Source: Felis catus
Taxonomy: Eukaryota
Assembly: GCF_018350175.1 (NCBI RefSeq)
Contig: NC_058368.1
Location: 105,526,001-105,590,000, forward strand
DNA: 64,000 nucleotides
Reading direction: 5' to 3'
The position numbers were made by a program, and so were the translations under genes. Shown one piece after another: positions 1 to 64,000 of the stretch. Every line of letters starts with the position of its first letter. Position 1 is the stretch's first letter. Under the pieces are notes generated by a model, which was given only the letters and a program-made list of their open reading frames with translations, made no database searches and had not been told where the DNA came from.

Positions 1-564
1 GAGATCAGAAAAGTTAATCTTGTTCCTTGCGATTGAACTCTCAGAAATCCCAACTACCTAAGCCAGGGGCACTGTTACTGGGAAGAATTGGTGAAGTCAC
101 ATGTTAACATGTAGGCAGGGCATCTGGAATTATTTCTGTACCTTTGAGAAAATATTCCTCAGCACAACTCTATTTTCCTGACTAATGCACATCCACACAG
201 ATGCTGCTGAGGATCTCTGAGTCCTTTTAGGTTTCTTCTTGTTTCCTTTTTTAAGTCATGTAAGATCACACATCTGTGCTATATATGAGCCATGATAATG
301 TTTACCAGATCAAAAATTAGGAAAACTGTAAAGAATAAGGGTTATTTTCTTAAATCATTAGTATAAAATTAAATCATTTACTTACACATTTAACCAGTTG
401 ACTTTACTGAAAATAATAGAATTTCATACTACCTGGGACATGATTCTCATTCAAGCAGTTTTTCTTACCACAGATGACACAGGTTTTCTGGAGTATCTGC
501 TCCACTTTATTGGGAGGTTAAGAGTGGAGGAGGAAAGGTGAGGGTAGGGGGCAAAATAGTAAAC

Positions 565-858
565 AGAGTCAAATGTATAAAATTGCAGTTCTAAAATAAA
601 TGTCATAGGGATGTCATGTACTGCATGGTGACTATAGTTAACTCTACTGCATATTTGAAAGTTGCTTTTTTAAGAGAGTATATCTTAAAAGTTCTCATCA
701 CAGGAAAAGACAAATTTTTAACTCTGGTCAAGGATATTAACTAGACTTATTCTGGTCATTTCACAATTTATGTATATAAATACTGAATCATTGCATGGTA
801 CCCAGGAAACTAAAACGTTGTTACACGTCAGTTATACCTCACAAAAACAAAACAAAAA
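565..858 (+). mobile_element. Older L1 3' end fragment (L1MA9/L1_Carn-like)
   Basis: Typical 3'UTR text ...catggtgactatagttaa...gaaagttgc...aaaagttctcatcac...cagttatacctca followed by an A-rich tail. Confidence 0.75.
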
Positions 859-1266
859 GAGTGCAGGAGGAGGGGTTGTTCTCATAGATTGTTCCCCCAG
901 ACCCATTGCTACTTAGATCCTCCTCCTGGATATTGTCTTCTTTCTGTACTTTTTCTTCGTCTTTTCCTACAGGTGTCACACATTCAGCATTGTCTTTGGA
1001 CTTGGTGTAAAACTTGTGTTTGTAACAGATATGTTCCCCACGTCAACATTGTACTTAAGGTGGAGGGGGAAGTAAATAACCACAAAGGATGAAAAGCCTA
1101 CAGATTGTGGAATTTATAGTGCTTTATGATTTACTGGAGGGCATGCACATCTTTAATTTCAGAAATACATGGGCTGGTTCTACGTTTGCTATCCATTTTC
1201 TTCTGAGCATATTGAACATTTTTGGATAGTTATTCAAAGATTTTTCATTTAATAAAAGTTTATTGA

Positions 1267-1464
1267 GGGGCACCTGGGTGGCCCATTTGGTTAAGTGTCT
1301 GACTTCAGCTCAGGTCATGGTCTCACAGTTTGTGAGTTCGAGTCCCACGTTGGGCTCTGTGCTAACAGCCTGGAGCCTGCTTCGGATTCTGTGTCTCCTC
1401 TCCCTGCCCCTCTCCTGCTCACACTCTCACACTGTCTCAAAAATAAACGTTTAAAAAAATTAAA
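1267..1464 (+). mobile_element. Can-SINE inserted into an old L2 3' fragment
   Basis: GGGGCACCTGGGTGG head, CT-rich linker, A tail; 17-bp TSD aataaaagtt(t a/t t)tgag with one mismatch (1251-1267 and 1465-1481); flank tttattgagcac...tgtgc is L2-like. Confidence 0.92.
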
Positions 1465-1627
1465 AATAAAAGTTTTTTGAGCACTTGCTTTGTGCTTAGT
1501 ACTGTTTGAGGCTCTGGGAAAACAAGACAGAAATCCTTTCCCTCATGCAAGTTATATGGTAGTGAAAGTGAATCAGTGTATAGACATGAGAGATTTGATT
1601 TTGATTTTTAATATTTGAAATTTCTAG

Positions 1628-1736
1628 GCTCAGATTGTTCTTTTGGTGATTCTACTTCTTGCTATTGCTGATTTCGTCATAGGAACATTCATCCCATTGG
1701 ACAGCAAGAAGCCCAAAGGTTTCTTTGGTTATAAAT
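1628..1736 (+). CDS. SLC12A2: NKCC1 coding exon (human exon 7 equivalent), 109 nt
   Basis: tttctag|GCTCAG...TATAAAT|gtaagt; translates [36 protein letters not shown], matching NKCC1 transmembrane region. Confidence 0.97.
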
Positions 1737-3995
1737 GTAAGTAAAAAAAAAAAAAACAATTTTAAAGGTGCTTATTATAACAATTCCATTAGTAAACAAG
1801 ATTAGTATATTTTAGGTTCTATGTAAAAGAATTGATTTTGGTATAGTTACTCCAATTTAGTATTGTCTCCTTTATGTATATTACAGAGTAAAATACCACT
1901 TTTATTTAACCCTTTGGTTTTTCATTATTAGCAACAAAAGGTAATAGAATGTAGAAAAATCAGTGCTACTGAGGAAAGGTGTTTTTGTTCTTTATAATTT
2001 AGGGAGTTTGTAACTGAAATGTTAACTTGTGTTTTCACATGGCTTTTTCATTCTTCACAACCCAAAGTGCCTAAACCTGTGAAAGAAACATTCATTTCTT
2101 GGTGTAATTGCAACTTAAGTTTTTCTACAGTTGTCATTAGAATTTGTGAGAATTTTCCACAGTTTTCACCTCTGTAACCCTTTTCATTCTGCATCTGATT
2201 GATGAAATTGTCATTTGTTATTCCCCAAAGTGTCTCTCTGTACTGCCCCCTCCACCCCAACTCCCCACCTACTGGATCAACCCATCCTGTCTCCACAGGG
2301 TAAAATGGAGCAGGAAACAATTGTTGCGTCAGCGTCATAGAGGCTCACCACTTAGGGTAATAAATAGACTTGTCTTCAGTTCATCAAAATTCCTGGTTTT
2401 GCAGCCCTAGAGGAAGAGACGTAGCTTTTATACTGCAGAATTGTATAGCCCAGAGCTGCTCACACAGATCTGTGAAAAGATAAAGAATGTATTTCTTCCT
2501 TCACGAAGTCTTACTGGGAACAAAAATCAGCTGACCCAAATTGTGCAACCTAGACCCCTAGTTGGTCTACACCCTGGTGTAAACTCACTGATAACATACA
2601 GACCTTAGAACATTTGTGAGTAGCACTGGTTTGGCTTATATCAGACACTGACTTAGTTGGCCTGGGTGGTTTTCTGATAGGAATTGTTCCAAGGATTTTA
2701 CCTGAGCCAGTGATGCTTTTTCATTCTTCACAACCCATTATTTGTGCCTTCTGGTCCTGGGTTGATAGTGTGATAATATGTTTTTATGAGTGGTATTCAT
2801 GCCTGATTCTAAGCTGGGCTTTAAATTCTTTATCTTCTCCATTGGGAGGACAGGTGTCTACTACGCATGCCAGAAGTGAAGTTCAGTAGCATTACTTAGG
2901 TAGTTCCTTTTCTTTATTTTATGCTCTCATAAATTGTGACATTTATTTTAATTACAAGTGATTTTTTACTTAAGTGTTTTTTTTAGGATAAAATTTTTTT
3001 GAGCATTTCTTTTTGCAACTTTATTTCTAAAAGAAGTGTTAAAAATTAGAGTGGATGATTACTTCTAAAAATATTCCTAGTAATTATATATTTTCTCTGT
3101 GTGACTTAGGTTGACTTCAGAATAGCTACAAATAACTGCCACGTTTTTCATTTCCTTGTGTTTCAAATCCTTGGCAACTTTACAAAAGTATTGCATAGCT
3201 ATCTAGTATAGTAATAAATATCGTATAAGTAGCATATCTAGATTTATCTCAGTCTGAAGTACATAAATCTAAATAAATTTTGGAATGTGACTTTTTTTCT
3301 TGGTGACTGATACTGCTTTGCTGTCTTGCCATTCATCTTACTAAGGTAGCGAGCTACCAGATGGCTCTAGCAGAGGACCTGGCGTATGGCACACACTCAG
3401 ATACTGGTGGATGGGTGGATGGTTAAATGACAGTTAGTGGGTTATTTCATTGTCAAGGCCCATCATAATAGATGAAAACAGTAGGACTAGTTAAAGCTTT
3501 AATTATTGTTACAGTGGAAAGGGACTTTACCTAGTTTGCTTTAGCTAAAATTCTGTGGAAGCCTGATGAATAATTCAGCATCGAAGCATAAACAGGTCAG
3601 CACTAGGAAGTAGAGAAAGCTATACAGATAGTATGTAGGTTAGATGTAAGAAAAAAATGGTTCCATGTTAGTATGATGTTTTTCTACCTCCTTTCTTGTT
3701 TCCTTGACTGACCCCAGACATTAAGAAGTTTATCCATGCTTTGATTGACATCTGGACTAGTGATACCAATCAAGGTAGAGGTGCTTGAAACATAATTAGT
3801 AAGGTATATGGACTAGTAGGCGTGACCGAAGTCAAATCATCATTTTGGTTGTAAACTGTTCCCTCATATAAGAAAAGAGGAATGCCAGACTTCACCTAGG
3901 AGGTATTCAAGAATTTACCAGTGACTTGAACTGAAAAAAAAGCGAGGGATTGTGCATATGTATCGCTCAGACTTGACCTAAATGGTGCAATCTGA

Positions 3996-4211
<216 letters not shown>

Positions 4212-4274
4212 TAAAAAACCGTAGATGTATATTATTTTTAAAGGTAGACTTAAATTTTTTTTCTTGCCTTCTAG

Positions 4275-4364
<90 letters not shown>

Positions 4365-5416
4365 TAACCATATAGTTTTTTATGTGTTTCAGAAATTTCA
4401 TGATGTACACACTTTAAGTATTTATTTCCATGACATTTATATTTCTAACTTTTAAATTAAGAAATATTTCAGTAAGAAGGTTTAGAGTTGCATATTTTAA
4501 TTCAGAAAGAGTTTTAAATAAACCGGTAATGATCTTATAGGCATTAGCTAAACTACCAGATGCTCTATTGTTTTTTCCTCTAAGATTTTTATTAAAGTAA
4601 ATTAGAAAATTATGTAGTCTTATTTGCAAACTTAAATTTCACTGAGCTACAGTTCATAGAAAATGTAATACAATGGTGTAGAAGTAAGTGAATTTTACTT
4701 TGTGATCTTTATAAAATTTTTAATATTTTTGCTTATGGTCATTATTTTATATTTGCATGTTAATCTTACTACATATGAAGATTGTTTCAAGACATTTAAA
4801 CAGCATTTGGCATTTTCTGTCATAAAAAACCGATTCTGGTAAACAGGACCAGAAAAGTGTTACTGAAGTCTTACTAAATTGAATGAAAATGGTTTTAAAT
4901 CTTATATTACATTCATGAAATCATGGCATTTTAGAACTTGAAAGGACTTAAGTGGTCAACCAGTCTCTAAATCACTGTTTTGCACAAGACTGAAAGTTTA
5001 GAGATTTCCTTACCAAGGTTAACTGACCCTTGATTTCAAGAAGTGTTTTCTTGGCAAAGAGAGATTTTGTTTTGTTTTATAATGAATTCTTTAAAGAATG
5101 TTAGTAAATTAGGTTCTTTAAAATATACTAATCCAGAAAAAAAGGTAAATAGTGATTTGCCTGTAATTTACATGTAGTGACTATAGATAAATTGTATTGC
5201 GTTTACTACACTTTGGTGAAACTATATACTTTACCCAGAACACATATATTCTTGAATTGTAAGCCTTGTTTTAATGTCTAGACTCAAGTTTTCCAGTTAA
5301 ATCTCTGAAGTATATTATAAGAATAAAGCTTTAGTTGAATACCAGTCTGAAGAATCAAACTCCAAAATCATAGACCACAGAGTATAAGGTTTTCATAGTG
5401 TTTCTGTAAGAAAATT

Positions 5417-5632
5417 TTTTTAAATGTGTATTTATTTTTGAGAGAACATGAGTAGGGGAGGGGCAGTGAGAGATGGAGGCAGGGAATCTGAAGCAGTCCC
5501 TGCGCTGTTAATGCAAAGCCTGATCTGGGGTTTGTTCCCACAAACCATGAGATCATGACATTCCCATGAGCCATGAGATGATGACGTGAGCCGAAGTTGG
5601 GCACTCAACCGACTGAGCCACCTGCTCACTCC
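5417..5632 (-). mobile_element. Can-SINE with internal 26-bp tandem duplication
   Basis: Reverse-strand SINE; TSD AAGAAAATT (5408-5416 and 5633-5641). Confidence 0.9.
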
Positions 5633-6491
5633 AAGAAAATTGTATTTTGTCACATATTTGGTGATATGTTGTGAAGTAATGACAGAACTCTTTTTATAAA
5701 CTCTCCTGTTAATTTGCCTAAATGTAATTTTGAAACTTCACTAAACAAGAATTGGAAATGCTAATAATGCTATCATAGTGGGCTAAATTCACATTTAGTA
5801 AAGGAGTTGGATTTCATTTATTCTTCCAAGTCTGTATATGCGCAAATCTCTGAAATTCATTTAGAAAAAACAAATCAATTATATATATAAGCTTAGCAAA
5901 ATATTTTTGTGTTCCCCTAAAAGTTCTTGGCACAAGAAAATTTAGTTTTAATTTAAAGAAAGGTTTATATAACTGGTTATGTTTCAAATTGGAAAATAGT
6001 TACAGCAAATAAATGGTTTCTGTTTGTATGTTACCCCCTAACGCTGTTGGCCATCATACTCCTTTCATTCTGTCCACGTTAGCCCTTGGAGTGTCTGTTC
6101 TCCCTGACCAGCCTACATCAGTGGTTGTGTAACTAGTTCAAAGTAATGGAACCTTTTTTCACCCAATCACTTCCATGTAGAACATGAGAATATGAAACAC
6201 TTAAAAGCATACATGCTTTATAAAGGGTAGACAGGCTTCTTTTCTCCCCTCACCCAAATGGTTTCACAAGTACCTTTAAGGAAACATGGTTTTGCAAACA
6301 CTATTCTGAGAGTTAGATGAAGAAATTGAGGACAAAAAGGACTTGATGTAGGCTGTCTAATCGTTAAAATGTTCTTCCTTTCAAACTTAAGTTTCTGTTT
6401 GTTGTTCACTTTAGGCTACACTGTTTATTATTTTTACCTCATATGTGATGAGACAGGAGTGCTAAAGTGCTTCAAAAGTAAAAATATATAA

Positions 6492-6716
6492 GGGGCGCCT
6501 GGGTGGCGCAGTTGGTTAAGCGTCCGACTTCAGCCAGGTCACGATCTCGCGGTCCGTGAGTTCGAGCCCCGCGTCAGGCTCTGGGCTGATGGCTCAGAGC
6601 CTGGAGCCTGTTTCCGATTCTGTGTCTCCCTTTCTCTCTGCCCCTCCCCCGTTCATGCTCTGTCTCTCTCTGTCCCAAAAATAAATAAACGTTGAAAAAA
6701 AAAATTAAAAAAAAAA
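6492..6716 (+). mobile_element. Young felid Can-SINE (SINEC_Fc-type)
   Basis: CpGs largely intact, long A tail, 16-bp TSD aaaagtaaaaatatat (6474-6489 and 6717-6732). Confidence 0.96.
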
Positions 6717-7497
6717 AAAAGTAAAAATATATGAAGTCTAAGGAATGGTAATTGCCAATAGTTACACATCATATGTTGTTCCAAATAATGAAATGCTTTT
6801 TTATCAATAAAGTTTTTTTTTAATGTCGTATTATAGAAGTTTTCAATTTTGCACAAGAGTAGAGAGCTTTTTCTAATGAACTATCACCCAGTTTCAATGA
6901 AGTTATCAAGAATTAACAATGTGTGGTTAATCTTGTTTCACCTATACCCGTTCATTCTGCCCCACAAGTTATTTTTAATCAATTCTCCAATAATCATGTA
7001 TTTTCTTAATATCAGGGTAGACTTACTTGAGCCAGAGGTTTAAACAGAATTATAATTCATTGATATTCAAATTGCTTTCCTTCACAGAAGTTTGATATTA
7101 CCTGAAATCTGATCTTTGGCATGTTTCAAATATAAAATACTTGGAGCAGGAAAACATTTCTCCCATTTGTAACTCTTTCAACACAACGTGTTTATATTTG
7201 CTTAAGGACATCTTACCAAATAGACCTAGAAATGGTTTTGCTTGTTATCATTTTCCACAACCATATGTACAGGGTTTTTAATCGTGTATTTGTAAAATAC
7301 TAGTTTTTAATAATGTTTTGATTCATTAAAATATTGGGGATCATGATGCTTTTTAAATTCTATTACAGGCAAATCTTTGTAAACTATAAATGCTATGAAA
7401 GTAAATGGTGAAAATGTCAGTACTTTTAACAAGTATATATTCAGTACCATAATTTGCTTTATGGATATATGTAATTTTGAAATGAATATAAATTTGA

Positions 7498-7728
<231 letters not shown>

Positions 7729-7984
7729 TAGACTGCTATCAAATTTGGGCATTGAGATTCCAGCACTAACTTAGAAGGGAGGGCTATTGTTATTTTCTAC
7801 CCAGATATCTGTTGGAAAAGTCTGTAGATAACTAATTGGGCAAATAGAAAAATTTTGAAAGGGTAAAATCTGAAGCTCTTCAAGAGCAAAAGGGCTCCCA
7901 AGGGTAACACTTCTATATTAGGGTACAATATATAGTACATATGTATGGTGTATAGTTTAAGACAGCAAGCATCTCACACATGGT

Positions 7985-8430
7985 CATGTTTCTTGGGTCT
8001 ATTTCTAGGTTCTCTATTGTGTTCTATTGATGTTTGCATCTATCCATCCACAAGTACCATACATTCTTGACTAGAGTAGTTGCATAATAAGTCTTAAAGT
8101 CAAGTAGATTGATATCTACCACTTTATCTTTTTTCAAAATGGTTTTAGCTATCTTAGTTCTTTTTGCTTTTCTATAAAAATTCTAGAGTAATCTTATGTT
8201 TATCTGAAAAAAGCCTTGGGATTTTGTTACGAACTGCTTTAAACTTGTATATCAATTTAGGGAGAATGACATATTCACTCTATTGAGTGTTAGAATCCAT
8301 GAACACAGTCTATTACTCCATTTATTTAGGTCTTTGGTTTCCTTCATCAGCATTGTGTAGTTTTCAGAATACAAGTCTTATACGTGTTTTGTTAGATTTG
8401 CGCAAGTATTTCATGTTAGTTTGAGTTTTT
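7985..8430 (-). mobile_element. Old L1 ORF2-region fragment
   Basis: Degenerate match to the same region of the young L1 in this window (gggtctatttct...ttctctatt...ccatgaaca...tccatttatttaggtct). Confidence 0.7.
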
Positions 8431-8603
8431 TAAATCCACATTTGTTCAAATGAGTTTGTTTTTCTAATTAGAGGTGTCTACATAATTGCTTTATATATAA
8501 AATCCCTTTTAAAAAAACACTCATGAGTATCAGTAGTGTTATTTAGTTAGATAAGGCCCATATAGTCCTAGTGTGCTAAACTACCATTGAACAACAGAAT
8601 TAA

Positions 8604-8796
8604 ATTTTTGTTGTTGTTGTTTACTTACTTATTTTTGAGACAGAGAGATCAGGGGAAGGGCAGAGCGAATCCCAAGAAGGCTCTGCCTTGTGAGTGAGGA
8701 GCCTGATATGGGGCTTGACCTCATGAACTGTTACATCGTGACCTGAGACAAAATCAAGAGTCAGATGCTTAACTGACTGAGCCACCCAGGCACCCC
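8604..8796 (-). mobile_element. Can-SINE
   Basis: Ends ...gagccacccaggcacccc; TSD CAGAATTAA (8595-8603 and 8797-8805). Confidence 0.92.
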
Positions 8797-11700
8797 CAGA
8801 ATTAAGTTCTTAATGGATGTTTGAAAGTTTGTGACCTTTTAAAACATATGAACTGTGTAAAAGATAACACTACTTGTCCAGAACTTGGAGGATATCATTT
8901 CTTCTTCCTTTTATTATTATCTCTACAAGGTTCTAAAGGTAAAATGAAATTTTTGTAAAATATATGGGTTTTTACAAACAGAAGATTATACTGAATCAAA
9001 GGAAAAACTAAAAATTTTGTTTCCTGGTGTTTTTACAGTTTAATGTAATTATAATAAGCAATAATTGATGATTTATTGTATTTTAGGACAGTATAAATTT
9101 CATGTAGAATAATGAAATTTTGTAATAAAATGTTGTAACATTTTAATGGCGTTATTTTTATTTTTTGTGGTTTCAAGCAATTGTCTACATTTTCAGTGTT
9201 TAGAAATATTGAACCCAATTATATAATAGAAGTTTGTTTTTTTCTAGTCACAAGACTAGGCATAGTCGTAGGCATGAAAGAAAGTATTCATATCCAGCTA
9301 ATGATCCAGGCCAGTTCTGACATTGATATTGTGTATGAAAGGCACAAATGTTGATCTCTGCCCAGTGACTGAAAATGCCAATCAGATTTCTGTGTTGTTG
9401 CCTTAAAATACAAAAGTGTGTTGTCTTTATCAAGTCTAGTATGGACTCAGTTAAGCAAAGAGCAGCTTGGTTTATGTAAAGCTGCTTTGCTTATACAGCT
9501 AAATAAATCTTCAAAAATTTTAAAAATGCTTTGTAAAGTGAAACAAAAAAATCCTGTAAAAGCATAAACTCATCATTTAGAGAATGAAGAATGGTACACA
9601 GAACATAAGTTACAAGCATGTAAGTTGGAGTTTGATGATGCAATCCACCCAAAACCACACTTGATAATGCCATTGTGCATGTCTTTGTCTTTTCATACTT
9701 CAGGAAGAAAAATGACTTGGATCATTTTGTCTTAAATTTTGATTTTTACATATATAGTCGTAGGTTTCTTAATGTATTTCTACATTTTAATGTCTTCTGA
9801 AACCACTGACTCACCATTGCTTAGTAAATAAAGTGTGAGCCTTTTTACTGTCAGTCAAAACCCTTCATAACCAGTCTTATGTCCCACTGCCTTCTGTCCA
9901 CACTGAACCCATGTGGTTGCATATTTTTGCATATATACATCCACACATGCTTCTCCTAGTCTTTTCCTTTTTTTTTTTTTTTTTTTTTGCACTCCATTCT
10001 GCTTGGAATGCACCTACTTTTTTTCTTTTTATATGTGCAAATATGCCTTTAATCAAGGAAACCCAATTCCATGAAGATTTTCTTGAACCTCAAATCATCA
10101 ACACATACACATATATTTCCCCCATAGAAAAATCTTGACTTTTGTTTTTTTTCTCTTACTAGAGATAAGACCTTTATTTTTGTCATCTTTGTTTCCATCA
10201 TGTATTGTGGACAACACTGATGTTACCATTATTTACATTCATTATCATTATCCTTGCTATTCATATTTTATCATAAAATGGTGGGAAATGCAGAGGTTAT
10301 TGGGTAAATATGTAACTAGAAAATAGGAAACTCAGCAAATTTTAGAAGGATAGCATTTCTAGATGCTAAGTGTGGAGCATTATTTACCTCCCTTCAGAGG
10401 TGATAGAAGAAGAGGAAACATGATTTTTCCCACAAAATTGACAGATGAAAGGTTATAGTTGTATGTAATGCTTGTGGTGTCTGTTTTGCCTTAATCCAGC
10501 AAAGTATCATTTTCTCTGTACTTTGCTTTTTTTCTTCCTTTATCTGCTGTCTTTGCACTTACCTTTGGGGTCATGATGGACAGGCACACAATTTTGGATT
10601 TGAAAAGTATATATAGCAGAAATCAAGTCTGTTCATTTTTATCCTGGTCTATCTTATCTGTCCTTTATAATCTCCTTCCCCAAAGACAGGAGTTGCACTG
10701 CTAATCTAGTATTAACGACCGTGAAACATAGTGATTGTGAAAAACATATGGCATATATCTAACTACCAATATTTGACTGAAGGGCTGAATAGAAAATCAT
10801 TTGTTTAAAATTTTTTTCTCTCTGAAATGCTTACAGAGGTCAATGCTAATACTTTTTTAACCACTTTAATGTATTCTTCATTTTTAATACTAAGTCTTTT
10901 GAAAGATACAGGGAGAGCCACTTAGGTGAAACAAGGTGGAATTATCAACACATGAAACCAGATGTATGCATTATGGCCCGGGATCATGCCTATAGCTAAC
11001 TTTACATCTGGTTTAAAGTATAAAATTACAGTCAAGGCCAGAATAGTCACAAATACCTTAAAACCATATTTCCTTGTCTCCTTAGTTGGCACGGTCTTGG
11101 TCACTATAAATGAAAAGTAAATCTCTACTAGGGAAGTAATGAATCTAGGTAATGATCATCATTCACTACTGGTGGAACTTATAATGGATGGGTCAAGTTG
11201 ACAGTACCTGAGTCCTCCAGACAATTTTCCACCGCGGTCTGGTCTTTTCACAGTTTTCAAAGATGTGGGAGGAGCAGTGCAATGAATACCTCTATACCTA
11301 CCCCTTCACTTAAATTTACTAGGTGTTTATGTTTTGCCCCAGGCCTTTATCTTTGTATATATGTATAGTCTCTTTCTTCTCAAATATGTGAAAACAAATT
11401 ATACACACCATAAAATGCCCATCAGTTTGAGCTCTTTGAAATATTCTATATGGGCACAGTATAGTTAGCCCACTTCAGGAATTCATTGTTGTTGAAATAC
11501 TGTTACTTAAATATATCATCCATCTTCATTTTCCCCACTTGCTCCAGTAATGTCCCTTATAGGTATTTTTCTTAGATCCAAAATCCAATCTAGGTTACGT
11601 ATGGCATTGAGTTATCATGTTCTTTTAAAATCCTTTAATCTAGGAGTTTCCAGCCTGCCTGTTTTAATCTTCCAGGGTGTTGTTATTTTAAAGAGTCCAG

Positions 11701-12099
11701 GTATGTTACTTTGTTTTTTGCCCCTCAGTTTGGATTTATCTGGTTGTCTTCTCATGATCTAAGTGATCAATCCATTTTTTTTTAAACTTCATTAGGGAAA
11801 TTTTTGAACATGTACAAAGATAGAGAAAGCAGTGTAATGTACTTTATGAGATTTTATTAATCACCAGTGCTTGGCTGACTTTGTTTTATTTATAACTTCC
11901 TACTTCCCACATTATTTAAAGACACATCATAGACTTATGTCCTTTCAGGTAGAAATATCTCCACATTAGGTTCCGAAAGTTGAGGTCTCTTTTTAAAAAA
12001 GAGAAAACATAACTACAATACCAATCTGATAGAAAGGGAGGGAGCAAGGAAAGAAAAGACAGAAAAAGCAACCTTCTTGAGAAAGAAAAGAAAAGAAAG

Positions 12100-12715
12100 A
12101 AAAAACAACCTTCTTGATGGAAGTGCACCATCTTGAAATACTCTTGCCACTGAACTTGTACTTCATCCTGATGCACTGTCTAGATCTGTCAGTTCACTAG
12201 AAATACAGAGGTGAGAGCAGCGGGTTACATACCACAAGTTGGAGATGCAGTCAGTGAAATCCAGAAGTGTGAGGCTTCTCTGAGACAATGACTTAATAGT
12301 AAAATGTAAAGGAAAGCAGTGAACCTGCTGATTGAAAAAGACTTTAAGAGACGTATCAACCAAATTTAATGTGTGGTCTTTTTGTGGATTTTGGTTTAAA
12401 CTATTTAAAAAGGCAAGAAAAGATGGACAACTTCGAGAACTTGAATGGTGATAGGCTGTTTGGTGATGTTAAGGAACTACTTTTTAAATTCTGACAGTGG
12501 CTTTATAGTTAGAGTTTTTAGAAGTTCTTACCCATTAGAGGTACATGGTGAAATATTTATATATTTGTTTATTAAGTGATGTCTGGGGTTTGATTCACAA
12601 TGATGTGAGATTGGTCCTGAACTGATCATTGTTGAAAGCAGGTGATAAATACTTGGTGGTTCATTATGCTCTTCTGTCTGCTGTGTGTCTGAAATTTTAC
12701 CAAATAAAAAGATTC
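12100..12715 (+). mobile_element. Ancient L1 (L1ME-like) 3' fragment
   Basis: Ends with ...ggtgataaatacttggtggttcattatgctcttctgtct...gaaattttaccaaataaaaa, typical of L1M 3' ends; boundaries approximate. Confidence 0.55.
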
Positions 12716-12869
12716 AAGGTGAACGCTACTGGTAAATATGTTTTAGAAATTTGTAATGCACATAACCATTATTATTGCTTGTTATTATCATATCCCCCTG
12801 CCCTGTTAGTCTCCTTCATTAGCATAATAATGATATATAGTATTTTGTTCTTTCTTGACCTGTTTGTAA

Positions 12870-13046
<177 letters not shown>

Positions 13047-14054
13047 TAATATATTTCACTTTGGGATTCTTAACTTTTTCAAATCATTTGTTTGCCTTTA
13101 TATGTGTATGATATATACACACACATCTCAAGACAGGTATCTTTAATTTTGTGAATGTTTCTCGTTATATAAACATTAGTGCATTTACCTACTGTGAAGG
13201 TATAGTCAAGTTGTCTTTCTGTAAATGGTGATGGAGTTTTGTTTTTTCAACTTACTCTCATTGCACAAATTTTTTATAATGTCTTACTAAGAATAAGGAA
13301 TGCAGTCCAAGTATAAGTTGAAAGAATTAAAGGACCTTGTGCCCTCTTGCATGATGACAGCCTTTATGTTTTGCTTTATGAACATTTGAATGCCTACTAT
13401 ATGCCACACATTGTGTTAGCTACTCAGGATGACGAATGAGGCACATCTTATCTCCCTTTAATGAGCATTAAGCAAACAGCTGACACTGAATAGGATGTTG
13501 TTCTGCAGCCTTGTTCCTGATATTATAGTTGTAGCCAATGAGTAGGGTCAATATAGAATATATCTCTTAAAATAGTTTTTAATAGAGTTTTAAGAAAAGT
13601 GGTTAAGTTTTATAATAAGGATTTTTATTTGCTTTAAGTCTAGGATTTAGACTTTTTTTTTTGTGATGTAGGTCACACCTTTGTCATACTCCTCAAATTT
13701 TCAGATTTATTTGTATGTCTGCCTCTCTGCCATTTATCTTCATAAAAGAGTTTCAGCGTGGGGAGCTGGGTAAGGTAGATAAAAACTTCAGCGGTATTCT
13801 CTACCAACTACCTTTTGATACTTGAAATGTTTGGTCTCCTTTATCGTTTGTTAGGTAAAGCATTGTGACACAGTGGGAAGAAAGAGGATCAAGAAGTAGA
13901 AATCTTGTGTTCTAATCTTGTGTCTGAAATTTTACAGTATTATACGTTTATACAGTATTATACAGTATTATACACTTACACATATTATAACTGTAAGGAA
14001 GTCTGTTTGTCTAATTTCATTATATTTCCTCTAATATTTGCCTTTCTTCACTAG

Positions 14055-14180
<126 letters not shown>

Positions 14181-15185
14181 TAGTCATACAAATGATGTGC
14201 TAATACAGGTTTTGTAACATTTATAGTGTGAACTCTAAACATTGAATTATTAAATTATGAAGAAAACCTTAATTTGCCTAGTAAACTAAGTTAGTTTTTT
14301 TGTGATTAAATGAAAGTGTACGTAGAAAATACTATAAATTATAGTGCTCAGTACATACCTGCGAAAATTGTTACCATCGCTAAGTCTCCATCAGAGGGAA
14401 CTCCTAGGTTCTTGTCCCTGAAACAAATAAAATGACAGCGTACAAGAAAGGGTTTTAGTGCCCTCCTGAAGGTAGAGCCTCCCCTGAGCTACGTTTGGGC
14501 ACTTTTACCTCTGATCACAAGTGAGTTAAATGAGTCTTCCACTGCTGAAGATGATAGTGGACTTTTATTAAAAGTCTGAATTAGACCAGCAAGTATGGAA
14601 ACTAACTCTCCTGTAATGCTGCTAGGTATCTCTTCGGTATGGCTACTTTGGAGAATAAATCACTAATGTTTTATAAAGGTTCTCACAGTCCAGCAGTTCT
14701 TTTTAGTAGTCTATATATATCCTAAAGAAACTTGCATGTATATCCAAAGAACCATATCCAAAGATGTTTTTAGTGTCATTATTTATAATAGAAAAGGAAA
14801 GCAACTTGAATACCTACTAACAGAAGAATGAAACTGCAGTCTATTATCGAAGAGTAAAAATAATGAATACATTTTATCTCCACATAGCAGTATGAATCTC
14901 AAATATAATAAATGTAACCAAATTGCAAAATGATAAATATGGTATTTGTCTGACTTTGAAAATACCCAAAACAGTACTGCATAAAACTTGTGGACTATAT
15001 ATGTGTTTAGTAAAACTATATAATGTCACTGGAAAAATAGGGCAACTTTGGAAGAATGAGGTGGAAAGGGTTTAACTGTGGACCCAAGGGTCGATGTCTG
15101 AAAGTATATGAAGTACATGTGGCAAAATATATGTACTCATTAAATCTGAAGTGTGGATATAGGGGTATATCTATGTATCATCTAA

Positions 15186-15386
<201 letters not shown>

Positions 15387-15452
15387 TAAAGTTCTGTGAA
15401 TGCATTAATGTCTTTGATTTTAGAGAAAATAATAAAACTTCAACACATTTTA

Positions 15453-15685
15453 TTTATTTTTTTATTTTAATTTTTTTTTCAACGTTTTTTATTTATTTTT
15501 GGGACAGAGAGAGACAGAGCATGAACGGGGGAGGGGCAGAGAGAGAGGGAGACACAGAATCGGAAACAGGCTCCAGGCTCTGAGCCATCAGCCCAGAGCC
15601 CGACGCGGGGCTCGAACCCATGGACCGCGAGATCGTGACCTGGCTGAAGTCGGACGCTTAACCGACTGCGCCACCCAGGCGCCCC
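15453..15685 (-). mobile_element. Young felid Can-SINE (SINEC_Fc-type)
   Basis: Perfect 16-bp TSD acttcaacacatttta (15437-15452 and 15686-15701); CpGs intact; 84 nt downstream of the exon 13 donor. Confidence 0.97.
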
Positions 15686-16229
15686 ACTTCAACACATTTT
15701 AAAAGATGGTGTTGTGAGTGATTAACCCATTAATGCTCAGTCCACCTTTACTCTAGAGTCAAGTTAAGTGAGTCTTCAAAGATCTCTTTGTCATGAAGTT
15801 TACTGGTAGTTTACTGTTTCTTAGAACCATTTAAGATAGCATTGATCTCCAATTCTGACTAATACTATGAAAGAATTATTTTCTCCCTGTTTTTATTATT
15901 TATTTAACTGCTTTCCATTTAAGTTCTAAGAACATGGTTATGATAAAGCTAACATGCCCAGAAAAATATTTTTAACACAGTAAGTTCTGTGGAGTTCTGT
16001 TTTAAATGGTCTCTGGGAACTGAAAAACTGCCCCATATGCTTTCATTGAGGACTTTTTATTGTAAACCATAACAACAGCTGGACATCAGGGAAAGAATGA
16101 AGGAACAAAGGCAATTTTCCTTCTAAGGGTCTCAAATTCTCTCAGAATAGGGAAGATAAAGTATGGAAGTTGGGACACACACATCTTAGCTTCAGTCTTT
16201 CCTTTAAGAATATAAATTTTAGAGATGGG

Positions 16230-16450
16230 TATGTGTGGTTGTAAAAGGATAACACAAGGGATGCTTATATTGGACTGTTCTTTGTCTTTACTGTATTAAT
16301 ATCAGTATCTTAGTTGTGTTGTTGTGTGATTTTGCAAGGTGTTGTCATTGCGGGAAACTTAGGTAAAAAGTCCCCAGAATTTCTCTGGATTCTTTCTCAC
16401 AACTTTGTGGGAATCTGCAATGATTTCACAATTAAAAGTTTAATTTAAGA
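16230..16450 (+). mobile_element. Old L1 (L1MC/MD-like) 3' end
   Basis: ...tttgcaaggtgttgtcattgcgggaaac...ggtaaaaag...tttctcacaact...gaatct...aattaaaagtt pattern. Confidence 0.55.
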
Positions 16451-17014
16451 AAAGAATATGAAATTTATTGAAATGATTTTTAAATAATATTTTTGGCTAT
16501 GGAATGAAAATTTGAAAACATGGTCTTGAGCATTTTTTTATAGTGAACTTAATTTATAAATACTTCATCAAATGGGAAGATAAGTTTCTACACCCAACTG
16601 TTAATTTTTCTAGCAAGTAGATGAATTAAGTTTTCCAGAAAATTTTGTTTGAACTCTTTTGTATATGCATTAGAATATGCATATGTTTCATGGTAAAATC
16701 CAAAACCTAAAGCCACACTTGTAAAGAATCAACTTAAAACTTCCTCTCAATCTTTTGTAGTTTTTTTGTATTCACTAAGATAGGTTGATGCATAGAATAA
16801 AGTAGAATTAAATACATGTGCTTTCTTCATGGCCTTCAAAAATTGTGAAAGTTCATTGTGCTCAGTAATGCTCCATGAATCTACTTTTACATGTTAGCCT
16901 TATACTGAATATTTAAAGCAACCACAAAGAAAGTTATTTTGTGCACACATATGTTCCATTGTCTAAAGCACATAAGGTATTTCACTGACTTTTATGTATC
17001 TGTTTTGTTTGTAA

Positions 17015-17179
<165 letters not shown>

Positions 17180-18460
17180 TAGTACTCTTTTATTATTGTT
17201 TCAAGCCACAAGACACTTCGAAGTTCTTTGTTACTTTTCCTGTCTAAGCTTCATCTTCTGTGTACTTGAAAGGTGCTTTGTGTAAAACCTAAAATACTTC
17301 TCATTTCCAGATATATGTAGTCTTAGTGAAATAATTACCACAAGACTTTTTATTCTATGTAATTTCATACTTGCTCATAAATTTAACTAATCCTACTTAC
17401 AGAAAAATGACACATTTGTATTACTAACATTTGGGTGACCCTCAATGTATTTTAAAATTTTCCTTGGAAGGATTAGACTTCGTAGAATAGCTCTTGTAAT
17501 AGCTGTTAGCCTAATAAGCATATGTGTTAGTACTGTGGTCTTAGCACCTGTTGGAGTAAATTGCACGGAATGGACGGTATATTAGAAAGATGTGGTATCT
17601 TTCCGTTAGTTCACCATATAGCAGGGAACATTTGACAAACATGTTCTAACTGGGGTTAAAGATTTCCCAGAACGTGTCGTGTTGGTAACTCTTGGGTGTA
17701 TCTCTACATAAGATGATGATCCTTAGGTGTATTGGGATTGGTCCAGTGTAGTGTGGTAACTGTAACACTGAGGGAGGAGCCAGTGAGAAAAGTTTGACAA
17801 GTTTTGGCCCCATTTGACTAAGTTAGGAAGAAATGCAAGAGTAGCTGCACTGTCGTCATCTGAAACTGTGAGGAAGCATTTTGCGATCCAGATATGATGC
17901 AGGGAGGTTTTGGATTAGAGTGCTGGCTTTAGAAATGAAATGGACAAAGAAGGTAATGTTTTAGCCATCTTAGAAACAATTATTTCTCTAAAATAACAAA
18001 TTTCTAAAGTCCTATTTAGTGTCCAGGCTGTTTACTCAATGCAGAGTGTGAAATTTTCCTGTTCCAATAACAAACTATTAAGTTCTATGAATGGTAATTT
18101 CACAGTTTTGAAATCTTTCCATCAGAGATCAGCCTCTTTCCCAGTAGGCCTCTGGCTATATAAACAATAATCTTAAAATTATTTGTGGAACTTTGTTGAG
18201 TTGCATGCACAGCGTGTCTCTAGCCCCATCACTTTAGTCTTTTCTGAACTGTACTTGTTCTTTAAATGCAGTTCCAGTTCAGATTAGTATTATCACAGTG
18301 TCATGCCATGCACTTGAACTCTTGAGCATTGTCAGTACATTGGTTTATTTTAGCATTTGTTTTTTTAAACAGAGCATCGTTTACTTCTCTGTGCCTCAAA
18401 CTGGTTCTTGATCGTTGGTTAATACTGGTGTGTTGCTGTGTGTACCCTGTCTTCCCACAG

Positions 18461-18560
18461 ACGTGAACTGGGGATCCTCTACACAAGCTCTGACTTACCT
18501 AAATGCTCTGCAACATTCGATTCGTCTTTCAGGGGTGGAAGACCACGTGAAAAACTTCAG
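18461..18560 (+). CDS. SLC12A2: NKCC1 exon 15, 100 nt
   Basis: ccacag|ACGTGA...CTTCAG|gtaagc; (D)[32 protein letters not shown](R). Confidence 0.98.
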
Positions 18561-20807
18561 GTAAGCGGTAAGGTGACATAGAAGCATCTGTGTTAGGTGC
18601 CACTCACTTCTTGACTTACTGTTCGGTAACATTTTCATCTGCTGATATTTCTTGCAAAGTTTCCTAAAAGCACAGAATATTCGTTTTTGTTTTGGCTGGA
18701 CTTTGGATGGGCCATGTGTTCAAAAACCAGGGTAGTAAGATTTTTTGGTTATCAAAAATTGATAAAGAGGTGAATTATCTGATTTACAAAAATGTTACAA
18801 AACTAAAAGTGTCAGAAGTCTCTCATTTGAAGGCTTTTAAATGGTAGCTGTCATAAAGTGAATAGTTTCTTCCCCTTGTGGCCAGCGAAGTTCAGTAACC
18901 ACTGTACAACTACAAAGTATGAGCTTCTTAGGGATTTTTGACATACCCTATTTTGTAATTATACTAAAGCACTAACTATTTTCATGTTAGTTGCTTTTTT
19001 CTCATCATTGACTTCTGGAATCCAGTTTTGATGATAAAGAATCAATGTCTTAAAGAACATTTATACTCTTTTACTCAATAAGTGACTTTGTATTTTATAG
19101 TAGTGTATTAATCATCAATTTAAAAACTATTCCTTAAAAAATAAAAATCTATTCCTTAATTCAGCCTGCTACTAACAATTGATGGAATTCAGTTATTAAA
19201 GTGCTACTGATACATATCCCTCTAAATCAAGAAATCTCATTATTTCCCTATGTGGATTCTTAGAAATTATAGATTTTGCATTTTGTGGAAAGTAGGCTTG
19301 CCATTTTTTTAAAAATTGATCTAAATAGTCTTATACTGTTCAGTTAAGCCTGGCTGTAAGCAGTTGACTTTCTGTATTCATGAGTAATCACATCTCAGTG
19401 GCTTCTGAATAATGAAGAGATGTGTTCCATGCCTGTCAATAAACCAAAAGGGGAAATACTGTTGAAAGAAATCCTAAGGAGTGAATGAGTGACAGAAAAG
19501 AATTGCTCTACCAGTTTTCTCCCAGTAAGAAAAGTCTTTATGTATTTTTCTGTTACTTTTTGGATCCTGCCCCCCATCTCTTTTTTTCTAGAATGAAAAG
19601 TTTCCAGAGACCACAGATGTTCAGCTTTGGAGTAGAGAGAAATTGGGAAAAGAAAAAGCAATGAGAGCCCTGGGCGGAAAACTTTAATTTTAGTGCATTT
19701 TGAATAGTTGATGCCAAGTATGGCTGAAAATAGAAATCCTCCCTTTGTGTAAAAAATTGTATTACGGAACTGAGAGTATGACCAAGACTCAGAGTGAATT
19801 TGCCATCAATGAATACCTTTTGCTTTGCTTTGTTATACTAATGGGAACATTGAAAAGATGTATTTTATTCCAGTATGGCTTCTTAAATCTTTATCAGAAT
19901 TACCCATGAACATAGTTGAGAGAAACAGAAGAAAATCATGAAAATCCATAGTTGGCTGACTTTTCATGTCCCTGTTTGTGTCATACCACAGGCAACCTCT
20001 TTCAACTCTTAGCTGATTGATTTAGTAATTACTTGATATTCCCCAACATTAGAGTTGTCTTGCTGTACTTTTTGATTTTTAATTTAACTTTAATTAAATT
20101 TAATTGACGTCCTTCACCCACATGTGCCCACCACACACATGCACTCTTCCCTTTGTCCCATCCTCACAATATATTTTTATGTCATTATTTTGATTAGGTT
20201 TTTATATTTTTATGACTTTTTAAAATGATTCATAGCTGAGCCACGTGGTAATTATGACTCCTTTTTCTTTCCTTGTACAGCTTTCTTGTTTTCTCTGGAA
20301 CCAATTTTTTTCCTTTTCTTTTCTTATTTAATTTTATACATATCACTGTCTCAGCCTTCACCAAACTTAGCTAAAGATGTGGTTTTCTCCACCTTGTAGT
20401 TTCTGTTTCTTGAAATGTCTTTCTCTCTGTTTCCTGTCTTTTAGCTTGGGTGCTTAGATTTAGCCTTGTGTGAAGTAACTGTGGTCCTTGGCCAGGGAAA
20501 TTCTGCATTGGTGCTTGGAGTTTGTCATTGAAGCCCTTAATGGAGATGAATGTGGCTTTGCTGGTTCTTTGAGAAATTTAAGTCATCTTGAAGATTGTTT
20601 TTTTTGCAATTAGATTTCACAGAAAGGAATCTTTTAATTTTTTGCTTGTTGATGACAGTCGTGGCTACTGAGTTCTGAGAGTCAAGTGGGAGAGGAGATT
20701 GAAGGTCTCAGGATTCAGTATGTAAATGTTTTCTCCATTCCTCCCCTGATTAAAGTAGCTGCTTCTGCTCTCAGTTGTTGCTAGTGTGTCACAGACCAAA
20801 AATGTTT

Positions 20808-21625
20808 TCATTAAAGTATAGTTGACATATAATATTAAATTAGTTTTAGGGATGCCTGGCTGCCTCAGTTGTTAGAGCGTGCAGCTCTCGATCTCGGGGT
20901 CATTCATCAGTTCAAGCCTTGTGTTGGGTGTAGAGCTTACTTAAAATAAATAAAATTTAAAACTTACTTAAATTCTAAAGTTATAGGTAGACTACATAGT
21001 GATTTAACAATTATACACATCATGAAATGCTTGTCATGATAAGTATATTACAGTATTTTTGACTATTCCCAATGATACACTTTTCATCCCCAAGACTTGA
21101 AACTGGAAGTTTTATACCTCTTAATCTCCTTAACCCATTTTGCTCATCCCCCCAATCCCCTCCACTTTGGTGGCCATCAGTTTGTTTATATTTATGAGTC
21201 TGTTTTTCTTTTTGTTCTTGTTTTATTGATTTCTTCTCTCTATTTGTGAGTCTTTTCATCTCTTTCTTGTTCGTTTTCTCTTTTGGTTTTTATACTCCAC
21301 ATGTATGTGAAATCATGTGGTATTGGTCTTTCCCTGTCTGGCTTAACTCCCTTAGTATAATATCTTCTAGGTTCATTCATGTTGTCACAATGGCAAGATT
21401 TCATTATTTTTTACGGCCAAGTAATATTCTGTTGTATATATACCATGTATTCTTTATTTATTCATCTGTCACTGGACACTTAGGTTGCCTCCATATCTTG
21501 ACTCATGTAAAACACCAGTGCGTGAGGGGTGCCTTTTCTCCACATCCTCACCAACACTTACTTCTTGTCTTTTTGGTAAGAGCCATTGTGAGTGTTATGA
21601 ATTGATACCTCATTGTGGTTTTGAG
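20808..21625 (-). mobile_element. L1 3' fragment (L1MA9/L1_Carn-like) interrupted by a short tRNA-derived SINE at ~20849-20960 (+)
   Basis: aagtatagttgacatataat... 3'UTR pattern followed by ORF2 C-terminal sequence (tctccacatcctcaccaacac...cattgtggttttga). Confidence 0.8.
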
Positions 21626-23578
21626 CCCCTTTTTAGCAAATAAGCCTTAGCCTGGCAGGATTGGGGAAGGACACAGAAATGTATTCATGATGGTAATGAA
21701 GATGATTTGGTTCTTTCTAGTTGTTTCTTATGCAAATTTGCAACCAGTGCTTCTTACTTCAGTTTCTTTAATACATGGTTCGTGCCACTTCCAGAGGCAC
21801 TCACTGCCTCTAACTTGTAGGCACTGGTGATTTTTAGGTGTCAAATCAGGTAGCTTCACAGCTTTCTCTTAGGCTTTAGGATTTAGCCTCTTCCTAATAT
21901 GGGGCCTATCTTTTGTTGTTTTTTCCCTCTCCTTTCTAGCTTTCAGTATCTCCATACTACTGTGTTTTCTCCTGTTCCTTTTTTTTTTTTCCCTTAAAAA
22001 TCCCTTTATACAATGGACTGTTTTGAGGAAGGAATTAAAACAAAGGTAGATGTTTGCCCTCTGTCATTGTTACTCAGTCTCATCCCTAATATATTTTGTA
22101 TTCTGCTTTTTTGATGCTTTTATGATACAACTATACTGAAGTAAGCCTTTGTGGTATATTTACCATGTAGTGAAGATAGGGGCTACCAGTTCTTGAACTG
22201 CAACTCTAGATTATGTTAGAGTGTAGGTTAAACTACAGTTAAGGAAAGTTGGTAAATAGAGTGGTTACATAAGACAAGCATCCATATTACGTGGTAGTCC
22301 AGAGGCAGATGGATCGTTCATGGCAGGCAGATTTGCTGCACTTGGTCACTCAGGTCCCACATTCTTTGTATCTTGTCAGTCTGCTGTTTCCTAGGAGGTG
22401 TTTTCGTCCATGTGGTCAGAGTCATCAGCACATCCATGGTGTGGCTTACAGGAAAGGGAAACAAAGTATGGAGGGCAGCCAGCTTCCTTATATGGGCTGT
22501 AAGCCACTCACAGGGTCAGTGGTAAGCTACCAGGAAGGACAGGAATTGTGTAATTTCTAGCTGAGGAGCTTTTTAACCTGCTAAAGCTCAGATAGACTGA
22601 ACTATTAGCAATCTGGGCCGTATAGGCTGATTTCTTGTTTGATCACTCCAACGCCTTCTCCCAGACAGAATTGGTTTTTTCAGATAGCTTGCTAAAATTC
22701 TGAATACGTTAGTTATTTTGGTTTGCTTTGGTTTTTGTAGTCTTTATTCAAGTTCTCATGCTTACTTTATGAAGTTAGGAACTACCCTACCAATTTAGTG
22801 ATTATGTCAGAAATTTTAGTCTATTTCCTTTTTCTTAACGTTTGTTTTAATCATATAAATTCTTGTTTTAAAGAATCTTTGCTAATGTTTGAATTTATAA
22901 AATGGATACTTAAATATTTTTACATTAAATAACATTGATTTCCATTTCTTTTCAGTTAAAATAAAGAATTAAGAATATATGAAAGTCATGCCACTATTTT
23001 GTGTTTACAAGGGCAGTTGAATTTAAGTTTGATTTCCACCATAATTTAGAATCAAAACTTTTACTTCAAATAGAAACCTTCAAATCAACCATAGATGATT
23101 TTACTGATAGAACAGCCGTCATTAAAAGTAAGCTAGATTAGATAGGGCTGATATTACGAAGTAGAAATCATTATGATAGGATCAAGCTAAGAAGGAAGAT
23201 GACCTGTTTTGTACATGAAAAGAAGGCCAAGCTCTTAGGAAGTTTTGGAACTCTGAAAAAACTGGGATGTTTATTACCTTTACAAGTAAAAAATTGTTAC
23301 ATATATATATATATATTTTTTAAAGGAGTGATTCATTTTCTTTTTTAGATGATTTTTTTTAATGTGAAATTTATTGTCAAATTGGTTTCCATACAACACC
23401 CAGTGCTCATCCCAAAAGGTGCCCTCCTCAATACCTATTACCCACCCTCCCCTCCTTCCCACCCCCCATCAACCCTCAGTTTGTTCTCATTTTTTAAGAG
23501 TCTCATATGCTTTGGCTCTCTCCCTAACCTGTTTTTTTTTTTTTTCTTCCCCTCCCCCATGGTCTTCTGTTAAGTTTC

Positions 23579-26500
23579 TCAGGATCCACACAGGAGTGAA
23601 AGCATATGGAATCTGTCCTTCTCTGTATGACTTATTTCACTGAGCGTAACACTCTCCAGTTCCATCCACGTTGCTACAAAGGACCATATTTCATTCTTTC
23701 TCATTGCCACTTAGTATTCCATTGTGTATATAAACCACAATTTCTTTATCCATTCGTCAGTTGATAGACATTTAGGCTCTTTCCATAGTTTAGCTGTTGT
23801 TGAGAGTGTTGCTATAAACATTGGGGTACAAGTGCCCCTATGCATCATTACTCCTGTATCCCTTGGGTAAATTCCTAGTAGTGCTACTGCTGGGTCATAG
23901 GGTAAGTCTATTTTTAATTTTTTGAGGAACCTCCACACTGTTTTCCAGAGCGGCTGCACCAGTTTGTATTCCCACCACCAATGCAATAGGGTTCCCGTTT
24001 CTCCACATCCTCGCCAGCATCTGTAGTCTCCTGATTTGTTCATTTTGGCGACCCTGACTGGCGTGAGGTGATAGAATATGAGTGTGGTTTTGATTTGTAT
24101 TTCCCTGATGAGGAGCGACGTTGAGCATCTTTTCATGTGCCTGTTGGCCATCTGGATGTCTTCTTCAGAGAAGTGTCTATTCATGTTTTCTGCCCATTTC
24201 TTCACTGGATTATTTGTCTTTCGGGTGTGGAGTTTGGTGAGCTTTTTGTAGATTTTGGATACTAGCCCTTTGTCCGATATGTCATTTGCGAATATCTTTT
24301 CCCATTCCGTTGGTTGCCTTTTAGTTTTGTTGGTTGTGTCCTTTGCAGTGCAGAAGCTTTTTATCTTCATAAGGTCCCAGTAGTTCATTTTTGCTTTTAA
24401 TTCCCTTGCCTTTGGGGATGTGTCAAGTAAGAAATAGCTGCGGCTAAGGTCAGAAAAGTCTTTTCCTGTTTTCTTCTCTAGGGTTTTGATGGTTTCCCAT
24501 CTCACATTCAGGTCCTTTATCCATTTTGAGTTTGTTTTTGTGAATGGTGTGAGCAAGTGGTCTAGTTTCAACCTTCTGCATGTTGCTGTCCAGTTCTCCC
24601 AGCACCATTTGTTAAAGAGACTCTCTTTTTTCCATTGGATATTCTTTCCTGCTTTGTCAAAGATTAGTTGGCCATACTTTTGTGGGTCTAGTTCTGGGGT
24701 TTCTATTCTATTCCATTGGTCTATGTGTCTGTTTTTAGGCCAATACCATGCTGTCTTGATGATTATTACAGCTTTATAGTAGAGACTAAAGTCTGCGATT
24801 GTGATGCCTCCCTTGGTCTTCTTCTTCAAAATTACTTTGGCTATTCGGGGTCTTTTGTGGTTCCATACAAATTTTAGGATTGCTTCTTCTAGCTTTGAGA
24901 AAAATGCTGGTGCAATTTTGATTGGGATTGCATTGAATGTGTAGATAGCTTTGGGTACTATTGACATTTTGACAATATTTCTTCTTCCAATCCATGAGCA
25001 CGGAATGTTTTTCCATTTCTTTATATCTTCTTCAATTTTCTTCATAAGCTTTCTATAGTTTTCAGCATACAGATCATTGACATCTTTGGTTAGGTTTATT
25101 CCTAGGTATTTTATGCTTCTTGGTACAATTGTGAATGGGATCAGTTTCTTTATTTGTCTTTCTGTTGCTTCATTATTAGTGTATAAGAGTGCAACTGATT
25201 TCTGTATGTTGATTTTTTATCCTGCGACTGCTGAATTCATGTATCAGTTCTAGCAGACTTTTGGTGGAGTCTGTTGGATTTTCCATGTATAATATCATGT
25301 CATCTACAAAAAGTGAAAGCTTAACTTCATCTTTGCCAATTTTGATGCCTTTGATCTCCTTTTGTTGTCTGATTGCTGATGATAGAACTTCCAACACTAT
25401 GTTAAACAACAGCGGTGAGAGTGGACATCCCTGTCGTGTTCTTGATCTCAGGGAGAAAGCTCTCAGTTTTTCCCCATTGAGGATGATATTAGCTGTGGGC
25501 TTTTCATAAATGGCTTTTATGATGTTTAAGTATGTTCCTTCTATCCCAACTTTCTCAAGGGTTTTTATTAAGAAAGAATGCTGAATTTTGTCAAATGCTT
25601 TTTCTGCATCGATTGACAGGATCATATGGTTCTTATCTTTTCTTTTATTAATGTGATGTATCACATTGATTGATTGGTGAATGTTGAACCAGCCCTGCAG
25701 CCCAGGAATGAATCCCACTTGATCATGGTGAATAATTTTTTTTATATGCTGTTGAATTCGATTTGCTAGTATCTTATTGAGAATTTTTGCATCCATATTC
25801 ATCAGGGATATTGGCCTGTAGTTCTCTTTTGTTACTGGGTCTCTGGTTTAGGAATCAAAGTAATGCTGGCTTCATAGAATGAATCTGGAAGTTTTCCTTC
25901 CCTTTCTATTTTTTGGAATAGCTTGAGAAGGATAGGTAGTATCTCTGCTTTAAATGTCTGATAAACTTCCCCAGGGAAGCCATCTGGTCCTGGACTCCTA
26001 TTTGTTGGGAGATTTTTGATAACTGATCCAATTTCTCCACTGGTTATGGGGTCTGTTCAAGCTTTCTATTTCTTCCTGTTTGAGTTTTGGAAGTGTGTGG
26101 GTGTTTAGGAATTTGTCCATTTCTTCCAGGTTGTCCAGTTTGTTGGCATATAATTTTTCATAGTATTCCCTGATAATTGCTTGTATTTCTGAGGGATTGA
26201 TTGTAATAATTCCATTTTCATTCATAATTTTATCTATTTAGGTCCTCTCCCTTTTCTTTTTGAGAAGCCTGGCTAGAGGTTTATCAATTTTATTTATTTT
26301 TTCAAAAAACCAACTCTTGGTTTCATTGATCTGCTCTACAGTTTTTTTTTAGATTCTATATTGTTTATTTCTGCTCTGATCTTTATTATTTCTTTTCTTC
26401 TGCTGGGTTTGGGGTGTCTTTGCTGTTCTGCTTCTATTTCCTTTAGGTGTGTTGTTAGATTTCGTATTTGGGATTTTTCTTGTTTCTGGACATAGGCCTG

Positions 26501-27403
26501 GATTGCAATGTATTTTCCTCTCAGGACTGCCTTTGCTGCATCCCAAAGCATTTGGATTGTTGTATTTTCATTTTCCCTTGTTTCCATATATTTTTAAATT
26601 TCTTCTCTAATTGCCTGGTTGATCCATTCACTCTTTAGTAGGGTGTTCTTTAACCTCCATGCTTTTGGAGGTTTTCCAGACTTTTTCCTGTAATTGATTT
26701 CAAGCTTCATAGCATTGTGGTCTGAAAGTATGCATGGTATGATCTCAACTCTTGTATACTTATGAAGGGCTGTTTTGTGACCCAGTATGTGATCTCTCTT
26801 AGAGAATGTTCCATGTGCACTCGAGAAGAAAGTATATTCTGTTGCTTTGGGATGCAGAGTTCTAAATATATCTGTCAAGTCCATCTGATCCAATGTATCA
26901 ATCAGGGCCCTTGTTTCTTTATTGATCTTATATCTAGATGTTGTATCCATTGCTGTAAGTGGGGCATTAAAGTCCCCTGCAGTGACCATATTCTTATCAA
27001 TAAGGTTGCTTATGTTTGTGATTAATTGTTTTGTATATTTGGGGGCTCCCGTTTTTGGCACATAGACATTTATAATTGTTAGCTCTTCCTGATGAATAGA
27101 CCCTGTAATTATTATATAATGCCCTTCTTCATCTCTTGTTACAGCCTTTAATTTAAAGTCTAGTTTGTCTGATATAAGTATGGCTACTCCAGGTTTCTTT
27201 TGACTTCCAGTAGCATGATAGATAGTTATCCGTCCCCTCACTTTCAATCTGAAGGTGTCCTCAGGTCTAAAATGAGTCTCTTGTAGACAGCAAATAGATA
27301 AGTCTTGTTTTTTTATCCATTCTGGTACCCTATGTCTTTCGGTTGGAGCGTTTAGTCCATTTACATTCAGTGTTTTTATTGAAAGATATGGGTTTAGAGT
27401 CAT
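23579..27403 (-). pseudogene. L1 ORF2p remnant (endonuclease, reverse transcriptase, C-terminal domain; disrupted)
   Basis: EN motifs TLNVNGLN, GDFN, SDH; RT motifs QGCPLSP and LFVDD (consensus FADD); premature stops at 26594 and 23711 and several frameshifts; CCHC motif reads LHWWW instead of LHCWW. Confidence 0.96.
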
Positions 27404-27453
27404 TGTGATGTCTGTAGGTTTCATGCTTGTGGTGATGTCTCTGGTACTTTGTC

Positions 27454-28331
27454 TCACAGGATCCCCCTTAGGATCTCTTGTAGGGCTCGTTTAGTGGTGA
27501 TGACTTCCTTCAGTTTTGTTTGTTTGGGAAGATCTTTCTCTCTCCTTCTATTCCAAATGACAGACTTGCTGGATAAAGGAATGTTGACTGCATATTTTTT
27601 CTGTTCATCACATTGAAGATTTCCTGCCATTCCTTTCTGGCCTGCCAAGTTTCAGTAGATAGATCCGTCACTAGTCTTATCCATCTCCCTTTATATGGTA
27701 GAGCACGATTATCCCTAGCTGCTTTCAGAATATTCTCTTTATCCTTGTATTTTGCCAGTTTCACTATGATATGTCATGCAGAAGATTGATTCAATTTACG
27801 TCTGAAGGGAGTTCTCTGTGCCTCTTGGATTTCAGTGCCTGTTTCCTTCCCCAGATCTGGGAAGTTCTCAGCTATGATTTCTTCAAGTACACCTTCAGCA
27901 CCTTTCTCTCTCTCTCTTCCTCCTCTGGAATCCCAATTATGCGTATATTATTATGTTTTGTCGCATCACTTCTCTAATTCTCCCCTTATACTCCTGGATA
28001 TTTTATCTTTTTCTCAGCTTCCTCTCTTTCCATAATTTTACCTTCTAATTCACCTATTCTCTCCTCTGCCTCTTCAGTCTGAACTGTGGTCACCTCCATT
28101 TTATTTTGCAGCTCATTTATAGCATTTTTTAGCTCCTCCTGTTTCTTAGTCCCTTGATCTAGCAATAGATTCTCTGCTGTCCTCTATACTTTTTTCAAGC
28201 CCAGCGATTAATTTTATGACTCTTATTTTAAGTTCATTTTCTTTTATATTGTTTAAATTGTTTTTGATCAGTTCGTTAGCTGTCGCCACTTCCTGGACTT
28301 TCTTTTGAGGAGAATTCTTCTGTTTCATCAT
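27454..28331 (-). pseudogene. L1 ORF1p remnant (frameshifted)
   Basis: Fragments MMKQKNSPQKK...IAGLEKSIEDSRES, KLAKYKDKENILKAAR...DLSTETWQARKEW and ...ALQEILRGIL* lie in different frames. Confidence 0.93.
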
Positions 28332-29260
28332 TTTGGATAGTCCCTGGAGTGGCGCGGAACTGCAGGGCTCTTCCTCTGTACTGTCTGGAGTAACTTGTGT
28401 TGGTGGGCGGGACTGCAGTCAGACCTGATGTCTGCCCCCAGCCCGCCGCTGGGGCCACAGTCAGACTGGTGTGTACCTTATCTTCCTCTGTCCCAGGGGC
28501 AGAACTCACTCTGGAGTGGTGTGGCCCCTGTCTGGGCTACTTGCACACTGCCAGGCTTGTGGTGCTGCTTCAATGGGATCTGGCGTATTAGTCGGGGTGG
28601 ATCTGCAAGGTGCACGGGGGCGGGAGGGGCAGACTCAGTTGGCTTTGCCTTCGGTGGTGTGCTTCGCGAGGGGCCCTGCAGCACCGGGAGGGAGGCAGAC
28701 CCATCGGAGTGGTGGCTCCACAGAAGCACAGCATTGGGTGTTTGCGCGGTGAAGCAAGTTCTCTGACGGGAACTGTTTCCCTTTGGGATTTTGGCTAGGG
28801 GATGGGCGAGGGAGATGGCGCTTCCCAGCTCCTTTGTTTCCCGCTGAGCTGAGCTCTGTCCTCTGGGGCTCAACAACTCTCCCTCCCGTTGTCCTCTTCT
28901 AGCCCTCTCTCTCTCGGAGCAGAGCTGTTGACTTATAACATTCCAGATGTTAAGTCCTGCTGGCTGTCAGAACTCACTCTGTCTGGCCCCTCCGCTTTTG
29001 CAAGCCAGACTTGGGGACTCTGCTTTGCCTGGCGGGCTGCCCCTCCGCCGCCCGGCTCCCTCCCGCCAGTCCGTGTAGCGCACGCCGCCCTTCCTACCCT
29101 CTTCCATGGGCCTCTTGTCTATGCTTGGCTCCGGAGAATCCGTTCTACTAGTCTTTTGTCGGTTTTCTGCGTTATTTAGGCCAATGTGGGTGGAATCTAA
29201 GTGATCGGCAGGACGTGGTGAGCCCAGCGTCCTCCTACGCCGACATCTTCCTCTGATTCC
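28332..29260 (-). promoter_or_regulatory. L1 5'UTR internal promoter region, GC/CpG-rich
   Basis: Longest GC- and CpG-rich stretch of the window, directly upstream of the ORF1 ATG. Confidence 0.75.
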
Positions 29261-29577
29261 TGTTATGAATATTTTAATTACCATGGTCATTTCTTCCTGT
29301 AATACCTACCAGAATTTTGATGTGTAATCTTACCAAGTGATATGTAATCATTTGGCATGATACTTGTTCCAAGAAGTTTTTGTTCATGCATTTCTCATGT
29401 ACCGAGAAACCCTGCTTGAAAGTCATCTTCTGTTGAGAATCCTGTGGCCTGTGTCTTGAGAACAATTACATAAAGGAGAGATTCTAGTGTAATAATACAT
29501 TCTTAGAGAAGCAGCGTAAAACCTTTGCATGTTATCAAAATCTAAACTCTAATATTGTTTTATTTTTTTAATCTTAA

Positions 29578-29745
<168 letters not shown>

Positions 29746-30020
29746 TAATTTGTAATTCATGGGACTTTTTAGATGTGAAATAATTTGACAAAATAAGTCT
29801 GTTGAGTTTCTTTAGACATTTTGTAATTAGTTATTTTCTTCAAAATATTTTTGCCTCAAAACTGTCTCAGAACCTGACTTTAGCAAAGATTTGAGAATTT
29901 TGATTGTTTTTTTTTTCTTATTTATTATGAGATTTTAGGAAACTATATTTCTGTTACAGAAGGTTTTGGGTAAGAAAAGTAGCTTCTTGGTAACTAAGGA
30001 GCCTAACTGAAATACGTGCA

Positions 30021-30244
30021 TTTTCTTTTTTTTTTTTTTTTTTTTAATGTTTATTTTATTTTTGAGACAGAGACAGAGCATGAACGGGGGAGGGTCAGAG
30101 AGAGAAGGAGACACAGAATCTGATGCAGGCTCTAGGCTCTGAGCTGTCAGCACAGAGCCAGACGCAGGGCTCGAACTCACAGATCGTGAGATCATGACCT
30201 GAGCCAAAGTTGGAAGCTCAACTGACTGAGCCACCCAGGCACCC
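30021..30244 (-). mobile_element. Can-SINE
   Basis: Long T tract then SINE body; TSD tgaaatacgtg (30008-30018 and 30245-30255). Confidence 0.95.
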
Positions 30245-31168
30245 TGAAATACGTGTGTTTTCTTACTGACATTTTTCATAATGTTTTGAGAATACTGGGA
30301 ACATTTACTACCAGGAAAAAAGAGTTGGAAGAGGTAGACAAATCTTGGTAAATATCTAGTATCCAATATATAAGAAGGGCAGAGTGAATGCTGAATTTCC
30401 AAGTTGAAACAGTGTTAATTTTAATTGCCTATTCTTTTTTGTTTTAACCATGAGTAATACCATTTTAAAAATACTGTTAAACTTTTCATCCAAAAGTAGT
30501 TTTTTATGATTTGGGCATCTTGATTGTTAGACAATGGATCACCTGTTCTGTGTGAGAAATTTGGAGCATTTGTCAGATTAGCTTTTCTTCCAAACTGTTT
30601 AGTTCATCTTGGTAGAAATTTGGGTTCGACACCCCATGTCTCAGCCTGTGCTACATTTGCTCTTCTGCTTATATGGTAGCAAGGTCAAAGCCATGTCTGG
30701 GGGAGAACATTAAGACACCGACCCCACTTGGGACCTGTGGAGGTTTTCAGTTTGTCTCCAAGTTGAACATTTCAAGTTGGGGTTTGACCACAGGAAATTA
30801 CAAATGGGGCAGTATTCCTTAACTTTTTCCTCTGTAAAACAAATTGTATTTTTCCTATACTTTTTCATGTACAATGAGGGTGTACTCTTAAACCTACTTT
30901 TAGATTGTTGCTTTATACATTTGCATATAACACATTTTATGTGTTGCTTGCAAGAACCAAAATAGAATTGTAAGTTGAAGTCTCATTTCCTTAATTCTCT
31001 TACTTCACCATTTAACTAACAGAAATATGAAGAAAAAAAATGCATTTATATTTTACAGCAAACTTCTGTTTTCAGTGATATTTTCAGGTTACTGAGAATT
31101 AATAACTCAAACATTGGGGACAAAGGGAAAACAAGCTGAGAAACTTTATGTAGAAAAACACAAGGCTC

Positions 31169-31385
31169 GGGTGCCTGAGTGGCTCAGTAAGTAAGCATCT
31201 GAGTCTTGATTTCAGCCCAGGTCATGATCTCACGGTTCGTGAGTTTGAGTCCCACATCGGGTTCCGTGCTGACAAGCAGAGCCTGCTTGGGATTCTTTCT
31301 CTCTCTCCCTCTCTCTGCCCATCCCCTGCCCACTCATGTTCTTTCTCTCAAAAATAAAAAGAAATAGAACATTAAACCAAACAAA
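31169..31385 (+). mobile_element. Can-SINE (older)
   Basis: gggtgcctgagtggctcag head; degenerate TSD tagaaaaacacaaggctc / tagaaaagcagaaggctc. Confidence 0.9.
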
Positions 31386-31692
31386 TAGAAAAGCAGAAGG
31401 CTCTTATTTTTCTCCATGTAATCTCTTCTCCATCTTTAGTAATTTCTAATTTTTCTCATTTACTTAGTATTGAACCTTCTTATTTTTTCAGTGTGCATTT
31501 CTTCCTCTTTGCTTTTCCCTTTTAGTGGCACCCCCCCCCCCCATCCCTCCCATGCCTTCACTTTTGCAACGCAGACCCGTACTGTCATTATCTTCAGTAC
31601 TGGAAAGGATTCACTGACAGGAAAATGCAATGTTGTTGTCCTCCTCTTCTCCCCGTCCCCCACGTGCAGGCAGCTTGTTCAGGCCGAAGTAA

Positions 31693-31956
<264 letters not shown>

Positions 31957-32289
31957 TGAAAAACCGTTTACATTCTAGGTTTCATTCTTCATATCAATAA
32001 AAATGGTAAATCTTTAAACATATTTTTATTACTAAGATTTGTGTAATTGGAGAGCGTAAGGAATGAAAGAAATAATGTGCCCTTGGCAGCCCGGGGAAAA
32101 CCTATTTGGAAATTATCCTAGCCTATTTCCTTAAGACGTTTCCCTTTCACTTTCTGCTGTACCTCATTGGGGTTAGTTTGTAAGTATGAATTAATGGCAG
32201 TCCTTATTTAATTCTTTAAAAATTCTTGTTCCTTACTGTATTTCTCACTATTTATTTACTAAACTTAGATGTCACTTTCAGTTTTGTGT

Positions 32290-32450
32290 ATGACACACTG
32301 GTCAGAATTTGGGATTTGGAGTCGGTCCTAGATTGACATGTTAGCACTACCACTTCCTTATTATGAATTTTTACTGAGAAAGTTCCTCAACTTCTCTGAA
32401 GCTCAGTTTCCTCAATCAGCCCTGAAGTTTATGGGAAGAAATAAATGGGT
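32290..32450 (+). mobile_element. MIR fragment
   Basis: tttggagtc...cctcaacttctctgaagctcagtttcctca core motif. Confidence 0.6.
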
Positions 32451-32948
32451 TGGGATCATGTTGGCCATCTTTTTTTTATAGGAACCCCTTTCTTCAAAAG
32501 AAAGATTAACCAGAAGCCCATTCATTGTGTTGATTGCAGAGCTGCTCTGTTAAAGCAGAGGTGGGAGGCTCAGCGTGCTGTCACCTGCACATTCTGTTTA
32601 GATATTTTATAAAACTTGACAAGCACAGCATTAAGAATATCTTAGGCGAGCCTCAGGAATAATAAGGGGTGGTAGTGGGCTTACTTTGGTAGATATAAAG
32701 TCTCATCGTAAACTTTAGTAATTAACACATAGTGGTATTGAATTAGTGATAATAAGGTTAATGGAATAAAACAGAAAGGAGAAATAGAGCCCCTCATATA
32801 GAAAATTTAATATATATGGAAGTAGAATTAAAAGGATGAGCTAGGGCAGTTGGTGATTCGTGTGAAAAAATAATAGATCTTTACAAAGAATACACAAAAA
32901 CCATTTCTAGAGGGATTAAGGACTAAATGTGAAAGGCAAAGGTTTCTC

Positions 32949-33164
32949 TTTTTTTTTTTTCAACGTTTATTTATTTTTGGGACAGAGAGAGACAGAGCAT
33001 GAACGGGGGAGGGGCAGAGAGAGAGGGAGACACAGAATCAGAAACAGGCTCCAGGCTCTGAGCCATCAGCCCAGAGCCTGACACGGGGCTCGAACTCACG
33101 GACCGCGAGATCGTGACCTGGCTGAAGTCGGATGCTTAACCGACTGTGCCACCCAGGCGCCCCC
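32949..33164 (-). mobile_element. Young felid Can-SINE within an ancient L1 fragment (~32720-33900)
   Basis: Nearly identical to the copies at 6492 and 15453; flanks show degenerate L1 ORF2/3'UTR sequence. Confidence 0.95.
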
Positions 33165-34029
33165 AAAGTTTTTAACTATTAGAAGAAAAATGTAGAATAA
33201 TTTTATGACTTTGAGCTAGGGAAGGATTTTTATTTCAGTGAGACACAAAAAAGTTGAACTCTGAAGTTCAGTCTGCCATTTCCAAGTGTTAGGAGCCGTA
33301 TGAACAGTTGGAAATCTTTGAACTGCCATAGCAACATAGATGGCACAGTCACTTGGGTTAGCAACCTGGCAGTGTCCTCTACTTTCAAAGTGTTCGTATC
33401 CTCGGACATTCCGTTCTTACGTGTGTGTGTTCCTTAGAGAAACTTTTACACATGTAGGGAAGACTATATGAAATTGCATAGCAGCATTATTTGTATTCGT
33501 GAAAAAGAAATGGAAGTAACTTCAACAGCCATCAGCCACAAATTGAAAGATCGTGGTATAAACATGCAGTGGAATTCTACATAGTGATAAAAAGGAATTA
33601 GTTATACGTAGCAATAGGAATAAACTTTGAACACAGAAAGTGCTAAGGAAAAATAGCAAGGTAAAAAGACAGGAACAATATGGAGATGATATAAAATTTT
33701 AAATATACGTAAATTAAACATGTATATGTATGTATGTATGCCTAAATGATGAAATGGTGAAAATACAAAGAGGGCGTGACAAGGATACATAGGGTGTTTG
33801 AAGTGTGTTTGTAATGTTTTTTCTTAAGCTGGGTGATGCGTACATGATTATTTAATGTATTTGCTTTTCTATGTAAAGTATTTAAATATTTCAAGTAAAG
33901 TTCTGCTTCTGGTCATAAGGTTGTTTCTAGTGGGTAAATCTTAACTTGCTTTTGTGCGATTTGTAGGAACATTTCTGGAACCACTTTATGTATTTAAGAA
34001 GCGTTAGGAAGGAAAATACTTCCTTAGAG

Positions 34030-34200
34030 CAGTGGTTCCTGAACGTGAGCATACGTCAGAGTCATGTAGTGGGCTTGTTAAAACACACTGCTGCGTCCCA
34101 CCTTTGGGATGACTCAGTGGGTCCTTGGGTGAGCCGGGAGAGTTTGCATTTCTGTAACTGCTCCTGGTACAGTGCGGACACTACAGTTTGAGAACCTCTG
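34030..34200. mobile_element. MER5A-like hAT-Charlie DNA transposon fossil
   Basis: Terminal inverted repeats CAGTGGTTC... and ...GAGAACCTCTG; internal gggcttgttaaaacac and tttgcatttct motifs; ~170 bp. Confidence 0.8.
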
Positions 34201-35274
34201 ACCTTAAGGGTTTCTGTGGTAAAAATGACACTGTTGACGAGTGTTAGGATCCATTGTCCTCCTCGCTCTTCTTCCCGCTAACATGTTCACCCCAGTGGGT
34301 CTAGACCGTTTGAGCAGTGTGGGGATAAAAGTAGGATGCATAGCGCATGGTAGTATTTTGAGACTGGCCTATAAACTGGTGGATGCAAGCATTTCACTAA
34401 GATGCCCAAGAAGTTGCCTTGATTATAGTGGCAGAGCTGTCTGAGTAACTGTGTAAAACAAACTTACAAATAGGAGAATTATCTCTACAATATTAATCAC
34501 TGACTTCTTAGTGTAAATTGTCACTGACAGTATTTCTTTCTTTTGTACCTTCTGGAAACCTGTTAACATCCAGTGGCAAAAGCCTGTATGTCTTATTAGA
34601 GGTTTATAATCTTTGTCAAAAACCGCTTTTGAACATGTTTACTCTACCTTACTTATGCTCTCTCTTCTCGTTTCTCTCTCATTTATCTAGTTACTAATTA
34701 TAAGCATTCATGTATCATTGAATTAGCATTTAAGTATCCAGGCTCCACAATAAATCTCAAGATTCACGATTTTAAAAAAGAGGCATTTTTCTCCAGTAGC
34801 ACTGCTAGCTTCCTTGTGTATTTGTATCTTTCTGTTTTCTTTTTTAATGGCAGGAGCCACTTAATTATCAGTCGATTTTAAACCTTCATTTCAAAGAGCA
34901 AAAACTTACTGTCCTTAGTGAAAATTCAGATTACAGATTACGTTATGGGGGCCCTTTAAATCAAGTGGGTCTCATTCACAGTCTCACTCTAGACATAACT
35001 TTACCTTTTTTCCTGCACAAAAGTAGCCCAGAATTATACTCTTTAATACATGCTGAATGTTTGTGACCTTTCCTCTTCATCAGCCACTTTTTGAGGTAGA
35101 CGGTAAGTTCTTTTAAGTTCTTCTGAAATAAGTAGATCAAAATAATCTAATTCTTATACCAATAAGAATATTAGAAATATAAATTCTGTACAAATTATGT
35201 CTTATAGCCACATCTACAAGAAATATTGTGCCATGAGATATTAACTAATGATAATTTAAAGCAATCACTAATTT

Positions 35275-35485
35275 GGGGGCACCTGGGTAGCTCAATCGGG
35301 TAAGCATCCAACTTTGGCTCAGGTCCTGATCTCGCGGTTCGTGAGTTTGGACCCCACGTGGGGCTCTGTGCTGACAGCTCGGAGCCTGGAACCGGCTTCA
35401 GATTCTGTGTCTCCTGCTCTCTCTGCCCCTCCTCCGCTTGCACTCTGTCTCTCTCTTTGAAAATAAACAAACATTAAAAAAAAAT
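35275..35485 (+). mobile_element. Can-SINE
   Basis: Full head, CT linker and A tail; degenerate TSD aaagcaatcactaat / aaagctatccctaat. Confidence 0.93.
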
Positions 35486-36829
35486 AAAAGCTATCCCTAA
35501 TGGCTGAACATTTTAACCATCCAGGACATGGAGCCAAAACTCTACAAGTATTGTTTTCAGTAATTTTTAAAGTAATACAGATATCACAGCAGTATTTAAC
35601 TACATTTCAATAGGTAACCATAATGATTGGAAATATTTTTACTTAATAGTGAAAGACAGAAATAAAAAGCCATTGTGTACCATTGTGGAAATAGTTTGTT
35701 TCTGCTGCAGTAAAAATGGTTATGATGATGCAAAGGAAAATATAATAACAAACTAAAACACATTTCTTGTCAGCAAATTCTGGTGAAAGATGCATAGAAA
35801 ACATTGCTGAAGATCCAAAGAAACAACACAATGGGAATATTTGAAACTAAAGACGTTTGTAATAAGCTTCAGAGGATTGTATTTTGCCAAATCAGTTTCA
35901 ATTATGGAATTCCATGAAAAACTGATTTTATGAACCATTAAAGAAATCTGTTTTCCAGAGAAGACATATTTTCAGTAATAAATTGTTCTTTAAAACACAG
36001 GATGTTTTATGGAACCTGAAAGCATTACTTCTGATTTAGGGATGAGTGATACATTTCAAATTTCTTTGCTCAGTCATTCAAGGAAAAGTTATTGAAATAA
36101 TGAAGTTGAAACAAATGGACAGAGTGCCGCAGGGTGTTATTATTAATTTTATAAAAATAAAACCTTTTAATTATTATGTTGTGACAAAAGTTTGTGATGA
36201 AAAAGAGAATAAAAATGACATTATTTTGTATCATCAGTAAGTTATTGGTTATCTTGTAGCCTCGTTCTTTAAAAAGCTCTAAAACTCAAAGATGTTTTTT
36301 GCTTTGCTTTTACCAAAAAAAAAAAAAAGAAAAAAGAAAAGTCTGTGTGATTAGTGGCTATCTTGGTACCTAATAGATAGTTTTAAAAAACAATGATTAT
36401 CTTTTAGCTATGAAGGTAAAGAGTTGTTTTTAATATCTAGTGGGATAGAGATTCTTTTTTGAAAGAAATTTGTGCATGGAGAGAACGTTTTGAGAAAGAT
36501 TTTAAGTTTTATATGGTTAGGATATTGCTAACTATCCCAAATCGTATGGACAGTGTCTGGCACATGATCACATAATGTATACTTGGATTAATTTAATCTT
36601 GAAATTAAGATTTAATTGTTAATCTTTCAATAGATTAATCTTTAAAGATTAAAATTAATCATTAAATTTATTTTGAGAGAGAGCACATATGTACACTCTC
36701 AAATAAATATTAAAAGAATAAAAATAAAAAAATAAATGTTTATAGCCCGTCTATTTGGAGGATTTGATCCTTTATAAGATATTTTGCTGAATAGTATATA
36801 TTGAAAGTTGTGTTTTTCCTTTGTTTTAG

Positions 36830-36937
<108 letters not shown>

Positions 36938-37414
36938 TAAGTATCCTTTTAATCCAGGAACTTGGTTCAGAAAATGAAAACTTGCACTGGTTTTCAAAGC
37001 CTGCAGTGGTTTGTGAAGTCTGTTTTCTTAATACCCTCTCTTCTCGTAGAAGCCTAAGAATGAAAAGAATCACATGCGGTTATCTGGGTTGTCACTTGAT
37101 GAACTATTCACAAATGTTTTGATTGATGTTTCTGTCTCTCTTAATACATTTGAACATTCACACACGTGTGCAAATGAGCACACGACATATATACTCTAGC
37201 TTCTCATTCAAGTTAGGAAGAGTTGGGGTATCCTTACAGCTGTTGCTGAGCAGATTTCCCGAATGTCAGACCTCTCACCTTGTGTTCTGTCATTATAGTA
37301 TCTGGTGCTGAGGAGGACATTTCATCATTAATATCACCCTTCAGATGGTTAGGTTCATTCTCTCACACTGATTTACATGTTATTACTTTATTTATGCATT
37401 AGGTGATTTGCGGT

Positions 37415-37610
37415 TTTTTTTAATAAACTTTTTTTTAATGTTCATTTTTGAGAGAGAGTGAGACAATGGGGGAGGGGCAGGGAGAAAGGGAGACACCTAC
37501 TCTGAAGGAGGCTTAGCACAGAGCCCAGTGCAGGGCTCGAACTCACCAACTGTGAGATCATGACCTGAGCCGAAGTTGGACGCTTAATGGACTGAGCCAG
37601 CCAGGCGCCC
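37415..37610 (-). mobile_element. Can-SINE (internally deleted)
   Basis: T tract, gagagaga linker, ends gagccagccaggcgcccc. Confidence 0.9.
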
Positions 37611-38067
37611 CAGTCATTTACATTTTTTAAGTGTACTTACATGCTTTGATTTTCAACCTGTTTGTGAAGTGTAGATTTTGAGTCTATAATTCACTTCTTG
37701 GTGTTATTTAAATGAATGATATTTATCAGACAGCTTGTGTTGGTTTAACATTACTTCATCTTCCCTTGTATGGATTGTCTGGTGCATTCTTTTTATTTTT
37801 TTTTTACTTTGTCTTTCTGACTTGAGCTGGTTTATGTTATAGTTGATTTTTATGAATGTATCTGTTTAATCCACCACAAATGCTTGTTGGAACTAAGTGA
37901 GTTATTTAATAAAAAGAATAAAACTTGTTATTTTTGGCAATTTTCTTCTTAATTTTGAAATACTTCCTTTTCCTAGTATTCTGGGTTTGCTTAACAGGTC
38001 CCTTTATCTCATTTGTACTATTTTATAGAGGATAAGGATTCCCTTTCACACTACCATTGTGTGTGTG

Positions 38068-38292
38068 TTTTTTTTAATTTTCTTTAAATGTTATTTCTTT
38101 TTGAGAAAGAGAAAGAGAGAGTACAAGTGGAGGAGGGTGGAGGAGGGTCAGAAAGGGAGAAACAGAATCCAAAGCAGGCTCCAGGCTTCAAGATGTCAGT
38201 ACAGAGCCTGACATGAGGCTTGAACTCAAGAGACGTGAGATTGTGACCTGAGCCAAAGTCGGATGCTTAACTGACTGAGCCACCCAGGCGCT
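38068..38292 (-). mobile_element. Can-SINE, followed by an L1 3' fragment (~38310-38500) and a short SINE (~38510-38637), all on the minus strand
   Basis: SINE body ending gagccacccaggcg; adjacent attagtttcaggtgtataa L1 3'UTR pattern; aatctctacacccaacatggggctcgaactcac short-SINE pattern. Confidence 0.85.
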
Positions 38293-40875
38293 GCTACCAT
38301 TATATTTTTAAGTTTTTTTATTTTAATTCCAATGGTAACATTTAGTGTTACATTAGTTTCAGGTGTATAATATTGTGATACAACAATTCTCTGCAATACT
38401 CAGTGCCCATCATGATAAGTGTACTCTTAATCCCCATCACCTATTTTTTTCCATCCCTCCACCAACTCCCCTCTGTTCTCCATACTTAGGAGTCCATCAC
38501 ACCACCATTCTTTTTTTGTTTTTTGTTTTTTGTTTTTTGGGTTTTTTTTTTTTTTTAAGTAATCTCTACACCCAACATGGGGCTCGAACTCACAACCATA
38601 AGATCAAGAGTCCCAAGCTGAGGCAACCATGTGCCCCACACCACAATCCTTGGTTGAAGAATAATTTCTTCTTATTATAGATGCTGATGAAACAGAACTG
38701 TTCATTCTTTCATATCTTGTTTTTCTTTACATACAATTGTGCTTTTAAAAAAAAAAATGTGTTTGGCAAAGTAGCTCTATGACCAGGTTCAAATCTTATC
38801 TCTCTGAATTTTGATCTGATTATCCTTAACTAAGTAGTTATTTCCCTTACTGGAACTCCTGTTGGAGCCATAAGTACTTACCTGGATCACATATGATAAT
38901 TTTGTGTCCATAGCTACCTTGAAATCTATTTGAGGGAGTAACCAGATGTTATACTTTTTAAAAAATCTCTTCATATTGATTAGGAAAGTATAGAATGAAT
39001 AAGTTTTCCCAAGTAATTATTAAATGCTTTTAGTAAAATTAAAGCTTTTCTGATTTTTGACCTAATATGGTTGCTCTTTAGCTTTGGGGTTTCATCCTAC
39101 GTTTCTAATTCTGTCCTATGCACTTTGCATATGTGAGGACTAGGAAAGGAAGGACAGTGTGAATGTTTAAATCATGTAGGCCATCTGACGTGGACTGGGC
39201 TCTTTTCTGAAGATGCAAGAACAGTGAGATGGAATAATTATCCTAAAATGTAGAAAAAGTGACATTTTTTACAAAGAATTCTTCCACTGTTAGTTGTAGT
39301 TGCTCAAAAGAAAGGAGTCTTTCTGACTTTGACCTTGTAGGAACTTGAAGTGAATGTTTGCTCTGAGAGTCAAGTATTACTCTAAGTATTATACAGCAGG
39401 CAGCAATTAAGAGAAGCAAAATGATGCTTTCTGGTTTCCAGAGCCATAGAAATTGATGTCAGTTTCAAAGCAGTGATACTGCTTATGCTTTTATCTTGTG
39501 ACACTTAAGTTTTGGTTCTGATTATAAATACTTTGAGCACTTGAGGTTTACTTAATTTACTATGCCTAGTAACAGCATGGAGAGACTAAAACTCCAAATC
39601 AAATTATAGCTTAGAGCAATTTCTTTGTTTATAGCAAAAATATTTAGCTACTTAATTCCACGGTAAACTTGGGAAGCTATATTCACTGCCTTTTCTTTAA
39701 GGACCTTGATTTTAAGTCATTTGTGATTTATTAACTTTTTTTCAAATACTTGTAGTTACTCTTCTCTAACATTAGGTCTTTCAGGATACAGCTGAGGAAG
39801 GTTACTGTGTCCATTAATTTTCCGATGAATCTCTTCAGACCTTAGCTAATTCATTATAGGAATGAGGCCAAAATTGTCTCCCCATGATTTAAAACAAAAA
39901 CAAAAACAAAAACAAAAAACATCAATAAATCAATAAAACGTCTCTTACAGTGATAGGTATTCTTCTTTGTGTCTGTGGGAACAAAAATTTGATTTTTTTT
40001 TTTTTTTAGCATTTTAGCCCTTTCTTTTGGTTATATAGAACTAGGTTGTATGTAATTTTTTGAGTATAATGAATATTGGTTGCTTCATAATTAAAAATAA
40101 TAATGAAAGATAAAACTCAAGCCTGTTACACTCCGGGAATGACCCAAAGTTTAGGAATTTGTAATTCTTTCAGTAGATTTGAGAAAAACTTGAATCCACA
40201 TGATTCATGGTCTCAACATAAAGTTTCCAGAATTGAAGTCTGGTTTTAGAGTTGTCTTTGAGGTTTTAATATATTTTGCATGTGTTATAGGATGATCCCA
40301 TTTGTGTTTAAAAAACTTGAAAGGACATATGAATGCGTGTCTACAAATGCATATAAAATCTTTGTATTACCTTTTTAAACATTTTTGTAAAAATGTGAGA
40401 ATTACTTAAAAATACTCTGGTTTCTTTCAGAAGTCATTCCTTTATATTCTACAACCTATTCTCTTTCTCAGTGGAATCACTCTGCTTTGTCTTCTTGTAT
40501 TTCTCATAGCTTTAAGGGTGTAAGCCTAAATTAAGTATGGTGGGAATATTGAATGTTATTTTTCCGTAATTTTAGTTTGTTTCAGATAGGATAGGAGTAC
40601 AGGCATGCTTTAAATGTCTGGTGTAGGTAGAGTGTCAAGACTATAAAGATGTACACTTAACTCGTTTTTAAGAGTATTATAGAAGAAAGGAAAGGGAATG
40701 GTATAGAATTTGAAGCAGACATTATATGGGTCTCACTGTATTTTTAAAAGCATATGTTAGAAATAAGACGTTTAAAGCTGAAGGTGTTTTAGAAATCATC
40801 TCTTACTGCGTTCATTTTATAGAGGAGGACACTAACATTTTTGTGATTTTGATTCTCCCCCCACCCCCATTATAG

Positions 40876-40955
40876 TGACGCCTTTGACATACAATATGGA
40901 GTAGTGGTTATCCGCCTAAAAGAGGGTCTGGATATATCTCATCTTCAAGCACAAG
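40876..40955 (+). CDS. SLC12A2: NKCC1 exon 19, 80 nt
   Basis: ttatag|TGACGC...CACAAG|gtaagt; [26 protein letters not shown]; branch-point-like CACTAAC at 40830-40836. Confidence 0.97.
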
Positions 40956-41409
40956 GTAAGTCTTACTTGAATAAATGTTTTACTTTAAAAATATAAATGA
41001 TTCTGTTAGTTCTATGTCGTTCTCACAGATTCTTCAATAACTTTAACATTTACTATCTGTTTTGTGTCATGTACTTTATGGCATTTGGAAGTGAGATCTT
41101 TTCAGCTCCACCATCTTTTCAGAGTTGGCACCAACCTGGATGATGGCTGGTGATTATTAATGGAGAGAATAAAATTCAGCATAAATCATAAGTTTAAGAG
41201 AAATAAGCATGAGTTATGGTTTTAGTTTGGCCAAATTTATAAAAATACATGGTAAATACTATAGAGAAAAAAATGTTAATGACTGCTAAATCATCATTTT
41301 CATGTTTATGAAGGTCATGCTTTTTTTACACACAGGTATATTAATAATGAAAACTGAACTTGGTAATGTCATTTTCTCTGTCTTCAGAAAAGACCCTATA
41401 AGTCATTTT

Positions 41410-41810
41410 TCATAACTTTTTCGTTTTGAAATGATTATAGATCCATAATAAGTAACAAATAATAGAGAGGTCCTCTGTACCCTTCATCCCTTGCTCCCAG
41501 TGGTAACATATTGAATATCTATCATTATACGTCATAACCAGGAAACTGACATTGTGACCATTTACCCACCTTATTCAGATTTCACCAGTTCTACTTAACA
41601 CTTGGGTGTGTGTGCTCATGAACATGTGTATAGTTCTGTGCCGTGTATCACATGCGGTTGATTCATATAACCAGCACCATAATCAAGATACAAAACTGTT
41701 CGATCGCCTCAAAAATCTCTCTTGTGCTACTCCTTTATGCCCCCGCCATGCCCTTCATCTCTCCCCCATCATTAACCCCTGATACCCACTAATCTCCTCT
41801 CCAACTATGT
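41410..41810 (-). mobile_element. Old L1 (L1MB/MC-like) 3' fragment
   Basis: agagaggtcctctgtacccttca...cagtggtaacat...aaccaggaaactgacattg...aatcaagatacaaaactgtt pattern. Confidence 0.65.
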
Positions 41811-42484
41811 AATTTTTAAAGCATTCAAAAAAAATGTTTTTAGATGAAACTTTAAACCTAACTAAGGTATACTGATTACTTTTGCCACCTTAATAAAAAC
41901 TGGGAAATTCTGTACCCTTTGATGATTTCCTTATAATATAACAAATATTATAAGTTTAAGAAATAGCATACCTAATATTTTACCCTTATCAATTAATTAA
42001 CTAAATCATCAAAAATAGCTAAGCCTAAATAGCTGAGAGGCACATCATGAACTTTTGTCACCTGTTTATATATTTAAACAGTTGTAATCCAACCCCTCCT
42101 CCCACCATTTTAAAGGTATTGTGCAGTTTTGAAAGGAACGCTTTGAGGTCTTTATCCATGGAACACAAAAGTATGGCTTGCTGAAAATGCATTTTCTTAC
42201 TCCGGAGTAGGCCTTGCAAAATACTGTTTCAGTTCTCTCGTGAGCTGCCAGCAATTGAGGTTTAGGGTACCTGTTAACTGCACAATTAGTTGTGTTCCCT
42301 GTCACTCTCACCAGTATGACAATTTGACTAATCAATTACATATATAGGTGTGTAATCCACTGTGATTTGAATCTGACTAGAACTTTAAGAAAACATTTTC
42401 ATGTGTTTCAATTAGGAAAATTGTTTCGAAGGTCTTGTTATTCGTCATCAGGATTTGGACACAGGAATTTGGTTCAGCACAGGA

Positions 42485-42790
42485 TCAAGAGCACAGGCTT
42501 TGGAGTCAGATCTCCTTTGAAAATCCCAGCTTTTTCTGTTAGTACATAGCTCTGTAGCCTGGGCAAATTTGCTGACTTCCCAGCTTCAGTTTCCTCATAT
42601 CTTAAAACATAATTATTGGGGTGCGTGGGCTGGCTCAGTCAGAAGAGCCTGAGACTCTTGATCTTGGGGTTATGAGTTCTAGCCCCACGTTGGGTGTAGA
42701 GATACTTGAATAAAACATTAAAATTTAAAAAACGTGATTATTTCATAGGGTTGTTGTAAAGAAATGTCTACGAAGTTCTTAGCATAGTCG
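42485..42790 (+). mobile_element. MIR interrupted by a short tRNA-derived SINE (42618-~42727)
   Basis: ggctttggagtcaga...cagtttcctcat [SINE] ...catagggttgttgt; TSD aaaacataattatt / aaaacgtgattatt. Confidence 0.8.
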
Positions 42791-43414
42791 TTTCTCTTGT
42801 TATTTCTCATCATACACACAAATCAGTGATGAGGATTATCTGTCACCGATCAGTTTCTTAAGACATTAGTCTTCGTGTTGCATGTTTTCATGGTGGAAGT
42901 TAACTGTTTACTAACTACTTCTCAAAAGATACAAAATGGAGAAAGTGCTTTAAAAATGAAAAACTAGTACTCTACCCTGAGTTGATGTCCTGGTTTTGTC
43001 TCTATAGTCAGGGGTATAATTTTTCAGCATTGTTTGTCATCTTACACATATGTGAACATTTGTCACATTTTACAGTTTTTACATGTGTAAGTGACTTTGA
43101 GAGTAGAATTTATTCACATTCTATACACTATTCTTTTGTCTGCCACACTTTTATGTTCTTTGAATCTCGCTCATTACTAATTCCTCAGCACCTAATTCAC
43201 CTGTCTGATACTTAGCCGTGGCTCAAGGTATTTGAGTGAATAGTTCTTTCAAAACAGATTATCACATTTGTTTACCTAAGAAATCATGTACTGTAAACTT
43301 ACTATTTCTTCCTAAACTGTGCTGTGAACTGTTATTTAATTAATATACCATGGTGCTTTCATTAATGGTTAAAATAAGATTTAGTTAATAATTTGATTAC
43401 TTTCATGTCCGTAG

Positions 43415-43540
43415 AAGAATTATTGTCTTCACAAGAGAAATCTCCCGGTGTCAAGGATGTGGTACTAAGTATGGAGTACAGTAAAAAATCGGATTTAGAT
43501 ACCTCCAAGCCATCCGATGAGAAAAGTGTTACACACAAAG
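43415..43540 (+). CDS. SLC12A2: NKCC1 exon 20, 126 nt
   Basis: ccgtag|AAGAAT...ACAAAG|gtaatt; (E)[41 protein letters not shown]. Confidence 0.95.
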
Positions 43541-46352
43541 GTAATTTTTATTCAGACAAGAAATGTTATTAATGGTAATGTTTACTTTGGGGAGAAATGG
43601 TTTTTATTATATAACATGTCTTATTAAGTAACCCATTCTCTCATTTGTACTGTTCATTTCTAGTAGATGAGGTAAAATGGATGGCTACAACATGATTAGC
43701 TATTTTTAAAATACTAAAGTCGATCGTAGAACAGAAGCCATGCCAGTTAATTATACACTACACTAATACCTGCTTGTATATTTTTATATATGCTTTAAAT
43801 GAAACAATTTAATTTAAAGCCTAGGTTAAATCTGAACTTGGAAAGTAACATGGTAATTTTAGAGTAATGTGATAGAGCATAAGATAACCCTGGAAGAAAT
43901 GAAGTTGACCACAAATCTACATAATTTTTTTGTAAATCCAGATATTGAAATACCAGGGATTTTGTTTATGTGCTGACATATTTAGAATACTTTTTACATC
44001 TACTGCACCTGGAGTTGTTGAGGTAAAACCATGTAATAAAAAATCACATGCAGTTGTATTCCTCACTTAGTCTCTGAAGGAACATGCTATTGGTGTTTGG
44101 TTACTGAACTGTTTGGCCATAATTGCACACCTACTACCCCTGGTGGCCCATGTGGTTCAGGCCACACAAAGGTCTCCAAATCTCCTGAGACGCTGAGATA
44201 ATTTCATCCATAAATCTGTGTCATGTTTACAAGACGGAAAGAGGGATGACTTCCAAATCTTACTCTCCCGCCCTCACTCTCCTACCTCTGTTCAGTCAGT
44301 ATCTCCATCTGTCCTGGTCCCAGCTGGCACGCAACAAGAAAAATCTGCACTGTAAATCATCAAACCATATCATGCTTTTTTGATTCCTATCAAAGAATTA
44401 CCATTCTTTTTCTGAAATTGATCACTTTGGACAAATCCTGTCGCTGTGAAATCGATCTTTCCCAGATTACGTAGAAGCACTGCTGTTACTTGATATTTCT
44501 TTGCTCCTTAGTTACATTGGCTGCTCAGAGTAGTGGTAGTTGAGGCTTTAGTTGAGACCCATTTTCCCTTTAAGTTCTTTGCTGGCTTGATTATAATTTG
44601 TTTCCTGTTTCATCTCAAAACTCTATGAAAGATTTTTAAAACTGCTTTTAATGTTCCTGCATTTACTTTTAGTTTATGGTATACATGCTCTCATTTTCTC
44701 TTTTTATTTTTGTTATCATTTTCTTTTTCCTAAAACCGATCCTTTCTTTACTGAATCTGTTAGGAATTGATAGGTAAAACTATGATGGGAAAGGAAGAAG
44801 TAATAGTCATCAAGCATCTACTCTGTGCCTTTCACATTGCAGTAGGTGTTTTCTACACATTAGCTCATTGGGAAGCTTGGGAAGTCATTATTTTTAGAGT
44901 AGGAACCTGGGGTGAGTACATACCTGCTCACCTTTTTATTTTGAAAATGTCAATAGCTTTATTACCTTCAGATACCTTTAAATATCTTAGTGTAAATTAT
45001 TTTTTAAGTGTCAGGATTTCCTTAACATTTTTTGAGCTCTCTGAAATAAATACACCATGTCCGCATTTATATTTATAATTGTTATTTTTACTATCATCAA
45101 AGACAGTATCAAATATCTATAAGAACAGTAATACATAATCCTATAAAATTAAATGTAATAATTGAAATGTTCCCTAAGAGGCATAAGAAATTAGCATTCA
45201 AAAATAGCATTAATTTTATTTTGTGTTTATTTTCTATGTAGCCAGTTATTTTCAAAATTAACATAGAAACTATAGAAAAGTTTATATAATTTAAAGGTGT
45301 TCAGAATTAGAAACATTCTTGTGTAGTCACCGTATAATTATAGGTGTTCGGTATGTCTTTCTTGGTTACTGTGGCACACAGCATGCAAGAGGACAGAAAG
45401 AGTGCCCTTTGAATACTTACTTTGTGCTAGGCACTGAGCTAAGGTCTTTAATGCTTGCAGCATAATGATCTGAAGAGGTATGTATTGTTCACCCTTTTAC
45501 TAACAAGGAAAGTGAGGAGTTAACTAACCATTTCAAGCTGACGCAGCCAGGAGAAGCGTTAGAGGGAATCCTGGAATCCTGGAATCCTGGGAGCCACTTG
45601 ACTCCAGAGCAGTGTACTCTTCCCTGTCCGGGTCCGGAGTTTTACATGCCTCAGACACCTCACATGAGCTTATCTGAAGAAGAACCTGAGATTAGCAAAA
45701 CTGTTAACCCCAAGAAAATACTTAAAGATACCTGAATACAGATGGACCAGTACATGCATACAAACATATATACATGTATATATATGCTTACGTTTTATAT
45801 ATCAATTGATGTATATATGTGTAAATAGTATTTTATATAAACCAAAAGACTCTGTCTCTGATCAAATTCCTTCCTGTTTCAAGTGGTGATTAGTTTTTAC
45901 CAGGACCGGATATCCATTAAACGTTTCTAAAAGTAACTTTTCAGTCATTTGCCCAGTGATGCAGTGGCAGTGTTTAAAATTCATGTGTTATCTGCAGTGT
46001 CAGTTTTTAACGTCCTACTTCAATTCTATAAGCCATAGTTGAAATTCTTTTCAACTGATTTCAAGTATGAACATTTACAAGCTTAAAAATCGTGTTCCAG
46101 TTTTTGTCAGTTTTACAGGAATACAATGTAGGGGTGAGCGTTCATCAGTAGCCCTGTTGGAGGGGTCTAAAATATGTTTGCTTTTAAAACTCCTCAACAC
46201 TCAGTGTAGAAGATATCTATTTTCAGTCTTGATTATTTTTCACAGACTGTCTCATCATACTATGCTCTGTTTATAAATGTGCTCTATTTACATTTTCATT
46301 ATTAATATAAAGACAATTAACTTATATTTTGTGTTTTTTAAACATAATCTAG

Positions 46353-46400
46353 ATGAGGAAGAGGATGGCAAGACTCCAACTCAACCACTGTTGAAAAAAG
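46353..46400 (+). CDS. SLC12A2: NKCC1 alternative exon 21, 48 nt (included in NKCC1a, skipped in NKCC1b)
   Basis: atctag|ATGAGG...AAAAAG|gcaggc; (D)EEEDGKTPTQPLLKK; symmetric phase 1-1; contains the dileucine motif; non-canonical GC donor. Confidence 0.95.
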
Positions 46401-47397
46401 GCAGGCATTTTTCATCATTTTGTTTTAATCCCCTTTTTTCATACTGTTAACTCTTTAATTCCAACTTTGCTATTTTCTTTTTTTACCTTAGTTTTTATTT
46501 CCATGGCAAGGTGATGCTACAGTTATTTATTGAATGCAGATTAGAAACATTATCTTTAGTCCAACTAAAAAGTATAAGTCATCCCAGGGAAAGGGAGTAT
46601 ATCAAAGGCAAATTATTTTAAATCATCATAGCATTTCTGAAATACTCAAACCTTGACTGTCAATACCAGTTTCTTATTTTAAACTGCATGGTTTAGGTGC
46701 TAAACAGAGACACTGAAATGGGTCTCTTTGCCAGTGTCACTTGCATTCTTTACCATCAGGTGTACCAAGCCAAGCCCTTAATTTTGATACTAATATATTT
46801 TTCATTTCAAAAATTACAATATTTCTCACAGCCCTGCTGCGTTTGGGAGATACACAGTCATGTCCCCGGGCATGACTTTTATGAGAAGGAGATAGAGGTG
46901 AGAGTTACGGAGCAGTGTGGTTTGGCAGCCATATTATGTCATCATGCACAATCATTCATCATGTTTGCGTGTATCATGGCAGCATGAGAAGTGAATGACA
47001 GACATCCTGCAGAAACAATCAGATTTCCTCCTGTGGATTCCTGCTTTTAAAAATTTGCTGTAGGAGTCTCATAATAGTCATTTGCTTGCTCATAGAGTCA
47101 GTGCTGAGTTTTTTGTTTTTTTTTTTTTTTTTAAGTTTTTGAGTTTTTAATTCCTGGGAATATGGGAACTTCCTTGGTATATTGCTCTTTAGATCTGCAG
47201 CACGTGCTGCCCTCCAAGGAGTTCTACCATCTTTCTGTGCCTCAGAGAAAGATGTGTGGTTATATGGCTTTAGCTTTTTGCATCACAAACCAACGGGTCA
47301 AGTTAGGTAAAGATGAGGGTGTTCTTGCTTAGACTCAGAGGTTTCACTGTGATAATTGTTAGATTGTATTCATTCGTCTTCCACTTCCCTCTGTCTT

Positions 47398-47481
47398 TTA
47401 TATTAATGATGACATTTTATGTAAAATAATTTTTTGATCTTATATTAATGATGACATTTTATGTAAAATAATTTTTTGATC
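47398..47481. repeat. Perfect 42-bp tandem duplication (2 copies)
   Basis: ttatattaatgatgacattttatgtaaaataattttttgatc repeated at 47398-47439 and 47440-47481. Confidence 0.97.
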
Positions 47482-47754
47482 TTTAAATTACTGAGGAAAA
47501 AGATTACAAAAGTGATACGTTCATGGAATAGGCATAAGCCTCATTTGTCCAGTTAGCGTAAAACAACTTCTCAAAAATTAAAATCTAGCAGTCAATTATA
47601 ATATTCTTGATTGGTATTGGTATTCATGCTTCTCTTTCATTAAGAATGCTTCAAAATATTAGAAATTAGGCAAGATAATTTGGATGAGTTAAGCTGTTGT
47701 AAAGATGTATTTGTGAACGTCTTTCAAAAGTACATTTAAATTATAAACCACTGA

Positions 47755-48084
<330 letters not shown>

Positions 48085-49397
48085 TAGTACTAAGAAATGA
48101 CGTGTCCTTTTCATCCCTAGACCCCTTTCCAGTTTTGTCAACATTCCTCAAAGCACCAGGATTAGTTTCAGAATCAGGTGTTGCACTTAACTGTTACCTC
48201 TTCAGTGCCCTTCACTTTGCAAGTTGCCTACTTCTTGAGCTCATGACCTTAATATTTTTTGGTTTTTGTTGTGTTTTTTTTTTAATCGACCAGTCTGAGA
48301 ATTTCACTAGATTTGAAGTACCATTTAATCTTTTGTCATAATTAGTTTACATTATGTAGGTTTTTGGTAGAACCATTACAGAAGTGACGCTATGCTCTTC
48401 TGTCTATATCTCAAGTGGGACATGATGTTTGTTTTGGCTCATGACTGGTGAAGTTAGCTTTGACCATTGAGTAAGGTGGTTTTCACTAGATTTTTAGAAT
48501 GAAAAGTTACCGTTTCCCCTTTTTAATTACACATATTAGTGGATGGGGATTTACTTTTGGATTAGGTAAATATACCATCATTTCTACAACTTTTACCACC
48601 ATCTTTAGCGTCCTTTGATACTTTGGCCTGCTCTTATCATTGGTGTGGTGTGTTTGTGGTTACCAAATGGTGATTTTCGAATCCTGTTATTTCTTCCTCT
48701 TAGTTGGCTTCTTACTGTAAGGAAGAGCTTTCTCTTTTTTTCTATCTTTGTGAACTCATAGACTGTATTCAGTGTGAGATGATTTGTCATTCTCATTATT
48801 TGTTTTGATGTTCAGATCGTTTCCATATTTGGCCAGCAAGATCCTCTGTAGTCTGACTTGTGTGTCCATTTGTTATTTCCCAATCATAAGATGTTCCAGA
48901 CTTACTTTTGTACTTTGCCTGTACCAGCCATTGAGTCACCTTTTACCCGAGGAACGCTGACTGCTCTTAGTGGAGAATGGTATATAGAAACAAAGATACT
49001 CTTGTTGCCACTGCAGTGTCACTGCTCCCAGGCCCTCTCAGTAGACGGGTCTCAGAAACTTACCATAGATATGTTAGTACATGTAAGTATAGATTGAACA
49101 CCCATTCCAGTTTAAATACTGCAGGGTTTAATCCAGCTTCTTCCTTCTTGGAGTTCTCATTTGAGAGAGAAACCTGGCTCCCACTAGGTTCAGTGAAGAC
49201 ACTCAGTTCCTCAGTCCTCCTGTATGTGACTAACCTCCCAGTTCCATTGGGCTTCCCTCCTTGTTCAGGCCTACCTCATGGCTTTCTGTCTGAATTATTA
49301 AGGAAGAACAGATAGAAAAATATTGTTTAATGCAGAGTTGTAGCAGACATTCTTTTAGAGATTAAATTGAATTAAAAGGTCTTAATTGAGAAATTAG

Positions 49398-49547
<150 letters not shown>

Positions 49548-51002
49548 TAAGTGTATTTAAATGGAAGAGCGTTAATCTAGCCATAGTTCACTATTACAGT
49601 ATATTTGATAGTATAAAAAAGACACAGTCCAGAAAATGTCAGTCAGGTTGTCCTATACTGAAGCTGAAAATCTTGTTAAACAACTAAAACCTCATTCTCT
49701 TTAATTTAATCTTTATGTTTAAGTTGTAGATAGTTCATTTTACTGATTCCTAATATTTTTTCATATATTGACATTTTAGAAAGTCTTTGTTAAAGATTTG
49801 CAGCATTTAAATGTTAGGCATGTAAAAAATCAGTGGATGTGCCTCCAAATCACATATTCCCGTGTGAGATACATTCCGTAGACTTGAAGACAACAGAAAT
49901 GAAGGATGCCGTGGTCATCCCTTGTCTTACTCCCGCTGTACTGTCCCCATTCTATTTCTGGTTGAGTGATTTGCTACATACCCCACATCTCGTCCCTGAC
50001 CTTTTCAGCACACACTATACACTCTTCTCTTGAGTTCACGTTTGAAAAGTAGAGCTCTGATTATAAGATGTCTCTACCCAAATACTTGGAATTTCCTCTC
50101 TGTTACATTCCATAGAAAGTCTGTGCTAAAATATGACAAAGCCCAAACGCTCTGTCCTGTTCTCCACACTGTGTCTTACCCCTCACTGTGGTGCGCACTG
50201 GTGCACCTGCCCTGAATACATGCTGTCTCAGGCTTGTACCCCTCTCTGCTCTCATCTCTACTGTAAACAGCTACTCTCTTGAAACACTCCAGACTTTGAG
50301 GTCCAGCATTGCCGTCACTTTCTTTGTGACACTTGCCCTAATGTGTTTTATTTTTATACCATTGTCTCTCCATTAGTTGTTACCCTTCCTTCCTCAGTAA
50401 CGGTATACTTGGTATCACTCGCTGCATTCTAGGTACTGTATTAATTTATTTTTGTATCTTTGATTTGAGTTTCGTGGGCCCAGTGACACATAGCAGGCAC
50501 TTAATAGATCTACACTGGAATTCAACTAAATGTCGAGTCATCTCACATAGTGAATTATGCAAGAAATACTAGAAATAATTCAAAAGTTAAACCTGGAGCG
50601 AGTCTGTTTTCTAATGTCTTAATTTAGAAAACTCTGTTTTCTTAAAAATAGAATCCCTTTGTGCTGACAGCTTTTCCTTTGCGTTTTTTTCCACTTTTTT
50701 GTTGGTGCCACCAAGGTTTCCTTGCCATCTATGCCTCTGAAAAGGTATTTCTTTACTGAAAAGTCAGAGGCTTGTTGGAGCTTCTTTTTCATGTCTGTCC
50801 CAGTCCCCCTCCCCCTCAAAAATGCTGTGAACTTGATCTGCCATTAGTTACAGCTTTTGATGGCCCCCAAAAGTCCTGTTTGGGTCTTGAGATAGGCATT
50901 CTTCCTGGATGGAAGAAGAATCGAAAAATAATTAAACTTAACAACTGTTTACTAGTTTTTGCGGAAATCCATATAGTCACCAATATAATCTGTCTAAAAA
51001 AA

Positions 51003-51215
51003 GTTTTAACTGAAGTACAGTTGACATATATAGTTATGTTGGTTTCAGGCGGGCAACATAGTGATTCCATATCTCTTTATGTCATGCTCACCACAGGATT
51101 GCTACCATCTGTCCCTGTACAGCGCTATGAAAATACCATTGACTATATTCCCCAGGCTGTACCTTTCATCTTCGTGACTTGTTCATTCTGTAACTGAAAG
51201 CCTGTATCTCTGACT
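51003..51215 (-). mobile_element. L1 3' end fragment (L1MA9/L1_Carn-like)
   Basis: tgaagtacagttgacata...ggtttcagg...caacatagtgatt...ttgactatattcccc...taactgaaagcctgta. Confidence 0.75.
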
Positions 51216-51474
51216 CCTTGTGACAAAAATTAATTTAAAAACTAGTTGCCTTCCAAATTTCATTATTACTGTCTTTCCATTCATGATTGGATACTAAGGA
51301 GCGATTCAGAGAAAGTGAAAGAATATAACCGGAGTCTCTACTCAGGGAATTTTGAGTTCTACTCAGTTGAATGTACGGTGTGAACTAACACAGATGAACT
51401 TTATTCGGCACCTGATACGGTTTTCCTATAAATGATGCTTTTCAGATACAGTGATGCAGCCTGAAATGGAATAA

Positions 51475-51615
<141 letters not shown>

Positions 51616-52771
51616 TAAGTTCTTGGATAAATTACTCTGTATAGATAACTGATTCTTTTATGGATGACCTAGTCACATATTCCAGTAACAGATCATTCAA
51701 CTTTAATTACCTGGAGGTTTTACCTGCTGTTAGCATGTGAAGTCAACTTTTTTAAATCTGGTACTGACAGTTGGCATGCCTGTAGCTGTTACTAAAGTAA
51801 GTGTAAGGGCTTTCAGTTTTCAGAGAATTCAGTTAGTGCTTTACAAGTAATTTCTGAAAATCCTAATGCCACAGAAATTCCACAAGGTTCTTTGAATTTC
51901 CACTGTTCATGCCTATATTCATTACCACCACTCACTCAATTCCTACTCCACATTATATATTACTTTTCACTGTTTTGCCTTATTAGTAAAATAGGAGAAT
52001 CAAAAATTAGCCTATAATAGTTGCAATCAGAATTCTCAAGGGTCAAGGGAAAGTATACTCATGGAATAATCTACCTGAAAATGGTACCTAGAGATTGTTA
52101 TAATAATATGTATATTTATGTTACCAGGCATAATTTTAATTATTCTCAAGTAAATTGTTGAATAAATGATGAAGCTGGTTTAAAGAATTTATCTTAAATA
52201 GAAAATAATAAGGTATACTTTGTAAGCTTATAATCAGGGAAGGATTTGTTTCCTTTTATAAAACAATATATGCCAGGAACTTTGTATGAAACTTGATACT
52301 GAAAAATATTTTTCACATTCATAGGGGATTAGAGTGTTTATGTTCTTTTACTGTCTCTTATCCTATTAAATTATCTTTGTATCTAGAGATTAATTGTGCA
52401 TCTTCTTAAATGTTAAGTATCTGTGTGTTCCTCCCTTCAGAATATTCTAGTACCTTTTCTCCTACTGCTCCTTTCATTCAGTGGTACTTGAACTAGGAAA
52501 GGTTTTGAATATTTTGAGTAAAGGAACAACACAATTTGACGTATTGCTCAAAAGGATCATTTTAGCTACGGTGATGGAAATGTATGTAGGTTGACGGGGG
52601 GGTGGGCATAGGAGCAGGGAGTAGATACAGAGAGATCATTGTTAGCAGTTCAAATTACAATTCTGTTATTGTGAATATGGTTCTAAATCTCTAATCACTT
52701 TGAGAAACTAGAGATGGCTGTTTTCTGAATAAGTTGCCAAAGAGATGGTTATAATTAGGGTGTGGAAGTGA

Positions 52772-53056
<285 letters not shown>

Positions 53057-53319
53057 TAAAATACGTTAAAATCGAAGTGTCAAGAACTATAATTTGTTAC
53101 GGGAGGAACCAGTCTTGTAAATTCAGTCTCCTCTAAGTTGGATCTGTATGTGAACAGTGTGTGTAAATCATTAGGTCTTTTTTAAACTAGGGAACAGAGA
53201 CTTTTATTACACCATAATTATTTTGGTTTCTTTTTGCTTACTTCTGTACAGTTCTATGAACCACACTAGATTCCACTTTTCCAATGGTCTAGGAATGACT
53301 TTGTCTTATTTCCTTTCAG

Positions 53320-53387
53320 ACCTATCGGCAGATAAGGTTAAATGAATTACTAAAGGAACATTCAAGTACAGCTAATATCATTGTCAT
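53320..53387 (+). CDS. SLC12A2: NKCC1 exon 26, 68 nt
   Basis: tttcag|ACCTAT...TGTCAT|gtaagt; [22 protein letters not shown](M). Confidence 0.98.
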
Positions 53388-53750
53388 GTAAGTAATGTCT
53401 ATACTAAGATTTTCTTCGGTATTCATTTTATGATAATGCGATTAGGATTAATTGCCATACCAAGTACATACGTATATATTTCCCAGTAATGATCTAGTGG
53501 TTATAAGTAGGAAAAACAAACTTTTGTTAATATACTTCAAGCATACGGAAAAATCACTTAAGGTAGGAGGAAGAAAAGCAAAAATCTTAAGCTTATATGA
53601 ATCTAAGTAATTCTTTACCACAATAGTTTATTATGGAATGTTTCCTTTCTTCTTTTTCCCACCTTTTAAAAACTCCTTGGCTTTGAGGACACTCCATCAT
53701 ATGTGGGGTATGAGGACCTCAAGTTAAACTTTGGACCCTGAGGTGGTGGA

Positions 53751-54032
53751 GGGCACCTGGCTGGCTGAGTCTGTAGAGCGTGCCTTTCTTGATCTGGGGT
53801 TGTGAGTTTGAGTGTGACATTGAGGGGTGGATTGTACTGACTTAAAATAATTTTTTTTTTTTTTTTTCTGAGAAAGAGAGGGCACAAGTAAGCACGGGGC
53901 AGAGAGAGAAGCCCAGCTCACCTGAAACGGCACTCAAGCTCATCTGATGCCAGACTTAACTCACGAACTGTGAGATCATGACCTGAGCCAAAGTCAGATG
54001 TTTAATGAATGACTGAGCCACCCAAGCACCCC
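53751..54032. mobile_element. Two tail-to-tail SINEs: short + copy (53751-53850) and - copy (53851-54032)
   Basis: gggcacctggctggctgag head on +; T tract and ...gagccacccaagcacccc on -. Confidence 0.85.
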
Positions 54033-54172
54033 TCCAAATCAGTTTTTTACTATTAAACTTGCCTTAGATTTTTAAAAAATCTTAAAAAAAAAATTGTAGA
54101 CCCCAGGCAGCATCCTCATAAAAATAACACCATAAAGTTACCTTGGGGGTTTAATGTAAAAAGTGGTTTCTG

Positions 54173-54399
54173 GGGGCGCCTGGGTGGCGCAGTCGGTTAA
54201 GAGTCCGACTTCAGCCAGGTCACGATCTCGCAGTCCGTGAGTTCGAGCCCCGCGTCAGGCTCTGGGCTGATGGCTCGGAGCCTGGAGCCTGTTTCCGATT
54301 CTGTGTCTCCTTCTCTCTCTACCCCTCCCCCGTTCATGCTCTGTCTCTCTCTGCCCCAAAAATAAAAAAATAAAAAAAAAAAAAACATTGAAAAAAAAA
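54173..54399 (+). mobile_element. Young felid Can-SINE (SINEC_Fc-type)
   Basis: Perfect 15-bp TSD aaaaagtggtttctg (54158-54172 and 54400-54414). Confidence 0.96.
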
Positions 54400-54832
54400 A
54401 AAAAGTGGTTTCTGTCTGAATCTGCTCCCCCAGTTTTCCACACACAAACTTTACATACAGACACTCTGTCCTTGCATTGAATATAGGTGTTAATGCTCTC
54501 TAGCTTTTTTTTTTTTTTCCTCACTAAATCAGATTCGGTAGGTATTACTTGAACCTGAATTTTCTGTCATGGAGCCTGGGTCCTTCAATAGGCTAAAAAA
54601 AAAAAAAAAGCTCAGTCCTCCAAAAACATCCCAAATGATGAAATAAAATAATACTAGAGAAATGTTGTTTTGATTAACAAAAAAACAATACCCAGAAGAT
54701 TTCAAGTTTTGCTGCTAATGATCACATACTGTAATGGAATATGCTAAAACAGAAGTCTAGAGAGAAACAGTTGATAAGGCAACTGGTGACTACTACCACT
54801 ATCTACAAATAGGAATGAAAGACCAGACAATT

Positions 54833-55012
54833 GAGTGGCTCAGTCCATTGAGTGACTTCAGCTCAGGTCATGATCTCATGGTTCATGTGTTCGGGCCCTG
54901 TGTTGGGCTCACCGCTGTCAGTCAGGATCCTGCTTCAACTCCTCTGTCCCCTTCTCTCACTGTCCCTCACCTACTCGCACTTTCTCTCTCAAAAATAAAC
55001 ACTAAGAAAATA
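54833..55012 (+). mobile_element. Can-SINE (older, 5'-eroded)
   Basis: gtggctcagtc...gacttcagctcaggtcatgatctc; degenerate TSD aatgaaagaccagacaa / aatgaaagcccagagaa. Confidence 0.88.
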
Positions 55013-55367
55013 AATGAAAGCCCAGAGAAATAAGAGAAGTTGAAAATTAATACATAGAATTAATTATGTTTCAGTTTTGTTTATCCATGTGTAGTTTCTG
55101 CTTTCACAATTCAGATAGAAACAGCCCTTTCTCCTAAAAGAATTCTGTCCTTAATGAAGAAGGGAAAATGTGAAGTTTAGCGTTAGATATAAAATGTGCT
55201 ACAGTTGATAGAAATACTTATTTCTATTCTTACAGATAAATTTTAAAAATCTTTTGTTCAGACATGTGAAAGGGAGAATAGTGATCTATGAGTATAGTCA
55301 TTGTTACGCTATGTTCAGAATTTGCCACACTCAAAAACAATGTGTAACTAACCAAAGTAATTTTTAG

Positions 55368-55598
<231 letters not shown>

Positions 55599-55875
55599 GT
55601 GTTCCGACACAGTGGACAGCCCTCCAGATGGTACTTTAGTGCCCAGTGGAGTAACTGAAATCTTCAATGACACATTAACATCACAATGGCGAACTGTGAC
55701 TTTTCTTTCACTATTTCATTAATTTGAAAGCACACAGGGAAGTTGCTCCATTGATCCGTGTATGGAGACTTCAGTTTTAGTCAAGTCTGTATTTCAATCT
55801 GAATGAATGATGATGATTCCTTGTTGCTGGACTGAAGCTCATGAGAGTAAAGTTTTCCTTTGCTACTTGAATAGC

Positions 55876-55881
55876 AATAAA
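55876..55881 (+). terminator. Candidate proximal polyadenylation signal AATAAA
   Basis: AATAAA followed by GT/T-rich gtgtgttattttttgatt; further AATAAA at 56266, 57884 and 58017. Confidence 0.4.
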
Positions 55882-57613
55882 AGTGTGTTATTTTTTGATT
55901 GATGAGAGGAGTACAAAAAGCCTTTAGCCTTGAGGTGCCTTCTGAAATTAACCAAATTTCATCCATATATCCTCTTTTATAAATTTATAGAATGTCAAAT
56001 TTTGCCGTCAGCTATTATTTTTATTTCTAGTCTCTTCCACCGTGAAATGAAATGGACACTGCTTTTCTTCTTCCATTGACCAATTAGTGTTGAGTACTGT
56101 ATGTTTTCTATTACTTTTGTAAAGGTATCTGTTAGATACTAAAGATGAGAATTAGGGCAAGTTAATGAAAAATGCAAAAAAAAAAAAAATGATAACCCAA
56201 AAGTGACCCCAAAGGTTAGGTTTCTGTGGGTTTATATAAAATGTAGATCTAGGAAAAAAAGGCCCAATAAACCTTTCTTTGTTTTGTTTTTTTTTAATCT
56301 CTAATTGGCTATTTGTATTTTTATTTGGAATCTTAGGGACGGTTGAAGATTTATCCAGTACTTCTATATACCATGCTGAAAAATCTCCTGTTGTCATTCT
56401 TCAGACCAAAGTCCTCAAAATCATTTGTATCTATTAGAAGGGAGATCTGTCCTAATTTATAGTTTTCCTCAAATCTTGAGGGACTTTTAAGAAATGCTAA
56501 AAGACTTTTCTCGAGGAAAATTAGATAAAATAATGTCATCAAATAGACTATTTCAGTAAACAATATGTGGAATCCCACTGTACCATCATTTATAAATCAT
56601 TAAAATATTTAATGTTTCATCAAATGGTTAAATGGACCACTGGTTTCTTAATGAAATGTTTTTAGGCTTAATTCATTCAATTGTCAAGTATACTTAGTCT
56701 TAATTAATACACTCAGGTTTGAACAGATTATTCTGAACATTTAAATTTAATCCATTCTTAATACTTTAAAACTTTTGTGTTAAGAAAAACTGCCAGTTTG
56801 TGCTTTTGGAATGTCTGTTTTGACATCATAGTCTACTAGTACAATTTTGACAGTGCGTACGCACTGTTACTAAAAGCTTTATATACAATTATCAATGTGA
56901 AGTTTTTCATTTTTTATTCAAGGAAGGATTTCCTAAAAACATTTCAAGGGATAGATGTCTGCATATATGTATGTGTGTATGCATACGTATATGCATACAC
57001 AGATGCATATGTGTATATAATGACGTTTATGTTGCTGGTGTTTTTGCATTTTAAAGTGATCCAAGATTCATTAGATTAAAATTTTTTTGTTTTGGTAAAC
57101 ATAAGTTCAAAATGAGATTGAAAGGTAACAGGTTTCCTGGAGAACAAAGGTGATCATTGGAAGGGCATGTAACTTCACACAGTTACTGTTCAGTTAGAAA
57201 ATGGAGAACACGTCCGCTACAGTACTGTTCAGTGAGTTCATTGGCATAAGTCTCCGTGGTGAAGAATGTATGCAGGTTTTCGTGAATCTTGATAGAAATC
57301 CATAAAATTAACTACTGTTGTCAATAGTGCAGTCTTTTTGCTGCGTGAGCATAAACTAAATGAATAGAAAAGTGGAGATCTGATGATAATTTTGAATTCA
57401 GAATGTTAAAATGAAGTAATTGTTTTTCCAATTTTTTTTTCCCTACATTATAACTCACAGCATTGTTCCATTTTATTGCAGGTTTTGTAGTGTTTTGGGG
57501 GAAAGACAGTAGAAGTGTCATATTATTCAGTAAACAATATCGTGTTTGAACTTTTTAAATGGATAATAGGGCATGAATTGAGTGCTGCTATCTTGAAATG
57601 TGCACAGGTACAC

Positions 57614-57617
<4 letters not shown>

Positions 57618-57651
<34 letters not shown>
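57618..57651 (+). repeat. Poly(T) tract (34 nt) in the 3'UTR
   Basis: Direct count of an uninterrupted T run. Confidence 0.9.
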
Positions 57652-57652
<1 letters not shown>

Positions 57653-58369
57653 GAATTTTTCCCATTCAGGAAACCATCATTGTGATCTGTACTGCAGGAA
57701 CCAAATGTCATACATCATACATATGTGTATAAAGTACATAAAATATATCTAAATATGCATAATGGGGGGAGGGTAATATTGTCTGTGAAATAATGTAAGA
57801 AGCTTTTCACTTAAAAAAAAATGCATTACTTTCACTTAACACTAGACACCAGGTCAAAATTTTCAAGGTTGTTGTAGTACTCTAATAAATTTCAACAATT
57901 CTTAGAGATGCTAGCTAGTGTTGAAGCTATTCTACTCTGTTTTATTTATGCTGAACTTGATTATTTTAATGCCATTTTTTTTTTTTTTTAGTTCTAATCA
58001 TTGGTGATAACTTGGAAATAAATATGCAATGGCATTGGACAGTTCATTATTTCTATAGGTAAATACCGGGTTTAGAGAGAATGGTGGTGTTAAGCTGATT
58101 ATTAAGGGTTAATTAAATCAAATATTTATTTGTTACATTATTTCATTTGTACTTTAGGTTTCCTTTTAAATTCTTTTTATATGCTTTCTGACGTTACATA
58201 TTTTTAAAGACTATGGAAATAATTTAAAGATTTGAGCTCTGGTGGATGTTGATCTACTAAGTTTGAAAATGTAATATTTTGATAATACTGTACTATAACT
58301 GTCACACACCTGCTTTTCTAACGTTTTAATGTGGAATATTGCAGTTGCTGCTTGTACAGAGGTTACTGC

Positions 58370-58393
58370 AATAAAGGAAGTGGATTCATTAAA
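58370..58393 (+). terminator. Distal polyadenylation signals AATAAA (58370-58375) and ATTAAA (58388-58393)
   Basis: Upstream TGTA at 58353-58356 and downstream T-rich tract (ttctattttt atctgtttt). Confidence 0.8.
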
Positions 58394-60289
58394 ACTACTT
58401 AATGTCTACTCTTCTATTTTATCTGTTTTGGAAATCTTTGTCAACTTTGTGATATACCCTCATTTATAGGACTGTTATTTCACAATATCAGAGTTTTTTA
58501 GTGGCTTTTACTATAATATTCATGCCTTGGAAACGTTGTTTGAAATTGTTTGCTACCCCTGGGCCTTTGTCCCTAAGCCTCATAGTCCCTGTCTTTTCTT
58601 CGGAAGACTTTTGGCTAAGCTGATTAGCGATTCTATAAAACATTTTCACTTTCTTATTTGAACATTATAGTAAGCATGTCATATATGCAGGACGGTTAAG
58701 TTATCTCTGTCTTACTCTTGAGAAAGCAACTTGGTGCAATGTAGGGAGTTTCCTGAGGTCATGTGGCAAATAAGTGAAGAATGTTGGCCGAGAGCCCAGA
58801 TCTTTCATCTCCTGGGGTATCTCTATTACGCGTTCACTGCTGCCTGATCCATAACTAAGAGGTCTGGGATAGACTGGCTATTTCCAAACTGCTCGTCCAT
58901 GTCTGCCGGCAAATGTGTGTTCAGGTAATGCAATTAAAGTTAGAAATACAGAGTGGCTACAGGCTGGCTAATACATCTGAAGCCAAATAGAGGTGTCCAC
59001 TGCATGATCTTTACTTCTTGCTTATTGTCCAGTAGTCTGCTATTCAGGGTCCTTATTTCTTTGGGGACTTAAAAGGGGGTTCAGAGGCAACTATGAACTA
59101 TGAATGTGGCATTTCCCAGTATCATAGTATCCAAAGGTTTTCCAAGTGGGGATGCCATTCATCTTTGAGCCAGCAGGTATTTTTTGTTCATTCACTGGGA
59201 AGAAGATAGAAATGCATGTGATACAATTCTGTCTTTATGGACCAATAGGATGTGTGTAGGTACAGAACCAATAGGTGATAGTTTAATGTTGAACTCTTGG
59301 AGGAAAGATGGCACAAGTCCTGGGACATGCTCATCAGGAAGTACTGTTTAGCTAGTTGAGAGAGTAGATACACTTAATGTGTTGGTGGGTTAACCAACTG
59401 GACATACATACTTTGTAGACTCCTAAAATACCTAAAGATCTAAGTCTTGTTGCTCTCTATGGAATCCGGAAGCAGGGGTCAGGTCAGACACCTCTTCAGA
59501 TAGGCTATTAAATGGTAGTATTAAGAACTTCAGCCCAGTTTTTCCTCTTGAATCTTCCAATGAATTTTGTGTTATGGCTAGAAAGCACTGTCTTAGGGGA
59601 AACGTGAAGGCCTCTGAATTTGTGACCTCCTGTTGTGCGGCCTTAGTGTTCACTATACTCAGAGATGAGGAACTCATTCCCCAAAACGGTAGTGTCTTGT
59701 CCACACATATCCTCTGTTCCACTCTTCTCGGATACGGAAACAAATTACCAAGATGTTCTGACCACAGCTGCAAAGGAAAATAAATTGTACATTTTTGATC
59801 CACAGAATAAGATCTGTGATCTGTGGATACTGAATACAAACATAGAGACCTGACTCAATACTTGGCAGAATTTGACTAGATAACTGCTGAAGCTTTTGGG
59901 GTAGGGGGGAGAGAAACATGCAGATTTTGTCCAGGCTAAAGAAGGGAAAGCACCTGACAGGGTCATTTTATGTCTTCTATCTCTAATAACAGGTAAAAAA
60001 GTCTTAAAATTGTGCAGGCAGTGTTTTTGATAAACATACGGTACACAAAAAAGGCATCTAACAACTACTCCTGCGAGACTATTTTACTTGCTCTTTTACA
60101 AATACATTTAGCCCCCATCAAGCCATTTTTGAAACAGTCACAATTTGAAAAGGGAGCTGTAGTTCATCTGAGTGACAAGCCACAGGTTATTTTTCTTTTA
60201 AGTCCACAACATTTTTGCTTAAGTGTAGACAACTCTTGAATTGTCTTAAGAACTTGAGTTCCTAAGCAACTTCACTAGTTAAGAAATTA

Positions 60290-60705
60290 GGGGCACCTGG
60301 GTGGCGCAGTCGGTTAAGCATCCGACTTCAGCCAGGTCACGATCTCGCGGTCCGTGAGTTCGAGCCCCGCGTCGGGCTCTGGGCTGATGGCTCAGAGCCT
60401 GGAGCCTGTTTCCGATTCTGTGTCTCCCTCTCTCTCTGCCCCTCCCCCGTTCATGCTCTGTCTCTCTCTCTGTCCCAAAAATAAATGTTGAAAAAAAATT
60501 TTTTTTAAAAAAAAAAAGAAATTGAAGGGGCGCTTGAGTGGTTCAGTCAGTGAAGCATCCGACTCTTGATTTTGGCTCAGGTCATGATCTCACCTTTGTG
60601 AGATCCAGCCCCATTGTCAGATAGTGCACTAAACTTGGAGCCTGCTTAAGATTCTCTCCCTCTCCCTCTGCCCCTCCCTTGCGCACTCTCAAAAAAATTT
60701 TTTTT
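60290..60705 (+). mobile_element. Tandem Can-SINEs: young copy (60290-~60515) directly upstream of an older copy (60527-~60705)
   Basis: Two GGGGC(A/G)C heads; aagaaatt repeated on both sides of the first copy. Confidence 0.93.
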
Positions 60706-61842
60706 TTAGAAGATGATAGGGACAATTTGGGAAAGGGGTTGGGGGAGGGTAAAAAGGTAAGCTCCAAGAAAGATTCGAGGATTGTGAAAGATAGACCACT
60801 TTATGGCTAAGTCTTTCACTCCTGTTTCCTTCCAGGAAACAGTAGATTGTGAAGAATGGGATTTTTTTTCACCGAATTTTAAAATCTATTGATCATAATC
60901 AGCATCTATTAACTACCTGGTACCAACCTCCGAGATACACCCTACATCCTTCAGGTAGCCTGTCTATGACTTTCCCACCAGTAAAGATAATCCTTTGTTT
61001 ACTGTCTATGCACCTGTGAGTTCAGCATTATTGACATAAATTTTCCAAGTGGGCTTTTTTCAGAAAATTGATAGGAAGCACAGGTGTGTTATGTATTAAA
61101 ACACTAGAACAGTGGTGTGCTTCAGAATCGGCTGCAGAGTTTGTTAAAACCTCCTTCACTCCTGCCAGATCTCTGTTCTGAGTGAAATTCCTCCCTTCAC
61201 ATATGCTGCTTCTCAGCATAACCCTCCCTTTATGACTGCCTTTGTCCTTTACACATGCCCTATCGCATTTCTTTCAAAAGGTACACGTATTTCCATCTCC
61301 CCTAACTTCAGCTATGAATTCAAATAATGACCTCCCTTTGAAATTCCTTACCTTTTTTCCTTTTATATTAATTAGATCTTCATCAGTGGCAGGAATAGAA
61401 CCCAAAGAAGGCAACCAGAAAAAGGAAGTCCAGGAAGACACCTGAGTTCAGGGACTCCATGTAAGCAGAGACTCAGAACAATGTCCTTAGGGCTCTGTCT
61501 CTATCTTCCCTTCTCTCCGGTCTGCCTCTCTAGGTTTGACTTGAGTCTTCAGGTAGATGGTCACCATGTAGGGCGTCCACTGACTTCTAGAAAAAAAAGA
61601 AAGAAAAAACAATCCATGTAGTTTGGCAACAATTGAAGTAGAAAGATGATATGTCAGCAGCAAGAAGAACCTCATGTATGTCAGGGGCCTTACCCTCTCC
61701 CTTGGTTTGCCTTTAGAGTCTAGGGTTTACGTGGCCCAGATATTGAGAGGAAGGGCATTGGATGTTCATTCCACCAGGGCTGGCTGTTCCAGGTGCTGGG
61801 CTGACCAGGCTCCAGCAGTTGATTGAAAGGTGGACAGCCCTT

Positions 61843-62055
61843 GGGGCGCCTGGGTGGCTCAGTCGGTTGAGTGTCCGACTTCAGCTCAGGTCATGATCAC
61901 GCAGCTCGTGAGTTCGAGCCCCGCGTCAGGCTCTCTGCTGACACTCAGAGCCTGGAGCCTGCCTCAGATTCTGTGTCTCCCTCTCTCTCTGCCCCTAATG
62001 CACTCAGATTCTGTCTCTGTCTCTCTCAAAAGTAAAAAATAAACATTAAAAAAAA
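61843..62055 (+). mobile_element. Can-SINE
   Basis: Full head and tail; TSD aaaggtggacagc / aaaggtggagagc. Confidence 0.94.
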
Positions 62056-63159
62056 AAGGTGGAGAGCGCTGCAGGCCCAGCCTAGGCTACCAACACCTCT
62101 GCTAGGTTCCCAAAGTTCTGCAGCTAACTGCTTCGTAACTATTTCCTCCTCACTTTCTACCCCAGCCCAACAGTTACACAGCCATCCCAACTCAAAGTAT
62201 GCGTTCAGAGAGTACTTGGCAGAGCATTCCTGACCTCCTTGTCCATGGGAACTCCATTTCTGGCACCTCTTTTCTCTCCTTAGGGTAGTGTCTCTCTGGA
62301 ACTTGTGCCCACACCACGGGGCAGGCTCTCCCTAGCCCTAGAACAAGAACCAGCTTTTCTTTCTCTTCCCCTTTACTTGGCAATGAAATCTTCATGGCCC
62401 ACAGGAAAATGCAAAAATGCTCAGCTAAATAGGCTCTAGATCACAGAAGCGTCTCCTTTTCCTACAACATCTAGAAATGCAATAACCATTTAGAAATGCA
62501 GTAGAAGAGTCTTCCCTCATCAAAATAGGCAGAGTATACTTTTTCTGAAACAACTGAAAATGACCTGGTTAATTTTCCCTCTTATGTTGCATTAAATTCT
62601 CAACAGCTCACCTTATTATGAGTACCAAGATCAACAAATCCAAGAAGCATGGTGCAGGATTAACTTCTCTTTGGGAAGATATTCATTAGTACCCAGACTA
62701 AAGTGGGAGAGAGGAAATTTAAGATCTTTGGGAGAAAAACATTAATAGGATTGGGTGACGGGTCCTCCTGTGTGCTGAGCAAGAAGATGGAGTTACTCAG
62801 GTTGTCTTAATGGGTTGAGGATTGTCTTCTTACTCCTTATTCAGGGAAGATGGGGGAGAAAAGAGGACTCCTATCAATGGAATACCCACATGGTAGAGTT
62901 GAGGAGCAACGTTTAGAGGGGCTGTGATCACAGTGAAGAGGAGTGTCAGGACAGAAACCTGGGTCAGCCTCTCTGGAAAGTCTCCTCCACACTTCTATTT
63001 CCTCTTAAGGAGGGGGGGGGGGCCTTCTCCTACCTTTTTACTCCTTAACTTCTCTGAACAAACATGGTCGCCTGTAATAAACAGAAAAGCATACTCCTTC
63101 GCTGAACTTTACTGACTTTCTTCCAGGTAGCTTTTTAAAAGTTCAAGAGATTGCAGTAT

Positions 63160-63235
63160 GTAGCTGGCTCAGTCAGTAGAGCATGCAACTCTTAATCTTG
63201 GGGTCATGAGTTCAAGCCCCGAAGTTCAGGAGATA
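63160..63235 (+). mobile_element. Short tRNA-derived SINE head fragment
   Basis: gctggctcagtcagtagagcatgcaactcttaatcttggggtcatgagttcaagcccc (A-box/B-box-like). Confidence 0.7.
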
Positions 63236-64000
63236 GCTCTCATTTATCAGTTATTCTAGTACAAGTTCATCCACCAGAAAATAGCTCTCTGTGCAACCTG
63301 AGCTCAGTGTGTAGCTTTCAGCCATGGAGCTAATTTTGTGCCATGGTTTCACAAATAGAAGAGCTACTTTGACATTTGAAATACTTAAGCCTGTTGGAGA
63401 TACGACATGACTTGTCCTTTATCTACAGGCTGCTATTTGCAAGAGAGGTGTATCTTTTGGAAATTAATGAATATTTCCATAGATTGATATCTCATATTGT
63501 ACTTACAGGATTATGAGGAAAAAAATTCCATGTGATTTAGGTCATTTCTAATGAGAGGGAGAACTAAAACATAAAGCATTTCTTCTGTGCATTTGTGTCT
63601 TCAGCCGTGACACTTGAGAAAGTTAATGGAAATGGTAAATGCATCCAAAAAGTGTGTCTCTTCTAGGAAACAAACAAATCCAATCAAGAAAGGAGAAAAA
63701 AATGTAAAAAAGGAAAAGAATATATTAAGTATATAAATTTTGAAATGATAAAATCATGCTCTCCTTATTGCTAAAAAATTAAATGCATAGTAATTGGCAC
63801 TAATGAAGGATTAATAAAATCAACACAGCAAGAAGTAGAAAACTTAAGTAAACAACAAACAACAACCTTTGAATGAACTGAGTGAACATCATTTAAGTGC
63901 TGTGTCCAGAGAAGGTTTTGGTCCCAATGATTTTATTGTTAAATTATTTCATTGGTTCAATAACTAATTGTCAGGGCATCCAGACCCCAATCTCTTATGT

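Follow-up and report, generated by a model that had tools for sequence, protein, structure and literature searches.

Within intron 21 of SLC12A2 (NKCC1), a 66-nt segment at positions 46832–46897 carries the signals and the conservation pattern of a poison exon, and from this evidence we are inclined to regard it as a selected, conserved poison cassette exon between exons 21 and 22. Positions refer to the window, the whole 64-kb stretch of cat DNA that was analysed, and the exons, splice signals and motifs described in and around the segment lie on its plus strand. On inspection of the sequence, a branch point, an AG acceptor and a GT donor stand in this order within intron 21. The branch-point motif TACTAAT, which also contains ACTAAY, occupies 46788–46794 with the branch A inferred at 46793. 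An AG-free zone with a weak pyrimidine tract and the acceptor CAG extends over 46775–46831 (AG at 46830–46831), the exon ends at 46897, and the donor GAG|GTGAGAGT (core GAG|GTGAGA) continues through 46898–46905. The first in-frame TGA lies at 46873–46875 and the second at 46882–46884. In addition, the exon end (46883–46897) consists of purines at 14 of 15 positions and may be enhancer-like.

Every signal that a sequence-only reading had placed here was present: TACTAAT, the AG-free stretch 46775–46829, tttctcacag|46832, 46897|GTGAGA, the length of 66 nt and the TGA. The same reading had described the segment as richer in GC and purines than the surrounding intron, which counting bore out: GC made up 34/66 positions of the segment vs. 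473/1433 elsewhere in intron 21, and purines made up 36/66 vs. 664/1433. A GC level as high or higher was found in 338 of 4879 66-nt windows of the gene. Its further remark that the segment is not a recognisable repeat held within the window, to which the comparison was confined: 46780–46900 matched nothing in the rest of it, and no second copy of the segment was found there. An Rfam scan of 46200–48100 returned four weak matches, none of which reached the gathering score or overlapped the segment. Among 24 listed sequencing runs, 20 contained at least half of the words of 46340–47000, with 1 of these recorded as RNA; these counts speak neither for nor against splicing of the segment.

The host gene was identified from its exons. 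SLC12A2 exons 7–27 were mapped in the window, and the 21 spliced exons gave a coding sequence that corresponds to residues 426–1204 of the Lynx NKCC1 protein P0006 with no mismatches. Exon numbers were assigned from the human and mouse exon sizes, with 126, 48 and 123 nt marking exons 20–22. Exon 20 (43415–43540, 126 nt) and exon 21 (46353–46400, 48 nt) both end in phase 1, and exon 20 would be the upstream partner of the segment if exon 21 were skipped; exon 22 lies at 47900–48022. Exon 21 ends in a GC donor (AAG|GCAGGC, GC at 46401–46402), the only non-GT donor among the 20 in the window, which may favour skipping of this exon. Exon 21 is the NKCC1a/b cassette, as identified in PMC7159186. 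The gene spans 54 kb of the window, of which 50,271 intron bases were scanned. Several other features were noted along the way, including a perfect 2 × 42-nt tandem duplication in intron 21 (47398–47483), a repeat of 3.2 × 8 nt in intron 20 (45565–45590), and a long antisense stretch in intron 15 (about 23300–29200) whose translations resemble what we take to be broken LINE-1. Many copies of what is presumably a carnivore SINE are spread across the window. Moreover, in the protein P0026 the frame changes where exon 21 ends, and translation terminates early within exon 22, in the frame that a 64-nt form of the candidate exon would enter.

The strength of the splice signals was evaluated with acceptor and donor matrices built from the exons of SLC12A2 itself. 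The acceptor scored 0.65, a value equalled or exceeded by 925 of 3103 intronic AGs, and its pyrimidine share (0.5) was lower than in all 21 real acceptors. The donor, which had been called strong, proved middling (6.7; equalled or exceeded by 52 of 3116 intronic GTs). In the introns of the gene, 204 acceptor–donor sets equalled or beat the candidate, compared with 215 in 30 shuffles. When a long AG-free zone and a CTRAY branch point were also included, 3 sets were observed vs. 3.7 expected, and at the candidate's own tier 1 was observed vs. 0.67 in the shuffles; an exact TACTAAY was rare (1 vs. 0.03), but this tier was chosen after the fact. The candidate's splice signals as a set are thus near chance level, and on signal scores alone the segment would have been called a pseudoexon. 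A stop in the phase-1 frame is likewise expected by chance in 71% of random intronic 66-mers (2133/2998). Splice-site strength and the in-frame stop were accordingly both dropped as evidence, the former for an exon and the latter for a poison exon. Four other intronic acceptor–donor sets with a long AG-free zone and CTRAY were recorded at 3346–3595, 21940–22140, 39082–39175 and 48891–49082.

Conservation was read from spurious reading frames called over intron 21 in public contigs. The database ORFs P0081–P0117 over this intron translate TGA as tryptophan; they are artefacts, but conservation can still be read from them. This translation of TGA is evident in P0111, which matches the window's own frame at 98% identity and shows W where the window has its TGAs. 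Three similarity searches yielded 20 distinct clusters, of which 15 cover the segment, 3 (P0114–P0116) begin 3′ of the donor and were excluded from the exon counts, and 2 are unrelated. The profile matches P0096 and P0098 were unrelated repetitive proteins and were left out. The test interval, 46788–46903, had been fixed by the sequence-only reading before any comparison. A frameshift-aware alignment was made of 17 sequences, of which 2 start after the interval, leaving 15 for comparison.

Translated identity was higher in the interval than in the flanks in all 15 covering sequences, with p < 0.05 in 11; the excess was not significant for P0111, P0083, P0093 and P0117. For example, core and flank identities were 31/38 vs. 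61/125 in P0107, 31/38 vs. 64/123 in P0092 and 35/39 vs. 53/72 in P0086. Between exon 21 and the branch point (46534–46787), P0107 kept only 36 of 81 residues. In the most distant group, the flanks showed 44–64% translated identity with many indels, whereas the core retained 79–82%. Simulation translated these differences into about 6–10% nucleotide change in the core vs. 17–28% in the flanks. For the most distant group, whose segment is 64 nt long, simulated flank change was about 20–30%, and this level of divergence suggests that the group belongs to another mammalian order.

The individual splice signals were also preserved. Residues compatible with the branch point occurred in 13 of the 13 clusters that reach it, and residues compatible with the acceptor and donor in all 15 clusters. 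Furthermore, most bases could be fixed by intersecting two reading frames of close relatives. In these two-frame solutions, TACTAAT was fixed in 3/3 that cover the branch point, while the CAG acceptor, the GAG|GTGAGA donor and both TGAs were fixed in 7/7. Fixed positions matched the window at 151 of 163 sites in one 66-nt lineage and at 133 of 149 in the most distant 64-nt group, and the changes among relatives fell in the exon body and not in the splice signals. The paired frames come from different records with 1–8 conflicting codons per pair, the four 64-nt pairs share members, and the lineages are interrelated and not independent. Since resemblance to this region was the basis on which the relatives were retrieved, lineages that lost the element cannot appear among them. 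Judged from these translated records, the segment with its splice signals is conserved above the neighbouring intron in related genomes. Of the features whose mammalian conservation the sequence-only reading had proposed to check, AG, GT and branch point are kept in the relatives, and the TGAs are in frame only in the 66-nt forms.

The reading frame, unlike the sequence and its signals, is not kept. The segment measures 66 nt in nine clusters and 64 nt in six, where 2 nt are missing near 46853, and a length that varies in this way argues that the segment is not protein-coding. Conserved sequence and signals combined with a free frame are the usual look of a non-coding, poison-type exon. Because exons 20 and 21 both end in phase 1, the 66-nt segment stops at 46873 after either; the predicted 14 residues followed by TGA at 46873–46875 were reproduced in both cases. 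In the four 64-nt solutions, no stop occurs within the exon when it is read in phase 1, and exon 22 is entered out of frame; on the exon 22 of the window, as opposed to that of the relatives, this frame runs into a TGA at 47934. Inclusion should therefore end translation early in both the 66-nt and the 64-nt forms. The six downstream junctions that had been claimed are present, the nearest 22 nt from the stop and the next (exon 22/23) 145 nt from it. A stop more than 50–55 nt before a downstream exon junction marks a transcript for nonsense-mediated decay (NMD), and the 22/23 junction, 145 nt away, and the junctions after it lie beyond this distance.

Frame 0 of the 66 nt is open, whereas the phase-1 frame has the two TGAs. 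This open frame appears in a GenBank felid model, P0007 (GAB5566662.1, Prionailurus iriomotensis), which uses exactly the candidate segment between exons 20 and 22 and carries its frame-0 translation in place of exon 21. P0007 was the only one of 45 proteins with the segment as an exon, and the peptide occurred in 1 of 80 proteins of a wider set. The model needs 3 extra bases, which canonical micro-exons of 2 nt and 1 nt (8 and 1 sites, respectively) could supply. It also cuts a spurious GT–AG intron out of exon 16 (window 29589–29681) and is named as SLC12A1 despite matching SLC12A2. As proof of a coding exon, P0007 was ruled out by the phase-1 TGAs, the 3 missing bases, the 64-nt forms and the error in exon 16; it shows only that a gene finder saw an exon-like signal at the segment.

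The flanks of the segment contain motifs of known splicing regulators. NOVA binding downstream of an exon promotes inclusion of that exon. A NOVA-type YCAY cluster, with 7 YCAY in 50 nt, was found at 46929–46977, which is +32 to +80 from the donor. It was first spotted on visual inspection, and four motifs including YCAY were tabulated in all. No other cluster in the 54-kb gene span reaches 7 YCAY in 50 nt; a cluster of this density appeared at any position in 3 of 100 gene shuffles, and in 0 of 2000 local shuffles at +10 to +150, and 0.18% of gene positions have one at +10 to +150. The real donors of the gene (n = 20) have at most 3 YCAY. In the relatives, 4–6 YCAY were fixed 3′ of the donor in six two-frame solutions spanning most of the cluster, and 3 in one solution that ends at 46948. 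Three other intronic clusters, at 23661, 38459 and 51886, have 6 YCAY in 50 nt. Upstream, TGCATG, which we take to be an RBFOX-type motif, lies at 46685–46690, 147 nt before the acceptor; it is the only copy in 45900–47900, and matching residues were present in 6/6 related clusters that reach across it. The branch-point ACTAAY, presumably a motif of the QKI/SF1 type, is also the only copy in 45900–47900. RBFOX and QKI at such upstream motifs act repressively. Binding of NOVA to YCAY clusters is documented in PMC3552424, and a literature search for NOVA binding to the candidate exon, or for an effect of NOVA loss on it, found no paper.

RNA folding predicted a hairpin at 46820–46852 that would pair the acceptor with the exon start, with z = −3.5 for a stretch chosen after a wider-region fold; the wider region itself was not significant (z = −1.25). 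No compensatory change supporting this hairpin was seen. A second hairpin of 9 pairs (46856–46877) lies over the first TGA and is only partly kept in the relatives.

Taken together, conservation above the flanks, a frame that is not conserved and a conserved YCAY cluster lend support to the poison-exon reading, to which the splice signals alone, being no better than chance, add nothing. The sequence comparisons point to a genuine, conserved element that is probably functional, with what would be a NOVA-type enhancer beside it. In the mechanism that we propose, the weak acceptor, possibly hidden in the hairpin, would leave the candidate exon skipped by default. NOVA on the downstream YCAY cluster would raise its inclusion in neurons, joining exon 20 or exon 21 through the candidate exon to exon 22, and RBFOX or QKI, bound upstream, may counteract inclusion. 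In transcripts with the exon, translation would end 145 nt short of the exon 22/23 junction; NMD would remove these transcripts, and this decay would trim NKCC1 output after transcription. The full NOVA-driven neuronal version would merit about half the confidence that we place in the poison exon as such. More doubtful again is the widest form of the proposal, in which a mammal-wide, NOVA-enhanced poison exon would throttle neuronal NKCC1, its use linked to the skipping of exon 21 and counteracted by RBFOX or QKI.

Other explanations of the same segment were considered. It might serve exon 21 as a conserved intronic splicing regulator or decoy exon that is itself rarely ligated, with NOVA, RBFOX, QKI or the spliceosome engaged at its sites and motifs and setting exon 21 skipping or intron retention. 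We consider this unlikely, although the weak GC donor of exon 21, the mainly neuronal skipping of that exon (44 of 58 reads; PMC10183754), the weak and perhaps hairpin-hidden acceptor of the candidate and the lack of any listed inclusion of the candidate exon in the catalogues searched would all fit it. It accounts less well for a branch point, acceptor, body and donor that are conserved as one unit 390–580 nt from exon 21, separated from it by the poorly kept stretch noted above for P0107, and for a YCAY cluster that adjoins the candidate's donor and not that of exon 21. Still less probable, in our view, is a pseudoexon, that is, chance splice-like signals in a stretch conserved for an unrelated reason, such as a DNA enhancer or local slow mutation, or through search bias. 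The abundance of equal or better acceptor–donor sets in the gene, the high chance of a stop, searches that select for similarity to this region and the 4 of 15 comparisons without a significant excess are what such a pseudoexon would predict. It would not predict intact splice signals in every cluster long enough to include them, changes that sit in the exon body, or the top YCAY cluster of the gene at +32 to +80, when so few gene positions have one at a comparable distance.

Two further possibilities appear far more remote. The donor, which is better than the acceptor, might belong to an alternative first exon or to the 5′ extension of a short transcript starting in intron 21, and short and variant human NKCC1 transcripts are on record (PMC6491514); such an exon would use the donor only, but the branch point and acceptor are conserved too, and the frame leading into exon 22 has no ATG downstream of its last stop. 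At least as improbable is the arrangement modelled in P0007, a coding exon used instead of exon 21 and adding about 22 residues. The open frame 0 and the presence of its translation between exons 20 and 22 in that model speak for it, but the neighbouring exons are in phase 1, where the segment has two stops, the model depends on 3 extra bases and contains the spurious exon 16 intron, six clusters have the 64-nt form, and the peptide occurs in only 1 of the 80 proteins compared.

Prior reports were then compared with the candidate poison exon. A literature search, with most subscription papers outside its reach, found no description of a poison exon in SLC12A2 intron 21. Intron 21 corresponds to chr5:128177152–128178566 in human (hg38) and to chr18:57934998–57936307 in mouse (mm10). 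In the mouse and human brain skipped-exon tables available from PMC13078869, only exon 21, classed as non-NMD, was among the matches listed for SLC12A2. No SLC12A2 entry was found in the searched supplements of PMC11188260, PMC8091538, PMC7347940 and PMC11632617, whose large tables may lie outside the files searched. The supplement of PMC10123112 lists a single annotated unproductive event of human SLC12A2, at exon 26. In the experiments described in the available text of three papers, all apparently carried out without an NMD block, a human exon 21–22 minigene in HEK293T cells gave three products, none with an extra exon (PMC7159186), only the expected product came from a mouse minigene that included 616 nt of intron 21 (PMC12038040), and RT-PCR of mouse brain gave bands of 190 and 142 bp and an S1-sensitive heteroduplex (PMC10183754). 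A band of about 220 bp in the latter, near the size expected for exon 21 skipping plus 64–66 nt, was rejected as a trace of the candidate exon because the authors show it to be the S1-sensitive heteroduplex. The 2-fold rise of SLC12A2 (log2 1.05) in cycloheximide-treated human induced neurons (PMC13078869) is not NMD-specific and was not used. Metagenome contigs were also rejected as mammalian copies of intron 21, as the best of 57 loci had 78% identity to exon 22, far from the near-identity of the mammalian proteins.

One human record may be relevant. A cortex NKCC1 transcript termed ‘1-27 (21a)’ is reported in PMC6491514, citing Morita et al. 2014. To judge by the name, this full-length transcript from cortex may carry an additional or modified piece at exon 21, as the candidate would. 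The candidate has possibly been glimpsed already in human under this name; that the ‘21a’ piece is the candidate exon itself is conceivable, though we would sooner doubt it than assume it.

Among known systems, the closest are the NOVA-dependent cryptic NMD exons of Scn9a (E17a), Stx2 and Cdk5rap2 (PMC3552424). They share with the candidate an unannotated, conserved intronic exon with a premature stop beside a YCAY cluster, in an ion-transport gene. For these exons, NOVA-mediated inclusion lowers mRNA and protein, and binding, inclusion and decay were measured, whereas the candidate is a prediction from sequence; the NOVA cluster of Scn9a lies upstream of its exon and that of the candidate downstream. 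In the main text of that paper, Slc12a2 and NKCC1 do not occur. The short, unannotated cassette exons of PMC11632617 are also located in conserved intronic elements and act as poison on inclusion; they differ from the candidate in having read support from human tissue. The supplement file of that paper in which SLC12A2 was sought may not contain the full list of 394 exons. Within SLC12A2 itself, exon 21 (NKCC1a/NKCC1b) shares with the candidate the intron region and phase-1 neighbours, and its splicing is neuron-biased; it is 48 nt long, frame-preserving and non-NMD, whereas the candidate stops or shifts the frame. The poison 3′ splice site of human exon 26 (PMC10123112) is a further case of unproductive splicing in this gene, but it differs in place and type, being an acceptor 66 nt upstream of exon 26. 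At the corresponding offset in the window (53252–53253) the dinucleotide is TT and not AG.

NKCC1 determines the chloride level of neurons, and drugs against seizures and neurodevelopmental disorders are directed at it. The sequence-only reading had connected the segment with a fall of NKCC1 in maturing neurons and the GABA switch. This link was not supported, as PMC7761970 and PMC10183754, in the parts available, credit the switch to KCC2 up-regulation and call developmental down-regulation of NKCC1 contested. Neuronal NKCC1 levels during development are disputed (PMC7761970), and adult neurons contain NKCC1 mRNA but little protein (PMC10183754). Moreover, variants of exon 21 cause deafness (PMC7159186 and PMC12038040). 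A conserved poison exon beside exon 21 would provide a defined post-transcriptional control point, and it could be searched for disease variants lying deep in the intron and targeted with splice-switching oligonucleotides. Since poison exons are well known as a class, the gain would be gene-specific and would depend on the element existing in human or mouse. If the proposal is true, a mammal-wide neuronal poison exon would help to explain why adult neurons have NKCC1 mRNA with little protein, and splice switching at it would offer a means of lowering or raising NKCC1 specifically in neurons.
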